DNA from: an uncultured Methanosarcinaceae archaeon
Lineage (GTDB): Archaea > Halobacteriota > Methanosarcinia > Methanosarcinales > Methanosarcinaceae
Length of the DNA stretch: 64,000 nucleotides
Assembly: GCA_963733675.1 (NCBI GenBank)
Contig: CAVTET010000004.1
Location: 256,001 to 320,000 of the forward strand
Direction: 5' to 3'
Translations under genes and position numbers: made by a program
Notes under the pieces: model-generated
Told to the model about the DNA's origin: nothing
What the model saw: only the letters and a program-made list of their open reading frames with translations
The model's database searches: none
Shown: piece by piece, positions 1 through 64,000 of the stretch
How positions within the stretch are numbered: position 1 is the stretch's first letter
Layout of the letters: every line of letters begins with the position of its first letter

Positions 1-1298
1 TCTGAATCTGTAATTTCCAACTCCATGGGATCCCAAACAAAGAAATAGCGATTTGCAATTGCATCCACTATTTTACGGTTTTCGGCATATAGAGACTCCA
101 TACTTAGACTTACATCAGTAGTTCCGACCCCCATATCTATCATGAACTTTTTAAGGGCTTCAGCCTTTATTCCTCGCCTGCGAAATGCCCGGATTGTGGG
201 CAATCTGGGATCATCCCAACTACTGTATTCTCCGTTTTCAATAGCTTTTCGGAGGCTACTAGTACTGAATTTGCCGAACTCATAGATTTTAACCCTCCCC
301 CAATGAGTTGTTCTTGGATATTTCCAGCCAAAGTATTTGTAGATATAGCTCTGCCTTTTTTCGCTGTCCATAAGGTCTTTTCCCCGGATGATATGGGTCA
401 TACCTAGTTCGTGATCTTCTATAGCTCCTGCAAAATCCAGAAGTGGCCAGACACAGTATTTATTTCCGATCACAGATCTTGGGTGGGCCATCTTTCTTAT
501 CCTGAATGCTCCCCAATCTCGCAAAGCAGGATCCTTGTGTTCGATATCAGTTTTTATTCGTAGAACAGCCTGGTGGTCTTCATACTCTCCAGCAAGCATT
601 TTCTCCCAGTGCCTTAGATTTTCTTCAAGGCCCACTTCCCTATGCGGACAGGCTTTTTTGGCATTCTTCAATTCTTTAAAATATTCTCCTTTACAAAAAC
701 AGACATAGGCTTTGCTCATTTCAATAAGCTTTCTCGCATAATCATAATAGAGTGGGAAATGGTCAGAAGTATAGATCACCTGATTAGGTACAACCCCGAG
801 CCACCTGAAATCGTCAAGATACCATTCATATGCTTCAAGCATCGGCCTTTTTATGTCAGGATCAGTATCATCGAAACGTAGAATGAATTTCCCTTTATAC
901 ATCTTCACATATTCGGAATTAACTACCATGCCTCTTGCGCTGCCCAGGGTTGCTGGTCCATTGGGATTTGGGGCAAAACGCATTACTACCTTGCCTATTT
1001 CGGCTCCTTCCAGAGGTTTTAAGCCTTTATAAGGATCTTTCTTCACACTCAGGGCTTCTATCAGTTCAGGTGCAATTTTAAAAAGTCTGGATTTCCAGGC
1101 TTCAGGATTTTCTTTTACGATTTTGGAAATGATGCCTTCAAGAGCTTCAGACATTGCACTGGGATCGGATCGGAGTTGAGGGAACTCACCCATTAACTTG
1201 CCCATCACAGATTTGAGCTGTGGAGCTTGCCCATATTTTACAGCATTTTGCAAGGCGTATTTTTCTATTGTTTCAAGGTCTTCAGGACTTAAGGTCAT
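1..1298 (-). CDS. gltX: Glutamate--tRNA ligase (5' part; runs off left edge of window)
   Basis: Manual translation from ATG at 1298: MTLSPEDLETIEKYALQNAVKYG...VVMRFAPNPNGPATLGSARG...LRFDDTDP...THIIRGKDL...KFSTS...WDDPRLPT; absent from ORF track because its stop lies outside the window. Confidence 0.95.
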   Translation of the reverse strand, partial: MTLSPEDLETIEKYALQNAVKYGQAPQLKSVMGKLMGEFPQLRSDPSAMSEALEGIISKIVKENPEAWKSRLFKIAPELIEALSVKKDPYKGLKPLEGAEIGKVVMRFAPNPNGPATLGSARGMVVNSEYVKMYKGKFILRFDDTDPDIKRPMLEAYEWYLDDFRWLGVVPNQVIYTSDHFPLYYDYARKLIEMSKAYVCFCKGEYFKELKNAKKACPHREVGLEENLRHWEKMLAGEYEDHQAVLRIKTDIEHKDPALRDWGAFRIRKMAHPRSVIGNKYCVWPLLDFAGAIEDHELGMTHIIRGKDLMDSEKRQSYIYKYFGWKYPRTTHWGRVKIYEFGKFSTSSLRKAIENGEYSSWDDPRLPTIRAFRRRGIKAEALKKFMIDMGVGTTDVSLSMESLYAENRKIVDAIANRYFFVWDPMELEITDS

Positions 1299-1527
1299 AG
1301 GAGTTTCTCCAAAGTAAACGTTGATTGAATTAGATAAAAATGTAGGTCAAATTTAATTGAGTTAAACTAACGAAGAAGTAAATATTCCATGAGACAATTT
1401 CATAAGTTGAATTCAATAATTGCGGAAAAAATGTGAATAAAATTATAAAAAATCACCGAAAACTCAAATCCCACAACATATACAAGTAAAATTCCCTTTT
1501 TTTGAAGTGTGTTATGCAAGTAAGAGC

Positions 1528-1836
1528 CTATTTTTGAATGGAAGCTTCGATTTCCAGGATGCGTGAAACCTTGCTATTGATTTTATCAAGCTCACATTCA
1601 AACTCCTGTAGGAACCTCTGGACAGCATCCCCTGGTACTGCGCCCTGGGCTGAGGGCTTTATAAGATTAGCTTGTTCAAGGACCCTGAGAGAGTAGCGCA
1701 CTTTATGGTTCTGCATTCCGGTAATTTCTGCAAGTTTCAGAATTCCGATCGGAGCTTCTTCGATCACTCTTTTGAGCACCAGAAGGTGACGTTCGGTAAG
1801 GTCAAGTTCAGCTCCGATATTCTCAAGCAGCATCAT
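1528..1836 (-). CDS. Winged-helix DNA-binding protein, conserved in methanogens
   Basis: 102 aa, PIGILKLAEITGMQNHKVRYSLRVLEQANLI HTH-like; overlaps upstream gene by 4 bp. Confidence 0.75.
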   Translation of the reverse strand: MMLLENIGAELDLTERHLLVLKRVIEEAPIGILKLAEITGMQNHKVRYSLRVLEQANLIKPSAQGAVPGDAVQRFLQEFECELDKINSKVSRILEIEASIQK

Positions 1837-2567
1837 AAAACCTCGTTTCTAAGTATTCCGATTCCCTGGATTTCCACTTCCACAGTATCCATCCGCTGCA
1901 GTTCTCCAACGCCTGAAGGCGTCCCTGTGGTAATTATATCTCCTACCTCAAAGGTCATTATTTCACTTATGAATTCAATGAGGTAAGGAATGTCAAAAAT
2001 AAGATTTGAGGTACTGGACTCCTGTTTGAGTTCTCCATTTACCCTGCAGGCAATTTTTGCATCCTTAATATCCAGTTCCTCTGGAGACGCCAAGTAAGGC
2101 CCGAATGCTGCAAAGGTATCAAAACTTTTTGCCCTTGTCCACTGTCCATCCTTCTGCTGGAGATCCCGCGCAGTAACATCGTTAAAACAGGTATACCCCG
2201 CAATTACGTCCTCAGCCTTTGAAGCTGATATATTTTTGCAACGCTTACCGATAACAACTGCAAGCTCTGCCTCATAATCTATTCTTGAACTGGATGCCGG
2301 ATAAATGATCTTGTCTTCATGCCCGATAACTGACGACGGCGGCTTTAAAAAGAGGACCGGATTTTTCGGTATTTCCATGGAAAGCTCTCTGGCATGATCC
2401 AGGTAATTAAGGCCAACACATACAATTTTCGACGGTGATGCAGGAGGTAGAACACGAAGCTCCGAAAGTTCGTAGATCCCTATGTGAATATCTCCTTTAG
2501 GGTATACGCGTCCATTGTCTATTTCTCCATAAAAGATCTCATCTCCTAATCTGAACTTTCCAATCAT
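1833..2567 (-). CDS. Fumarylacetoacetate hydrolase family protein
   Basis: KIVCVGLNYLDHA, DYEAELAVVIGK, NDVTARDLQ, KSFDTF, TGTPSGVG motifs. Confidence 0.93.
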   Translation of the reverse strand: MIGKFRLGDEIFYGEIDNGRVYPKGDIHIGIYELSELRVLPPASPSKIVCVGLNYLDHARELSMEIPKNPVLFLKPPSSVIGHEDKIIYPASSSRIDYEAELAVVIGKRCKNISASKAEDVIAGYTCFNDVTARDLQQKDGQWTRAKSFDTFAAFGPYLASPEELDIKDAKIACRVNGELKQESSTSNLIFDIPYLIEFISEIMTFEVGDIITTGTPSGVGELQRMDTVEVEIQGIGILRNEVL

Positions 2568-2634
2568 ATCCTTGAATTCTCCTACTTTTTAAAATTTTTT
2601 AGCCTGCTCTCCTTTTTAAGGGATATATCGAAAC

Positions 2635-3414
2635 TTAAATTTTAACCCTTCGGCCACTGGCATCCCTGTCATATCTTCCAAATTCAGAGTCCAGGAGCTG
2701 CACGCCTGAAAAAACCGGCCCTTCCTTGCAAACCCTGGACCCTGACCTGTCTATGCAGCATGATCCACAGATTCCGATGCCACATTTGAAATAACGTTGG
2801 AGGCTAAATTCCGTTTTTTCAAGAACTTTTCTATCCTTAATAAGCCTGAAGACAGAAACCATCATTAATTCCTTGCCACAAATCAAAATCTTGTCATAAA
2901 CCGACAAATCGAGCTCCTTGAAAACATCGGTCACAAATCCCTTTGTACCTTTTGAGCCGTCATCCGTCGAAATATAAACCTTTCCTACTTTTAAAAAACG
3001 TTTTTCAAAAATCAGTTCATCTGCACTTCTGGCTCCAAGGATCGTATGCACCTCAGAGCCAGCGGCATAAGCTGCTTCTGCGAAAGGAGAAAGAGGAGCA
3101 GCTCCGACACCACCTGCAATAATCAGAATTTTTTCGTTCTTAGAAGGAAGAGAAAAGCCTCTCCCGAAAGGCCCCCTAAGTCCAAAAGAATCCCCTTCCT
3201 TCAGCTCAAAAAGTTTTGAGGTTGTCTCCCCCACTTTCAGAACAGTTATAGAGTTTATCCTAGAGAGCCCCATGGGTACCTCGTCTATGCCCCTTACCCA
3301 AACCATTATGAACTGGCCTGGTTTCATAGTTTCGAAATGAAGATCAAAGAAAAATGTCCTGACAAAAGGAGATTCTTCAGTTATTTGTAGTATTGTAGCA
3401 TTAAGAGGAAGCAT
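2635..3414 (-). CDS. pyrK: Dihydroorotate dehydrogenase electron transfer subunit
   Basis: PGQFIMVW, GGVGAAP, CGIGICGSC...RVCKEGPVF 2Fe-2S motif; adjacent to pyrD. Confidence 0.93.
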   Translation of the reverse strand: MLPLNATILQITEESPFVRTFFFDLHFETMKPGQFIMVWVRGIDEVPMGLSRINSITVLKVGETTSKLFELKEGDSFGLRGPFGRGFSLPSKNEKILIIAGGVGAAPLSPFAEAAYAAGSEVHTILGARSADELIFEKRFLKVGKVYISTDDGSKGTKGFVTDVFKELDLSVYDKILICGKELMMVSVFRLIKDRKVLEKTEFSLQRYFKCGIGICGSCCIDRSGSRVCKEGPVFSGVQLLDSEFGRYDRDASGRRVKI

Positions 3415-4319
3415 CAGACCATCTCATGAGAAAGTCCTATTAATTCTTTTACATCCGAATAATTTTTCCTTTGCAGAAAAGTTTTGATCCCTTTATTAAT
3501 TTCATAGAATATATCAATCCTTTCGTACACTGCAGATCCAACCTGTACTGCTGCTGCACCTGCCATCATCATTTCTACAGCATCCTGCCAGCAAGAAACC
3601 CCTCCTACTCCTATGATAGGAATTTTGAGAGTAGTGTACAGGTCATAGATACATTTGACAGCTATAGGCTTGACAGCCTTTCCTGAGAGCCCGCCTGAAC
3701 GATTCCCAAGAATAGGATACCCTGATTCGATATCAATAGCCATTCCTTTTAAAGTGTTTATTGCGACAACAGCATCCGCACCCCCAGATTCAGCTGCAGT
3801 CCCTACACACGTAATATCAGAAACATTGGGAGTAAGCTTAACCCAAACAGGTACGTTCACTATATCTTTCACTGCAGCTGTGATTGCTTCTACAAGGCAT
3901 GCGTTCGAGCCAACAGCAGCCCCATATCCCTCTGAATGAGGGCAGCTCACATTAAGTTCAAAGGCATCGGGTTTGCCAGGGAGCAAACCTTCTGCAACTT
4001 CCATAAATTCAACTACAGTTCCGCCGAAGATGCTTGCAATTACCGGAACCCCTGAATACTTTTTTGCAATTTTGAGTTCCTGCAGGAAGTCCGAATAGGA
4101 AGGATTTGGGAGTCCCATAGCATTCAAAAAACCACCATCAAGCTGGACAATGGTCGGATTTGAATGCCCTTTTTTAGGCATAGAACCTATTGATTTTGTC
4201 ACAACCGCATCTGCTCCTCCTTCAAGTGCAACCCTGCACAGAGATGCTCCGGTTGTGCCAAGAATGCCAGCTGCAAGAATGGTCGGATTTTTCATTTTAA
4301 GTCCAGTAAGAGTATACAT
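3414..4319 (-). CDS. pyrD: Dihydroorotate dehydrogenase catalytic subunit (start set at MYTLTG)
   Basis: NAMGLPNP, ELNVSCPH, VKLTPNV, GGLSGKAVKP motifs. Confidence 0.95.
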   Translation of the reverse strand: MYTLTGLKMKNPTILAAGILGTTGASLCRVALEGGADAVVTKSIGSMPKKGHSNPTIVQLDGGFLNAMGLPNPSYSDFLQELKIAKKYSGVPVIASIFGGTVVEFMEVAEGLLPGKPDAFELNVSCPHSEGYGAAVGSNACLVEAITAAVKDIVNVPVWVKLTPNVSDITCVGTAAESGGADAVVAINTLKGMAIDIESGYPILGNRSGGLSGKAVKPIAVKCIYDLYTTLKIPIIGVGGVSCWQDAVEMMMAGAAAVQVGSAVYERIDIFYEINKGIKTFLQRKNYSDVKELIGLSHEMV

Positions 4320-4353
4320 TATAATTCCTTTTCTGATCTTGCAGGTTATATCT

Positions 4354-5304
4354 TTAGTCGCATGAATCGCCAAAGTTGTACGAATCTCTTGAAATCTGCA
4401 GGAGGGCTTCTTCAGCCAGTTTCCTGCCGCCCATCTTCACAAGGCTTTGTCCAAGTTCCTTGGCTTTTTCAATACCTCCGAACATAGGGATAAAATCATC
4501 TATTCTAATAGTTTCCTGTCCGTCTAGGGAGAGAACCTCAGCTCGGACACTGATTTGTTTTCCATAAGGTGCAATTTCGGCATAGGAGCCTAAGGGAGTA
4601 GTACAGCCCCCCCCAAGTTCTGAAATCAGGATACGCTCGATTTCAGTAACAATCCTGCTTTCTGGATGATCAAGTTTAGAAACGGCAATTTCAGCTTCAG
4701 TGCCTGCCTTTGTGACTACTGCAACCGTACCCTGGTTAGGGGAGGGGCAGAAGAGTTCAGGGGAAAGAATTTCCCCTTCAACCCCCCAACCCAAGCGTTC
4801 AAGCCCGGCTTTTGCAAGCAGTATACCGTCGTATTGTCCTTCCCTGAGCTTCCTGAGCCTTGTATCAATATTGCCCCTTAAGTCCTGGATGATAAGGTCA
4901 GGCCTGTAGCGCTTTATTTGAGCAGCCCTTCTCAGAGAACTGGTCCCTATAATAGATTGCTCGGATAGTTCATCAAGTGTAGTCCCATCATAAGTGAGAA
5001 GAATATCAAATGGTGTATCACGCTTCATAACTGCAGCCGTTGAGAGTAAATCTGGGCGAACAGTAGGGATATCCTTCATGGAATGGACAGCTATGTCGAT
5101 TTTTTCTGCCAGAATAACATCATCCAGCTCCCTGACAAAAGCCCCAAATCCACTTGATACGGCGTGCAAAGGACGGTCAGTAAATAGATCTCCGCTAGTA
5201 TGTATAATCTTCAAGCTGGTTTCAAACCCCAAGTCTTTCAAAAGGTGGGCAACTTTTTCGGCCTGTGCAAGCGCAAGCTTGCTGCCCCGCGTACCTATGA
5301 TCAT
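4354..5304 (-). CDS. hemC: Porphobilinogen deaminase
   Basis: IGTRGSKLALAQA, AVHSMKD, GTSSLRR, RGNIDTRL, GGCTTP. Confidence 0.97.
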   Translation of the reverse strand: MIIGTRGSKLALAQAEKVAHLLKDLGFETSLKIIHTSGDLFTDRPLHAVSSGFGAFVRELDDVILAEKIDIAVHSMKDIPTVRPDLLSTAAVMKRDTPFDILLTYDGTTLDELSEQSIIGTSSLRRAAQIKRYRPDLIIQDLRGNIDTRLRKLREGQYDGILLAKAGLERLGWGVEGEILSPELFCPSPNQGTVAVVTKAGTEAEIAVSKLDHPESRIVTEIERILISELGGGCTTPLGSYAEIAPYGKQISVRAEVLSLDGQETIRIDDFIPMFGGIEKAKELGQSLVKMGGRKLAEEALLQISRDSYNFGDSCD

Positions 5305-5319
5305 TTAGAATCCTCTTTT

Positions 5320-6612
5320 TCAAAGATGCGAATCTATTAAGAGATTTTCAGCGTATACTTCGAGGGTGTTTTCGATATCTTCTTCACTATGAGCTGCAGA
5401 GATGAAATTAGTCTCGAACTGAGAGGGAGGGAGGAAAATTCCACTTTCAAGCATCCTATGGAAGAAAGCAAGGTAGCCTTCCTTATCACACTTCAAAACT
5501 TCTTGGTAGTTATGAGGTTCTGCTCCGAAGAAAATCTTGAACATGGAAGAAAGCCCACATACATTATAATCAAGACCTAAATCTTCAACAATTTTTGAGA
5601 GAGAATCCCTTAGATAATTGCCTTTTGAATTTAGTTTCTCATGAATATTTTCCTGTTTAAGATAATCAAGCATGGCAATACCAGCAGCCATCGAACATGG
5701 GCTTCCACTGAAAGTTCCTGCCTGGTAGATAGCCCCGGATGGGGAAATCATTTCCATAATTTCTCGCCGGCCTCCAAAAACCCCTATAGGCAAGCCTCCA
5801 CCTATGATCTTTCCCATAGTGGTTATATCCGGAATGACGCCGAAGTATTCCTGTGCCCCTCCCATTGCGAGCCTGAACCCTGTAATAACCTCATCGAAAA
5901 TAAGAAGTACGTCATTTTCCAGGGTGAGTTTCCTGAGTTCCTCAAGGTATCCATTCATAGGTAGAACAGGACCCACATTCCCAAGAATGGGTTCAATTAT
6001 AACTGCAGCCATATCGTCCTTATTCTTTTCTACGAGGCCAGCCATTGCTTCAATATCGTTGTAAGGAGCCTGGAGGGTATATTTCGTGAAACCTGCAGGG
6101 ATGCCAAGGGAATCAGGCTCGCCCATGGTTGTAGCTCCAGAACCTGCTTTTACAAGAACCGCATCATGGGCACCGTGGAATCCACCTTCTATTTTAACAA
6201 ATTTGTTTCTGCCTGTAAAGCCGCGGGCAAGGCGAAGGGCACTCATAGTTGCTTCGGTCCCTGTAGAAACAAAACGAAGCATATCAATACTTGGATAATA
6301 CCCTATAATCTTCTCTGCCAGTGTTACTTCAAGCTCTATGGGAGTCCCATAAAGCCAGCCTTTATCGAACTGAGATTTAATGGTTTCCTTTATTAGAGGA
6401 TGATTATGCCCAAGTATCAAAGGGCCATAAGCCATACAGTAATCAATGTACTCGTTACCGTCAATGTCCCTTATTTTGGAACCATCAGCTGAAGCTGTAT
6501 AGAAAGGATAAGGCTTAATTGCGCGCACAGGACTGCTTACCCCACCAGGAATAAGGAGCTTTGCTTTCTCATACATCTTTCTGGACTTCTCAAACGTTAG
6601 CTCAGATATCAT
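5320..6612 (-). CDS. hemL: Glutamate-1-semialdehyde 2,1-aminomutase
   Basis: [49 protein letters not shown]. Confidence 0.97.
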
Positions 6613-6693
6613 GAATTCTCACCTATTTGACTGAAAACATTCAATCTTGTAATCTATAAATTAAAAGAAAAAATTTAATTCCTACTAGAATTA

Positions 6694-6806
6694 GGGCGTG
6701 GCATTGAATCAGTGATTAGATCTGAAAAACGAGTATTTCCCCCATTTTTTGGAGAATGTATATAGAGTCTAATGTTTATGATTTTCAACAACTCATGAAC
6801 ACGACC
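6694..6806. mobile_element. MITE-like element copy A (~113 bp)
   Basis: Ends GGGCGTG...CACGACC; aligns along its length with 54169-54279. Confidence 0.6.
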
Positions 6807-7231
6807 TGAAATTATTAAAATGAATTATTAAACTGAAATCTGGGTTTGCTGAATTTTTGAGTAAAGGTAGTTTCACTTCTTTGATGTCTTTCTATTTCTA
6901 TCTTTAGAAGAGAGTCACCTACTATTATAGTTTTCACTTAAATTGATCACATTTATAAAAAAAGTTGTATTCATGCAAAGATCTGAAAAATATCGTATTG
7001 AACAAAAAATTTCTTTCAACCACTTGATTGGTGCATAAGGGATAACAGAATACTAGATTTCAACAGAAGTAAGAGAATATTTGATAAACCCTAAATTTTG
7101 TCATATACTTATAAATGGTATATAAATAACTACAATAAATACCTGTATTGTTTATGGGTGTCATTTAATATTACTTGAAAATTAAATAATATTATTCCAG
7201 TAAAATAATAATCAGATAATTATTCTATGAT

Positions 7232-7886
7232 TTTGCAAGACAATCACATGCGTACCAAATTCGATACAAATGAATATGCGTTCTATACCGATAACAAGAA
7301 TCAGGGAAGTTTCGTCAATGATCAGGCCGGTATCAGAACTATTGTAAAGAGTAGTGCACGGAATGACAGGGAATATTCGAGCTGAGATTTGAAGACGAAC
7401 GCTACTCGTCTTTTGAGTGTACAGATGCTATTAGCTCATGGAAACTACAAATGAATCCTGTATATTCGCAGTTTGATTACAACACTATCAGCGATGTTAT
7501 TATACACATGCAGTACACGGCTAGGGATGGAGGAGAAGACCTTAGGACAGCGCAATAAAAACCGTAAAAAGAATCTCAAGGATTTTGCTTTGGTGGAAAA
7601 CCGAAGTGGATTATATCTTTTGATCAGTTCCCGACACGAATTTGGCACCAACTGGCAAAAGTTTCTCAATTCTGAGTCTGGAAAGCTTCAGAAACTTTCG
7701 ATTAATATAGCATCGGATAGATTTCCGTTTTTTACAAACGGCTTGAATATCACGATAAAGGGTATCGACTTTGCAGCTAAACTTTCTGATTCATATACCC
7801 TCATCGAAACACTGCCTGGTGAAGATGAGACTACAGGAACCATGGAAGTAAATAAAGAAATCCTAGGTTATCTGCATCACTATTGA
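7232..7886 (+). pseudogene. Remnant of Tc toxin subunit A-like protein, C-terminal (TcB-binding) region
   Basis: Frameshifted translation ...IRTIVKSSARND/GIFELRFEDERYSSFECTDAISSWKLQMNPVYSQFDYNTISDVIIHMQYTARDGG.../LISSRHEFGTNWQKFL...DRFPFF resembles the FELxFxDERYLPFEGxGAISxW...FDYxTISDVILHxxYTAR motif. Confidence 0.8.
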
Positions 7887-8165
7887 AAGAAAACTATATT
7901 GGTTCATCACCAACGAGAAGATATACATCACCATCAATACAATTGCATAAAACTTAAAACAGTACTTTTTACTAACTCAAAATAATGTATATTTCAAATG
8001 GTTGATTATATCATTGCATAATAGAAATTTTTCATGATATTTCATCAAAAAAAATATGATATCCTATTTTATAAACATAATGGTTTACATAATGCAGTTT
8101 CATTTTTATAGTACTAACGTAGCCTAAAACATAAATCCGTCCGTTAATAAAGGCTCTGTGGAAAG

Positions 8166-8206
8166 TTTCCATCCCCGCAGCAATTTGATGGGAATTCAAC
8201 TGGAAT
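8166..8206. repeat. Short REP-like dispersed repeat, degenerate copy
   Basis: TTTCCATCCCCGCAGCAATTTGATGGGAATTCAACT aligns with 27971-28013. Confidence 0.5.
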
Positions 8207-8447
8207 ACAGTCTTCGGTCTTCTAGTCGGATGCAGACTTAATGATATTCTTTTTAAAAAGTATCCATCTGAAATGACAGAATATTAATATTACTTTATTA
8301 ATATGACTTTTCAAGTTTCAATTTCACTAACTTTCGGTAAAATTAAATTCCACCCAATTCATCCCCATATCTGATTATTACTTCCTAATATCGTTAATTT
8401 GCAAATATCATTAAACCTTGACTGCTATTAACATAAACCATTAATCT

Positions 8448-9500
8448 ATGATTACCATGACAAATGCACCAAAGCTTATTGCATGGGAACTGACTGCAGG
8501 TTGTAACCTTAACTGCATACACTGCAGGGGAGCTTCCACTTCTTCAGTTCCAGCAGGTGAGCTCACAACTGATGAAGCTAAACATTTCATTGATGAAGTT
8601 TCAGGACTTGGAAAACCAATTCTTATCCTGAGCGGAGGCGAGCCTCTCACCAGACCTGACGTTTTTGAGATCGCACTATACGGTACAGATTCTGGATTTC
8701 GCATCGTGCTTGCAACAAACGGCACTCTTCTTACTCCTGAAATTGTGAGGAAATTAAAAGAATCTGGGGTTCAGCGTCTCAGCATCAGTATCGATGGAGC
8801 AGCTGCAATATCTCATGATGAATTTCGAGGCAGGCCCGGAGCTTTTGAAAAAACGCTTGCTGGTATTGAAGTCCTTAGGAAAGCAGATTTTCCTTTCCAG
8901 ATCAACACAACGATTTCAGGTCGCAACCTTGAAGAAATTCCCAGGACCTTTGAGCTTGCAAAAAAGCTAGGTGCAGTTGCATATCATGTATTTTTCCTTG
9001 TGCCCACAGGAAGAGGCGAAGAATCCGATGAAGTCTCCCCCGAAGATTACGAAAGTATTCTGCACTGGCTCTATGATATGCAGAAAGAGTCCAAAATTCT
9101 GTTGAAAGCAACCTGTGCTCCCCATTATTTTAGGGTTATGCGTCAGCGGGCAAAAAAGGAAGGGATCGAAATATCGGTGAATACTCACGGTTACGAAGCA
9201 ATGACAAAAGGTTGCCTTGGAGGGACAAGTTTCTGTTTCGTATCCAGCGTAGGTGATATCTACCCCTGCGGCTACTTCCCAGTACTTGCTGGCAATATCA
9301 GGAAGCAACCTTTCAGAGATATCTGGAAAAATTCGGAGGTCTTCAGAAAACTAAGGGACCCAGAAGAACTGAAGGGTAAATGTGGTATATGTGAATATAA
9401 AACAGTATGTTCTGGCTGCAGAGCAAGAGCATATGCTGCTACAGGTGATTATCTCGATGAAGAGCCCTACTGTGTTTATAGTCCTGGAAAAAATAAGTGA
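8448..9500 (+). CDS. ahbD: AdoMet-dependent heme b synthase (radical SAM/SPASM)
   Basis: CNLNCIHC motif, KATCAPHYFR, SPASM cysteines; upstream of ahbAB. Confidence 0.92.
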   Translation: MITMTNAPKLIAWELTAGCNLNCIHCRGASTSSVPAGELTTDEAKHFIDEVSGLGKPILILSGGEPLTRPDVFEIALYGTDSGFRIVLATNGTLLTPEIVRKLKESGVQRLSISIDGAAAISHDEFRGRPGAFEKTLAGIEVLRKADFPFQINTTISGRNLEEIPRTFELAKKLGAVAYHVFFLVPTGRGEESDEVSPEDYESILHWLYDMQKESKILLKATCAPHYFRVMRQRAKKEGIEISVNTHGYEAMTKGCLGGTSFCFVSSVGDIYPCGYFPVLAGNIRKQPFRDIWKNSEVFRKLRDPEELKGKCGICEYKTVCSGCRARAYAATGDYLDEEPYCVYSPGKNK

Positions 9501-9505
9501 TCTGA

Positions 9506-10054
9506 ATGATTGAACTTGAAGATTGTAATAGTCGGCTCCAGCAAAAAAAGATCGATTTCAACTTTAAAATGGAACCTCATGGCGAGGAAATTCCTGAATT
9601 TGAAATTGATGAGACAGATAAGAGAATTCTGAACCTGATCCAGCAGGAGGTTCCCTTAGAAGTCGAGCCTTTTGAAGAGTTAGGTAAAATGCTAAATCTT
9701 TCTGAAACCGAGATTCTTGAAAGGCTGCGCAAACTCAATATGAAAGGAGCTGTAAGACGTATAGGACCTATCCTCAGCACTAGAAATATGGGAGGAGTAG
9801 GCACTCTTGTGGCTCTGCAGGTATCCGAAACTCGGATTGAAGAAGTTGCGAATTTCATTAATGAGTACCCTGAAGTTTCCCATAATTACCTCCGAAGTGC
9901 TGCAAAGTATAATCTCTGGTTTACACTTTCTGCTCCTGATAAAGATAGACTTGAAGATATCATTTCCGATATTCGAGAAAAAACAGGCTGCCCACTATTA
10001 AACCTCCCTACAAAGCGTCTTTTCAAAATAAATGTAAAATTTGATATCAGGTGA
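9506..10054 (+). CDS. ahbA: Siroheme decarboxylase subunit alpha (start may be further downstream)
   Basis: Lrp/AsnC fold, RRIGP, VSHNYLR, YNLWFT. Confidence 0.9.
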
Positions 10055-10060
10055 AAAAAG

Positions 10061-10519
10061 ATGGATAAAACGGATGTAGAAATGCTCAAACTTGTGCAGG
10101 ATGGGATTCCACTAATTCATTCTCCATTCAGGCATCTTGCTGCTGAACTTGGAACAAATGAGCAGGAAGTTGTAGATAGGCTTAAAAATCTTCAGAAAGC
10201 TGGGAAAATTCGACGTTTTGCAGCTTCGATAGGCCATCGAGCAATAGGAATCACATCCAATGCTATGTGTGTCTGGAACGTTCCCAACGAGCAAATAGAA
10301 AAGGTAGGGGCAATAATGGCTGAATTTCCTGAAGTTACTCACTGCTATGAGCGCCCGCGCTATCCTGATTGGCCGTATAATCTGTTCACTATGGTTCATT
10401 CGTACACTCATGAAGATTGTGAAAAATTAGCTTCTAGGATTTCAGAAGCTACCGGAATTAAGGAATATACTCTATTGTTCAGTGAGCGGGAGTTTAAGAA
10501 AACAGGTGTCAAGCTGTGA
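10061..10519 (+). CDS. ahbB: Siroheme decarboxylase subunit beta
   Basis: IRRFAA, NAMCVW, VTHCYERP, WPYNLFTMVH, EFKKT. Confidence 0.93.
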   Translation: MDKTDVEMLKLVQDGIPLIHSPFRHLAAELGTNEQEVVDRLKNLQKAGKIRRFAASIGHRAIGITSNAMCVWNVPNEQIEKVGAIMAEFPEVTHCYERPRYPDWPYNLFTMVHSYTHEDCEKLASRISEATGIKEYTLLFSEREFKKTGVKL

Positions 10520-10552
10520 AGTAATATCTTTAAATATTTTCTCAGGAGGTTT

Positions 10553-11233
10553 TTGAAATTGGCTAAAAAGAACAATTTTCTTCCTCTCATGATTGATCTT
10601 TCTGGCAGAAAGATTGTCATCTTTGGAGGAGGCTCCGTTGGGGAACGTAAAGCTGAACTTTTCTGTGGATGTGCAGACACTCTTATTGTAAGTATTGAAT
10701 TCTCCCAGCGATTGCAGGAACTTGAAGCTTCGGGACAAGTTAGACTGGTCAGACTTGACATTTTAACAGCTTCAGATTTTGAACTCCGAAAAATCATTTC
10801 TGGGGCCTTAATCGCCATTCCTGCAACTAACAATTTGAAACTTAACCAAAAAATCACTGATATAGCACTTGAAAGCGATATTTTGATAAATCAGGTAAAT
10901 GCTTTAGGTAGTGTCGTAATCCCTTCAGTCATAAAAAGAGGAGACCTTATAATAGGGATTTCTACTCTTGGACACAGCCCTGCAGTCTCCAAATATACCC
11001 GCAAACAGATAGAAAGCCTGATAACTCCTGCATATTTCGATATGATCCAGCTTCAGAACGAACTCAGGAGCTATCTCAAAAAGCATATAACAGAGCAAAA
11101 AAAAAGGAAAGAAATCCTCTGGAATATTTTGGAAAGCGAGAATGTTTGGAAAGGATTTAATGAATCTTATGAAAAAGCAGCTGAAGCGGCATACGATATG
11201 ATTTCTCATTGTCTAGAAGATTCCGACAAGTAG
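10553..11233 (+). CDS. sirC: Precorrin-2 dehydrogenase
   Basis: LPLMIDL, FGGGSVGERK, ISTLGHSPAVSK; heme cluster context. Confidence 0.9.
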   Translation: MKLAKKNNFLPLMIDLSGRKIVIFGGGSVGERKAELFCGCADTLIVSIEFSQRLQELEASGQVRLVRLDILTASDFELRKIISGALIAIPATNNLKLNQKITDIALESDILINQVNALGSVVIPSVIKRGDLIIGISTLGHSPAVSKYTRKQIESLITPAYFDMIQLQNELRSYLKKHITEQKKRKEILWNILESENVWKGFNESYEKAAEAAYDMISHCLEDSDK

Positions 11234-11274
11234 ATATTGGTAGTAAATGCAGGACTTTTTATAGAAAATCATTA

Positions 11275-11418
11275 CTCTACAAATAGAAATGTGCATAAAT
11301 TAATTATATTCTGCAAATAGAATGTGCATAAATTATTTTACACAATAGAATATTCATAAATAAATTATTCTGCAGATAAAATGTTCATGAATATAATCAT
11401 TTTACAAATAAAAATTTC
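11275..11418. repeat. Degenerate ~30-bp tandem repeat, about 5 units (CTGCAAATAGAATGTGCATAAATT-like)
   Basis: Seen directly between sirC and hemA. Confidence 0.7.
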
Positions 11419-11517
11419 TTTGATGAAAAAGGCTAAAGATTCCTGGATAAAGTTTAATTTACCACTTCTTATGTAAATATTTTATTTCCTGTATTTTATC
11501 CTATCTGGAGGCTCTCT

Positions 11518-12831
11518 GTGACCGAAATCTCAAGTATGATTATATCCCATAAAAAAGCAAAAGTTGAGGAAATGGAGTCAGCCTGGCACGGTGATTTGGA
11601 CAGTATGCTCCATAATCTGTACAGGCATGAGTTTGTTCATGAGTGTGTTGTCTTGAAAACCTGTAACCGTGTTGAAATCTACGTTGTTTCCCCCAAAAGC
11701 AGCAGTGTACTTTTTTCTTTTGCAAAGAAAATGGGAGCTTCCACCCATATCATCGATTTCTACGGGCACGAGGAATCCCTGGAACACCTTTTAAGACTCG
11801 CCGGAGGCCTTGAATCAATGATCGTAGGGGAGGACCAAATCCTTGGCCAGATGAAGGACCTCTATGCCTATTCCAAAAAAGCGGGGACTACTGGGAAAAT
11901 AATGGATACTGCTTTTGAAAAGGCTATTCAGGTTGGAAAACGAATTCGGAATGAAACCAAAATCAACAAAGGTTCGGTTTCCATAGGTTCTGCTGCTGTG
12001 GATCTGGCAGAGGAGATTCTCGAAGGGCTTACAGGAAAATCCGTGCTCGTAATAGGTGCAGGGGAAATCGGAATTCTTGTTGCAAAGGCCCTGGCAGAAA
12101 AAGATATTGAAGCAATATACATTGCTAACCGCACATTCAAGAAAGCTGAAGAAATTGCGTATGAACTTGGAGGGCATGCAGTAAGACTTGATGATGTCAA
12201 AACTTACCTTATAGATGCTGATGTTGTAATCAGTGGTACTAGCGCTCCACATTACATCCTTACTAGGGAAATTGTTGAAAAAGCTATAGAGAACAGAAGC
12301 CGCAAACTCCTCCTTATCGACATAGCAAATCCTAGGGATATAGAGGAGTCTGTTGTTGAACTTGAGAACGTCGAACTGTGCAATATAGACAATCTCAGGG
12401 TCATCAGCGAGAAGACTCTTAAAATGCGAAAAAAGGAAGCTAAAAAAGCCGAGGCTATAATTCAGGAAGAGATCAAACTTCTAAATCTCCAGTATAAACG
12501 CCAGAGAGCCGACCGTCTTCTTGCTGATCTTTATAGGCAGGTTTATGATGTTAGAATAAGGGAAAGGCAAAAAGCAGTAAACAAACTTTGCGCCTATCAT
12601 ACTATCGGAGAGATTGAAACCGAGGTTCTTGATGATCTTACTCATTCAATTGTGAACAAAATTTTGGCCGAGCCTACCAAAGTCCTGCGCCAGGCCGCAG
12701 AACTCGGAAACGAAGAGTTTCTTGATGTGGTTTCAAGGGTTTTCTGCCTCGAAAAGCATAATGTAAGAATTGAAAAAGTAAAACATAGTTGTGGAAATGA
12801 GTTAAATCGGGTCTCAGAAAAAGGTAATTAA
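11518..12831 (+). CDS. hemA: Glutamyl-tRNA reductase
   Basis: KTCNRVEIY, GLESMIVGEDQILGQ, IGAGEIG, DIANPRDI. Confidence 0.97.
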   Translation: MTEISSMIISHKKAKVEEMESAWHGDLDSMLHNLYRHEFVHECVVLKTCNRVEIYVVSPKSSSVLFSFAKKMGASTHIIDFYGHEESLEHLLRLAGGLESMIVGEDQILGQMKDLYAYSKKAGTTGKIMDTAFEKAIQVGKRIRNETKINKGSVSIGSAAVDLAEEILEGLTGKSVLVIGAGEIGILVAKALAEKDIEAIYIANRTFKKAEEIAYELGGHAVRLDDVKTYLIDADVVISGTSAPHYILTREIVEKAIENRSRKLLLIDIANPRDIEESVVELENVELCNIDNLRVISEKTLKMRKKEAKKAEAIIQEEIKLLNLQYKRQRADRLLADLYRQVYDVRIRERQKAVNKLCAYHTIGEIETEVLDDLTHSIVNKILAEPTKVLRQAAELGNEEFLDVVSRVFCLEKHNVRIEKVKHSCGNELNRVSEKGN

Positions 12832-13130
12832 AGAAAAAGTAAGGGACTTTTTAATGTATTCTGAATCGCAAAAATACGCCACAAATTACATTTTTAACTG
12901 ATTGCAATCAATCAAAAAGCCTAAAAAATAATTAAATGTAGTACTATTAAGGTTGATGTTTTTCATGATCAAATTCCCAGTGTAGCGAATGTTTGAATTT
13001 TCATGCACTAAAGTTGATAGCTCTAGCTAACCTCAATTAAATGTGGAACAGAATTAAGCTGGGATACAATATTATGGATATTTTCAAAAATAGCATCAAC
13101 CAAATGACAGAATAATACCAAAATATCCAT

Positions 13131-13439
13131 TCAACATACAGAGTCGTGCATTGCAATTCCAGTATCTGTAAGGCGATACATTCCGTCTTCGAATTTAAGG
13201 AATCCTTCTTTGAGCAGGAAATCCATATGAAACTTAAAGAAGAAATCGTTTAATCCTGAATCTTCCTTCAACTTCTTTTCATCCTTCCCAAAGATCCCAA
13301 TTATTCTAAGAAGCTTTCTTCGTGCAGGATTTATAGAAACTTTTTCCATCATTACATGTTCTAGTTTGATAGCTTCGCCTTCAGTAGGTTCTACTTTTTT
13401 GCAAAAATAATCCTCAAGTTCGTCGATATTCTCGTCCAT
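13131..13439 (-). CDS. Conserved hypothetical protein, winged-helix-like C-terminus (start set at MDENID)
   Basis: NPARRKLLRII...FHMDFLLKEGFL...YRLTDTG resembles a wHTH. Confidence 0.65.
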   Translation of the reverse strand: MDENIDELEDYFCKKVEPTEGEAIKLEHVMMEKVSINPARRKLLRIIGIFGKDEKKLKEDSGLNDFFFKFHMDFLLKEGFLKFEDGMYRLTDTGIAMHDSVC

Positions 13440-14269
13440 ATCAAAACTCCATTTCTTTTTTGATATCGAAACCGGATTTTTCAAACAGTTTCAAAGAAGA
13501 CTGAGTGTAATTGATCTTCTCTATATTAAATAGCATATTTTATTATGTGAAGTTATCAGTTAATAAATCTTATTCCAGTGATGATAGAATAATCATTGCG
13601 TAAAGAAGCTATAACTTGCCTTTTTACTTTGGAAGAGAGATCTGAGACGTCTGATTTAGTTCTATTAACCGATAACTGCACATAACTTGCTATCTAATGT
13701 TTTATAAATTGATTATTAGGACAGCCAATTCCTTCTACTGGGAAAAGTATCGATTTTAATCAAAGAAACTAAAATATGAAGCAACTTCTGCAACATAATT
13801 GATAGTCTTCGTGCAAGAAAATTTCTTAACCGTTGATTATTGGATTTGTATTATAAGCAGATATTATATACAAATTTTGATAAATACACTCTCATGGTAT
13901 TTTTTTTAATTACAACTCAAAAACTTAATTCGATATGACAGCAACATTTTCTGGTAAAATAGCGCCATTTTTCAGATTTTAAAGTTAATTTTATAGACTT
14001 TCTACTCTTCAAGTAATAAAATCGCAGTGTTTTAAATAGAAATGTTTTGGCTTTTTGCTGCTGCGCTGATTTTAATGATATCTATCTATTTTCAAAAACT
14101 TTAAGTAAAAACTTCCTTTTATTTCGATTGAAATTGATAAAATGCATATATTATGCAGTAAAAAACCTCTACATCAGTGAAGACAAGGTAAAAACTTTTT
14201 CAGCATAACTATTGACCCTTCATCCCGGTATATCTTACAGAATTTGTGATATGCATTCAGAATCTGAGA

Positions 14270-14556
14270 TATTAACAAGTTTACTCAAAAGGCAAAATCT
14301 AACATTCAGGCAAGACTACAATAAAGTTTCAAGGAAGCTAATAGGATTCTCGAAGAAGATAAATTGTTTAGTAAGTCGAATGATTCTCTATTGCACACAT
14401 TTCAATTTCTGTAGAGAACATATAGTATTAACATACCATGATGAAAAAGGCTTTAAATGTAAAAATACATTTACAAGAGAAATCGGAACTACGGAATTAG
14501 AGTGGATTTTAGAGGAATTGCTGACATTCAGGTGTTTCAAAACATCAGCCTTATAA
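14270..14556 (+). pseudogene. IS1-family transposase C-terminal remnant
   Basis: TSLLKRQNLTFRQDYNKVSRKLIGFSKK...HFNFCREH...WILEELLTF resembles ERxNLTxRQ...RKTxxFSK...NFxRPH...WTLxELL. Confidence 0.7.
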
Positions 14557-14681
14557 CGACAGACGATCAAAAACTTTATTTAACATGTGATTTTTCCTCC
14601 GAAGAAGGAAATATTGTAATCTTTACAATCAGACCTGAATCGTTTCCTCCATTATTTTTTTATTCCTAAAGAAATTGTTGG

Positions 14682-15167
14682 TCAGAGATCAAAGTTAACC
14701 CTTAATACCTCACACTGTGGCATATTTCTAATTTGGACACCTTCTAGTGTTCCTGTTACCTCAAGACTATCAAATTCATTTGAACCGCATAGTATGTCTT
14801 GATTCGGGTGCGTGCCAGGTGTGATATTGCAGCTTAGAACAGTCTTTTTACCAGCAGACACTACGATTGGAAGCCTTGCTGATGCAGGATGGTTCTTCGG
14901 AAGGACTATTAATGGTGACCTGATTTCCCGAATCATGAAGAGAACGCACTTAAGCCCTTTCTCAGTATTCTCATCCACTGAAAGCGCAGAAGCAACAATT
15001 AGATCATGGGGTTCCAGTCCAAGTACAATTTCTTCGTTATCAGTTTCCAGAAAGAACTGTTCACAGGAACCTACTTTTACAATAGCCACAGTTCCTGCAG
15101 TGCCACGCAGAAGAAGCATTTCACTTTCCTTCAGTGAAATGTCTTTAGAAGAGGTCGATTTCGTCAT
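14682..15167 (-). CDS. Conserved hypothetical protein
   Basis: 161-aa ORF directly downstream of a zinc-ribbon ORF in the same orientation. Confidence 0.7.
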   Translation of the reverse strand: MTKSTSSKDISLKESEMLLLRGTAGTVAIVKVGSCEQFFLETDNEEIVLGLEPHDLIVASALSVDENTEKGLKCVLFMIREIRSPLIVLPKNHPASARLPIVVSAGKKTVLSCNITPGTHPNQDILCGSNEFDSLEVTGTLEGVQIRNMPQCEVLRVNFDL

Positions 15168-15200
15168 GTTAAAAATAAGTATCTAAAAAAATACAGTTGA

Positions 15201-15359
15201 TTAATTGGATTCTGTTACATTTTTGGACTGGCAGGAAGGACACTTCACATTCTTGCCAATACCTTTGAATTTATTCCCACAGTCCTTGCATACATAATCT
15301 TTAACCGGCAATTTTTCTTCCATATCGATATCAAACGCATCTCCAACACTACACATCAT
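15201..15359 (-). CDS. Small zinc-ribbon protein (52 aa)
   Basis: MMCSVGDAFDIDMEEKLPVKDYVCKDCGNKFKGIGKNVKCPSCQSKNVTESN; CxxC..CPxC; GAGGT RBS; below ORF-track cutoff. Confidence 0.85.
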   Translation of the reverse strand: MMCSVGDAFDIDMEEKLPVKDYVCKDCGNKFKGIGKNVKCPSCQSKNVTESN

Positions 15360-16477
15360 TATTACCTCATGATTTTATAAAGGAGTTTACTTAAATTATT
15401 TAACCCTCATATAATTACTCATAATTCTCCAATTAATACTTTTCCATATCTAACCTAGGCAATTTCTGGCCTCGTTTCTCAAATAAGGGAAACCATTCCT
15501 CCAAAAGCATTGTGAAGATGGATACTTTCTTCGTTAATCATTTTGATCATTATAACTTTGTCATCCGAAAGATGAGTAAATTTGTTGACAGTTTTTTGGC
15601 CACGATATGCACATAGTTCTTCATAAACTTTGGAATTTTGTGAGCATCTTCGACAACATATGATTATCATATTATTTTATTAGTTCTAATTAATACTCTT
15701 ATCAATCATATTATGTAATTATACATAGAATACTAGTAGAACACCAGTAGAATTACTCGCCAATTTTTATCCGGTTAATATTCTCTAAGACACTCTTAAT
15801 GACTTCTCTACGACTTTTTGTTTAAAATTTTAATATACTGGAGCGATCTGCTTTAACATATAAAAACTCAACCATTTACCACTAAACACATAAACGTCCG
15901 ACGAATATAGAACGGATTTGAGATATAATTAACTCTCTATCCTTGTATTTTACTAAAAAAATAGGATGTAGAGTCAACAATTATACTAACAATAATTCTT
16001 TCTTAATTTATTAGATTTTTCAATGCATTCTGGGCTCGCTAAATTTTACCATTAATTCTACTGGCATTGACCGCAATCGATCAAAAAAACCTCTTACGTA
16101 TATCTTACATTTTCATCTGAAAATCATGTTCACGATCATATTGCTTTTGTGGATAATTTCTTGACAACTTTCTTATTTTCAAGCTCTTTTCCCTGATAAA
16201 AAAGTCAATTACGCTATTACAAAAGGAACGAAATTGCATATTGGATTGGTTTCAAATTATCCATATCAATATTCTCAACAATATAATATAATGTAGAGAT
16301 ATATTCTTCAAGGTAATTACTATATCATCTACCGAGTGGATAAATTTGTAAAGGATAACTAATGCCTCAGTGGAACTTTTCCAGAAGATTATCAAGCTTA
16401 AAACTTGCAGTATGCATTCTTGACAACTAATGAACTGAAACAACTAGTTATATCAATACAAATGAACATGGAAAAAT

Positions 16478-16935
16478 GTGGAGAAAAGCATGACAAAAGT
16501 CACCCTTAATCAATTTGCATTGACAACTGTTATAATTCTTATTCTTACACTAGAAAGTGCTACTGCTACATCAGACAACCCGCAGAATTCAGTAAGTTGG
16601 TTCAATAAAGGACTTGCTCTATCTAAATTAAATACATCTGATGAAGCAATAAAAGTATATGACAGAGCGATTGAAATTAACCCAAAGGATTCATTCGCGT
16701 GGATTTCTAAAAGACTTGCTCTACATAAATTAAAAAAAAGGAGATGCTCTATATAGCTTAAACAAATTTGATGAAGCATTAAAAGCTTATGAGAAAGCGA
16801 TTGAAATTAACCCGCAGAATGAAAATGCTTGGAGCAATAAATGACTGGCTTTAAATCTATCAGGAAAGCCCGATGAAGCAAAAAACGCGTTTGACAAAGC
16901 ACTTGAAATTAACTCGCAGGATTTAAAAGCTTAGT
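16478..16935 (+). pseudogene. Secreted tetratricopeptide-repeat protein, frameshifted
   Basis: Signal peptide, then WFNKGLAL...AIKVYDRAIEINP; further TPR units (KAYEKAIEINPQNENAWSNK*) continue in another frame. Confidence 0.85.
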
Positions 16936-17833
16936 ACAATCAAATAGTTTATCTAAACAAAATAAATCTGAAAATCGATTACTCGTTCAAAAAAAAAATA
17001 TCTAAATAAATAAATAAATTCAGTATTTATAGTTGCAAATATAAACATAGGATCGACTATGACGAGATTCAAGGTAAGGTTCTAATTCTTTGGCAATGAT
17101 AAATTAGTAAATTAGTTTCCACAAAATGGACCTGGTGGCGCTAAAGTTTTTAGGTGGACTATGTGGGCCATGGGGTTTTTGATCGCATATTTGGAAAAAG
17201 TTTAGTGATAATAACATATTTTTTAATAAAAACTATGTATTTCTACACAATTAGATAAAAATATCTAATGATATTGGCTGAAAAACGAGTATAATACACA
17301 GATTTTCACACAAAAAAAACCGTGTATAATAAAGCTGTCCATATTTAAAACTAAATCCAAGAAACAGCATTATTAATGATTCAGTCTGATCGGGAAAAAG
17401 TTGATTTTAACATACGACAAATAGTATGATGAGTTAATAAATATTTTTAAAAATAATTAAATATAAGGAACTCTTAGTCTGTATTTCTATTTCTCGATAT
17501 TTGATATTCATTGAATAATAATATATTGACGATACAATTCAAAATCACTTCCTTTTGTCATACACTACTCTGTTCCAAAATCTAGTGATTTTTACGTTTC
17601 ATCACTGAGATTTGGCGTTGAGTAGACATGTGCTATGAAATAGAGAAAGTTTTGATAAACTTCCGATTTTTCACTAGTTGTATGTAAACCAGTTATACAC
17701 ATGTGATAAAATTCGGTAGGTTATTGAAATTTTAGAACTTACGCATTTAACAGCTATTTTTTTGCTGTTCAACTACGTAAGTCCTAAGCCGATTTACATT
17801 GTATCAAATTAAATTAAATGGGAGTGTAAACAA

Positions 17834-18154
17834 ATGTTGGAACTTGTAATTAAAAAAGTACTTGCAGTTTTGCTGTCAGTCCTTTTTGTAGTATCGTTGA
17901 CTACAGTGGCAGCGAGTGCAGATCGTGGGGACCATCATAGAGGACATGGTGACCGTGGCCACGGCTTTGGCTTTGGTGACGGCTTTGGCTTTGGTGGCTA
18001 TGGAGGATTTGGTGGCTGTGGTATGGGCTATGGCGGCTGCGGAGGCTGGGGCTATGGCGGCTGGGGCAGTTTGGGTGGCTATGGCGCCTGCAATGGCTAT
18101 AGTTTCTATGGCTGCGGTGGTTGTCCCGTGGGCATAGCTTATCCTTACTGCTAG
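17834..18154 (+). CDS. Secreted His/Gly/Cys/Tyr-rich low-complexity small protein
   Basis: KK + hydrophobic stretch + ASA signal peptide, then GHG/GFG/GGY/GGC repeats; GGAG RBS. Confidence 0.85.
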   Translation: MLELVIKKVLAVLLSVLFVVSLTTVAASADRGDHHRGHGDRGHGFGFGDGFGFGGYGGFGGCGMGYGGCGGWGYGGWGSLGGYGACNGYSFYGCGGCPVGIAYPYC

Positions 18155-18388
18155 CTAGTTAATATTATATTATAAAAGATATATTGAATAGAGTGAATTC
18201 CGATTTATATTTGGTTAAAACAAGCTACTATATAAACTTTATAAACAACTAGAATAAAATTATAATTTATCGGAATTTTCTATAATTTTTTTGTTGTTTT
18301 ATAAATAATTTTTTGCTCTATGAATTATTTTTTATTGTTAGTGATAATCTCTTTGCGTTGTCTATGTGATTATTATTTTCTTATTTTT

Positions 18389-18548
18389 CTATTTACGATG
18401 GTTGTTTAGGTTGATTAGTTCCAAGTGTTCCATGAGTTCCATATTCTCTATGAGTTCCAGAAGTTCCATGAGTCAGAGACCAACAATGTTTTCTTATTAC
18501 TGATGGCATTTAGAAAATTCGTAGATTTAATCCCAAAACCTGTGCATT
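18389..18548. repeat. Dispersed ~160-bp element with six 9-bp GTTCCANNN units, copy 1
   Basis: Homologous to 38453-38612 and 41990-42135. Confidence 0.85.
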
Positions 18549-19541
18549 TAAGGGCAAAAATGGGTAGAATTTCAATAAAACTTCTAGCTCAATAAATGAT
18601 TTATATAGGCACTATAAACAACCGGCTAAACCAATGGAGTTTATTGATTAATACTCTAAAGCTACGAGAAAGCTATCAATTACTTTGCAGCTACTTTTCA
18701 AGGCGCTAACGATATTCTGGACTCCACCAATTAATACCGTTGTGGTACCCATCATGCTCATGCCGCTGTGGCCCCCATGACCCCCTGCAGTTTACAAGAT
18801 CAACTTTTTTGACATTTTATATTAACACCGGTCACCTAAGCTAATTTAATAAAATAGAAGAGAATCGGTTGTGGACGATTTAAGGCCGTTTTTTGAGTAG
18901 GTTAGGATTTATCCTTCATTGAATAAATTATATACCTTTTGTAGGGGGCTGAGATGAAGTTTTTTTGACTGGCATGGATAAATTCCCCTATGCTATAATT
19001 CATGAGATAAGGCCCACGTAATGTTAATACTAATTAGCTTAAGTTAGAACTATATATATACAAAAGTATATAATCAATTAAATTTGATTATATTTAATAA
19101 ATTTCCCCGTATATTCAATTAGATATTCGATCGAGCTGTAGGCATCCCCTTCGCCCACAGCTCAAAAGATCACCGTTTTTGCATCTAAGATCAGCCGGCT
19201 CACCAAAGCTAATGAAATGAAGTGAAAAATCTCATTTTGAAAGCCTGCAAAAATCTATCACCGATGCTGACACAAGAGCATAAGTCAGTTTGAGAGTCAC
19301 ACAATCAATGATTCATTTTCGTACGGTAGGTCAGCTCATGATATTGTTACAATAAAGGATATTTATTTAAAATGATATAATATATGTAATATGATATGTT
19401 ATTTAATTTTTTAGACGTAGGGCCACACAGAAAAGAAAAAGATCTCTAACTTTTCATGACTTTCGAAAAGATGGTTTATAAGTTTATTTTCTGGTGTACA
19501 AAGGTTTCCCGAGGTTATAATCCATGAGATAGACTATATAA

Positions 19542-20396
19542 GGTTCCGTTGCAAAAACTTCAACAAAATATGTAAATCTATAAGTGATTAATAAAAATCA
19601 AAACATTCAAGGAAAATGTACTAACATTATAAAACTATACCAAATAATTGATTAATGTATTTGACTTCATTAAGAACAGAGTAATTTAAATCGATTACTT
19701 GTCCTTTTTTGATCATATTTATAGCTTCAATTCCTTTTAAAGTCTTATTAGCAGATCGAAAAGACTGAAATCCTAACATTGGATTAACGATTCTCTTTAT
19801 AGATCTGTGATCTTGTTCTATAATGTTATTCAAATACTTGATTTGTCGAATGCCTACGTTTTTAGGTAGTATTTTATCAATTTTTAGTTTATCTATAGCA
19901 GGTGGATAAGCTGGATTCTTATCAACGGTTATTAATCTTGGAATTTGATTATGATTAGAACTTAAAGCTTTCTTAAAGAATCTCTTTGCTGCTTTTCTAT
20001 CTCGTTTTGAACTTAACATGAAATCAATTGTATCTCCATTTGAGTCAACTGCTCGGTAAAAATATTTCCATTTACCTTTTACTTTGATATAGGTTTCGTC
20101 AACTCTCCATGAATAGTTTGTTAGTCTTAAATGTCTTCTTATCTTCTTTTCGATTTCAGGAGAATATTGATGTACCCATCTCATTATAGTACTGTGATCA
20201 ACTTGAATTCCCCTTTCTATCATCATTTCCTTTAAATTTCTATAACTTAATGCATATTTTAAGTACCATCTTACATTCAATAAGATAATTTCCCCTTCAT
20301 AATGCTTCCATTTAAAGGAATTAGATAGCATGTTACTATCTTTGGTTTTCTTTTTATTCTATTGTATCATTAGAAAGGATTTTTTGCAACGGAACC
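19542..20396 (-). mobile_element. IS6-family insertion sequence, intact copy (855 bp)
   Basis: TIRs GGTTCCGTTGCAAA; transposase 19627-20331; no TSD seen. Confidence 0.96.
19627..20331 (-). CDS. IS6-family DDE transposase
   Basis: FKWKHY, RWYLKY.LSYR, WRVDETY, TVDKNPAY, NNIIEQDHR. Confidence 0.96.
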   Translation of the reverse strand: MLSNSFKWKHYEGEIILLNVRWYLKYALSYRNLKEMMIERGIQVDHSTIMRWVHQYSPEIEKKIRRHLRLTNYSWRVDETYIKVKGKWKYFYRAVDSNGDTIDFMLSSKRDRKAAKRFFKKALSSNHNQIPRLITVDKNPAYPPAIDKLKIDKILPKNVGIRQIKYLNNIIEQDHRSIKRIVNPMLGFQSFRSANKTLKGIEAINMIKKGQVIDLNYSVLNEVKYINQLFGIVL

Positions 20397-20613
20397 CAAT
20401 ATCTTCTTTATAAATTCGTGTACCGTTCATCATCAAAACTAAATTGCTGTGCAGTTCTCCTTCCCTGGAAAAAAGTTGATCTTCGGAATCACCGACTTTT
20501 TGGCGAAATGATTTGAGGAGCTTTCTCATTGAGGTACCATCTGGATATTCAAGAAAACTGTCCGCTCCAAGAATGTCCTTAATCTGAGCAAAGGTTTTTA
20601 TTCGAATCTTCAT
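20397..20613 (-). pseudogene. MoaD/ThiS/SAMP sulfur-carrier protein truncated by IS6
   Basis: MKIRIKTFAQIKDILG...LVLMMNG beta-grasp; C-terminal GG missing, replaced by IS6-end-derived GFRCKKSFL. Confidence 0.85.
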
Positions 20614-20720
20614 AGCATCACTATCAACATTACATTTGCTTTACTACATCATACTCTTGGATGACCCTAAGCCTTTGTTTGGGGACAAAATGTATTTTAC
20701 CAATAATGTCTTTTCAGTAT

Positions 20721-20736
20721 ATTCACAATTGTGAAT
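20721..20736. promoter_or_regulatory. Palindromic operator ATTCACAATTGTGAAT (site 1)
   Basis: Perfect 16-bp palindrome between divergent SAMP and larE-like genes. Confidence 0.75.
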
Positions 20737-20808
20737 GATGTTATGAAATATAAAGTTTTTGGAACTTGCAGAAGAGAACTGTGAAAATCAAAAGGTCGGT
20801 ATTCATTC

Positions 20809-21606
20809 ATGGACAAAGGAAGTATACACGATGCATTGCTCAAAGAGCTTTCAGGATTTGATTGCTTACTCATTTCATATTCTGGGGGTATAGACAGCAC
20901 TTTACTTGCAATATTTGCGCAAAAGGCACTCCACGAGAGAGCCAAGTGTATACTTTTTGATGCGCCTATAGTCCCAAGAAGAGCAGTTAATGATGCAATT
21001 GAAATCGCATGTAAATTCGGTTTATCCTACAGCATATTGCCTTTTTCCATAATGGAAAATGAAGAATTCAGGAAAAATAGCCCCAATCGTTGCTACATTT
21101 GCAAAAAACAATCTGCAAGGATTTTACGGGAACAAACTGAAAAGCTGGGAATTTCAAATATAGCAGATGGAATCAATGCTTCAGATCTTGATGAATACCG
21201 TCCAGGGCTTCAAGCAAGTAATGAAGAAAAGATCATTCATCCCTTTCTTTCTCTAGAAATTCAAAAAACTGAAATAAGGCAAATAGCTAAGGAATGTGGT
21301 TTTGATTTTTGGAACAAACCTTCATCTTCATGCCTTGCATCGCGAATTCCATACGGTGACGAAATCACGCTCGAGAAGCTGGAAATGGTGGAAAACGCGG
21401 AGAATATAATGCACGATCTGGGTTTTTCCAATTTGCGTGTACGTCTGCATGGTAAAATTGCACGAATCGAGTTGATACCTGAAGAATTCGAGAAAGCAAT
21501 AAACATTCGACATAGAATCGGGGAGTTATTGCAAGAATGCGGTTTTTCTTATGTCACTCTCGATCTTAAAGGATATAGAAGCGGCAGTATGGATGAAGTG
21601 CTATGA
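20809..21606 (+). CDS. larE: ATP-dependent sulfur transferase LarE family (PP-loop)
   Basis: SYSGGIDST, NRCYICKK, DEYRPG, KPSSSCLASRIPYG, RVRLHG, GYRSGSMD. Confidence 0.88.
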   Translation: MDKGSIHDALLKELSGFDCLLISYSGGIDSTLLAIFAQKALHERAKCILFDAPIVPRRAVNDAIEIACKFGLSYSILPFSIMENEEFRKNSPNRCYICKKQSARILREQTEKLGISNIADGINASDLDEYRPGLQASNEEKIIHPFLSLEIQKTEIRQIAKECGFDFWNKPSSSCLASRIPYGDEITLEKLEMVENAENIMHDLGFSNLRVRLHGKIARIELIPEEFEKAINIRHRIGELLQECGFSYVTLDLKGYRSGSMDEVL

Positions 21607-21698
21607 AAATTGAAAATTATGTCGTTGATTTCCAGACACCTCAATATCTCCATCATGTGGATAATGCCGCAACAAGTCTGATTCATGATCAGTCATGA
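21603..21698 (+). pseudogene. N-terminal remnant of a cysteine desulfurase-like gene
   Basis: MKIENYVVDFQTPQYLHHVDNAATSL, ATGA-coupled to larE; resembles DFP...YLDNAATS. Confidence 0.55.
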
Positions 21699-22420
21699 CT
21701 TTGATTAACGAATACAATCGACAATATCACGCTAATGTGCAGTTTCAACCTTTTACACTAGAACAGGGAATACACATATATATAGGATTTTTTGGATAGG
21801 ATATTAAGGTCCGTATAAATAATGGCTGTCTGTAGACTCAATGCTCTTATAAGGTAATAAGTTCTGGATTAATACATTAAGTGGGCTTTTCCCAGACAAC
21901 TGTTACTTGTTGAAGAAGATTTTCCTCTGAAATGGTAAGAAAATTTCTGATAGCCAATATTTCTATTGTTGCCTCCAAAGTACCACCACTAATCCCGCCA
22001 TAAGTATGGGAAACGATCAGATTTTGTTATTGTTGAACGTTGTCCAAAGTCAAAACAGAAACATCTACACCAACATGAACAGGGGTAAGAATCATGAATG
22101 TGTTTGATCATACCATCCTGAACACTCTGCTTGATAGAACTTGGACTCTTTTAGAGAGGTCTCATCATTTTCGTTGGTATAAATTAGTGATTTAGAATAA
22201 ATTTATTAAGCATCATATAACTCTTTCTGCCCTGGATCTGTCTGATTTCCATAGCAAAATCAGAACAGAACCTCCCACCGATTATATTAAAAATTTCGAT
22301 AACTCACCGATTTTCACAAGTCATTTATATGCTATTTATAAGCATGTAATGAAATTAAGAAGTTTATCGAAATCTTCTATATATTCCAGTATGGAACGTA
22401 ATACTCCTAGACTGATATTT

Positions 22421-23377
22421 TCAGGTGGACTGTTGATCTTGTACTTGTTCTTTGAATCGATTCCAGTTCCAAGGTTCATCAAGGATATTGACACTAACTT
22501 TTTCTATTCCGCCCACGTTCAGAACTTTTCGCTTTACTTGGTCCTTGAGGTATTCTGCCATAGGGCAAATATTTGTTGTCAATACAAGGTTTACGTCTAC
22601 ATTTGCTCCATCCACAATTACTTCTTTGACCATCCCCATCTTGACAATATCTATACCAACCTCTGGATCGATTACTTGTTTCAGCTGGGAATAAATTTGT
22701 TCATCTTTTTTAGGAACGGTTTTTTGTAAAAATGTCCTGTGCAAAGGTGCATATTTTTGTGCATGAGCCTGTTCTTCTAGCCTGCTCAACCTGTCAAGCA
22801 TTTGGCTTACTAAAGACAGCATGGGGTCAGGTAACTTATTGTGATCCAGTTGCCCTGCAGATACCGCTGGCTGTGGCTCTGCAATTCTGGCAGGGACCCC
22901 CACAACAGTAGCTTCGGGTGGGACTGATCGAATTACAACCGAGCCTGCACCTACTTTAGCACCTCTTCCAATAGTAATTGGTCCAAGTACAATCGAACCT
23001 GAACCAAGAACAACGTCTTTCTCAACAGTAGGATGGCGTTTTATCCTCTCAAGGGCTGTTCCTCCAAGTACAACTCCCATGTATATGAGGACGTCATCAC
23101 CTACTTCAGCAGTTTCACCAATTACTACGCCAGACCCATGATCAATAAATACCCGCTTTCCGAGTTTTGCTCCAGGGTGAATCTCAATTCCTGTAAGTGT
23201 CCTGGAGATATGGGATAGCAAACGAGCAAAAAAAAAGAAATGTTTTTCCCAGAGAAAGTGAGATAATCGATGAAACCAGACAGCATGCAGTCCTGGATAA
23301 CAGCAAAGTACTTCCAGAGTAGACCTTGCTGCAGGATCTTTTTCAAAAACTGTCCTTACATCTTCCCTGATTCCCAT
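22421..23377 (-). CDS. cysE: Serine O-acetyltransferase with C-terminal DUF59 (SufT/MIP18-like) domain
   Basis: [40 protein letters not shown]; C-terminal [16 protein letters not shown]...LTTNICPM...PWN. Confidence 0.93.
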
Positions 23378-23407
23378 TTAGAACCTCCAATGTCAATTTC
23401 AAATAGA

Positions 23408-24334
23408 TCAATCAAACAGATCGGTACTCAGATAACGCTCTCCAGTATCCGGTAAGATTACAACAATCATTTTCCCGATCATTTCCACCCTGTAAGCAAC
23501 TTGCAATGCCGCATATGTAGCTGCACCTGAAGATATGCCTGCAAGGATACCTTCTTCTCTTGCTAATCTTTTGGCAGTAACAGCGGCATCGTCTCCATCT
23601 ACCTTAATTATCTCATCAACCAGGTCAAGCCGGAGTACATCAGGAATGAACCCTGCACCGATGCCTTGTATTCTATGGGGTCCGGGTTTTCCTCCGCTGA
23701 GAACTGGAGACTCTGCGGGTTCGACTGCAACTACCTTGAAAGTAGGTTTCCGTTTTTTGATGATGCTGGCAACACCTGTAATGGTTCCCCCTGTTCCCAC
23801 GCCTGCTACAATAGCATCCACCTTGCCATCAGTATCTTTCCATATTTCCTCGGCAGTCGTCCGGCTGTGGATTTCCGGGTTTTCAAGGTTCTGAAATTGC
23901 TGAGGTATAAAATAAAGCATAGGATCTTCTGCAGCCATTTGTTCTGCTCTACGGACTGCTCCTTTCATTCCTTCGCTTCCGGGTGTCAGGACGAGTTCTG
24001 CTCCCAGCGCCTTCAGTAGCTTTCTCCTTTCGATAGTCATTTTCTCAGGCATGACCAGTATCAATTTATAGCCACGGGCAGCACATACGCTTGCAAGTGC
24101 TATACCCGTATTACCGCTAGTTGGCTCAATTATGATAGTACCATTTTTGATCTTTCCTTCGCGTTCAGCTCCTTCGATCATTGCCAATCCAATTCTATCC
24201 TTTACACTTCCCAGTGGGTTAAAAGACTCCAGTTTGACTACCACATCAGCATACAGATCTTCTGTCATATGATTTAACCTAACAAGCGGTGTGTTACCTA
24301 TTGTCCATGTTATGTCGGAGTATATTTTTCCCAT
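23408..24334 (-). CDS. cysK: Cysteine synthase A (start set at MGKIYS)
   Basis: [52 protein letters not shown]. Confidence 0.97.
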
Positions 24335-24653
24335 GCAATTACCTTCTCCTGCTGTCTTCTCTAAATTCATGTAATTTAATTCATTCAAAAATATATCAAA
24401 AATTGCCAGTAATACATATTTTTTCACTTGAAACCTTTATCGAGCATAATTACAGAGGATTTCAATAAAGCTCTAATTTACACGAGTCACCTGTATATAA
24501 TTTGTACACTATTTCTATACAATTTGTAAGGGTATGACAAAATTTAGAGGTTTGATCGAAATCTCTACATCTTATCTTAAGCATTACAAAGCGCCTGAAA
24601 TTTTGCAATTCTGAGCTAGCATTTATATCGCAATATAAAGCGATTTACAAAAT

Positions 24654-24669
24654 ATTCACAATTGTGAAT
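24654..24669. promoter_or_regulatory. Palindromic operator ATTCACAATTGTGAAT (site 2, upstream of cysK-cysE)
   Basis: Identical to site 1. Confidence 0.75.
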
Positions 24670-24872
24670 TTAGCTTATGTTAGATATATAGTTATCAAGG
24701 AGCTTTTGTACCTAAGAGTATAAAATTGGCGAAAACTCTGAATTCTTTTATTTTTTTACCTATGTACTTGTAAACTCGATTATTTCAGCGCATATAGGAA
24801 TCCGCTTGTTCTCAACTGCAGCCGCTCTATCAATTGCAAAAAAGAAAATAAGATTCGCATAGTGTATTGGAA

Positions 24873-25100
24873 GGTTCCGTTGCAAAATAATATTTTTGCA
24901 TTTTGACACTATAATTTCCGCCTTTATGTGTCATTTTTTTCTAATGAAAATGATTAACTTTCCGAATTGTAAAGATATTTTCTGATTTTGCAAGAAAGCC
25001 ATATTTTTTGCACCAGAGCCCTGAAACCTATATCAAAGTAAAAGGTAAATTGAAATATTTTTACCGAGCAGTTGACTCAAATGGAGATACAATTGATTTC
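24873..25100. mobile_element. IS6-derived remnant: TIR-bounded short element plus internal transposase fragment
   Basis: GGTTCCGTTGCAAA at 24873, degenerate ends near 25000/25019, then ETYIKVKGKLKYFYRAVDSNGDTIDFMLS fragment. Confidence 0.75.
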
Positions 25101-25814
25101 ATGTTAAGTGCAAAACGAAACCGGATGAATAGCTAATGATTGTTTGATAAAATTTATGTTTTCTTGTCTTCATTGATGCATAGGTTTTATAGCAAAAAAT
25201 ATGCATAAACTAGAAAATAAAAGTTTTTTCGCGTTTTTTTAGATCTTAAATTGATTGTAGTTAATTGCGAGTTAAATTAACGATAAATTTTGGCAATCAC
25301 AGAAAATAGTAAAAGATTTCCGAAAACAATAAAAATATTTTTAGTATTAGATAGTTGTTTATTTTAAAATAATCTTTGGGAAAGTAATTTTTAATTAGAA
25401 ACTATTAAAAATAATTATTCAGTTGAAAAGTGATTACTTCAAGAAATTAACATCGAATCGAAATTTGATTTCCCCACAATATATTTTTGGTAAGATTATA
25501 CGTATTGCACATCAATTTAGAAATTGAAAGTATAAATTTTCCACTTAAAATAGCAAAGAGCGTATAATCTTAATTTATTTTGCTTCTTTAGGAAAAGCAT
25601 AATGTTAGGTTCTAACAAGTTTGGAAATAATAAAAAATAATTATTAATATTTAATTGCTCTTTGAATGTGAAATATTTAATGCAGCATTATTTTTCGTTT
25701 AGAAACTTTTTTTCGTATCATTAATTTAAAATAATGACGGTGACAAAAATAACACACCAATAAGCATGTACATCATCAGCACATAAAAATTGAGCAAAAA
25801 TAGGTATATAATTA

Positions 25815-26864
25815 ATGGGAAAACACGCATTTGAGAAGACAAAAAAGATACTGAATATTTTAACGATAATTTTTTGTTTTTTGATTTTGGCAACTATCCC
25901 AATCGCTGTGTGTTATGCAAAAGCACCAACCGAAGTTACAATGCCAGTTCCCACACTGGCTCCTATACCAATCAATGCAACAACAAACTACCAAGATTCT
26001 CAATGGTTGGCAATGTATCTATCAAATTCACTTGTTGTAACTAATGATATGAAATACCTAGGTACTGCATTAATAAACAACAATTTTACATCAGCTAACA
26101 ACGAGTTCACGTCAGTCTCTACATGTGCAAATACTTTAGACATAAATAGCCAGAAAGCTATAAATGATAGTGATTTATACAGTGTATCACCTGATTTACA
26201 AAGCGCAAAAGATGAATATCGACTACAAATGGTACAGGCCAAAAGTGCAGCAGTTTATATTTATCATGGAATCGAAGCTTATAATAAAGGAGATATTGAA
26301 GCCGGAAACTCGTATATGGAACAAGCTGTTCATAGTCTTTATTTAGTCACAAAACATGCTAATAAAACGGAAAAACTATTAAAAGCTTATATTCCTGCCT
26401 TGATCCAAGTACCAATCAATGCAACAACAAACTACCAAGATTCTCAATGGTTAGCAACGTATCTATCAAATTCACTTGTTGTAGCTAATGACATGAAATT
26501 CCTAGGTACTGCGTTAATGAACAACAATTTTACATCAGCTAACAACGATTTCACGTCAGTCTCTACATATGCAAATACTTTATATAAAGATAGCCAGAAA
26601 GCTATAAATGATAGTGATTTATACAGTGTATCGCCTGATTTACAAAGTGCAAAAGATGAATATCGACTACAAATGATACAAGCCAAAAATGCAGCCGTTT
26701 ATAATTATCATGGAATCGAATCTTATAAAAAAGGAGATATTGAAGCCGGAGACTCTGAGATGAAACAAGCTATTCAAAGTATTAATTCCATCACAGAACA
26801 TGCTAATAAAACGGCAAAGCTACTGAAAGCGGTTCCGTTGCAAAAAATTCAAAAAAATATGTGA
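25815..26864 (+). CDS. Exported/membrane-anchored protein with 148-aa tandem duplication, C-terminus cut by IS6
   Basis: N-terminal hydrophobic helix, PT linker, 444-bp repeat (25966 and 26410); last residues derive from IS6 end at 26831. Confidence 0.8.
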   Translation: MGKHAFEKTKKILNILTIIFCFLILATIPIAVCYAKAPTEVTMPVPTLAPIPINATTNYQDSQWLAMYLSNSLVVTNDMKYLGTALINNNFTSANNEFTSVSTCANTLDINSQKAINDSDLYSVSPDLQSAKDEYRLQMVQAKSAAVYIYHGIEAYNKGDIEAGNSYMEQAVHSLYLVTKHANKTEKLLKAYIPALIQVPINATTNYQDSQWLATYLSNSLVVANDMKFLGTALMNNNFTSANNDFTSVSTYANTLYKDSQKAINDSDLYSVSPDLQSAKDEYRLQMIQAKNAAVYNYHGIESYKKGDIEAGDSEMKQAIQSINSITEHANKTAKLLKAVPLQKIQKNM

Positions 26865-27029
26865 ATTTATAAGTAATGAATAAAAGTCAAAATATTCAAG
26901 GAAAATGTACCAACATTATAAAACTATACCAAACAATTGATTAATATATTTAACTTCATTAAGAACAGAGTAATTTAGATTATTGACTTGTCCTTTTTTG
27001 ACCACATTCATAGCTTCAATTCCTTTTAA
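26831..27029 (-). mobile_element. IS6 right-end fragment, inverted
   Basis: Reverse complement of the last ~200 bp of the adjacent copy. Confidence 0.9.
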
Positions 27030-27886
27030 GGTTCCGTCGCAAAAAAAATTCTTTCTAATGATACAATAGAATAAAAAGAAAACCAAAGATAGTAATATGC
27101 TATCTGATTCCTTTAAATGGAAGCATTATGAAGGAGAAATTATCCTATTGAATGTAAGATGGTACTTAAAATACCCACTGAGCTATAGAAATTTAAAGGG
27201 AATGATGATAGAAAGAGGAATTCAAGTTGATCACAGTACTATAATGAGACGGGTCCATCAATATTCTCCTGAAATAGAAAAGAAGATAAGAAGACATTTA
27301 AGACCAACAAATGATTCGGGGAGAGTTGATGAAACCTATATCAAAATAAAAGGTAAATGGAAATATCTTTATCGAGCAGTTGACTCAAATGGAGATACAA
27401 TTGATTTCATGTTAAGTTAAAAACGAAATAGAAAAGCAGCGAATAGATTCTTTAAGAAAGCTTTAAGTTCAAATCATAATCAAATTCCAAGAGTAATAAC
27501 CGTTGATAAGAATCCAGCTTATCCACCTGCTATAGATAAACTGAAAAATGATAAAATACTACCTAAAAACGTAGGCATTCGACAAATCAAGTATTTGAAT
27601 AACATTATAGAACAAGATCATCGATATATAAAGCGGATAATTGCTCCAATGTTAGGATTTCAGTCTTTTCAATCTGCTAATAAAACCTTAAAAGGAATTG
27701 AAGCTATGAATGTGGTCAAAAAAGGACAAGTCAATAATCTAAATTACTCTGTTCTTAATGAAGTTAAATATATTAATCAATTGTTTGGTATAGTTTTATA
27801 ATGTTGGTACATTTTCCTTGAATATTTTGACTTTTATTCATTACTTATAAATTCACATATTTTTTTGAATTTTTTGCAACGGAACC
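27030..27886 (+). mobile_element. IS6-family element, transposase inactivated by in-frame stops
   Basis: TIRs GGTTCCGTCGCAAA / TTTGCAACGGAACC; ORF pieces 27097-27420 and 27595-27801. Confidence 0.94.
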
Positions 27887-27970
27887 ATTCATAGTGTATG
27901 ACATACACAAAAAGATTGTAGAAATAATTTGCATCAAATTAAGGATTTCTACATAGCCCAATCTAAATAT

Positions 27971-28013
27971 GTTTCCATCCCAGTAGCAAGCTGCGGTGTA
28001 TTCAACTTAAATA
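27971..28013. repeat. Short REP-like palindromic repeat
   Basis: TTTCCATCCCAGTAGCAAGCTGCGGTGTATTCAACT, just past the regulator stop codon. Confidence 0.5.
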
Positions 28014-28018
28014 AGCTT

Positions 28019-28387
28019 TTATTTTTCAAGTTTTATTTCTTTCTTACCTAAATCTTCGAGACCAAAACTGCTTTTACAGTTACTTTCAATTCCTCTTGCA
28101 TTTACGCAGATCTGACATATCCTTGCCACAAAGTCGTCGACTTTGTTGTCAATCAAGTCCTGTGCAAGCTTTTCGATCAATTCCTTCGTTTCGCCCTCAA
28201 ATTCGATCCTGTACCCTCTTTTTCCCAAGATATACTGGGAAACTGCTGACGGCGCAATCCCCAGCAACTTTGCAGAAGTTGCCTGTGACTGTCCTTTATT
28301 TACAAGTTCTATTGCAAGACTGGCTCTTATTGCAGGGACAAGATCCCATACAGCCTTCTGACATGGAGTTTCCATAATCACCATCAT
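28019..28387 (-). CDS. XRE/Cro-type HTH transcriptional regulator with Cys motifs
   Basis: METPCQ...VPAIRASLA..L...GQSQATSAKLLGIAPSAVSQY..GKRG...ICQIC; divergent from iscS. Confidence 0.9.
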   Translation of the reverse strand: MMVIMETPCQKAVWDLVPAIRASLAIELVNKGQSQATSAKLLGIAPSAVSQYILGKRGYRIEFEGETKELIEKLAQDLIDNKVDDFVARICQICVNARGIESNCKSSFGLEDLGKKEIKLEK

Positions 28388-28397
28388 ACTTACTGAA

Positions 28398-28409
28398 TCA
28401 CAATTGTGA
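28398..28409. promoter_or_regulatory. Operator TCACAATTGTGA (site 3, ~10 bp upstream of regulator start)
   Basis: Perfect 12-bp core palindrome. Confidence 0.75.
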
Positions 28410-28580
28410 ATTAGTATATTGTATATCCCTATATATTACTTTCATTGTAAAAAATAATTGTACTGGGATTGAGCTACAAATTGATGATTTCTATACAAAC
28501 AGCTAGTTTTTAAAAATTTGTCTAATTTATCCTAATGTATCACACGATAAAAATTAAATAGTGATAATCTTTATGATTAT

Positions 28581-28592
28581 TAACAATTGTGA
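28581..28592. promoter_or_regulatory. Operator variant TAACAATTGTGA (site 4, just upstream of iscS)
   Basis: One mismatch to core; between TTTATGA and the iscS start. Confidence 0.6.
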
Positions 28593-28602
28593 AGGTGTAG
28601 GT

Positions 28603-29787
28603 GTGACAGTTGAGAACGTGAAAATTTACATGGACAACTCTGCTACAACTCCTGTAAGAAAAGAAGTTGTCGAAAGTATGATACTTTACATGACAGAAAA
28701 TTTCGGAAACCCTTCTTCAATTCATGATCTGGGGAAAACCTCTAAACATGCAATCGAAAACGCAAGAAAAAAGGTTGCAAAAGCTATAGGTGCTGAAGAA
28801 TATGAAGTTTATTTTACATCAGGAGGGACCGAATCCAATAACTGGGCAATAAAGGGGATAGCCTTTGCAAACAGGAATAAAGGAAAACATATCATCACCT
28901 CCTCGATAGAACATCATTCAGTCCTGCACGCATGTGAATGGCTAGAAGGACAGGAATTTGAGGTAACATATCTCCCTGTGGATAAATATGGAGTAGTATC
29001 TCCTGAGGAACTTAAGAACGCAATTAGGGACGATACGATACTCATTTCCATAATGTTTGCGAATAACGAAATTGGGACAATTCAACCTGTAGAAGAAATC
29101 GGAAAAATTGCAAGAGAAAACAGAATATATTTCCATACCGATGCGGTTCAGGCAGTAGGCCATATCCCTATAGATGTCAATAAAATGAATATTGACCTTC
29201 TATCCCTTTCAGGACATAAATTCCAAGGACCTAAGGGATGCGGAGTACTCTACATAAAAACAGGAACAAAAACAGAAACGCTTATTCATGGTGGGAATCA
29301 GGAAAGAAAACGAAGGGCTGGAACCGAAAATGTCTCAGCTATTGTAGGTATTGGGAAGGTTATAGAGCTTGCAACAGGTGAGATTGAAGAATCAAACAAA
29401 ATCTTGCTTGAAATGAGAGAGAGCCTGATTAAAGGTCTTATTAAGATTCCGAAAACCCATCTTAATGGGCATCCCACACAAAGGCTTGCAAACAACATAA
29501 ATGTAACTTTTGCATACATAGAAGGGGAATCTCTTCTGCTTATGTTAAATGCGAAAGGAATTTTTGCATCTGCAGGAAGCGCTTGTAACTCTTCTTCTAT
29601 CGAAACCTCGCATGTGCTTACAGCTTGTGGAGTCACGCATGAGATAATTCGCGGTTCTTTGAGATTGAGTCTTGGAATGATGAATACCCCAGAAGATGTG
29701 GATAGGGTACTTGAGATTCTTCCTGAAATAGTGCAGAAGCTAAGAAATATGTCACCATTGACGCCTCAGGAATATAGGACTCTTTAA
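28603..29787 (+). CDS. iscS: Cysteine desulfurase IscS/NifS (start set at GTG, MTVEN)
   Basis: YMDNSATT, GNPSS, FTSGGTES, HTDAVQA, SGHKFQGPKG, SAGSAC. Confidence 0.96.
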   Translation: MTVENVKIYMDNSATTPVRKEVVESMILYMTENFGNPSSIHDLGKTSKHAIENARKKVAKAIGAEEYEVYFTSGGTESNNWAIKGIAFANRNKGKHIITSSIEHHSVLHACEWLEGQEFEVTYLPVDKYGVVSPEELKNAIRDDTILISIMFANNEIGTIQPVEEIGKIARENRIYFHTDAVQAVGHIPIDVNKMNIDLLSLSGHKFQGPKGCGVLYIKTGTKTETLIHGGNQERKRRAGTENVSAIVGIGKVIELATGEIEESNKILLEMRESLIKGLIKIPKTHLNGHPTQRLANNINVTFAYIEGESLLLMLNAKGIFASAGSACNSSSIETSHVLTACGVTHEIIRGSLRLSLGMMNTPEDVDRVLEILPEIVQKLRNMSPLTPQEYRTL

Positions 29788-29897
29788 GAAAACGAATGAG
29801 GGAAACAAAATAAGATGGAGAATTGCTAAGAAATTTTGAGTTAGAAGAAGTTTTTTGAATAATTTGAAGATTGGAAAATATTGATAGAGGATGGCTC

Positions 29898-30278
29898 ATG
29901 GATTACAGCGCTAAAGTGATGGACCATTTTTTAAATCCCAGAAATATGGGAAGTATTGAGAACAGTGATGGAATAGGTGAGGTTGGAAACGCAAAATGCG
30001 GAGATTTAATGAAGATATTCCTCAAAATAGACGGAGATCGGATTGCAGACGTGAAGTTCCAGACGTTTGGATGCGTGGCTGCAATCGCATCAAGCAGTAT
30101 GGCAACCAAACTAATCAAAGGAAGAACTCTGGAAGAAGCTTGGAATCTTTCAAATAAAGCAGTTGCAGAAGCGCTTGATGGGCTCCCACCGACAAAAATG
30201 CACTGTTCAATGCTTGCAGAAGAAGCAGTCCATGAAGCTATTAACGACTATCTCAGAAAAAAAGGACTTGAGTCCTGA
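29898..30278 (+). CDS. iscU: Fe-S cluster scaffold IscU/NifU
   Basis: YSAKVMDHFLNPRN, CGD, FGCVAAIAS, KMHCS. Confidence 0.96.
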   Translation: MDYSAKVMDHFLNPRNMGSIENSDGIGEVGNAKCGDLMKIFLKIDGDRIADVKFQTFGCVAAIASSSMATKLIKGRTLEEAWNLSNKAVAEALDGLPPTKMHCSMLAEEAVHEAINDYLRKKGLES

Positions 30279-30529
30279 ATAGAATGATTTGTTATAACTA
30301 TTCAGCCTACTAAAAATCAACTTATTGATATTGATTTTTATGTAGCAGACAAATGCTATTACTAGCCATGCTAAAAAGCGTGATTAAAAGCCAACAATTG
30401 ATGCAAATTATTTCAGAAAAGTATCCCAATTAAATCTTAAAAAAGGTGGCTATTGATGTTTATTTATCCGCTTAGAATAGTTACTATTTACTTTAAAAAT
30501 ATCAAGGATCCAAATTTTGGAGAAGAAGA

Positions 30530-31261
30530 ATGGATAAAAATATAACTGGAAAATATATCCGGCAAATAATGCTTTTTGGAGTAGAAGGCCAGGAAAAATT
30601 AAGCAAGGCAAGAGTATTTGTTGCTGGAACAGGGGGGTTAGGGTCTCCGATCTCAACTTACCTCGCGGTTGCAGGTATCGGGGAAATAATAATTGCAGAT
30701 TTTGATATAGTAGATTCCAGCAATCTGAATAGACAGTTTCTCCACCATGAAAGAGACATTGGAAGAGATAAGGTAGAATCTGCGAAAGAAAAACTTATTT
30801 CTCTAAATCCTGAAATAAAAGTGGATACGATCAAGGAAAAAATAACTGATGAAAATGTAAGCTCAATAGTCCCTCTTTGTGACCTGATCATAGATGCGCT
30901 TGACAATTTTGAGACTAGACATTCTTTGAATAAGCTTTCAGTTGAACGAAAAATACCCCTTATTCACGGCGCAGTATCAGGGTACAGGGGCCAAGTGACA
31001 ACAGTAATCCCAGGAAAAACACCATGTCTTTGCTGTTTATTCCCTAGCTCATTCAAAAAAGAAGTATTTCCGGTACTTGGAACAACCCCAGGAGTAATTG
31101 GTGCGATTCAGGCAAATGAAGCGATTAAATATATAACAGGCCAGGGAAAGCTTCTGGAAAATCGTCTCTTGTTATGGGACGGTTTTTCATGCTCTTTTAG
31201 CGAACTAAATGTTAACAAAACAGATAATTGTCCGGTATGCGGAATTAATGGGAAAGGATGA
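30530..31261 (+). CDS. ubaA: ThiF/MoeB/UbaA family adenylyltransferase (SAMP-activating E1)
   Basis: YIRQI, GTGGLGS, SNLNRQ, DALDNF, PCLCC, CPVCG. Confidence 0.9.
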   Translation: MDKNITGKYIRQIMLFGVEGQEKLSKARVFVAGTGGLGSPISTYLAVAGIGEIIIADFDIVDSSNLNRQFLHHERDIGRDKVESAKEKLISLNPEIKVDTIKEKITDENVSSIVPLCDLIIDALDNFETRHSLNKLSVERKIPLIHGAVSGYRGQVTTVIPGKTPCLCCLFPSSFKKEVFPVLGTTPGVIGAIQANEAIKYITGQGKLLENRLLLWDGFSCSFSELNVNKTDNCPVCGINGKG

Positions 31262-32155
31262 TAATTAAAAACTGATTTCTTTATTTTTACTCCTGCTGTT
31301 TGATGAACAAGATTATTATGGAAAACTGGAAAATTGCAGAAGAAATAAAAAACTTAGCAAATAAACGAATACAATAATCTTTGTACATTTTTACACACAT
31401 AATAAAGTTCAGAGCATTGAGGATTTTGTTGCAGATTTTCTTTCCCCTATAAAGTAGCAGTGATCTCAAAAGTTGGGTTTATAGTTTTTGCAGGCGTTCA
31501 TTTAATGGCAGACTCGACACCAATTATTTTTATTAAAATAATAATTATTTTATCTATTCAGAATTTAGGCTACCAGTGAAAGAATCATAACTGCAAAGTA
31601 TTTTAAAATTTGAGAAGGAAAACATCTAAAAGTAATTGTCATATGCTATGTTAATAACTCAGTCATAGTAAAAGCGGAATCTTGTATCTACACAAGTCTG
31701 CACCCAATAAATGTAGTAGATTTTATTGAAAACTGGTAGAGTATTTTCATTCCAGATAAAAATCTAGAAAAATTTGTATCCCTTCACACCAACAAAAAGC
31801 ATCACAGCATAAAATTTTTTGTACGTATTGAGTGCAAGTCTGAAATTATTAAACTTGCAGACCGCGTTCTTAGCATCTGAAATTATAACAAATATAAAAA
31901 GATCATGTTCTAAGGGATTTATAATCGAAACAGAAAAAGAAATAGTTAAAAATTTGAAAAGAAAATTCTATAATAAAAAAGATGTCCTGCTTCAGAGAAG
32001 GCCTTTTGCTATAATCTGGAGAAAAGTACTTCCTGATTTAATTTTAAGGAAAGCCGGGCGAATTAATTCTTCAACTACTCACTGAATATTTTCTTAAAGT
32101 ACTCTCGCCCATACTCTCCTTTTCTCGTATTAAGAAATAAATATTTATACTCGTA

Positions 32156-32187
32156 TCACAAATGCGATAATGCTGTCACAATTGTGA
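32156..32187. promoter_or_regulatory. Tandem operators TCACAAATGCGA and TCACAATTGTGA downstream of TATA box (upstream of metX)
   Basis: ATTTATA at 32143-32149 followed by a 2-mismatch and a perfect core site. Confidence 0.7.
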
Positions 32188-32401
32188 ATGTATGTGATAA
32201 TCGAATGTATACCAGAACGGCAGAGTGACTATACTCCCAGCGCAACTCGGAATTAAGTGAGTTAGGTTCCGCTTCTTATTCGAAAGAAAGCTGAAAAAGG
32301 GATAGAATAGAAGGATGGTACAAGATATCAGGATGCAAGGAACGTTGGAAGCCCTATGTAGTCTTGAATATCTATAAAATATTTTTAGAGGAACTTTGCC
32401 C

Positions 32402-32464
32402 ATGGGTCTGAATGATACTGAAAACATAAAGTTCAATATAGAACATGCACTTCCAGAGGTATGA
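32402..32464 (+). pseudogene. C-terminal remnant of O-acetylhomoserine sulfhydrylase (metY-like)
   Basis: GLNDTENIKFNIEHALPEV* overlapping metX start (ATGA); resembles GLEDxEDIxxDLEQAL. Confidence 0.55.
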
Positions 32465-33981
32465 ACATGGAAATTTCGGTCAAGGTTCCCTCCTTTAAAA
32501 ATTTCTTTTCGGGAAAAAAAGGCCAAAATTTAGGAATAGTTCGTTTAATGAACTACAAAATTCCTGGAATTTTAAGTCTGGAGAGTGGGAAAACTATTTC
32601 CAATGTCAGTATAGAATACGAAATTTATGGAAAGATGAATGTTGATAAGAGCAATGTCATCTTAATCTGCCACGCTTTAACAGGTGATGCCCATGCTGCA
32701 GGGTTTCATAAGGGAGATAAAAAGCCAGGCTGGTGGAACATAGTAATTGGCCCAAACAAAGGATTTGATACAGAGAAATACTGCATCATTTGTTCAAATA
32801 TATTGGGGGGCTGTAAGGGATCCACAGGTCCTTCTTCCATAGATCCTGAAACAGGGGAGCCCTATGGCATCTCATTTCCTGTAATTACTATAGCAGATAT
32901 TGTTAATGCCCAGAAGAAACTGGTCGAATATCTAGGAATAAGACAACTTTATGCAGTTGCAGGCGGTTCAATGGGCGGGATGCAGGTGCTTCAATGGACA
33001 GTGAGCTACCCTGAAATGGTAAAAAAGGCTATTTCAATAGCTACCACTGCATCCTCAACCCCACAACAAATTGCATTCGGAGCAATCGGAAGGAAAGCAA
33101 TAACTGATGACCCGAAATGGAACAGAGGAAATTATTACGGGAAAGAAATACCTGTACAAGGACTTGCACTTGCACGCATGGTAGGCCATATAACTTACCT
33201 AAGCGATGCTTCGATGCAAAAGAAGTTTGGAAGAGTTCAGCAGGATGAAGAAGGTATAGATCGCTCACCAAATTTTCAAGTAGGAAGCTACCTGAATCAT
33301 CAGGGAGACACCTTTACAAAGCGTTTTGACGCTAATTCATATCTCTATATTACAAAATGTGTGGATTTCTTTGACCTTTCAAAAAATGGGTCCCTAGTAG
33401 AAGGCTTTGCTGGAGTTACTGCAAAGTACCTTGTAATTTCCATAACTTCAGATTGGCTCTATCCTCCTTATCAAGCCCAAGAAATCGTATCTGCTCTTAC
33501 AGCAAATGGGGTTGATGCAAAATACGAAGAAATCAGGTCTCAATATGGTCATGATGCCTTCTTGCTTGAAGGAGGACAGATGAATTATCTAATAAGAAGT
33601 TTCCTATCACAGATTCTTGTAAGTGACGTCATGAATCAGAATCTGTATTCAGTTTCCAGAGATGAGACAATAGAAAATGCATCAATACTCATGGTAAAAA
33701 AGAAAGTAAACCATCTACCTGTCGTATCAGAAGATGGAAAACTTGAAGGTATTGTCACTTCCTGGGATATTACAAAAGCAGTTGCCTATAAAATAACTGA
33801 ATTGAATGAGATAATTACACGTGATGTCAGATACGTGCATGGAGACGATAAAATTGATACTGCATCGTCAATAATGGAAAATTATTCAATTTCTGCACTT
33901 CCAGTCATCGACATAGAAAATCACATAATAGGTATGGTTACAAGTGATAGCATAAGTGCTCTTATCGGAAAGTTCAGTTAA
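32461..33981 (+). CDS. metX: Homoserine O-acetyltransferase with C-terminal CBS pair
   Basis: CHALTGDAH, GGSMGGMQ, RFDANSY, GHDAFLLE; CBS domains. Confidence 0.95.
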   Translation: MNMEISVKVPSFKNFFSGKKGQNLGIVRLMNYKIPGILSLESGKTISNVSIEYEIYGKMNVDKSNVILICHALTGDAHAAGFHKGDKKPGWWNIVIGPNKGFDTEKYCIICSNILGGCKGSTGPSSIDPETGEPYGISFPVITIADIVNAQKKLVEYLGIRQLYAVAGGSMGGMQVLQWTVSYPEMVKKAISIATTASSTPQQIAFGAIGRKAITDDPKWNRGNYYGKEIPVQGLALARMVGHITYLSDASMQKKFGRVQQDEEGIDRSPNFQVGSYLNHQGDTFTKRFDANSYLYITKCVDFFDLSKNGSLVEGFAGVTAKYLVISITSDWLYPPYQAQEIVSALTANGVDAKYEEIRSQYGHDAFLLEGGQMNYLIRSFLSQILVSDVMNQNLYSVSRDETIENASILMVKKKVNHLPVVSEDGKLEGIVTSWDITKAVAYKITELNEIITRDVRYVHGDDKIDTASSIMENYSISALPVIDIENHIIGMVTSDSISALIGKFS

Positions 33982-34000
33982 CTCGGAAGGAGGGCTCAAA

Positions 34001-34521
34001 ATTAGAATTATTTTTGTCCACGTTGATTATGTACGGTACTATATCAAGACTAAAACAAAAGTAGCAGAGCCAATAGCTGTAAAAAAAGATTATATGGAAG
34101 AATGTGTCGTTCTTTTCTGCTGTGCTGAGAAAATCGATGAGGACAATCCACATAATATTGTTGAAAATGCCACTCTAGAAGTTATCAGGCGCCTCGAAAT
34201 GATAAAAACAAAAAAAGTTATGATTTATCGTATGCCCATTTTACAAACGATTTAGGCAACCCGGAAACTGCAGTTGAAATTTTAACTGGCCTTGAGAGTT
34301 CTTTAAAAGAGCGAGATATTGAAGTGAAAAGGGCTACTTTTGGTTGGTATAAGGAGCTAGAAATTAGGAGTAAAGGGCATCCTCTATCTAATCTTTCAAT
34401 AACCGTTTCCCCTGATGGAAAGCAAAAATCCGGTACCTTTTGCCCACCACACTCTAATCAAGTTGAAATTCATGATCAACCCATATCTCATTCTTGCAGA
34501 GTGAAATGTTATAATGCATAG
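34001..34521 (+). pseudogene. Free-standing archaeal threonyl-tRNA synthetase editing domain, frameshifted
   Basis: RIIFVHVDY...AE...VMIY/YAH...FGWYKELEIRSKGHPLS; apparent start is ATT, frameshift near 34230. Confidence 0.8.
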
Positions 34522-34618
34522 TAGCGCCCCAAAATAATTGAAAGAACTGAATGTTGTTGGGCATAATTTAGTCAATATGCTATTAAATGAAGATAATTAT
34601 CTTAATGGAGTAAGTACG

Positions 34619-34951
34619 ATGGAAAAAGCATATTGTAGAACATGTGATACAGATGCAGAGATTCATAAGATGGAAGAAATACGCCCTGAACATAACATAG
34701 AAAAAATAAAAAATAAAAGAAAAAGTCCTATTCTTGCAGCTTTATTATCTTGCATAATTCCAGGGCTCGGCCAGGTCTATGCAGGTGATATATTTCGAGG
34801 ACTTGCAATAATTGCTGCATTGGGTTTTAGCTTTTGCCTGATGGCTCTCATTATTGGATTTTTCACATTTTTTGGTATCTGGATATTTGCAGTAGCTGAT
34901 GCATACAATATGGTAAGAAAACAAAACGATGAAATAAGGTCGCATCTCTGA
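34619..34951 (+). CDS. Small membrane protein (KSPILAALLS..PGLGQVY, TM2-like)
   Basis: Motif and hydrophobic helices; GGAG RBS. Confidence 0.8.
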   Translation: MEKAYCRTCDTDAEIHKMEEIRPEHNIEKIKNKRKSPILAALLSCIIPGLGQVYAGDIFRGLAIIAALGFSFCLMALIIGFFTFFGIWIFAVADAYNMVRKQNDEIRSHL

Positions 34952-35075
34952 GTCATTGATCAAACGAAATTCTAAAATTCTGGAGTGAGTTATATATTTT
35001 TATTTGTTTGTGCTTGTTATTCGAAGAATATTATATTCACTTTGGAACCTGGTCCTTAAAGTAGGTTAATGTTTT

Positions 35076-36035
35076 ATGATACAACAAATAAAAAACAAAA
35101 TATTAAATGGATTTCAAATTAATAAAGAAGATGCGATGCAATTGATTAGTGCTGATTTAGATCAATTGAGCACAGCTTCCAACGAATTGCGTCAACATTT
35201 CTGTGGCAATGCCTTTGACATTTGTACAATTATTAATGGAAAGAATGGGAAATGTTCGGAGGACTGCAAATTTTGTGCACAGTCAGCTCATTATCAGGTT
35301 TCCATAGAGGAACATCCTCTTTTGGACTGTAAAAACTTATTGAAAGAAGCAATTTACAACCGTGACAAAGGTATTTTGAGATATTCTGTGGTGACATCAG
35401 GGAAGAATCTGGTTGAGGATGAACTAGAAAGCGTTTGTAACAGTTACAGTAAAATCAGAAAAAATTGTGATATTTCTTTATGTGCATCCCATGGGTTATT
35501 GTCTATAGAAAAGTTATTAAAACTGAAAAATGTTGGAGTACAAAGATATCATAACAATTTGGAAACTTCACGCAGAAATTTTCCTAACATCTGCACAACT
35601 CATACCTATGACGATAAAATAAATACTATAAAAGCAGCACAAAAAGCAGGACTTGAAGTATGCAGCGGTGGCATTATAGGACTTGGCGAAACAATGGAAG
35701 ATCGCATTGATATGGCTTTGGATATTCGAGGATTAGGTATCAAATCTGTCCCTGTTAATATTTTAAGTCCAATCCCCGAAACACCCTATGGGAAACTCCC
35801 TGTGCTGACAGCTGATGAAGTGCGTAAAACAGTGGCAATCTTTCGCTTTATCTTACCAGATGCTGCTATTCGATTGGCGGGGGGCAGAAACCTTCTAGCA
35901 GATAAAGGCAGGTCCCTCTTTATTTCAGGTGCTAATGCTGCTATATCCGGAGATATGCTGACAACTTCAGGAATCATCATTAGTGATGATATGAGAATGA
36001 TTCAAGAGCTTAAATTTGAGGTGAAGATGCTGTGA
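35076..36035 (+). CDS. bioB: Biotin synthase
   Basis: CSEDCKFCAQS, YHNNLETS, CSGGIIGLGE, IRLAGGR. Confidence 0.96.
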   Translation: MIQQIKNKILNGFQINKEDAMQLISADLDQLSTASNELRQHFCGNAFDICTIINGKNGKCSEDCKFCAQSAHYQVSIEEHPLLDCKNLLKEAIYNRDKGILRYSVVTSGKNLVEDELESVCNSYSKIRKNCDISLCASHGLLSIEKLLKLKNVGVQRYHNNLETSRRNFPNICTTHTYDDKINTIKAAQKAGLEVCSGGIIGLGETMEDRIDMALDIRGLGIKSVPVNILSPIPETPYGKLPVLTADEVRKTVAIFRFILPDAAIRLAGGRNLLADKGRSLFISGANAAISGDMLTTSGIIISDDMRMIQELKFEVKML

Positions 36036-36250
36036 GAGAAGAGTTATTTCTCATTGCCACAAGTACAGATGTTGAGAAAACAGTTACCTTAGGACTGATT
36101 GTGAAAAAGTTTCGTGGAAATGAATTGAACGCAAGATATTATAAAACGGCTTTGAACGGCACAGAAAATACAAAATAAAAGCTGGATGTGAGCTATGCAA
36201 AGAATATCTGCGAAGTTTTGGAGATTACTTATAATCCTAAAACTTGACCT
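36032..36250 (+). pseudogene. bioD: Dethiobiotin synthase N-terminal remnant
   Basis: LFLIATSTDVEKTVTLGLIVKKFR...YYKTALNG then stop; degenerate GTxTDVGKT P-loop. Confidence 0.75.
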
Positions 36251-36559
36251 TCCGTCATTAAGCGCTTGATGTTTTTATAATTAAGTTTCCAGTTAAATGA
36301 ATGCTTGCGATTTCATGCGCAGAACAAATTTGCTATAGCTGAGTCACTTAAATGCAAACGACATCGCAAATGTACAAACATATAGAATTTGTTTGCTTAT
36401 TTGTTCACTATTATCTATGCACGCTAGATTAATTTTAAGCTACTGCCATATACTAAAAAAAGATGGCATTTTTGTGTATATCTGTGAAAATTTAGATGAG
36501 CGAGATCATAGGACGAAAAATGAAAATTGACTCAAATGTGATAATCCAAATTACTGACC

Positions 36560-36588
36560 TAAATTAAATTAAATTAAATTAAATTAAA
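36560..36588. repeat. (AAATT)n microsatellite, ~5.5 units
   Basis: Seen directly. Confidence 0.8.
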
Positions 36589-36884
36589 AATAAGATAATA
36601 AGATTGATGGGAAAAAATTGTGAAAAATACTATTTTTGAGGAAAGATCTGCAGAAAATCTATTCTAGAATTAGGATATCTCTCCAAGACCTCTCACGAAT
36701 AATCTAATAAAAATTGTTTGTTTTGCCCAAAATTCATTTCTATAAGCAGCTTTTTATGGACAATTCCTGTGTTTTTTAGACAAACTGATGGATGTAACAA
36801 AGTTTACTTAATTAGCATTTTCGAGTGCTACAGGTCAATCTTGGACATATTCTTTTATAATTTAAGTAATGAGGATAATTCAGT

Positions 36885-38124
36885 ATGGCACCAATAGATA
36901 TGGTAATATTTTTCCTTGAGATCTCTGTGATGCTTTTCATAGCACTCTTGTGCGGTCATGTAATGAGTAGTCTTCGTTTTCCTGCGGTCCTGGGCGAGCT
37001 TTTTGGCGGCATCATTCTCGGTCCGACGGTTTTTGGATGGCTTAGTCCAAGTACTTATCGATGGTTATTTCCAGCATCTGGTGCTATTTTTGAGGGCAGA
37101 GATGCACTAATCCAAATTTGCATCCTTTTCTTTTTATTCATTGCAGGTCTGCAAATGAACCTGAAGCTCGTTAGGAACAGCGGCATTCGCATAGCATGGG
37201 TTATCTTAATGGGCATATTGCTACCGTTTACACTTGGCTTCGGTATCATCTTCATGTTTTCGAATATGTGGGAGGGGTATTTTAAGGGCGAAACATTTTT
37301 TTCGCGATGTTTATGGGAACAGCATTGTCGATATCAGCTCTCCCGGTTATTGCTAGAACTCTCATGGACCTAGACTTGCTGAATACAGATATGGGGATGA
37401 TAATTATTGGGGCAGCAACAGTAAATGATCTGGTAGGATGGTCTTTATTTGCTTTTATTCTGAGCAATTTCGCGTCTAATAGTATCATTAATATTTCTCC
37501 TTACATGAATTTCATTCTAGTGCTTTTGCTGTTTGTTTTCATGCTCACTATAGGTCGGGTTCTGGCTCAGATAGCTCTTACCTGGCTCAAGTCACATATG
37601 CCCTGGCCAGGGGCCTTCCTTGGGATAATGACAATCCTTATATTGTTGACTTCGGCTTGTGCTGAAGCTATCGGGATACATGCTGTTTTTGGCGCTTTTT
37701 TGGTAGTCTTGCATTCTCCCAGATCCTAGAGAAACGGGATGAGGCACATGAGATAGTCTATCAGTTCGTCATATATTTTTTTGCCCCACTCTACTTTGTT
37801 TCAATTGGTCTACAGGTTAATTTCGTGGCATCTTTTGACCCGATTCTTGTGCTGATAGTTCTTTTAGTTGCATGTATAGGTAATGTGCTCGGTGTGATGC
37901 TTGGCTTTCGTGTGAGCAAGATGCCATTGCGGCAGTCTGCAGTAATAGGTTTTGCTTTGAACTCAAGAGGAGCAATGGAGATGATATTAGCTACTGTTGC
38001 CAGGAATGTGGGACTGATCAATGACCGCTTGTTTGTGGCTTTGGTTGTCATGGCACTGGTTACATCCATTCTAAGCGGCCTGATAATTAAAACATTGAAT
38101 GCTTTTGATCTTTCTATGGCTTAA
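36885..38124 (+). pseudogene. Cation:proton antiporter (CPA2/KefB-like), split in three frames
   Basis: PAVLGELFGGIILGP; SISALPVIARTLMD; IHAVFGAF; NSRGAME. Confidence 0.88.
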
Positions 38125-38452
38125 ACACTATAAAATTTCTCGATAATATATTCATGTTTTTCATTTTTGGTTTTAGTTTGCTTTGATTTTGGACTATCAA
38201 GGGCCTCAAAGACAACAAATGACAGCAATCTTTTGGGATGAAGCTTCTATTCCATTAATATTCATAATGTAAACATAAACAGTATACTAAAACATGTAAA
38301 GAAGTTTTATTCTATTAAAAAATAAGAAATGGATAAATTTTTAGAAATTTATTAATTGAGACTGTAATCTCAAAAAATTGGGTTTCTGATTCAGTTTATC
38401 CACATTTTTAATTTTGGTTAGAGCACTAGATATTTATTTTTCTCTTGTTTTT

Positions 38453-38612
38453 TTATTTATGATGGTTTTTTGGGTCAATTAGTTCCAAGTGTTCCATGAG
38501 CTCCAGATGTTCTAGGAGTTTCATAGGCTCTAGGAGTCATAAATCAGTAACCTTTTCTTATTTCGTATGGAACTTAGAAAATTCAAAGATTTTAGCACAA
38601 AACTTATGCATT
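38453..38612. repeat. Dispersed ~160-bp GTTCCANNN element, copy 2
   Basis: Homologous to 18389-18548. Confidence 0.85.
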
Positions 38613-38735
38613 ATTAATATAGATCAAATAGGTTTTATGTGATTGAACTGAGAATCAGCATAATTATATCTAACATTATATTGAATTTTAGATTGTATGG
38701 TAATTAATTATTATCAAAACATGCAAGGAATATAA

Positions 38736-39575
38736 ATGAAAATCAAGGGCTACTTAGTTTATTTTGTGATTTCAGCATTGGTTCTAATTTCCGGATGCAT
38801 GAAAACCCCTAATCAGCTATCAAGAGAAATTAATAGCAACGATAATTCAACTTTGGCTTCAATGTCTGGAAGTAATACTCTTTATCAGGTTTCCACAATC
38901 GATGCTCTTCTTCAAGGAGTTTATGATGGGATTCTTCCTATTGGCAAACTTAAAACTCACGGGGATTTTGGTCTAGGAACTCTTGATGGACTTGATGGAG
39001 AAATGATGGCTCTTGATAGTAATTATTATCAGTTCAAAACAGATGGAATTGCATACCCAATTTCTGACAAAATGACCACTCCATTTGCTACAGTCACCAA
39101 TTTTAAAGCAGATAAAAATTACAGTCTTGAAAAACCTATGAACATGACAGAGCTTGAGCATTATCTGGATTTGAACTTGCCTTCAGAAAATTTTTTTTAT
39201 GCTATTAGAGTTGATGGAAACTTCTCATACCTGAAAGCTCGAAGTGTACCCAAGCAAAACAAACCATATCCCAAGCTTGTGGATGTAGTGTCCAATCAAA
39301 CTATTTTTGAGTTTAAAAATGTGAGTGGCACACTGGTAGGATTCAGAACTCCGGATTATATGAATGATGTTAATGTTGCAGGGTATCATCTTCATTTTGC
39401 CACCACAGACAGGAGTTCAGATGGACATGTCATTAATTAAAAGTTGAGAATGGAACTGTTGCTCTCGACACAATAACAACTTTTATCATAGAATTTCCCA
39501 CCAGCGGCAATTTTTCAAAAGTAAAATTAGGGCAGGACTTGAAAACTGAAATAGATATTGTTGAAAAAAATAATT
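38736..39575 (+). pseudogene. budA: Alpha-acetolactate decarboxylase, lipoprotein-like N-terminus, frameshift near 39440
   Basis: YQVSTIDALLQGVYDG, GDFGLGT, GYHLHF, GHV; C-terminus continues in another frame. Confidence 0.85.
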
Positions 39576-39873
39576 TAAGACCAAGTACTCAAAATATTTC
39601 GGTAGCAACTATTCAATGAGTTTGATTTTAAATTAAAAATTGAACACCAATTCTATAAAATTTTTGATGTTGAGCAGTTGATAGACTGAGAGATAGTTTA
39701 AGATCAACGTTTTAATGGAGAAATTTTCCCATAAAAGATAACAAAATTCGAGACATTTTTTCATTACTTATTGTGAATTTGTGCTGAAAGGATCGGTAAA
39801 TACAACCGAGTACTGAAAATATTAAGTCCGAAGTTCATTGAATAATGCTACATTAAGAGAAGATCACTAAATT

Positions 39874-40161
39874 TTGATAAATCTCTTGGATTTATTGGGC
39901 GGTAGAAATCGTACATGGCATTTTCAGCAAGATGTTTCAGGATTTCTTGGTTTCACTGATGCGGAGATTTTGATACAAAAACTATGCATATATGAGATAG
40001 GAGAGAATCCAATCAAAGTCATTGATCCCGTAATTCTACCCAAAGTTGTCCATGCATCATGTGGGAAAGTTATTCGAGCTGAACTTATCATTTATCTCCA
40101 TGAATGGGGTAGGATCCATCATTCTCGTACATTCCCACAGATTGAAGGTCCGAATTTTTAA
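39874..40161 (+). CDS. Hypothetical protein or gene fragment
   Basis: 95-aa ORF only, no motif recognised. Confidence 0.3.
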   Translation: MINLLDLLGGRNRTWHFQQDVSGFLGFTDAEILIQKLCIYEIGENPIKVIDPVILPKVVHASCGKVIRAELIIYLHEWGRIHHSRTFPQIEGPNF

Positions 40162-40293
40162 TATCTTAAGACTCTTAATTTGTTTTTCTCTTAGGCGAGA
40201 AAATGTTTAGATATCAATAGGTTTTTCAGATTAACTATTGTTTACAAAATCGTAGTGAGCTACTTGGAAAGGTAAAATTGAATAACTGAATAG

Positions 40294-41146
40294 GGTTCCG
40301 TTGCAAAAAATCCTTTCTAATGATACAATAGAATAAAAAAAACCAAAGATAGTAACATGCTATCTAATTCCTTTAAATGGAAGCATTATGAAGGGGAAAT
40401 TATCTTATTGAATGTAAGATGGTACTTAAAATATGCATTAAGTTATAGAAATTTAAAGGAAATGATGGCAGAAAGGGGAGTAAAAGTCGACCATACAACA
40501 ATCATGAGATGAGTACATCAATATTCCCCTGAAATAGAAAAGAAGATAAGAAGACATTTAAGACCAACAAATGATTCGTGGAGAGTTGATGAAACCTATA
40601 TCAAAGTAAAAGGTAAATGGAAATATTTTTACCGAGCAGTTGACTCAAATGGAGATACAATTGATTTCATGTTAAGTTCAAAACGAGATAGAAAGGCAGC
40701 GAAGAGATTCTTTAAGAAAGCTTTAAGTTCTAATCATAATCAAATTCCAAGATTAATAACCGTTGATAAGAATCCAGCTTATCCACCTGCTATAGATAAA
40801 CTAAAAATTGATAAAATACTACCTAAAAACGTAGGCATTCGACAAATCAAGTATTTGAATAACATTATAGAACAAGATCACAGATCTATAAAGAGAATCG
40901 TTAATCCAATGTTAGGATTTCAGTCTTTTCGATCTGCTAATAAGACTTTAAAAGGAATTGAAGCTATAAATATGATCAAAAAAGGACAAGTAATCGATTT
41001 AAATTACTCTGTTCTTAATGAAGTCAAATACATTAATCACTTGTTTGGTATAGCTTTATAATGTTAGTACATTTTCCTTGAATGTTTTGATTTTTATTAA
41101 TCACGTATAGATTTACATATTTTGTTGAAGTTTTTGCAACGGAACC
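40294..41146 (+). mobile_element. IS6-family element, transposase with TGG>TGA nonsense near 40510
   Basis: Both TIRs; near identical to other copies. Confidence 0.95.
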
Positions 41147-41255
41147 ATTTCCCCTTCATAATGCTTCCATTTAAAGGAATTAGATAGCATGTTACTATCT
41201 TTGGTTTTCTTTTTATTCTATTGTATCATTAGAAAGGATTTTTTGCAACGGAACC
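41147..41255 (-). mobile_element. IS6 left-end fragment, inverted
   Basis: Reverse complement of the first ~109 bp of the IS, ending in TIR. Confidence 0.9.
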
Positions 41256-41989
41256 GAAAATTGTAAATTCCCATAAGCTACGGAATGATAGAGTTATCAA
41301 AAAATAGATGAACATAGTAAAACATGATCAAATCTTGAACAGTATATTCTTTCTCTATCAGTTGGCTATACACTTGAAAGAACTCAAAAGAAGAAGTTAA
41401 AAAAGTAAATGGGCATAGGTTTTTTGAGATTACAGAGTGGTGGTAACATTAATTGGAAAAATAAACGAAGTTATCTCAGATGTCCTATAAGATAACATTA
41501 CTTATTATTATATAAACAAATGTTAATAACGATAAATTATTGTATTTTTGAGAAGTACTGTGAATAAATGTAAATAATAAGGATTACTCCATTTAAAGTC
41601 AAGATTGCTCATTACATAATTGTCAAAATTGATTTAATTTTAAGCTCTCTGACTTCACAGGAATGCATTAGAGATATAAACTCAATCCTTAACAAGACAA
41701 CGTTCATAACTGACGCGCTATGAGCATCAGCTACGTATAAAAAATAGATCTTATAAGTTGTGGGTAAGATACATATACATCAAAGAGTTCCTTGACGATT
41801 TTTCGCTCTCAGACACGTAATCAAGCTAAGACATCTTTTTTGGGATCTAGGCCATAGCGCATTTCTGAATCCTAATATATTGATTGAACACGAATGGATA
41901 TATACTTTTCACATATTTATTACATAGTAATAATACTAACTGAATAAACTCTGATTAACTAATCCTAATCCCACGGATCAATAAAGCTA

Positions 41990-42135
41990 TCTTTTTGGTT
42001 AATTAGTTCCAGGTGTTCCATGAGTTCCATATGCTTTATAAGTCCCAGAAGCTCCATGAGCACTAGATTAATACCCTTTTCTTATTTCGTGTGGAACTTA
42101 GGAAATTAAGAAATTTTGGTTCAAAAACTATGCAT
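41990..42135. repeat. Dispersed GTTCCANNN element, copy 3
   Basis: Homologous to copies 1 and 2. Confidence 0.85.
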
Positions 42136-42248
42136 CAATAAAACAATAGAGACATAACAATTGGCTCAGAATTCTACTTTTTTGCAATAAAAGAAAAAAG
42201 AATACAGAGATAATTCGATTTAACAGAATTTTGTGTATATTGCCAAAA

Positions 42249-42578
42249 TTAATGTGTGTAATTAATAATTTTTAAGGTATCACCAAGTTTCCTGACGATG
42301 GAGTCTTTCATTGCTTGTGCAAGGACACGGGAAACCTATAGGTGTACCCTTAAATATGCAAGAGGCTAATACGATTGTGTCAGACCCCAGTTTTATCATT
42401 TTTATCACTCTTGTTACAGCTTTTTTACCTAGGCAGCCACCACACGTATTGATACCAATTACTTCAATATCTTCTGTAATCCAGTCAAATGCTAGTTTCT
42501 TTTCTTTCATCACTTTAAAACAAGCAGTACAGGGCACATATCTTCTGTTTGAATGCATCTGATTAAACCAGCTTTCAT
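42249..42578 (-). pseudogene. CGGC-domain protein, frameshifted
   Basis: MKAGLIRCIQTEDMC/TACF...TCGGCLGK...LASC...FPCP/...IINYTH. Confidence 0.85.
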
Positions 42579-43252
42579 AAGATATTCTCTTTACTTTTTT
42601 CGCAAATATCAATCGTTTTTTGTTCTGCAGACAATACTTTTATGTAATAAAGAATTATTTTTTTGTATTTATCGGGGAGCCTTATAGACACAAGTGAACC
42701 TGCATATGATAACTATTTCCCGAGATTTTGCGTTTGTTCCTTTGTTAGCTTGCATGAGAACAAAACGTAACGATAAGAACCTGTCTAATAGCTACATTTT
42801 TATTCTAAAATGTAGCTATTCAGTTAAACAGATTAGCGAACTTTAAGTATTTTTCGATATCTGAAACTTCCGAAGAACTGCAGAAAACCGGAACCATTTT
42901 GCAGGAATAGAATACGCTTTAATAAAGTCATCACGAATGATTTGTAGAAAAAATAAAACAGTTGATCAGTTTTGACTATGTTAAAAACTCATATAAAGCG
43001 CGAATTTCTCAGATAGCTGAGAAAAGGAAACCAGAGGGGACTATTTAGCCTATCAAAAATAAGTTGGTAGGTATCTACTTTTGATGCAATAGGTACTTAT
43101 GAGTACTAAAATGATTGGAAAATAAAGAAAATAATCAATATTCGACAGTTGGATAAAATCAGCCTACAGAAATTTGCTCATTGAATCCTCGTAAATATGG
43201 ATACTAATAGTTTTTTCCGGGCTAATAGTTCTCAAAAAGGATCAATTTGAAT

Positions 43253-43834
43253 TTACATAAATCGTTCAAATCTTTCTTTTCTTGCTTTGCAGATCGGACA
43301 GACCTCTGGAGGTTCATCCATAGCACATAGATATCCACAAACCTTACATCTCCATACTGGTTTTGAGAGCTTTCCTGAAAGTTCCATACTTTCTATCATC
43401 TCGGTTCTCTTGATTTCTTCGGCTATTGCGGCCTCTCTCTGCTCGTGAGAAGGACGCCTTTCCACAATGGGCTCCAATTTTCTTTCTCCTCGAATAACTT
43501 TCTCTGAAACATAAAGTGCACAGTAACAGGTTCCGTAATCGTTTAGATCGGGATCTCTGTAATAGCAGGGACAGATTATATCTAGATCCTCTTCTTTGTT
43601 ATTAGCAGAAAGCCTGCACGGGCAAGACCAGTAACCATAACGTCTTTCATTGGCCAACAGTCCCTTCACAAGATCCTTTGTAAACTCAACGTCAGGATTG
43701 AGATGATAACCCGATTTTTCAACCTCGTTATTCAAACGTCTATAGACCCTGTCCACTTCTTCTCCAGTGATACCTTCTTCTGTAGCTTCTTTTTCCCTCA
43801 ACCCAACTACTCCTCTAAAAGCCAAAAGCTTCAC
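43253..43834 (-). CDS. Ferredoxin:disulfide (thioredoxin) reductase catalytic subunit with C-terminal rubredoxin (start uncertain)
   Basis: CPCR, CPC, CYC motifs; WRCKVCGY...CPIC. Confidence 0.92.
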
Positions 43835-44120
43835 AAATTTCTTTTTCTTTAAAACCTAATATTGCCTTTTTCCCATTTATAATAGTTGTCGGGAAAGAAA
43901 TCGATGGATTAAAACGTCTGACCTCCTGAATAATCTGATTTTTTTCTTCTACATCAAGCTTGTCTACATATATATATTCGAAATCTACACCCAGGTCAGT
44001 AAGTAATTTCTTTGTCTTTTTGCACCATATACAGGTGCTCAGACTATACACTACAACTTTGCCCCTGTCAATCCCAGGAATATGATTTCTTTTCTCTGTA
44101 TTCTTACTAGATTGGTCCAT
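43815..44120 (-). CDS. Glutaredoxin-like protein (methanoredoxin)
   Basis: [14 protein letters not shown]; upstream of FDR. Confidence 0.9.
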
Positions 44121-44223
44121 TACGTAAACCTCAATACACCGATTACATATATGAGTACTTTTTTTCGGAATAACTTTTATTCGGAGCCTGGCTCCAAATT
44201 AAAAACTCTATATATTTCGGGCC

Positions 44224-45417
44224 TTAATAATATCCGATCTCTTCTTTTGTAAGGTAACAGGCAGGATCATCTGCCCATACATCTCCATATACGGCTTCTG
44301 CCCGCACTCTTAAATTTCCATTGCATATATCAAACCATTTACATCTGGCACATCGATCTCCATGAGTTTTGATCAGGAGTTTCCTGTCCTTGAGCCCTGT
44401 CATCAGCTCATCGATGCGATCATTCCAAATTTCGCTGAATGGGCGTTCTCTGACATTCCCAAAAGAATAGTGTCTCCAGAACTGATCAGCATGCACAGAA
44501 CCATCCCATGACACGCATCCAATCCGGATTCCTGAGGAGTTCCCCTGGTTCATTGAGAGAAGTTCAAATACCTCAGCAGCCCTTTTTGGATTTTCTTCGA
44601 GAAGTTTCATATATAGATAGGGGCCATCACAGTGATTGTCCACAGTAAGGACTTCAGCAGGGAAACCATTTTTGTGAAGTTCTTTTGTTTTCTTGAGGAT
44701 CATATCCACTGCTTGCCTTGACTCCTCGAGAGATAGGTCTTCACTTACCATATTCGAGCCTCTACCTGCATAAACCAGGTGGTAAAAACATATTCTAGGA
44801 ATTTTTTCTTCTTTTAGAAGTTTAAAGATTTCAGGAATTTCTTGGAAGTTTTGCTTATTCATGGTAAAACGTAGCCCCACCTTTATGCCTTCGTCCTGAC
44901 AATTGTGTAGGCCCCGTAAAGCTGCGTCAAATGCTCCTTTCATCCCCCGAAACTTGTCATTTGTTTCCCTTATCCCGTCCAGAGAGACTCCCACGTAAGA
45001 AAGATCTATAGCCTTTAATTTATTTGCAAGTTCTTCATCTATGAGCGTTCCGTTTGTAGAAATCACAGCCCTCATTCCTTTTTTTTGAGCATAGGCTGCG
45101 AGTTCTGGGAGGTCTTTTCGCAAAGTTGGCTCCCCTCCGGAAAAAAGGATTACTGGACTTCCAAAATTCACAAGGTCATCGATAAGAGCCTTTCCTTCGT
45201 CTGTAGAAAGCTCGTTTTCAAATTCTATGTCCTTTGCCCGGGCATAACAATGGATACATTTCAGATTGCAGCGGCGGGTCATGTTCCAGACCACTACAGG
45301 CTTTTTGTCTTTTGAAAACTGTAGGAGGTAAGAGGGAAGCCTCTTTGACTCATTTCCATAGCGGAGTGCATCAGAAGGTTCCACAGTTCCGCAGTAGAGT
45401 TTTGAAATGCCTATCAT
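44224..45417 (-). CDS. ahbC: 12,18-didecarboxysiroheme deacetylase (radical SAM)
   Basis: MIGISKLYCG..DALRY, WNMTRRCNLKCIHCY, CFYHLVYAGRG, TVDNHCDG, HADQFWR. Confidence 0.93.
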   Translation of the reverse strand: MIGISKLYCGTVEPSDALRYGNESKRLPSYLLQFSKDKKPVVVWNMTRRCNLKCIHCYARAKDIEFENELSTDEGKALIDDLVNFGSPVILFSGGEPTLRKDLPELAAYAQKKGMRAVISTNGTLIDEELANKLKAIDLSYVGVSLDGIRETNDKFRGMKGAFDAALRGLHNCQDEGIKVGLRFTMNKQNFQEIPEIFKLLKEEKIPRICFYHLVYAGRGSNMVSEDLSLEESRQAVDMILKKTKELHKNGFPAEVLTVDNHCDGPYLYMKLLEENPKRAAEVFELLSMNQGNSSGIRIGCVSWDGSVHADQFWRHYSFGNVRERPFSEIWNDRIDELMTGLKDRKLLIKTHGDRCARCKWFDICNGNLRVRAEAVYGDVWADDPACYLTKEEIGYY

Positions 45418-45432
45418 GTCTATCTTCACAAC

Positions 45433-46236
45433 TTAGAATCGGTTCTTCATTGCCTTTAGTAGTGCTTCGAAAGTGAACTCTTCTGGAATCACTGTTGTGT
45501 TGACCCCATGCTGCTTCAGGGTGTTTCCTGTTGGGATCCCTATAGCTCCTATAACGGCCTTGTTAAGAGCCTTTTTTACGGTTTCCCCTGCTCCCATCAT
45601 CTCTGCATGCTTCATGAAGCCTTTTACCATCATTGAGCTTGTGAAAGCAAAGGCATCCACTTCTCCTTCAAGAGTGCGTTTTATTAGCTTTTTCTGGATA
45701 GCTCCTTCAGGAACGCTGAGTGTATACACATGAGTCTCATAAACCATGGCTCCGCATTCTTCAAGTCCTTCTGTTAAGACCTTAGTCCCAAAAGCGCTTC
45801 TCACAATGTCTACTGTTTTTCCTTTTACCACCAGGCAGAGAGCCTCCAAAATACCTTCAGAGCTGTAGTTTCTTGGGAGAAAGGAATTATCAATTCCTAT
45901 TTTTATGAGTTCTTTTTCCGTATTAGGGCCAATTGCTATTACCCTATTTTTTTTCAATCCTGTGATTAAGTCGTTTTTTTCGCTTTCAGAGAGCTTTTCC
46001 ATAGTAAAATTTATTCCATTTGCACTTGTAAAGATTACATAGTCAGAAGTTTCGGTTATAACTCTTCGTACGAAGGGGTCAAAACCTTCATCTTTCATGC
46101 CTTCAAGCTTTATCATAGGTGCATAGATTGACCTAAAGTTGTAATTTCGAGCAATAGCCTCTGACTTCTTCCTGTAGTTTTCCGGCCTCATGATTGCGAG
46201 GATCGGTATTTTTTTATTTTTTTGTTTTTCTGTCAT
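45433..46236 (-). CDS. hemD: Uroporphyrinogen-III synthase
   Basis: IFTSANG, AIGPNT, FTSSMMV, AIGIPT; context. Confidence 0.9.
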   Translation of the reverse strand: MTEKQKNKKIPILAIMRPENYRKKSEAIARNYNFRSIYAPMIKLEGMKDEGFDPFVRRVITETSDYVIFTSANGINFTMEKLSESEKNDLITGLKKNRVIAIGPNTEKELIKIGIDNSFLPRNYSSEGILEALCLVVKGKTVDIVRSAFGTKVLTEGLEECGAMVYETHVYTLSVPEGAIQKKLIKRTLEGEVDAFAFTSSMMVKGFMKHAEMMGAGETVKKALNKAVIGAIGIPTGNTLKQHGVNTTVIPEEFTFEALLKAMKNRF

Positions 46237-46257
46237 ATCCCTATACCCTCGAGTCTA

Positions 46258-47025
46258 TTAAAATTCAGTTCTAGTATGTTGCTCTCCAAGAACCTTATGC
46301 AGGTTGACCACATCACCCACAATAATGATGGCAGGAGCCTTTACTTTACGTTCCTTTGCAAGATCTGCAATTGTTGCAAGTTTCCCCACAGTCACCCTTT
46401 GGTCAGGCCTGGTCCCTCTCTCAATAACTGCAACAGGTGTCTTAGGATCCTTACCATGCTTAATTAACTCGTCTGCGTTCCAGCCTAACATTTTCACACC
46501 CATCAAGATTACAATAGTTCCTCTTAACTTTGCTAGGGTTTTCCAGTCAAGCCCACTCTCAGGCTTTGTGGGATCTTCATGTCCGGTTATGAAAGTGACC
46601 ATTGATGCGCTTTCCCGGTGGGTTAATGGAATTCCAGCATAAGTAGGCACTGCAATTGCGGAAGTAATTCCTGGAACGACTTCAAAATCGATGCCTTCTG
46701 TTACAAGCACTTCGGCTTCTTCTCCCCCTCTTCCAAAAATATAGGGATCTCCTCCCTTTAGCCGGACAACCATTTTTCCTTCCTTTGCTTTCTGCACAAG
46801 CACTTCATTTATCTCTGTCTGAGACATGGTGTGATTCCCAGCATATTTCCCAACATCTATTTTTTCCGCACTTGCAGGCATAGAGTCCAAGATTACTTTT
46901 CCAGGGAGCTGGTCATAAATAATTACTTCAGCGTTGTCAATCAGACGGCGAGCTTTCAGGGTTAGGAGCTCAGGGTCACCTGGACCTGAGCCTATAAGGT
47001 AAGCTTTTCCGTAATTTCCTGACAT
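46258..47025 (-). CDS. cobA: Uroporphyrinogen-III C-methyltransferase (SUMT)
   Basis: GSGPGDPELLTLKA, RLKGGDPYIFGRGGEE, VPGITSA, THR. Confidence 0.96.
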   Translation of the reverse strand: MSGNYGKAYLIGSGPGDPELLTLKARRLIDNAEVIIYDQLPGKVILDSMPASAEKIDVGKYAGNHTMSQTEINEVLVQKAKEGKMVVRLKGGDPYIFGRGGEEAEVLVTEGIDFEVVPGITSAIAVPTYAGIPLTHRESASMVTFITGHEDPTKPESGLDWKTLAKLRGTIVILMGVKMLGWNADELIKHGKDPKTPVAVIERGTRPDQRVTVGKLATIADLAKERKVKAPAIIIVGDVVNLHKVLGEQHTRTEF

Positions 47026-47393
47026 TTGATGACAATTCCTTTATGGTTTTGAGATTTAAAATGTGTAATCTGGGGAAGTTTAACGAGTTTTTAGAATATA
47101 TAATATCCTAAAAGTAAAGATAAAATTCTTCGAATAATAGATCCAAATCAAATTTACGATGTCACCCCCAACTGAAATAAATATAGTATGTTAATGCGGC
47201 TTTGCACCTAAAGTCACATTTTAGCTCGACTTTAGGTGCAGAAATCAGACTTTAGGTGCAAGTTCAAAATTAGAGCATTTTTCTGATGTGAGATAGTTCT
47301 CAATTAGATTAATTAATTTTAAAATATATTAATAATGCCAATATTATTTTTTAAAAAAAGTTTGAGATGGGAAACCCAGCTCAAGCGGAGAAT

Positions 47394-47510
47394 TTAATTC
47401 TCCTGCAAAACTTTTTGTAGTTGGATACTTACTTTTGCTTTAATCCAAACAAAAATTGATTGGATTATAACATTTATGATAGCTCCAACTACATATTCAA
47501 GGTATTCCAT
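47394..47510 (-). CDS. 38-aa hydrophobic peptide carried in the transposon
   Basis: AGGAG RBS; MEYLEYVVGAIINVIIQSIFVWIKAKVSIQLQKVLQEN; hairpin at 47362-47384 just downstream. Confidence 0.5.
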   Translation of the reverse strand: MEYLEYVVGAIINVIIQSIFVWIKAKVSIQLQKVLQEN

Positions 47511-47851
47511 TTTTGAATACTCCTATCGATATCGTCGATCGTCATAGTATTTTATGATCATCTTCGATTCTTGTAATCGACAAAGTATCCACTAATCTTA
47601 AAAGTTAATAATCTAGTAAAACAGGCTAATATTTTATATACTAACACATTAGTATATACTATATGACCTTTTATGGGTTTATCAACTAATTAGTGTATAT
47701 ACAAATCGATTTGAATAAGTTGAGAGTTACCGACTCAACTTATTGGCAAAATTATAGAATATATTTTTTGTTAAAACCTCCTTTTAAATTCTTAATAAGC
47801 TTACGATGTCATGCTTTTTAAACTTTTGCAAAAGAATAGCAGCGAAGCTCA

Positions 47852-49084
47852 TTAAAAAAACTCTGGATTAATACCATTTTCGTACATCTCATGGATCACT
47901 ACCGTCAAATTATATGCGGCTACTTTTGCCAATAATTCATTTTCCTGAGCGACTCTATTTTTAGATTTTAAGGTCTCTCCGAACTTTCTTTTAATAGCTG
48001 CATTTGTAGATTCAATATTACTTCTCTTATGAAAGTGCTCCATGAACTCTTCACGGTTAAGCTGAAAGTAGTGATACATCTTCTTCCACATAGCAGATCC
48101 AGCTGCCCTTCCAGTCGCATTTTTCTTAAAAGGAATATATGGCTTTGCGCCAATACTATTTACCGTTTCAAGATTTTTGCGGGATGAATAAGCTAAGTCG
48201 GCGGAAACTTCACTGATCATGAAGCCTTCGGATGTCTGGTTAATCAATAAGCTAAATTGTGGAGAGTCATTGCAATTCCCATCCGTTATGCTCACAGAAG
48301 TAACTATGTTAGTCTTTACACCTACGCACATATGGGCTTTAAGCCACTGATGTTCATTGTTCTGGCCATGCTTCACCCCATTATATACGTTGAATGTTGT
48401 GGTTCTAAATCCTGTAGAGTCTACACTAAAATCTGATTCTAATCCGGCTACTGGTAATGCAGATAAGAAGACTAATTTATGCAAAATTTGAGTAATGTCC
48501 GGATTGTTGAAGAGTTTTGAAGGTGCATTAAAATGTGGTGTATGCTTTATTTGACCTTTCTCAGTTGCATTCTGGAACAGACTATATGCTCGACGGCTAG
48601 ATAATTGAGAATAAACCTTTTGGATAGCACAGAAAATTGAGTCATGAAGTGATAAGCGCGGTCTTCCCATTGTTTGCTCTGGTTCAGGGATCGACACAAC
48701 TAAGTCTTTCAGTAATTCATCAGATAGTTTCATTTCTGCTTTCTGAGCTGCATTATAAGCGTTCCACGCTTGAGTATATGTTAAATGTATCTTTTCAGCT
48801 GTTGTGTCATTTGGAGACTCTTTTTGGACTTCTAAGTAAAACTTAGTAGCTATAATATGTTTGCATCTTCCACCACGATTGATAAAATCAGGACATGTGC
48901 AAGTCATTCCATAATCTGTTTCTCGGACATCATAGAATCTATTTTTGGATTGAGACTGCACCTTAAATAAGTGTTCTTTGACCTGTTTTATTTGACTGCT
49001 TTGATTAGCAATTACTTTGCCACGATCTTCCTTGGTGGTTGTATTTTGTGTGATGGCGTTATCAGATAATTTACTCATCTCCAT
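47852..49084 (-). CDS. DDE transposase with N-terminal SWIM zinc finger
   Basis: TCTCPDF..RGGRCKHIIA (SWIM); VDSTGF, WLKAH, NDS, SADLAYSS, PYIP, HKRSNIES..IKRKFG. Confidence 0.92.
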   Translation of the reverse strand: MEMSKLSDNAITQNTTTKEDRGKVIANQSSQIKQVKEHLFKVQSQSKNRFYDVRETDYGMTCTCPDFINRGGRCKHIIATKFYLEVQKESPNDTTAEKIHLTYTQAWNAYNAAQKAEMKLSDELLKDLVVSIPEPEQTMGRPRLSLHDSIFCAIQKVYSQLSSRRAYSLFQNATEKGQIKHTPHFNAPSKLFNNPDITQILHKLVFLSALPVAGLESDFSVDSTGFRTTTFNVYNGVKHGQNNEHQWLKAHMCVGVKTNIVTSVSITDGNCNDSPQFSLLINQTSEGFMISEVSADLAYSSRKNLETVNSIGAKPYIPFKKNATGRAAGSAMWKKMYHYFQLNREEFMEHFHKRSNIESTNAAIKRKFGETLKSKNRVAQENELLAKVAAYNLTVVIHEMYENGINPEFF

Positions 49085-49215
49085 ATATATAATATATTTA
49101 ATGTATTTAATACATTAAATGCATTCACTGAATATAAATGTTTGTATATATTTAATATCGTACATATATAAAACACGTAAAAAACATTATATGCATTCAA
49201 CACATATCATATTTT

Positions 49216-49404
49216 ATGGAGATAGTACCGAAAAGAAAACCAGTTATTAAGAGAAATATAGTATTAAAAATCAATACTTATGAACGATTAGATAAATATA
49301 AAATAAAATTAATAAATGAAAAAGATACATCCCAACTAAGCTATGATGATGTGATAAATTCCTTGCTCGACAAAGTACAAAGCTCAACTAAAAATTGCCT
49401 TTAG
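49216..49404 (+). CDS. Small putative DNA-binding protein (RHH/CopG-like), divergent from transposase
   Basis: NIVLKINTYERLDKYK...SYDDVINSLLD. Confidence 0.7.
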   Translation: MEIVPKRKPVIKRNIVLKINTYERLDKYKIKLINEKDTSQLSYDDVINSLLDKVQSSTKNCL

Positions 49405-50598
49405 TTTATCCGTTGCTTGTATTTGTTCTAATAAATTATTAATATCTATATTTAGGTGCAGAAATTCGACTTTAGGTGCAAGATTAATACTTTAGGTGCA
49501 AAACGTACTTTAAGTGCAAAGCCTGTTAATGCTAAAGCTTTTAATATAAGTAAATTATTCAAAATTAAATATCTTTATTTTCTTATATTGATTCTTTTTC
49601 TTCATGATTTCCCTTATTGTCAACGTAGTTTTTAATTATATCCGAAGTTGTAACATCATCCTTAGTTTCAATGAAACCTGCATAACTCCGGATTTCATCA
49701 TCCATAAGTGTTTTTAATCTTAGAAAACTCTTTAACTATTTTTCATATTATACTTTTTATGATCTAAATCACTCTTGAAGGGAAATATTTTGGTTCGAGA
49801 TCAGCGAAAAGCTTTACATGATCATCATGAGTAAATGAGAGCATTTGTGTAAACCGTTTTCACTATCTTTATGGACTCTATCAGTTCTGAAGGCATAGGT
49901 GCATTTTTATGCAACCTAAAAATTTGGCGTGCTCAGCGCATAGCTGCATTGTTATAATTGTATGAATTTTCAGAGAGTAGCTTATTTGTGATCAATTTTC
50001 AATCAGAGCTGCGGGTTATGATATAAGTATACGTACCTCCGTGATCGATCAAAAACTGCCACTTTGCTTTGAGATCTGAAAAAAGCAGATGTATAGTATT
50101 AATTATTAATCAGGAAATTTTGTACTTAATTTCTCAAACAGATTTTGTGATTTTGTCCTTTTATATCCTTTCATACCTTCCAAAATATCAATATTAGATG
50201 CATTCGAACCAGAGGAAATTACTCGCGTTAAGAGACTGTGTTCCTTATTATTGAAAAATGATTATATGAGTATATCATTATGAGTATTATTATTAATATT
50301 CTAATTATTATTAATATTCTCATTATTAGTATTTATGAAAATCCCATATATGATTGAGAATACAAAAGGATAATTCGCTAAAAGGGAGAAAGGTCGTGAT
50401 AAAAGAAACGTCCTTTTCGTTGTAGTCCTTTATGCAATGATGTCATGCTGCCTGCTTTCAGAAAAATAGCAGAAGCAAAATATCTAGGCTATGTGGCATT
50501 CTAGGAGAGGTCTAAATCCACAAATCCAATGTGAAAAGAGATTCCAGAATGGAGATGACCATCACTGTAAAATAAGATCAAAAGAATAGCAATTTCAA

Positions 50599-51765
50599 AT
50601 GATCTGTAAAATTATAGTCGAAGGTACAACAAAGGTTTTAGTCCCAATACCGCCTAAGGATGCGACCTTCCCCCCCTCTGCAGCTCCAGTTTTTTATAAT
50701 CCAGAGATGGAGCTTAATCGCGATATCAATGTAGCAGCCACAGCAGCATTTGTGGAAAGGCTTCTTTCCAAAAAAATGATTATAAGGGAAAAAATTAGCT
50801 ATGTTGATGCATTTTCTGCGTCAGGGATAAGAGGACTTCGGATCGCAGGAGAAGTGGGCATACATGCGATCTTAAATGACTGGAGCCAAGAAGCTTTTGA
50901 AATGATAACGGAGAATATCAAAATTAACGGGCTTGAGGGAAAAACACTGGCTACTCGCAAGAATGCAAACTTGTTGCTTCATGAAAAAAAATTTCATATC
51001 GTAGATATTGATCCTTTTGGCACACCTTCTCCCTTCTTGGATGCAGCTTCTGCATCAGTACAGAATCTGCTATCGGTTACGGCAACAGATACAGCTCCCC
51101 TGTGTGGGGCCCACCTAAATTCAGGAATTCGTAAATATGCTGCTGTTCCTTTGAACACTGAGTATCATAGTGAGATGGGTCTGCGAGTCCTTCTGGGAGC
51201 TTGTGCAAGAGAACTTGCAAAACATGAAAAAGGTATGTCTCCCCTTCTTTCACATGTGACACGTCACTACGTCCGCACTTACCTCGAAATTACTCCCGGA
51301 ACAAAGCAGGTTGATAGGACTTTAAAGTCGATGGGTTTCAGTATTCACTGCCCGATGTGCGGGTTTAGAGGACATGTGTACGGGCTAGCAGTGTACATTG
51401 ACAAAGAATGCCCTTCATGCAATGCTCTCACACAAATCGCAGGCCCTTTATGGCTTGGGCCTTTCAGAGAACCTAGCTTCTGTAATGAGGTTATTTCAAA
51501 AATCGAAATATATCCTCTAAATACAAAAAGTAAAGCAAAAAAATTAATTATGTTATGTAGAGATGAACTCGATATTCCTATGTTCTATGATCAACATGTG
51601 ATCTGTAAAGGACTAAAGGCTTCTGCAACCGGAATAGAAACTCTGATCGAAGCCCTTAAGGCCAATGAGTTTAAAGCTTCCAGAATTCACTTCAACGGAA
51701 CTTCATTCAGGACTGATGCACCTATTTTCAAAATAAAAAAAATAATCCGAGACCTTTCAGGATAA
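50599..51765 (+). CDS. trm1: tRNA (guanine26-N2)-dimethyltransferase
   Basis: VFYNPEMELNRD, SASGIRGLR, DIDPFGTP, VTATDTAPLCG, GPLWLG. Confidence 0.96.
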   Translation: MICKIIVEGTTKVLVPIPPKDATFPPSAAPVFYNPEMELNRDINVAATAAFVERLLSKKMIIREKISYVDAFSASGIRGLRIAGEVGIHAILNDWSQEAFEMITENIKINGLEGKTLATRKNANLLLHEKKFHIVDIDPFGTPSPFLDAASASVQNLLSVTATDTAPLCGAHLNSGIRKYAAVPLNTEYHSEMGLRVLLGACARELAKHEKGMSPLLSHVTRHYVRTYLEITPGTKQVDRTLKSMGFSIHCPMCGFRGHVYGLAVYIDKECPSCNALTQIAGPLWLGPFREPSFCNEVISKIEIYPLNTKSKAKKLIMLCRDELDIPMFYDQHVICKGLKASATGIETLIEALKANEFKASRIHFNGTSFRTDAPIFKIKKIIRDLSG

Positions 51766-52198
51766 TCAATATTTAGGTATCGTATCCATATCCAATCTTT
51801 TTCAATTTTCTTATTATATAATGTATTGTATCGATACTTAAGCACTAGCGCTATGTAATACGTGATTTGCCCATAGCTAATGTTTAATTCCAATAGCTAT
51901 CATCTCCAGGTCTGAGGTGGGTAGGCACCACCTCTGACAATGGTATCTAAAGCAAACTCATTTTACGTAGGAGCGATGATTTAGAGTATTAAACTAAAAC
52001 AAATAAATACGGAGGTTCACTTTATTTCTGACTCAAAGAATACAGTACTTGTGACCCTCCAAACTCCGGAAGTAATAAATTCGGTAAAAAATTGAAGATT
52101 GAGATTGTTACAATATTATATATAAACCATTAAATGATAGTAAAAAGCCTTAGCTCAGATTCAAAAAACAATTTACTAATAAATTTCAATGTGATATT

Positions 52199-52828
52199 AT
52201 GCCCGATGAAAATGTAGAAAAGTTATTTTTACAGGAAAAACCCACTCTTACGCTGTTATTTATAGGCTCGATGGAAAAGACATATGCTTCGGTTATTTCA
52301 AAAGAGATAGATTCCACGTTTGCCCATACAACGAGAATCTTAGCAAAAATGGAACAGTCCGGCCTCATAAAATTCACATTCGATGGACGAATAAAATTTG
52401 TTGAACTTACTAAATATGGGAAGGGAGTTGAAACTGCCCTTAAAGATTTCAGGAATGTACTCTCAGAGGAGATCATTGTAGAAAATGTACAGAAAGAAGA
52501 GTTTGAAAAAGAAGACTTAGATAAAAGCAAAAGAGAAAATATTGAAGAAGATAAAGAAAAACTTGAACATGTCGAAGAACTTAACCCTATAAATGCTGCA
52601 ATCCTTGAGAAAATAAAGAATCTCAAGAGTAAGATCGAAAGCATCCACAGGGGTGTATTAGAACAGAGGGATAGCAAAGATGCAGTATCCCGAAAACTCG
52701 GCCCTTATAGCCGGGATATTAAAAAGCTCCATAACCAAATTACAAAGGCTGAAAGTCCTATTAATGAAACTGTTACATTAGCCCTGAAAGAAAGTGAAAG
52801 ACTTCTTGAATCTTACCTGAAGAGTTAA
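52199..52828 (+). CDS. MarR-like winged-helix regulator with C-terminal helical extension
   Basis: TYASVISKEIDSTFAHTTRIL..MEQSGLI...GRIKFVELT..G. Confidence 0.8.
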   Translation: MPDENVEKLFLQEKPTLTLLFIGSMEKTYASVISKEIDSTFAHTTRILAKMEQSGLIKFTFDGRIKFVELTKYGKGVETALKDFRNVLSEEIIVENVQKEEFEKEDLDKSKRENIEEDKEKLEHVEELNPINAAILEKIKNLKSKIESIHRGVLEQRDSKDAVSRKLGPYSRDIKKLHNQITKAESPINETVTLALKESERLLESYLKS

Positions 52829-52989
52829 AATTGGACTTGTCTAATTCCATAAAAAAAGACTTTTAAATATCTTTGGAATTGCCATGAGTTATCCGTAATT
52901 GTACTAGCTATCTCTGCGATTTATTTAAAATCCAGAAAAAGAATTAAGAAATCTTCAAAAAATATATATAAGTAACCGGCAGGGAAAAA

Positions 52990-53709
52990 ATGATCAAAGT
53001 TGTAACACTCCAGCATGTTTATGGAAAAAGCCGGGAACGGATGACTGGCCTTCTGAAAACCCTGATTGAGAATGATTTGAAAAATCTTGAAGTAAAGGTT
53101 AATATCTCAACTACTTTGGAAAAATGGGTTGAATTGTTTCTTGAAGGCGAGGATGAAGAAGTATCTGCCAACTTACTAATTTCCAGGTATGGGACACCTA
53201 CGGTAAAAGCTGAACGTGGAAAGAAATATACGGGATTTCTTCAAGCTTTTTTAGAAGATGCTTTTCTAGTTAATATCGGCATACATGTCAGGGTTGAAAC
53301 CGAAGAATTAAAAGCACTGGGAAGCGGAAAACCAAAACAACTTGCATCCAGATTCGGCCTGATACCTAATCTTCCGGTTGAAATCGAAGTTTTTGAGATC
53401 AAAAAAGAAATTAAAACCCGTTTTACCAAAAAACAGCTTGATTTGTGGTGGAAATGGAAGAAAGCAAGTACTGATAGGGTTACAGTTAATGGAGCAACTC
53501 GTTCGGAAATTAAATACTCAATAAAAAAGACCGGTCATAGTAGAGATATTTATGGAATAGAGCGCCTAGGACTATTGGAACATGCAATAGTATGCCGGGA
53601 AAACACAGATGGCCCCGGCATAGTGGCATCAATAGGGCCCTTCCTGCACTCAGAGATTGGAGTTGTAATCGGGGACGCACACCTAAGAATGTGCCGAAAA
53701 ATAGGTTAA
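52990..53709 (+). CDS. DUF2110-like conserved archaeal protein
   Basis: GEDEEVSANLL, RFGLI, GHSRDI..IERLGLLEHAIVC...TDGPG. Confidence 0.75.
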   Translation: MIKVVTLQHVYGKSRERMTGLLKTLIENDLKNLEVKVNISTTLEKWVELFLEGEDEEVSANLLISRYGTPTVKAERGKKYTGFLQAFLEDAFLVNIGIHVRVETEELKALGSGKPKQLASRFGLIPNLPVEIEVFEIKKEIKTRFTKKQLDLWWKWKKASTDRVTVNGATRSEIKYSIKKTGHSRDIYGIERLGLLEHAIVCRENTDGPGIVASIGPFLHSEIGVVIGDAHLRMCRKIG

Positions 53710-54168
53710 GGCTCGATATATATTTTTTAGGTAGAACCGACTTTTTGCAGATATCTCCTCAAAAATAGTATTTTTCATAATTTTCCCTATTAACTTTAGT
53801 ATTTTTTTTAATTACATTTATACTTATAATTTGAATTACCACTTGTGAGTCCACTTCATTTTTTTTACTTCTGTAATCTATCTCATCAGAATGGAAACTC
53901 ATTTCAATGTTGATTTTTGAGTTTGTTTCTTAATTTGATATGATATTGTTTCCGCTGATTCTTTTAGTCTTTTTCTTAGTTTCCATTCTACCACAGAATA
54001 AACTATCAAAATTAGGACCATGATCATTAGTAGTGCTTCAATTCTTTTAGGTTTTTTTTAAATAAACTTCAGATACCTTGAAACTTTTGTCTTTTATGAA
54101 AGTACGCCCTTTTTTCGCTTTACTTTGTTTTTTGTCGTGCTCCAGTATTTTATTAAGCATCAAGATTA

Positions 54169-54279
54169 GGTCGTGCCCACGAGTCATTGATCAAATCTAG
54201 AAGACAAGTATACCTTCATTTAGGGGAAAATGTAGAGAGATTCTTTGTTTACGATTTTCAACAAATCTTTGACACGACC
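54169..54279. mobile_element. MITE-like element copy B (~111 bp)
   Basis: TIR GGTCGTG / CACGACC; homologous to 6694-6806. Confidence 0.65.
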
Positions 54280-54909
54280 CAATTTTCTCCTACAAATTCA
54301 ATGTTTCAGTCCAAAAATCCAAAAATAACTAGATTTTGTACCAGATTCAAATGAATGCAATCAATCAAAAACCCAGTAAATACTAAAAACATAATTGATA
54401 TAAAATTATTTTTTGATTTGAAAATATTTAATGAGGAAGTAATTTTTATTCAGAAATTATTTTTTTTATAATTAATTTAAAATAACGAGGAAATAATTTA
54501 CTTTTATATAATAATTTACTTTTATAGCTTAATACAAACAGATAAAAAGTTAGAGAGTGAGGAATTACCTGTAGAGTGTGTGAGTATGTAGATTATACAT
54601 AGAGAATTTTGATAAACTTCCGATTTTAACAAATTGCTTCCCCTCTCTTTTTCTTTCATAGAGTGTTATTTTAATTAAACTTGATCCTGTAATTGGGATA
54701 GAAATCATGCATTTGAACCGAAAGACGGTAGTATTTAATGTTTGTCATACTTGATTTTATACCTCGGGTGGGTAAGTTTTATGGGGTAAAGTGATACCTT
54801 AAGGTCAATTTGTACATGAATTTCAGAAAATTTATGATCTAAATTTTAAGTTAACGTTGCTCATTATCCAATTGGAGAAATTGCTTGAATTTTAAGACAG
54901 CTTCTAATT

Positions 54910-55449
54910 ATGCCATCAAATCCAGTACAGGGGGCAGGCTATAGATTTGTAGGACCTAAAGTTATTATCTTGACCATTATTTTTTACCTCATTCCGCTCT
55001 CCGCAATAATCGTTTACAGTCTCTATCGTCCTTTTCTCTCACTTCTAGATCCATTAATGCATGATCAAAATCCATTAATGTATGAAGAACAACTGTTCAT
55101 CCTTGTTGCATCAGCTGGTGCTCTTGGGAGTTTAGTTCGTGCTCTTCGATTTTTCTATTGGTATGTAGGTAATCGTGAACTGGTCTAGAGCGGGCTTCCT
55201 ATATATTTTCTTTTACCAGTTGCTGGGGCAATGCTCAGGCTTATTTTTTATATTGTAATCCTCGGCGGGCTCTGTGGTCCGGATCAGACTCCAAGCACTT
55301 TTGGCCTTGTAGCTATTTCGGCCCTAGTAGGCCTGTTCTCAGTAGAGTCTTCGCTTAAACTTCGGGATATAGCTGAAACAGTGTTTAAAAAGGCAGGTGA
55401 AGGGCGGGAGTCAAAACCACAAGTTAGTGAGGAGTATAAATATGAATAA
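54910..55449 (+). pseudogene. Multi-pass membrane protein interrupted by a single in-frame TAG (55186-55188)
   Basis: AGALGSLVRALRFFYWYVGNRELV*SGLPIYFLLP...ALVGLFS...LKLRDIAETVF; both halves in one frame. Confidence 0.75.
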
Positions 55450-55487
55450 AATTGAGAAGGAAATTCAACCAGGTGGAGATGTTAATA

Positions 55488-56358
55488 ATGGCAAATGAGC
55501 AGGAAGAGATAGATTGGGACCTCCTTCTTGGGAGAATCAAGGATAAAAATTGTACTCCTTTTCTTGGAGCCGGGGTTTGTGCTGGAAATATTCCTTTTGG
55601 TTCCCAGATTGCAAGTGAATGGGCAAAAAAGTACGACTACCCAGTGGAAGACTGTTATGACTTGATACGAGTGGCTCAGTTTGTGGCTGTGAACAAAGAC
55701 GCTATGGTTCCAAAGGAAGTGATGTGTAAAAAAATCAATGAACTATTAAAAGAAGTCACACAAAGTTACTTTGAAATTCCTGATGAACCTCACCGAGTGC
55801 TAGCCGATCTCCAACTGCTAATTTATATTACTACAAATTACGATGACTTAATGGTGCGAGCTCTTAAAAGCCGTGGCAAAGAACCAATCAAGGAATATTG
55901 TCGGTGGAATAAAAGCATCCAGAAACACGAACAAACGTCATCAGACTTCGATCCTACTCCAGAAAACCCTTTAGTATTTCACCTCCATGGCATCTAGGAA
56001 GTACCAAAGTAGCTGGTTCTAACAGAGGACGACTTCTGGACTTCTTTGTTGCCATTTCGAGGGATCTAAACCTGCTTCCGCTGCGTATTCAGGAGGCATT
56101 TACAGACACATCTCTTCTTTTTCTAGGCTACAGGATAGCTGATTGGGATTTCCGTGTTTTTTCCGGATTCTTGCTGAATACTTGGAAATAAGTAGTAAAA
56201 AACAACACTATTCCGTGCAACTCGTGCCAGGGAATGTTTCAGAGGCCCAAAAAGAAAAAGCTCAGGAATATCAGGATCACTATTTTGCGGAGCTTGATAT
56301 CAAAGTATACTGGCACGATCGCCGCGAATTTGCCGCAGAATTGAGAATACGATTGTAG
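55488..56358 (+). pseudogene. SIR2-like (SIR2_2) domain protein
   Basis: TPFLGAG, YITTNYDDL, VFHLHG, LVLTEDD, LLFLGY.IADWDFR; two TAGs and two frameshifts. Confidence 0.85.
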
Positions 56359-56379
56359 GCTTTAAATCGTGGGACCTGA

Positions 56380-57570
56380 ATTCCAGGCTTATGGGGGCCC
56401 TCGACCTTTTGAAGAGATAGAGAATGCCATTTTTTTTTTGGAAGAGATCGTGAAGCTCGAGGTCTCGGGTCCCTAGTCATTGCACATCGTTTGGTTCTAA
56501 TCTATGCCCAGTCGGGTGCAGACAAGACTTCACTTATCAAAGCAGGGCTTACTCCTCGCCTGAAGGAAAAACGGTTTGAAGTTCTCCCGGTGGCGCGAGT
56601 TAAAGATATAAAAATTGGCGTGATTTCGAACATATATGTCTTTAATACTCTCACATGCTGGGCTAAAGGTGATTATGATGTTGAGCGCCTGGCTAAAATG
56701 AAACTTGTTGATTTTTTGAATTCACGAGAGCATATGCCGGATGAAGTTGGTATGCCTTTACACAGTGCCGTTATCTTCGATCAGTTTGAAGAAATATTCT
56801 CTTTGTATCAAGAACGCTGGAAAGCAAGAGAGGGATTCTTTGAGCAAGTAAACACTGCTCTGGAAGCCGATCCTCTTTTAAGGGTGGTTTTTGTTATACG
56901 GGGGGAATTCATAGCTCAGCTAGACCCTTATGCAGATCTTCTGCCCGAAAGATTGCGGGCGCATTTTCCCATTGAGCGCCTACGCCGTGAGGCTGCACTG
57001 CACGCAATCAGAGAGCTGGTGGAAAAAGCTGATCGCTATTTTGCAGAAGGCGTGGCAGATAAACTTGTAGACGATTACTGAAAGTTCGAGTTGGAGACAA
57101 CGCCAGGCAAGACCAAAGAGGTAATAGGAGAGCTCATAGAAGCTGTGCAGCTTCAGGTGGTATGCCAAAACCTCTGGCAAGAGTTACCACCCGATGAAAA
57201 GCAAATCACGTTTCAGCACCTAGAAACCTATGGCAAGTAGAAGAGGTACCTTCAAGATTTTACGAAGAGGCTATAAGGGCAGCTGCAGCGAAGGCATACA
57301 TTGATGAGGAGGGCCTGCGCAGATTGTGCGGTGGAGTGTTGATAACGACGATGGGAACGCGGGGGATGGTGTACCGGGATCTAGAGTCCATTGCTGGTAT
57401 TCCCAATGCAGCCATTGAAGTGCTTGAAAACATGCACCTTATTAGAAAAGAGGTGCGGGCAGGTGCGCACTGGTATGAACCGACACACGACAGATTTATC
57501 AAACCGATACTATCTTCTAACAAGGTTTTTAATGATGAACGGGCAGAGATAGAACGGGCTGTAAAAGCAA
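56380..57570 (+). pseudogene. STAND-class NTPase (nSTAND1-like)
   Basis: G.RPFEE..FFGRDRE, LIYAQSGADKTSLIKAGL.P.L (degenerate Walker A), IFDQFEEIF, QLQVVCQNLW, YEPTHDRFIKPI; several breaks. Confidence 0.85.
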
Positions 57571-57578
57571 GTAGTATT

Positions 57579-58535
57579 ATGAGATGGTATGGGCTAGATG
57601 CAGTAGACAGAGCATTTTCAAGGACAAGAAAAGCCCTTCTTGAGCCTTTTGATTTCTGGAAATGGGCAAAAATCGCAATCATCATTTTTCTAGTACCCAT
57701 TGGCTTTCTGTTATTAAACAAGATTCTCTTGAAGTACAGTAATTCGAGTGCTGTTTTGATCCTTCCATTCCTGTTCTTTCACTTCCTGATCTATGTTTCC
57801 AATGTTATGGAAATTGTTTTTGTAGAATCTCTGGTAAGGAACGAAGTAAAATTCTGGAATTACTCACGAAGGTTCCTAGGGAAGGCATTTTACCTCATGT
57901 TGAGGCGTTTAGCCCTGGGTATGGGGTACTCCCCTTCTTTTTAGCCGTCATGATTCTGGTGAGTCTGGTATATATCGTGCCCAATGTAAGAAATGTACCG
58001 GATAATATCTTCTCCCAAATTTCCTGGATGGCCTTCATGTTTATTGTGCTGATAGTTATTGTGCTGATCTGGCTTGCAATAAATTCTCTCTTTAAACCTT
58101 GCAATTCCACTTTTCATTTACCGGAAAACCGGGATTCTTTCGGCATTCCGTATGGTCTGTGGAAATTTCAGAAAAAGCTGGCAGGAAGTTTTAGTTTACT
58201 GGTTTGGCAGATCCGCGCTCTGGGTTAGAATATTTATTCCTAGTATTTTTCTACAAGTTGTGCTGTTTTTAGGGAACTCTTTCTTTGTTCTTCACAGGAT
58301 TCAGTATTCCCATTTATTGTAACTCCGTACTTTGATACTCCTGATCCCCCTTATCATTATAGGACTATTTTTGATCCTGGGAGCCCTGCTTTTTTATGTT
58401 ATCTGGGGCGTTTTCCTGGAGTACTACCTGTTGAGTTTCTTTGAAACCCGGTTTACAGATTCAGATATTCCCTTTTTTGATGTTTCTGTCCAGGAGTCTG
58501 ACAATGGTTTGAGCGAAGTTGAGGTTCATTTTTGA
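57579..58535 (+). pseudogene. Methanogen multi-pass membrane protein-like region, in frame with end of STAND ORF, frameshifted
   Basis: MRWYGLDAVDRAFSRTRKALLEPFDFWKWAKIAII...VFVESLVRNEVKFW..., F.EYYLLSF. Confidence 0.65.
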
Positions 58536-59537
58536 GTTAAACGTAAGAAAATTCAGGGCTTGAACCGGTGTTTTTAGTCGGTTTCCCTGAATTTTCAGGG
58601 CATTCAGGCCAGCTTTGAAATAACTTACGTTCAGCAGGTCGATATTAAAAATTAGAATATTTTTCTTGAACAGTTTTTGAACATTCACTAACTATATGGT
58701 AGGTTTAAAACTAGTTAACGTGTGGCTCAATTCCCATGGTATATAAATATTTAATCCTTTTTTCATTAAAGTTTAGTACTAGAGACTAATATTCGACTAT
58801 ATGTAATCTTAAAAACTACGTATACTCATCAAGTATTATTTCAAAAACACGATCATCAAAAAGTACCAAACTTAAATGTCGACCTCTGAAAGTAAGATAT
58901 AATAAACGTTCATTTGTATTCAGTTAAGATGCGGATACCCTAAAGATTGTTATTTTTATGTGAATATCCACAAATTATGCCGTAAAATTGCTATGTATGG
59001 TATTCGAAGTTGTGCATAAAATTCGTTAATCGATAAAAAATAAAAATAATTTTGGATGGTGCCTCGGGAAAAAACTCAAGAAGAAAATTAGGACAATTAT
59101 ATCAAATACACCGAAATGAGCTCTTAAAAAATTAATTATATCTGACCTCTGCTTTCCTATAGCTAACTTAACATTATCATCAGTAAAAAACTGCTCATAA
59201 ACTCTCTTCTATATTCATCTTCCAAAGCTTTAAAAAACTTATAACCACATTTTCAATGCATCTTAACTAATTATAATAAAAGACAACAGTGATAATATTT
59301 AGAACATGTATTTTCATAGGCACATATAGCAGTAAAGTACCTATAATAATGATAATAGGAAAAAATGGAGTTGTTAATTTGTTGCAGTTTCGTACAAAAG
59401 TTCAACTTATTATCAAATAAGAAGTATAAAAATAAAACAAATATTTTGTTGACGTCATAAACCCTTAAAAATCACTGTTGTGAATATTTCTCAGTAGCAT
59501 TGCATTTTTTCTTAATACCTATTACCCTAATTTTCAG

Positions 59538-59620
59538 TGCGAGGGATGCAATTCGAACCAAGAGTTCATACGGAAGTAGATCCTCAACCTATCGCCTTTG
59601 ACCGATTGGGCAATATTGGC
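59538..59620 (-). pseudogene. Degenerate tRNA-Leu(GAG)
   Basis: GCCAATATTGCCCAATCGGTCAAAGGCGATAGGTTGAGGATCTACTTCCGTATGAACTCTTGGTTCGAATTGCATCCCTCGCA: D-loop GG, GAG anticodon, long variable arm, GTTCGAAT; acceptor and T stems mismatched. Confidence 0.8.
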
Positions 59621-60337
59621 ATGCTTAAGGGCAGATTTAAGAAAAAAGGGCTTAGAAAGATTTAGATTCAGTCATTTTACAACTGTCTTATTAATTATTT
59701 AATTTCTTTCTACTTAATATACATAAACCTTTTTGAGTAAATCGAAACAGAAAATTATATTACATTTTAACGTAATTTAACCAATTTTATATTAGACATT
59801 ATATTATTATTTATTTCACTATGTTCCACTCATTTTTAATTAGACAGAGATATATATATAATTATATCAAATTAATCTAATAGATAGCTGGCAATATACA
59901 GATGTATAAACATGTGGAATTTGTTTACCTACTTGGCCATATCATTCATTGAAAGTTAGATTAATTATTAATCTGTTGTCATATAAAAAAATAAATGATA
60001 TTCTTGTGTACATCTACAGAAAGTGAGATACATGATAATTTTATAAAATTTGTCGCTTATTTTATGCAGAACAAAGAAAAAAGGGATAAAAGATGACTTA
60101 ATAGGTACTGACCAAAATATCTCAAACATCTTGTTGTAAGACAAAAAGAAGCTATTTTTATAAGCTAGGCTTATAAATTTGATATTGATCAGCATTAGCT
60201 GGCAATTGATTACTGTTAACCTTCAATTCACATGATTGCTAATATGTCATGGGTTATAAGTTTGGGAAATTATCGCGAGTTTTAAGGATAGCTCATTACC
60301 CATATTAATCACTCAAATTAAAAAAATTAGAGGAAGT

Positions 60338-61324
60338 ATGACTTTGAATCTGGAAAGACTTGCCGAAAGGCTAAAAAATTTTGAAGGAGTCTGCCGAAAA
60401 AAGCAGATTGAGGATATTGTTTCAATCTTTGAAGCCGTTCGTCCTGAATATAAGAACTCAGTTGTCGATTTCGGGGATGATGCAGCAGTTATAGATATAG
60501 GAGGGGATGATTTCATCCTCTTTGCAGCCGATGGAATATGGGGGAGGTTACTGGATGCCAGTCCCTGGTGGGCAGGCTATGGATCTGTGGTAGTGAACAT
60601 CAACGATATTACAGCAATGGGTGGAAAGCCGCTTGCTATGGTAGATGTGGCTGCTTCAAACTCTTCGAAAGCTTGCAGGGAGCTCATGGAAGGCCTAGCT
60701 GAAGGGGTTAGAAAATTCGGAGTTCCGATAGTAGGAGGACATGTACATCCTGATGCCCAGTATAATTCTATTTCAGTTGCTATTATAGGGATCGTCAAAA
60801 GGGATTGTGTAATTCGTAGCGATACAGCAAATCATGGAGATCTTGTGATTGCAGCCTATGATATGGATGGGAAAATAGGGCCTAACTCTCCCTACAGTTG
60901 GGATACGACATCTTTCAAAGCACCGGAAATAATCAGGAAAACCTACCTTGTAACCCAGGAAATAGGAACGAAAAAATTTGCCACTGCAGGTAAAGACATA
61001 AGCAACCCTGGACTTATAGGGACACTTGGAATGCTTTGTGAGACCAGCGGTGTTGGTGCCTCAGTAGATCTCAAAAAAATTCCAAGACCGCCAAATGTGG
61101 ACTTTGAACAATGGTTGAAAGTGCATCCTGGAACAGGTTACGTGTTTACAGCATCCCATGAGAACGCAAAAGAATGCATAAATGTCTTTAAAGAAGCTGG
61201 ACTTACAGCTGTAGTTATTGGAAAAATTGAAAAAGGCTCAAAACTCGATATATATGACAAAACAGATAGAGTAACTGTTTTTGACTTCTCAAAAGAAGGT
61301 ATTACAGGTATCTGTTCCGAATAA
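60338..61324 (+). CDS. Methanogenesis marker protein 2 (AIR synthase/PurM-like)
   Basis: FEGVCRKKQI, GDDAAVI, VNINDITAMGG, GGHVHPD, GKDISNPG. Confidence 0.92.
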   Translation: MTLNLERLAERLKNFEGVCRKKQIEDIVSIFEAVRPEYKNSVVDFGDDAAVIDIGGDDFILFAADGIWGRLLDASPWWAGYGSVVVNINDITAMGGKPLAMVDVAASNSSKACRELMEGLAEGVRKFGVPIVGGHVHPDAQYNSISVAIIGIVKRDCVIRSDTANHGDLVIAAYDMDGKIGPNSPYSWDTTSFKAPEIIRKTYLVTQEIGTKKFATAGKDISNPGLIGTLGMLCETSGVGASVDLKKIPRPPNVDFEQWLKVHPGTGYVFTASHENAKECINVFKEAGLTAVVIGKIEKGSKLDIYDKTDRVTVFDFSKEGITGICSE

Positions 61325-61436
61325 TCTGGATTTTTCTACCTGTTTTAAATTTCTGCTGAAGTAAGTGTTTTATTTTTGCTGCCATTTCAATTCGATATTT
61401 CTGGTCAATCTGACCACTGGTTCGGATTTAATAAGA

Positions 61437-61745
61437 TTACTGTTTTTCAATCCATGCCTTCATTTCTTCGTGAAGGAACTTTTCAGCGGCCTGAACCCTC
61501 TCAAGAGGGCCACGGAGAGCCAAAAGTTCCCTTTCTTCGCTGTTTGCGACCCCCATAAATATTTTTCTGGTTACAGGCTCAAGATCAAATTCTTCGACGA
61601 TATCGTAGATAATAGACACAATCGTGCCAGGGGGAATTATCAGATCGTACCACTCTTCGGCACCTAAATCACCGCATTCTTCATTTTTTTCTTCTTCAAA
61701 TTGCTTTGCTGTAATTAATTCATCAAGATTCAGTATTTTATGCAT
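61437..61745 (-). CDS. Conserved hypothetical protein
   Basis: YDLIIPPGT...ELLALRGPLE.VQAAEKF; acidic 102 aa. Confidence 0.75.
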   Translation of the reverse strand: MHKILNLDELITAKQFEEEKNEECGDLGAEEWYDLIIPPGTIVSIIYDIVEEFDLEPVTRKIFMGVANSEERELLALRGPLERVQAAEKFLHEEMKAWIEKQ

Positions 61746-62337
61746 CCTGGGCCACCGTCTTCCTGTTTTCTTAATCTTTAGCTCTCAGTATATCATGACA
61801 AGAAGCAAATATAAGCTAAATTAGATGTATTAGCCTTTTGTATGTTCTTTGTCCTAGAAATAAATCAGATAGATCCAAATAATAGACAAACATGTTAAGC
61901 AATTTATATGATCTCTTTTTTGTATTAACTTCTTAAAGATATGATTATATCTATAATCTGGATGTCTATTTGTAGAAGTTGGTAATTCATTTTATTACTG
62001 GGATTCTAGTCTTTAAGCCATACATCCTTATTATAATTATCAGTAGTTTCGATTTTATGCAGTTCTGAATGACTACTCTTATTCTTTGTCAATTTTTCCT
62101 CAAATGTTTCACAAGACAAAAACTATCAATTAATCTTAATTTCATTTTCTTGTAGTCGGCCTAAAAAATTCAATATTGTAAAATTCTGAAGTAGAAATTA
62201 TATATTATTTCCACTAAACTATTCTCATTAATCATAATAAATTAATTTCTTTTTTCTTTTTAGCTTACCTTTTTTCTGTCGTTAGGGTTCAAATTATTCT
62301 ACTCACTTTTGATGTTTTTTTCCACAATACTTTTTAG

Positions 62338-63191
62338 GGTTCCGTTGCAAAAAATCCTTTCTAATGATACAATAGAATAAAAAGAAAACCAAAGATAGTA
62401 ACATGCTATCTAATTCCTTTAAATGGAAGCATTATGAAGGGGAAATTATCTTATTGAATGTAAGATGGTACTTAAAATATGCATTAAGTTATAGAAATTT
62501 AAAGGAAATGATGGCAGAAAGGGGAGTAAAAGTCGACCATACAACAATCATGAGATGGGTACATCAATATTCCCCTGAAATCGAAAAGAAGATAAGAAGA
62601 CATTTAAGACTAACAAATTATTCGTGGAGAGTTGACGAAACCTATATCAAAGTAAAAGGTAAATGGAAATATTTTTACCGAGCAGTTGACTCAAATGGAG
62701 ATACAATTGATTTCATGTTAAGTTCAAAACGAGATAGAAAAGCAGCAAAGAGATTCTTTAAGAAAGCTTTAAGTTCTAATCATAATCAAATTCCAAGATT
62801 AATAACCGTTGATAAGAATCCAGCTTATCCACCTGCTATAGATAAACTAAAAATTGATAAAATACTACCTAAAAACGTAGGCATTCGACAAATCAAGTAT
62901 TTGAATAACATTATAGAACAAGATCACAGATCTATAAAGAGAATCGTTAATCCAATGTTAGGATTTCAGTCTTTTCGATCTGCTAATAAGACTTTAAAAG
63001 GAATTGAAGCTATAAATATGATCAAAAAGGACAAGTAATCGATTTAAATTACTCTGTTCTTAATGAAGTCAAATACATTAATCAATTATTTGGTATAGTT
63101 TTATAATGTTAGTACATTTTCCTTGAATGTTTTGATTTTTATTAATCACTTATAGATTTACATATTTTTTTGAAGTTTTTGCAACGGAACC
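62338..63191 (+). mobile_element. IS6-family element, transposase with late 1-bp frameshift (62403-63038)
   Basis: Both TIRs; one A missing in the poly-A run near 63025. Confidence 0.95.
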
Positions 63192-63900
63192 ACATTTCTA
63201 TATCCTACCTTTTCTGTATTCATAAGGTATTTGCTTGGCAAATTTGTCTATTAGATCCAATATTTTGTTTGTTGCAAATAAGATGCATTCTCTATACTGA
63301 TACGATATTGCTCCAAATATTGAAAGTTGATCCTCAGTCCTTAAACTTCAAACACGATATAAGTATTTCCTTTTTCTCTCTTTATACTTTTCAAGATTTT
63401 CCTTGATATTCTTTTGTTTACTAGTTGCACTTGCAAATCCCAGTTCGGCTTAGTCAATTTTTTGGATAACTTGCCTGCTAAAAACTCCTTATCCAAATAT
63501 AATTTAAACTTTTACTCCAATTGTTTTAATTTTTTTCAAAGAAGTCTTTCATGAGGTTCAAATGTTCTTTGATTATCCATTTATGTCAATGACATCAATT
63601 GTTAGCTTAAAGAAGTCAATTATATCCAAGGTTTAGAACGAATATTCCTGAAAATTTCATTCTTCAGATTTAACCTTTTTTATAAATATGGAGTTTCTAT
63701 GTCACCATAAATATGGAACATCATGAAAGTCAATAGCAATGTCTTGAAACTTAGTTTCAGGATCAATTACCTCAAAAGCATTTATAGTTTATTTTTTTGG
63801 ATGAAGAATATGCATTTTCGGTAGGATTAGATTTTATATTATTTAGAATAGTATTTAGCTAAAAAAATTCTTATTTTTGGCATTTTTTAACTTTAGATGT
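63192..63900 (-). pseudogene. ISH3/IS4-like transposase remnant cut by IS6
   Basis: AFEVIDPETKFQDIAIDFHDVPY/YGD...LYLDKEF; many stops. Confidence 0.6.
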
Positions 63901-64000
63901 TGGTTGCAGATTTAAAAGAATTAAAATAACACTTTGCAGATGGAATAAAATATCATCAATTTTTCGGTCGCTATAATTTGCTTCATCAAATAAAGTCACT

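Follow-up and report, generated by a model that had tools for sequence, protein, structure and literature searches.

A dispersed repeat module with an internal 9-bp tandem array in uncultured peat and soil Methanosarcina

We describe E, a repeat module of ~190 nt that occurs in about 90 copies in the genome of an uncultured Methanosarcina (metagenome-assembled genome G000; 3.92 Mb in 15 contigs, 36% G+C, 92% complete). On balance, we favour the reading of E as a mosaic repeat that is non-autonomous, specific to one lineage and equipped with an internal minisatellite, and not as a stand-alone gene. The analysis set out from a stretch of 64,000 nt (C4:256001–320000), referred to below as the window, in which a preliminary description had placed three copies in the same orientation. 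All three were found at these places on the minus strand, with profile limits slightly wider than those first given. The count of three holds for the window, the total for the genome being about 90 and not three. The features of the window that belong to E, to its attached modules and to a related foldback family (A′-P) are the following.

18362–18551, minus strand: E copy 1 (nhmmer match C4:274362–274551), full length at ~190 nt, with no module A, B or C attached
18517–18547, minus strand: 5′ module of copy 1, a decayed palindrome P (ATGCAYAG-N15-CTRTGCAT; profile positions 6–36)
18413–18469, minus strand: 9-bp array of copy 1, six units NTGGARCTN
18389–18469, minus strand: predicted micro-ORF of copy 1, an open frame of 26 aa, MELLELIENMELMEHLELINLNNHRK
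38423–38613, minus strand: E copy 2 (nhmmer), with its ORF at 38453–38524 and its array at 38477–38533
38219–38430, minus strand: module B (~210 bp) on the 3′ side of copy 2
41991–42140, minus strand: E copy 3 (nhmmer), which diverges from the family consensus past the array
41965–42057, minus strand: ORF of copy 3, 30 aa
42113–42248, minus strand: A′ arm of the foldback family (nhmmer C4:298113–298248), directly upstream of copy 3 and overlapping its P module; included in alignment A2
39938–39991, plus strand: partial A′-P match without an array (nhmmer C4:295938–295991), also a weak match to the E profile
25160–25208, plus strand: partial A′-P match without an array (nhmmer C4:281160–281208)

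The shared tail first reported, TTTTCTTATT...TAGAAAATT...CAAAA..TGCAT, was found in all three copies and the inverted unit TGGAACT only in copies 2 and 3. The three minus-strand ORFs read as claimed, and those of copies 1 and 2 share their stop codon in the alignment (profile positions 162–164). The six units of copy 1 are five GTTCCA cores and one degenerate unit at 9-bp spacing. This copy has neither module B nor an upstream A′ arm, and its 5′ module is homologous to the centre of the A′-P foldback family. The match of copy 3 to the family ends at profile position ~150 of 194.

The genomic copies, whose collection the preliminary description had proposed, were gathered with an iterated nucleotide profile (nhmmer, E≤1e-5), which yielded 75, then 94 and then 93 matches in G000. 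The repeat family is far beyond chance level, and all 24 arrays of at least three consecutive TGGARC-N3 units in this genome fall within E matches. The 5′ edge of E is ATGCAYAG, with a weakly conserved TTTTCAyyr ahead of it. Profile positions 6–36 form a decayed palindrome (ATGCAYAG-N15-CTMTGMAT) and positions 55–64 a near-invariant block, AATAAGAAAA. Six consensus units NTGGARCTN occupy positions 84–140 (4–9 units across the copies), followed by a variable ORF end at positions 141–164 and, beyond position 164, by an A-rich tail that often ends in TTATATAG. Conservation varies strongly along E, between 0.2 and 2.0 bits, and blocks such as AATAAGAAAA and TTGGAACTAATT hardly vary at all; the most conserved stretch of the whole element is ATGGAACAYYTGGAACTAATTA.

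With BLAST over 41 relatives, E was detected in G000 and G019 only. A sequence-only model built from 32 E copies (R1; E≤0.001) gave matches in 14 of 59 genomes of the genus, six of which (G000, G019, G055, G064, G066 and G067) had at least 28–44 matches each. The weak matches in the eight other genomes were mostly rejected as E, being simple TGGAAC-type tandem repeats with a period of 9, 14 or 18 bp; among these genomes were G006 with a coding repeat, G062 with the 5′ module alone and G065 with one diverged E copy. An exact 20-mer gave 46 matches in 185,579 species genomes. Five MAGs (Methanosarcina sp. fen_51 and sp. bog_70; Methanosarcinaceae MFD01828, MFD01476 and MFD01223) accounted for 45 of them and a Rhodoferax MAG for the remaining one. 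E is confined to a small set of uncultured Methanosarcina from peat and soil. Full-text searches yielded no description of such a repeat family from Methanosarcina, and Rfam gave no match at gathering score in the 64-kb window; we therefore regard the family as undescribed.

The copies are intergenic, as stated before: only one of 73 E matches overlaps an ORF of at least 110 aa. Their orientation to the neighbouring genes is random (20, 19, 16 and 16 cases for the four arrangements) and their distance from them varies from 8 to more than 5000 bp. An iteron-like array with a role in replication, one of four options offered in the preliminary description, is at odds with ~90 dispersed copies that have random orientation and unrelated neighbours. 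When copies within larger duplications were set aside, the closest independent pairs in G000 were 97, 91 and 90% alike, and most were 70–87% alike.

Two classes of ORF are found near E more often than expected. Of 297 small signal-peptide ORFs, 43 have a copy within 2 kb (24.1 expected), as do five of seven ORFs with His runs (0.6 expected); members of both classes are paralogs and thus not independent counts. The window ORF at 17834–18154 (plus strand), which has no Pfam match, belongs to a family of ~40 small secreted-protein ORFs (further examples are C1:663374–663889 and C1:935791–936033). This family shares a near-identical signal peptide, MLKQ..KKVLAILLAVLFV.SVTAAAVSA, but the mature parts differ greatly, some having His runs and others being rich in Gly/His or Gly/Tyr. 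Two overlapping ORFs of 162 and 140 aa were seen at 36885–37729, immediately downstream of copy 2. The second matches only the middle of a Na+/H+ exchanger family (profile positions 108–238 of 375), which suggests a split or frameshifted antiporter gene.

Similarity between copies often extends downstream of E, in subfamilies. Module B (~210 bp, longer in some copies) has 19 matches in G000, and 17 of these are located directly 3′ of E. Module A follows E in 17 of its 38 matches and module C, which ends with a strong hairpin and a T-run, in 15 of 35. Repeat modules were also matched at C4:209774–210362.

At its other end, E is connected with a more widespread family. In its first 40 nt, E consists of the central palindrome of A′-P, a MITE-like foldback family that is present in 56 of the 59 genus genomes. 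Of 165 A′-P matches in G000 (C7:71403–71664 and C4:754361–754581 are examples), 140 are without E, 14 lie just downstream and 11 just upstream of it. Six foldbacks are complete (170–261 bp) and have arms that begin with CAGTGTACYGAAAGTTCTGTAAA; a partner transposase would be expected to share the ends CAGTGTAC.... In the A′-P copies, the palindrome P pairs in 80.6% of cells, compared with 27–52% when the partner was slid. Its covariation was not above that of shuffles (211/500).

E itself has no terminal inverted repeats. An A′ arm in the same direction lies just upstream of 10 and just downstream of 13 of the 73 E matches, and an inverted A′ arm within 400 bp downstream was found for only one of them. 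Between pairs of A′ arms in G000 (92% complete), no transposase ORF was found. The earlier observation that neither terminal inverted repeats (TIRs) nor target-site duplications (TSDs) are evident was thus borne out by the copy edges and the inverted-arm search, and no TSD could be read in the loci compared. Among the four options, a relation to a mobile element comes closest: the 5′ module is indeed the centre of a foldback, but TIRs and a transposase partner did not emerge.

We also considered the insertion sequences of the window. An IS6-family element (DDE_Tnp_IS240) at 19627–20331 on the minus strand carries an intact 234-aa transposase and has the ends GGTTCCGTTGCAAAAA; a second IS6-family element at 40294–41147 has an in-frame stop, with a partial extra IS end at ~41150–41255. 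Contigs C1, C3, C5 and C15 carry IS6 copies that are 99% alike, and G066 has many more. IS6/IS240 was rejected as a partner of E, since the window copies end in GGTTCCGTTGCAAAAA, unlike the ends of E. A match to the end of a known IS had been named in the preliminary description as a refuting condition; the IS6 ends in the window show no such match.

Comparison with related genomes showed that collinearity breaks off at copy edges. In G019, it extends along the window as far as 18366, where copy 1 has its 3′ edge, and E is lacking at this site. G066, G055, G067 and G065 are collinear up to 38233–38235, within the last bases of module B of copy 2. No clean empty site was seen when copy 1 was compared with G019 or the G066 loci L066, L078, L081 and L082 with G000; the flanks diverge past one edge, so that neither a boundary nor a target duplication could be read. 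At the one clear orthologous site (G066 L065 and C4:654993), the right flank is 94–99%, module C ~85% and E ~83% alike, whereas G000 lacks module A and the left flanks bear no relation to each other. Between G066 L081 and C7, a similarity of 95% includes the first ~40 nt of E and ends there. The 24 copies of G066 are 75–87% alike to their best match in G000, no closer than paralogs, and two copies of G055 reach 93%.

One recombinant was found. The region C4:740–742 kb of G000 contains, in this order, an E copy (E1), an mntP-like ORF (183 aa), a second E copy with module B (E2) and a second mntP-like ORF (170 aa). We take the mntP-like ORFs, from their sequences, to be manganese exporter-like. 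These tandem paralogs (C4:740695–742793; L003 937–1488 and 2281–2793) each come after an E copy of the same direction. In G055 there is a single E, which is E1-like up to the ORF tail and like E2 with module B after it, and the first mntP-like ORF is missing. This hybrid is what recombination between two direct copies leaves.

We propose that the 5′ 40 nt of E derive from the central palindrome of the genus-wide A′-P foldback family. In place of the right arm of A′-P, E carries a spacer with the invariant AATAAGAAAA, the 9-bp minisatellite and the A-rich tail, and modules A, B or C can be attached downstream. Slippage may shift the length of the array by whole units. Recombination between copies would swap or delete flanks, modules and intervening genes, and synteny would consequently break at copy edges. 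The frame would stay open mainly because NTG-GAR-CTN codons seldom mutate to stops and because the array is conserved as nucleotides; array and ORF would be without a selected product. E may have been spread by some enzyme, or by recombination and segmental duplication. Membership of the MITE class is counted against by the lack of a TIR, of a readable TSD in the loci compared, of a transposase partner and of near-identical recent copies.

A peptide encoded by the array had been suggested in the preliminary description, and we analysed the ORF in this respect. Among the 69 copies that span the array, the MEL/MEHLEL frame starts with ATG and stays open and in phase in 45, and it is broken in the other 24. 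The ORF is therefore real and common, but the following results give little reason to assume that it is selected. In neutral simulations, 62% of the frames were intact at the array's own substitution and indel rates and 39% at the upstream rates, compared with 65% observed. The observed intactness thus equals the neutral expectation and follows from the conservation of the array at the nucleotide level, not from avoidance of stops. Stops among single-change codons were not depleted (13 observed, 17.8 expected).

We scored amino acid exchanges by BLOSUM, with normalisation for codon and number of changes (26 independent pairs; kappa of 2.3 from the data). In the array, the peptide frame obtained z ~5, a value that none of 2000 simulations reached, and the other sense frames obtained z ~0 (+1 frame) and z ~−3.9 (Gly-Thr frame). 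The peptide tail gave no coding signal (z ~−0.5). The value of z ~5 is pseudo-replicated, because it rests on about four kinds of variable site that are repeated in six units.

Frame-shifting indels among the copies had been named as evidence against a peptide. In 124 distinct copies, the array has 17 such indels besides 19 indels of whole units (9, 18 or 27 bp), yet their rate is below that of the upstream part: per kb, we found 2.6 in the array, 7.9 upstream, 7.4 in the tail and 22.5 downstream. The array has about three times fewer small indels than the upstream part and also diverges less from the consensus (13.5% and 18.4%, respectively). Together with the uneven conservation of E, the lower divergence and the smaller number of indels in the array suggest constraint or homogenisation rather than free decay. 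The uneven conservation, the lower array divergence, the absence of recent copies and the nearness to signal-peptide and His-run ORFs all count against E being pure junk.

Synonymous differences, such as those noted in the preliminary description, are in excess in the peptide frame (frame b; 254 observed, 176.6 expected). The +1 frame has an excess as well (260 observed, 173.3 expected), so this property is not diagnostic of a peptide. Fourfold degenerate Leu sites keep G in more than 90% of units. Outside the third unit, CTG occurs 105 times as a Leu codon, compared with eight CTA, two CTT and no CTC, and TTG occurs 107 times, compared with three TTA and five TTT. In an AT-rich genome (36% G+C), this dominance of CTG and TTG indicates that the 'silent' G of TGGA is kept. 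In the peptide frame, 27 of 108 sixth units have Lys instead of Glu, and 39 of ~110 second units have Gly in its place. In favour of the peptide frame, ATG occurs more often in units one and two than in the units that follow. A Shine–Dalgarno-like TGATC ends 8 nt before the ATG; the same word peaks at 4 nt in long ORFs of G000, and we rejected TGATC as a working Shine–Dalgarno sequence because of its wrong spacing. No look-alike peptide was found in the ESM Atlas (best score 0.75). We conclude that the open frame looks more like a by-product, for the most part, of the 9-bp tandem array than like a selected peptide gene.

A structured RNA, another of the four options, found no support. In addition to the negative Rfam search, RNAalifold on E returned no pairs on either strand, consensus folding of the alignments A1 and A2 likewise returned none, and the mean MFE z of 30 copies was −0.31 for the sense and −0.53 for the antisense strand.

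Eleven RNA runs each contained 5–13% of the words of the window, and four of these were compared, all as metatranscriptome contigs, which cannot give strand, ends or level and may include DNA carry-over. In all four runs, contigs at least 95% alike to the window were found in the bin 38008–38674, which holds copy 2. One X6 contig departs from the window sequence at 38602 into an unlike flank and thus derives from another copy or strain. The bin 38675–39341 was free of contigs in all four runs and the bin 37341–38007 in three, and there was next to no contig cover in 42010–42676, which holds most of copy 3; this absence carries no weight. In each of the four runs, by far the highest summed contig depth (100–650) was reached at 26669–28002 and 40009–41342, the second of which is the IS6 copy.

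Several alternatives to the mosaic repeat were weighed. The one that fares best, although we consider it unlikely, is a module acting at the nucleotide level: on a repeat scaffold, the phased TGGAAC array and the invariant A-rich blocks beside it would serve as a platform for a DNA- or RNA-binding protein, or else act as an sRNA or sponge without structure. This would agree with the core TGGA-CT that is kept even at sites synonymous in the ORF, and with the conservation of the array, which exceeds that of the rest of E and peaks in ATGGAACAYYTGGAACTAATTA; minisatellite homogenisation, however, would keep the core as well. Likewise, the confinement of all 24 such genomic arrays to E and the position of copies near certain gene classes above expectation are in favour of a function, but distance and orientation to the neighbouring genes are random and a third of the arrays are damaged or shortened. 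The 9-bp phase does not fit the helical repeat of DNA, and there is no known binding protein. The cover of copy 2 by RNA-library contigs counts in favour, although such contigs give neither strand nor ends of any RNA.

It appears distinctly improbable that E is a micro-protein gene family, in which the intact copies would be genes for acidic peptides of 23–35 aa, with (Met/Leu)-Glu-(Leu/His) triplets ahead of a variable tail. Transcription would then start within the 5′ module and terminate at the T-runs of downstream modules. The intact, ATG-started frames and the z ~5 specific to one frame, with the other two sense frames at or below zero, are what such genes would show, and so is the threefold deficit of frameshifts relative to the upstream part. 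The second codon position is the most conserved one (1.74 bits, compared with 1.21 and 1.38). Moreover, all five copies that leave the consensus past the array keep an open frame ending in ...IY(I/T)(N/D)(E/K)Y, the lone diverged copy of G065 keeps an open frame of 38 aa, and RNA-library contigs cover copy 2. On the other hand, the signal is confined to the repeat and its z is pseudo-replicated, intactness equals the neutral expectation with stops not depleted, and the tail is unconstrained. Synonymous sites are not relaxed, the radical changes from Glu to Lys and Gly are common, and a Shine–Dalgarno sequence at working distance and an ESM Atlas look-alike were both lacking. Finally, a third of the copies are broken (24/69), and the G066 ortholog (L065) of an intact G000 copy has a TGA at codon 5.

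We give a similarly small chance to a combined proposal, according to which the array module is a domesticated cassette on a MITE-derived scaffold and is tied to metal handling. It would provide either ~45 intact dispersed genes per genome for Met/Glu/His-rich peptides of 23–35 aa or a platform of phased TGGAAC units to which a nucleic-acid-binding protein specific to the lineage would attach. The link to metals is drawn from the five of seven His-run ORFs within 2 kb of E, the small secreted ORFs nearby and the two mntP-like paralogs, each behind a same-direction copy.

Hardly tenable is the origin of the array as a relic of coding repeats, from a Gly-Thr-X region of a secreted protein gene read as GGA-ACT-NNN: a 474-aa signal-peptide ORF in G006 does have near-identical CTGGAACATCTGGAACT repeats, read as GTSGT... 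and, after a phase change, as LLEHLELEHLE..., but conservation in E is highest at third positions of the GT frame, this frame has z ~−3.9 and no conserved signal peptide or start (the ATG at profile positions 77–79 is present in under half of the copies), and G000 has no such array outside E. The G006 ORF (L055 1341–2765, minus strand), in which the CTGGAACATCTGGAACT DNA is read as (SGTGT)n and is followed by nine LLEHLELEHLEIAVT repeats, represents a genuine repeat protein in two frames or else a gene with a frameshift.

The preliminary description was thus supported in part as to its interpretation, and the mosaic repeat with an internal minisatellite remains the reading that we favour. Other repeats have some of its properties. 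Enterobacterial REP/BIME elements consist of imperfect palindromes and short motifs in variable mosaics, are strictly intergenic and serve as recombination substrates. E resembles them in combining a palindromic unit variably with other motifs, in its intergenic position and as a recombination substrate; it differs in its domain of life, its unrelated sequence and its 9-bp array with an ORF. The LDR and SIB/QUAD repeats of Escherichia coli are type I toxin–antitoxin loci with 4–5 copies, in which a defined antisense RNA accompanies a hydrophobic membrane peptide. Like E, they were first seen as intergenic repeats, each with a very small ORF, whereas E has ~90 copies and its predicted peptide is acidic and non-membrane, with Glu at every third residue.

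E shares with MITEs a small size, multiple intergenic copies and a narrow lineage, and its 5′ module comes from a foldback element with inverted arms. It is unlike them in that TIRs, an autonomous partner and near-identical recent copies were not found and no target duplication could be read in the loci compared. An internal array of varying unit number, as in E, is also reported for a MITE, that of Porphyromonas gingivalis with an internal minisatellite (PMC4596501). Methanosarcina is reported to be MITE-rich for an archaeon, and Methanosarcina spelaei is listed among the MITE-richest archaea (PMC11602168). Small mobile repeat units of enterobacteria are reported to be 100–170 bp long and intergenic and to contain open frames predicted in silico, with no proof that these are translated (PMC2759123). 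They are like E in being intergenic repeats with predicted open frames, and unlike it in that they are MITE-like with inverted ends, the frame of E being made by a tandem array in triplet phase.

Our findings call for caution in the discovery of small ORFs, since a triplet-phased minisatellite can yield an open, 'conserved' and synonymous-looking micro-ORF in dozens of copies without selection. If one of the minority readings were true, E would be an unusually large archaeal family of micro-proteins or of binding arrays. For the uncultured peat and soil Methanosarcina clade, the E family shapes the genomes: synteny breaks are marked by its copies, and in at least one case a manganese-exporter-like paralog located between two E copies is missing in a relative.

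Follow-up and report, generated by a model that had tools for sequence, protein, structure and literature searches.

Architecture of the Element and Its Insertion Site

The window, the whole 64-kb stretch of DNA that was analyzed, contains a transposable element of 2326 bp (47198-49523) that lies 164 bp upstream of cobA. The element encodes a transposase and, divergently, a small 62-aa protein, and each of its ends carries an array of short repeated sites (Table 1). It is bracketed by two copies of TGTTAATGC, which inspection of the sequence identifies as a perfect 9-bp target-site duplication (TSD; 47189-47197 and 49524-49532). The terminal inverted repeats (TIRs), GGCTTTGCACCTAAAGT and GGCTTTGCACTTAAAGT, are 17 nt long and 94% complementary (16/17 positions matching). 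A first-pass annotation of this DNA had described a complete transposon with a 9-bp TSD and 17-bp TIRs beginning GGCTTTG, and its boundaries and repeats are verified here. The extent that it proposed, 47189..49532, is correct from TSD to TSD, 49532 being the end of the TSD, but the right end of the element lies one base further left than its wording implies. The passenger genes of that description were an overstatement, as the only coding candidate besides the 62-aa gene is a 38-aa hydrophobic ORF with one weak homologue (L093/L015; 55% identity over 31 aa). The hairpin downstream of this ORF is conserved in an alignment of the window with L093 and L008. A search of positions 46900-50600 against Rfam (E<=1) returned 0 matches, so that the 590-bp non-coding stretch contains no RNA of a known family.

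Table 1. Positions of the features of the element and its flanks within the window
Feature	Position	Strand	Remarks
Left TSD copy, TGTTAATGC	47189..47197		Single copy at the empty site of G055 and G067
TIR, transposase-distal end, GGCTTTGCACCTAAAGT	47198..47214	+	Includes the terminal 12-bp site at offset +6
Two subterminal sites, ACTTTAGGTGCA	47229..47260	+	Starts 47229 and 47249; offsets +32 and +52; inverted relative to the terminal site
Terminator-like hairpin, then T-run	47353..47388	- (transposase strand)	Downstream of the 38-aa ORF; predicted function
Possible 38-aa hydrophobic peptide ORF	47394-47510	-	Weak evidence
Transposase, 410 aa	47852-49084	-	SWIM ~18-85; disordered linker 87-102; IS5-type DDE (D222, D296, E358)
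Operator-like palindromes	49100..49125		AATGTAT-TTA-ATACATT overlapping AATACATT-A-AATGCATT; beside the transposase start codon
62-aa RHH-like protein	49216-49404	+	Divergent from the transposase; homologues, homodimer model; DUF7557 below cut-off
Transposase-proximal end	49449..49523	+	Four 12-bp sites in one orientation: 49449 (weak), 49469, 49489, 49507
Right TSD copy, TGTTAATGC	49524..49532		TSD match, empty-site comparison
Target-flank motif: TAAAGC (BRE-like), then TTTTAATA (TATA-like)	49533..49546	+	TATA-like sequence starts exactly 6 nt past the TSD

Empty sites provide independent proof of these boundaries. As the first-pass annotation had anticipated, relatives hold a single TGTTAATGC: in two sister genomes (G055 and G067) the flanks are contiguous around one copy, with flank identities of 82-96%. 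A third sister genome (G064) reads TGTTA-TGC at the same site. Because sister species keep an unbroken target site, the insertion is recent. In two soil metagenomes (X1 and X3), contigs span the left junction unchanged. Contigs of the four soil metagenome assemblies with the insertion did not yield the empty-site allele, a result of little weight because rare variants are lost from contigs. The host genome contains one intact copy of the element; a second copy, on contig C3, shares 72% DNA identity with it and is riddled with stop codons. The locus is an ordinary recent IS insertion upstream of cobA, and its practical message is modest.

Transposase and Clade

An intact 410-aa transposase with a SWIM motif had been proposed, and its reading frame, catalytic residues, and SWIM match are all verified. 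Residues 217-393 match Pfam DDE_Tnp_1 (PF01609) at 3.7e-22 and 79.5 bits (cut-off, 23), and the SWIM profile (PF04434) is matched at 1.1e-4 and 22 bits (cut-off, 19.6); Pfam gives no rve match on this protein. The motifs DSTG (D222), W247/K249/H251, and HKRSN are present. Of the Y-x2-R-x3-E-x6-K signature, the transposase has R354, E358, and K365, but it has F351 at the Y position, where 38/40 relatives keep the tyrosine. The SWIM residues C62, C64, C74, and H76 are invariant in all 40 of the 40 aligned relatives. The NCBIfam IS5 model NF033579 stays below its cut-off (125.4 versus 140 bits), with a match limited to residues 135-394. Structurally, the N-terminal model matches two SWIM proteins best, ZSWIM8 (Z 6.4, rmsd 3.1, 72 residues aligned) and Shu2 (Z 4.7, rmsd 4.6, 80 aligned), while Foldseek with this model returned nothing at E<=0.001. 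A fold search with the model of the whole transposase recovered generic RNase-H-fold transposases and integrases only, the best being ISCth4 (E 1.6e-5, TM 0.33).

Relatives of the transposase are numerous: 2690 proteins at E<=1e-3, the best with 70-82% identity, and 758 representative clusters at E<=1e-30. Their source labels read "transposase" or "IS5 family transposase", and 71 of 74 genomic loci with relatives are titled archaeal, the other 3 bacterial. The CxCxnCxH motif occurs in 106/150 top representatives and is missing in 44/150. Both GGCTTTGCA ends were located at 17 loci, with a perfect 9-bp TSD in 11 of the 15 that could be judged. Between their ends, these relatives have 1-3 kb of genes other than the transposase, and the window element is the smallest clade member seen. 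The idea of a distinct archaeal transposon type gives way to that of one member of a huge clade (the 758 clusters) with an IS5-family catalytic domain. The element is an autonomous, recently transposed IS that belongs, within the IS5 family, to an IS903-like clade abundant in methanogens and DPANN archaea. Its identity as a recent IS5-family insertion is nearly certain, and it belongs to a very large, mostly archaeal, little-described branch of that family with IS903-like ends. A full-text literature search found no published description of SWIM-fused IS5 or IS6 transposases, nor of multi-site ends in IS5 elements. The available part of a review of IS6 does not mention "SWIM" and names one IS6 member with a passenger gene (PMC7986276).

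Multi-Site Ends and Site-Only Derivatives

With at most one mismatch, ACTTTAGGTGCA has 6 matches in the 64-kb window, at 47203(-), 47229, 47249, 49469, 49489, and 49507. All are within the element; 0.29 are expected by chance, and 6 were reached in 0/100 shuffles. A seventh, weaker copy, TATTTAGGTGCA, occupies 49449-49460. The sites of the transposase-proximal end lie at offsets +64 (49449), +44 (49469), +24 (49489), and +6 (49507), the last falling inside the 17-bp terminal repeat (49507-49523). Each position given in the first-pass annotation for a 10-mer repeat is correct, and the multi-site ends that it described are present, with offsets and orientation conserved across relatives. Across the clade the 12-bp site is TGCAnnTAAAGT. 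The layout in relatives comprises direct sites at +6, +24, and +44 at the proximal end and, at the distal end, a direct site at +6 and inverted sites at +32 and +52. Among 18 elements, including that of the window, the proximal sites at +24 and at +44 each occur in 17/18; at the distal end the counts are 17/18 for +6, 14/18 for inverted +32/33, and 11/18 for inverted +52/53. Two bases of the site vary among elements but agree between the sites of any one element (CC, CG, or AA/AC with TC/TG). Position and orientation are kept even across relatives with only about 45-77% transposase identity.

The host genome also contains miniature elements (MITEs) of 48 bp (TSD 9/9), 68 bp (8/9), 86 bp (7/9), and again 86 bp (9/9; C4:544285-544370, bounds read by eye), together with two further degenerate copies. 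The 48-, 68-, and 86-bp forms consist almost solely of 12-bp sites. They are short and non-coding, with the termini of the element and a TSD of the 9-bp type (7-9/9 matching). The terminus pattern was found in 32/59 genomes of the genus, as compared to 3 hits altogether in the controls, and terminus pairs of 48, 68, and 86 bp occur again in other species. Site-only, non-autonomous derivatives have themselves transposed.

These mini-elements bear on whether the element is a dead relic, a single copy that no longer transposes and whose site arrays are neutral traces left by duplicated ends. We consider this highly improbable. The degenerate state of the second copy, the F351 substitution, and the absence of an empty-site allele from the contigs of the four soil assemblies with the insertion would fit such a relic. 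However, the transposase has kept its reading frame and catalytic residues, sister species with flank identities of 91-96% retain the empty site, distant relatives share the offsets and orientation of the arrays, and site-only MITEs with perfect TSDs exist.

The Divergent Gene and Its Palindrome

The 62-aa ORF is conserved, with 7 homologues at 76-87% identity. In Pfam it matches only DUF7557, at 13.1 bits versus a cut-off of 25 (its homologues score 12.3 and 14.6 bits), and it reaches no RHH profile. A PDB sequence search with the small-ORF profile gave a best E of 0.88 and no solved-structure match. The homodimer model scores 0.52, as compared to 0.00 for the best of 3 controls; passing the mark indicates likeness and not binding, as RHH dimers are solved structures that the model perhaps remembered. 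The mark was reached by 20/30 proteins whose solved structure is a pair of one chain and by 1/23 whose structure is a single chain, counts that apply only roughly because a separately made alignment was used here. The runs share at least 90% of contacts with a partner pLDDT of at least 72, and across the dimer residues 13-18 form an antiparallel N-terminal strand pair. The earlier designation of this divergent protein as RHH-like is backed by these antiparallel strands and by the weak DUF7557 match.

A small ORF occupies the same position in 13/17 relatives having both ends, and 4/17 are without a small divergent ORF. Above Pfam cut-offs, the small ORFs of relatives belong to RHH_5 (4/4 tested), DUF7557 (1), and MazE/AbrB (1); one further type gives a weak, sub-cut-off zinc-ribbon-like match. 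Beside the transposase ATG lies a palindrome that differs from one small-ORF family to the next. That of the family in the window is AATACATTnAATG(T/C)ATT, and the AATACATTnAATGTATT motif is kept at the same place in the 15 listed loci with this family. From this co-occurrence, the small protein is a candidate binder of the palindrome.

The small-ORF family of the window, its palindrome, and the SWIM module are also present on IS6-like transposons with restriction-modification (R-M) genes. These elements have a different end repeat, TGATTCnnTCGGGAG, and an identical intergenic palindrome. At 40 metagenome loci with the small-ORF family, the next co-directional gene encodes a DNA methylase or R-M protein by Pfam in 21, and unscanned neighbors at 2 more are near-identical to these; the other neighbors include Fic, ParB_N, YdjM, and MarR. 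Wherever the contig extends far enough, the small ORF is divergent from a SWIM transposase. More often, this family provides the first gene of R-M cargo on IS6-like transposons; its role may exceed the control of transposition, and the transposase may not be its principal target.

Such neighbors raise the alternative that the 62-aa gene once regulated cargo, such as an R-M operon since lost, that it plays no part in transposition, and that the element is a stripped-down cargo transposon. The stop codon of the ORF in the window lies only 44 bp from the innermost weak site at 49449, and therefore there is no cargo downstream of the ORF, as expected if an operon was lost. However, the ORF is intact and conserved here without cargo, and the palindrome that accompanies its divergent arrangement abuts the transposase start codon rather than a cargo gene. 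The other small-ORF families share this arrangement with cargo that is not R-M: no DNA methylase was found among the 27 cargo ORFs of at least 100 aa in the 17 closest IS5-like relatives. A leftover regulator is an unlikely explanation of the gene. The carriage of 1-3 kb of non-transposase genes makes the relatives resemble tIS (IS with passenger genes), whereas the copy in the window has only the small regulator-like gene and possibly the 38-aa ORF.

Proposed Mechanism

Our analysis allows us to propose how the element might work. The SWIM-containing N-terminal module would be a sequence-specific end-binding domain. Several transposase protomers would load onto the site arrays, whose sites are about two helical turns apart, and the unlike site geometries would distinguish the two ends during transpososome assembly. 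The DDE domain would then cut and join with a 9-bp stagger. The 62-aa protein would act as a ribbon-helix-helix dimer on the palindrome, which overlaps the transposase start and its presumed promoter, and would repress the transposase; in cargo-carrying relatives, it would control the cargo operon as well. Insertion would be guided to the upstream border of a BRE/TATA-like promoter sequence. Taken alone, this mechanism has about even chances of being right. The combination of a recent IS5-family insertion with this scheme of binding, regulation, and targeting is the best explanation of the whole, and we hold it to be somewhat probable.

The assignment of the 12-bp sites to the transposase rather than to the small protein rests on co-occurrence. 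Because the site motif is constant while the small-ORF family changes (RHH_5, DUF7557, MazE/AbrB), the transposase is the likely binder. In an accessory-protein model, the small protein would instead bind the 20-bp-spaced subterminal sites and recruit the transposase, with the SWIM module serving protein contacts. PIF/Harbinger elements, eukaryotic relatives of IS5 with a 3-bp TSD, encode a Myb-like second protein. The window clade resembles them in combining an IS5-related DDE transposase with a second small DNA-binding-type protein encoded by the element; it differs in that this protein is RHH- or AbrB-like, divergent, and provided with its own palindrome, and in its 9-bp TSD. The typical targets of RHH and AbrB proteins are tandem or inverted short repeats, which would suit the accessory-protein model, as would the small DNA-binding-type ORF beside the transposase in those 13/17 relatives and the membership of ZSWIM8 and Shu2 in protein complexes. 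However, the sites and their offsets are constant although the small ORF varies among unrelated folds (RHH_5, DUF7557, MazE/AbrB, or the weakly matched zinc-ribbon-like type) or is missing. Moreover, the small-ORF family occurs on the IS6-like elements with the same palindrome but with the other end repeat. We regard the accessory-protein model as very unlikely and favor direct binding of the sites by the transposase.

A broader and more tentative proposal is that SWIM, a small dimeric regulator, and a palindromic operator constitute a portable "front end" mounted in archaea on two unrelated DDE cores, one IS5/IS903-like and the other IS6-like. SWIM would read the end arrays, the cargo would be swappable and often an R-M system, and insertion would be targeted to the upstream border of BRE/TATA promoters, perhaps via recognition of TBP/TFB-bound or bent DNA. 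This proposal is doubtful, but if it is true, a prokaryotic SWIM domain would for the first time be credited with sequence-specific binding of DNA ends. Promoter-targeted integration is known in yeast retrotransposons, and the proposal would supply a prokaryotic counterpart.

If the individual steps of the mechanism hold, the clade would offer a compact transposition system that needs one protein and has defined multi-site ends, for which the natural 48-86-bp mini-elements show the minimal substrate. Prokaryotic SWIM domains would gain a testable DNA-binding function, and a regulator-and-operator cassette would have been exchanged between transposase families. The system might also offer a genetic tool for methanogens.

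Target Choice

A TATA-like octamer begins exactly 6 nt beyond the TSD at 10/22 insertion sites, as compared to 0.089 expected. In the window, the TATA-like motif flanks a repeated minus-strand sequence on its 3' side and is a candidate promoter only. These flanks suggest targeting of insertions to the upstream border of a BRE/TATA-like promoter sequence. If so, members of this transposon family would integrate at a constant spacing from core-promoter motifs of archaea, which would bear on the rewiring of archaeal gene expression by mobile elements.

Comparison with Known Elements

IS903 ends start with GGCTTTG, and IS903-group elements, which are about 1 kb long, have simple terminal repeats and one gene, for a transposase of ~300 aa. 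The element shares with IS903/IS903B the 9-bp TSD, the GGCTTTG ends, and a DDE_Tnp_1 domain with DSTG and R-x3-E-x6-K motifs; in addition, its best plasmid-borne transposase matches are labeled IS5 family. In contrast to IS903, at about 1 kb, it is 2.3 kb long with two genes. Its 410-aa transposase is extended by a SWIM module of about 100 aa, its ends have 3-4 sites each in place of a simple repeat, and the target choice of its clade is asymmetric, next to a TATA-like box. An example of size in the IS903 group is ISPye41, given as 1055 bp (PMC6209633).

Several transposase sites per end, arranged unequally between the two ends, are also a feature of Mu, Tn7, Tn552, and eukaryotic IR/DR elements. 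The transposase of the window, however, is of the IS5-type DDE_Tnp_1 kind rather than the rve/Mu type of Mu, Tn7, and Tn552, it is encoded by a single gene without an ATPase or target selector, and the arrays are compact, within 75 bp. SWIM domains occur in MULE/MuDR transposases and in FAR1/FHY3, and in MULEs the domain is C-terminal to a different catalytic core. The window module has the CxCxnCxH zinc motif in common with MULE/MuDR, FAR1/FHY3, ZSWIM8, and Shu2, together with the fold match to the latter two, but differs from that of MULEs in its N-terminal position and in its fusion partner, an IS5-type core or, in the cousin elements, an IS6-type one. Identity to plasmid-borne IS5-family transposases is only 23-27%, with most alignments covering residues 104-392 (start positions 64-104). 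One plasmid match that was considered as IS903 proved to be another IS5-type gene, located beside a resistance gene.

Boundaries and Insertion History of the Element

The element is a real, well-delimited member of the IS5 family with IS903-like ends and an IS903-like duplication; it is not the distinct archaeal transposon type proposed in the first-pass annotation. The parts noted at that stage, namely the target-site duplication (TSD), the terminal repeats, the repeated site, the SWIM-DDE transposase and the divergent small ORF, are all present in the window. The terminal repeats, GGCTTTGCACCTAAAGT versus GGCTTTGCACTTAAAGT on the opposite strand, span 17 nt and are 94% complementary. The 64-kb window contains six copies of ACTTTAGGTGCA at no more than one mismatch, every copy within 75 bp of either end, as compared to 0.29 copies expected; six copies were reached in none of 100 shuffles. 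Four aspects are noteworthy: conserved asymmetric site arrays, site-only miniature elements (MITEs), an apparent SWIM-regulator-operator cassette common to IS6-like restriction-modification (R-M) transposons, and a fixed distance from insertions to TATA-like boxes.

Coordinates of the element, its parts and related loci (window positions unless a sequence or locus is named)
Feature	Position	Strand	Remark
Left 9-bp duplication TGTTAATGC	47189-47197		read from sequence
Element	47198-49523		2326 bp, between two TGTTAATGC copies
Right 9-bp duplication TGTTAATGC	49524-49532		read from sequence
Transposase	47852-49084	-	410 aa, sole long ORF in element
Hydrophobic ORF	47394-47510	-	38 aa, single weak homologue
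Small ORF	49216-49404	+	62 aa, divergent from transposase
Palindromes	49100-49125		16-41 nt from transposase start codon
Seventh copy of 12-bp site	49449-49460		weaker
Target motif TAAAGC-TTTTAATA	49533-49546		candidate promoter motif
hemD-like and cobA-like genes	45433-47025		left of element
Adjacent ~280-bp sequences	49544-49830, 49834-50120
86-bp MITE, second copy	C4:544285-544370		sequence of the same assembly; bounds re-read by eye
IS6-like unit, metagenome locus L124	221-4923		units of 3.6-4.7 kb
IS6-like unit, metagenome locus L112	127-3720
IS6-like unit, metagenome locus L121	223-3939

An empty site in relatives had been suggested as a check, and a search of 59 same-genus genomes with positions 46300-50500 found it. 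In two genomes, G055 and G067, the flank matches overlap by exactly 9 nt, and the site reads GTATGTTAATGC joined to TAAAGCTTTT, with a single TGTTAATGC; a third, G064, has the same empty junction with a one-base variant. The flanks at these sites are 82-96% identical to the window. Because sister genomes carry empty sites, the boundaries are exact and the insertion is younger than the species split, postdating the separation of the window's host from the empty-site species. Soil metagenome contigs from four runs have the insertion at the same site with no empty-site joint reported, a weak observation as it comes from contigs only. To the left of the element lie hemD-like (267 aa) and cobA/uroporphyrinogen-III methyltransferase-like (255 aa) genes, as judged from their translations. 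The cobA-like start is 164 bp from the insertion, which lies upstream of it and leaves a closer AT-rich promoter-like stretch undisturbed.

Transposase

The transposase matches Pfam DDE_Tnp_1 (3.7e-22) and SWIM (22 bits, cut-off 19.6), and the NCBIfam IS5 model NF033579 scores 125.4 bits over residues 135-394, under its cut-off of 140. In a 90%-clustered collection, 2690 relatives were found at E<=1e-3, the best 70-82% identical; many of those listed have both Pfam domains. Their source labels are "transposase" or "IS5 family transposase", mostly from Methanothrix. A 50%-representative library gives 4846, 2453 and 758 matches at E<=1e-3, 1e-10 and 1e-30, respectively. The pattern CxCx(7-14)CxH is found in 106 of the 150 best representatives and in 104 of the 124 that are at least 380 aa long. 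By title, 71 of 74 loci in species genomes are archaeal (Methanothrix, Methanoregulaceae, Methanosarcinales, Micrarchaeota, Aenigmatarchaeota, Thermoplasmata, Woesearchaeota and others) and three are bacterial.

An alignment of 40 sequences shows no variation at C62, C64, C74, H76, D296, R354 and E358, and 39 of the sequences have D222. Residue 351, in the Y-x2-R-x3-E-x6-K signature, is Y in 38 sequences and F in the window and one other. Against plasmid sequences, the catalytic part is 23-27% identical to IS5-family transposases, with matches mostly covering residues 104-392 and starting at 64-104. The best structural matches to the N-terminal model are two SWIM proteins, ZSWIM8 (Z 6.4, rmsd 3.1, 72 aligned residues) and Shu2 (Z 4.7). 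We infer the functional roles of the SWIM module, the sites, the small protein and the palindrome from sequence throughout.

Site Arrays and MITEs

Both GGCTTTGCA ends were found in 17 relative loci, with elements of 2.0-5.2 kb, and 11 of the 15 with readable flanks are bordered by perfect 9-bp duplications; among the family members seen, that of the window is the smallest. Offsets of the 12-bp site TGCAnnTAAAGT were tallied over 18 elements, including that of the window. At the proximal end, near the transposase start, all sites are direct: +6 by construction, +24 and +44 in 17/18 elements each, and +64 in the window only. At the distal end, a direct site at +6 (17/18) is followed by inverted sites at +32/33 (14/18) and +52/53 (11/18). 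The two variable bases of the site are alike within one element and unlike between elements: CC in the window's group, CG in most Methanothrix and Methanoregulaceae elements, and, in a third group, AA/AC at inner sites and TC/TG at the tip. What most sets these elements apart is this conserved asymmetric layout, of which the literature searched gave no account for the IS5 family. At one locus (L036, 2571/2581), 9 bp separate the end of one copy from the start of a second; the two form a tandem insertion with a common spacer the size of one duplication.

One copy of the element is intact in the 3.92-Mb assembly; a second transposase copy, on sequence C3, is a remnant with many stops and 72% DNA identity. 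The same genome contains MITEs built almost wholly from end sites: one of 48 bp (TSD 9/9, duplicated GGGATAAGT), one of 68 bp (8/9), two of 86 bp (7/9 for the first; 9/9 for the second, duplicated TTTGGTTCC), and two degenerate copies with no TSD. The 17-nt terminus pattern is present in 32 of 59 genus genomes, as compared to three matches in total for the reversed control. Terminus pairs 48, 67-68 and 86 bp apart also occur in other species, with 9/9 duplications on 48- and 86-bp copies. The sizes increase by ~19 bp, corresponding to two, three and four sites, and the inner sites of the 86-bp MITE match the geometry of both element ends simultaneously. On the evidence of the MITEs, site arrays alone suffice for mobilisation.

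Small Divergent Gene and a Module Common to IS6-like Transposons

The "passenger genes" of the first-pass annotation hold for the 62-aa ORF and are otherwise overstated, the 38-aa hydrophobic ORF being all that was found beyond it. The 62-aa protein has seven homologues with conservative substitutions (I/V, K/R, D/E). It falls under every Pfam cut-off (DUF7557, 13.1 bits versus 25), and a sequence search of solved structures gave no match. Its homodimer model scores 0.52, as compared to 0.00 for the best of three controls, above the tool's mark; 20 of 30 proteins whose solved structure is a pair of one chain, and 1 of 23 solved as single chains, also attain that mark, counts that are rough because a custom alignment was used. 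Contact agreement between runs is 90% or more, with a partner pLDDT of 72 or more. Residues 13-18 of one modelled copy pair antiparallel with those of the other, and the two helices pack across the interface. The predicted dimer has a ribbon-helix-helix topology, a likeness, since such dimers are already solved.

A small ORF occupies the same place and orientation in 13 of 17 relatives and is missing in four. It matches RHH_5 in 4/4 tested loci (46-55 bits, cut-off 26), DUF7557 in L067 (28.8 bits, cut-off 25), MazE/AbrB in L079 (32.8 bits, cut-off 24.7), RHH_6 below cut-off in L032, and weakly a zinc ribbon in L051. Each small-ORF family has its own palindrome or repeat immediately 5' to the transposase ATG: the window's family has AATACATTnAATGTATT, RHH_5 has ACTAATAGTnnCTATTAGT, and DUF7557 has TATAGT repeats. 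Among 27 cargo ORFs of at least 100 aa in the 17 closest IS5-like relatives are one NYN nuclease and two SDH/ClpP-like proteases; the others have weak matches or none, and no DNA methylase is among the 27, so R-M cargo is not a hallmark of this branch.

Searching metagenome contigs with the small-ORF alignment recovered 40 loci. In 25 of these, tblastn with the window transposase matches only the N-terminal part (query ~6-114, 31-59% identity), the match and the small ORF being on different strands; the single full-length match, L143, is SWIM + DDE_Tnp_1. Pfam identifies neighbours of the small ORF as SWIM + DDE_Tnp_IS240 proteins of ~375-400 aa, some of which also match an InsA-type zinc ribbon below cut-off. 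DDE_Tnp_IS240 is found in 14 loci, SWIM being listed in 11 of them, with more SWIM fragments, truncated at the 5' side, at the ends of contigs. Across 20 aligned N-termini (11 IS5-like, 9 IS6-like), R21, V42, S44, Q45, Y51, C62, C64, P65, D66, R70, C74, K75 and H76 are invariant. The co-directional gene downstream of the small ORF is a DNA methylase or R-M gene by Pfam in 21 loci; two further loci have near-identical neighbours outside the Pfam scan, and the remaining neighbours are Fic, ParB_N, YdjM, MarR or unknown.

Three IS6-like units have both ends, each 50-nt inverted repeat comprising two direct TGATTCnnTCGGGAG repeats; a perfect 8-bp duplication flanks two of these units. All three have the same small ORF and putative operator as the window's element, with R-M genes as cargo. 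In L124, these are a D12 methylase and a SacI-like endonuclease, and its transposase has a zinc-ribbon-like CxxC stretch, seen only by eye. In the passages searched, a review of IS6 names one member with a passenger gene and makes no mention of SWIM (PMC7986276). The SWIM module, small gene and putative operator thus occur as a set on two distinct catalytic cores. The cassette is found with both cores and the end repeats are not alike, a point in favour of the small protein reading the operator rather than the end sites.

Target Choice

Insertion sites were examined for an octamer matching TTTAWATA at 7/8 positions or more and starting, on one side, 2-12 nt outside the duplication. The first set comprised 16 sites: that of the window, those of 11 relatives whose duplications are perfect, and those of four MITEs. 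The octamer is present at seven of these, as compared to 0.57 expected, and starts exactly 6 nt out in 7/7. With the addition of six further independent sites, from MITEs or elements in other species (duplications of at least 8/9), the octamer at offset 6 only is present at 10 of 22 sites, as compared to 0.089 expected. The six intervening bases read RAAAMC and are BRE-like. Two Methanoregulaceae MAG loci have different elements (L067, 2861 bp; L079, 3041 bp) at the same orthologous flank, ending in GTGCATAAAGGTTGT, with differing 9-bp duplications, which suggests that one target is used repeatedly.

The window's own motif lies at the edge of a ~280-bp genus-wide repeat that resembles a minus-strand gene family. 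The two adjacent sequences of this kind have many copies of 69-78% identity in nearly every genus genome and at least three more occurrences in the window's own genome. Four aligned copies resemble a small family of genes on the minus strand, with an end near 49583 and the element inserted at the edge.
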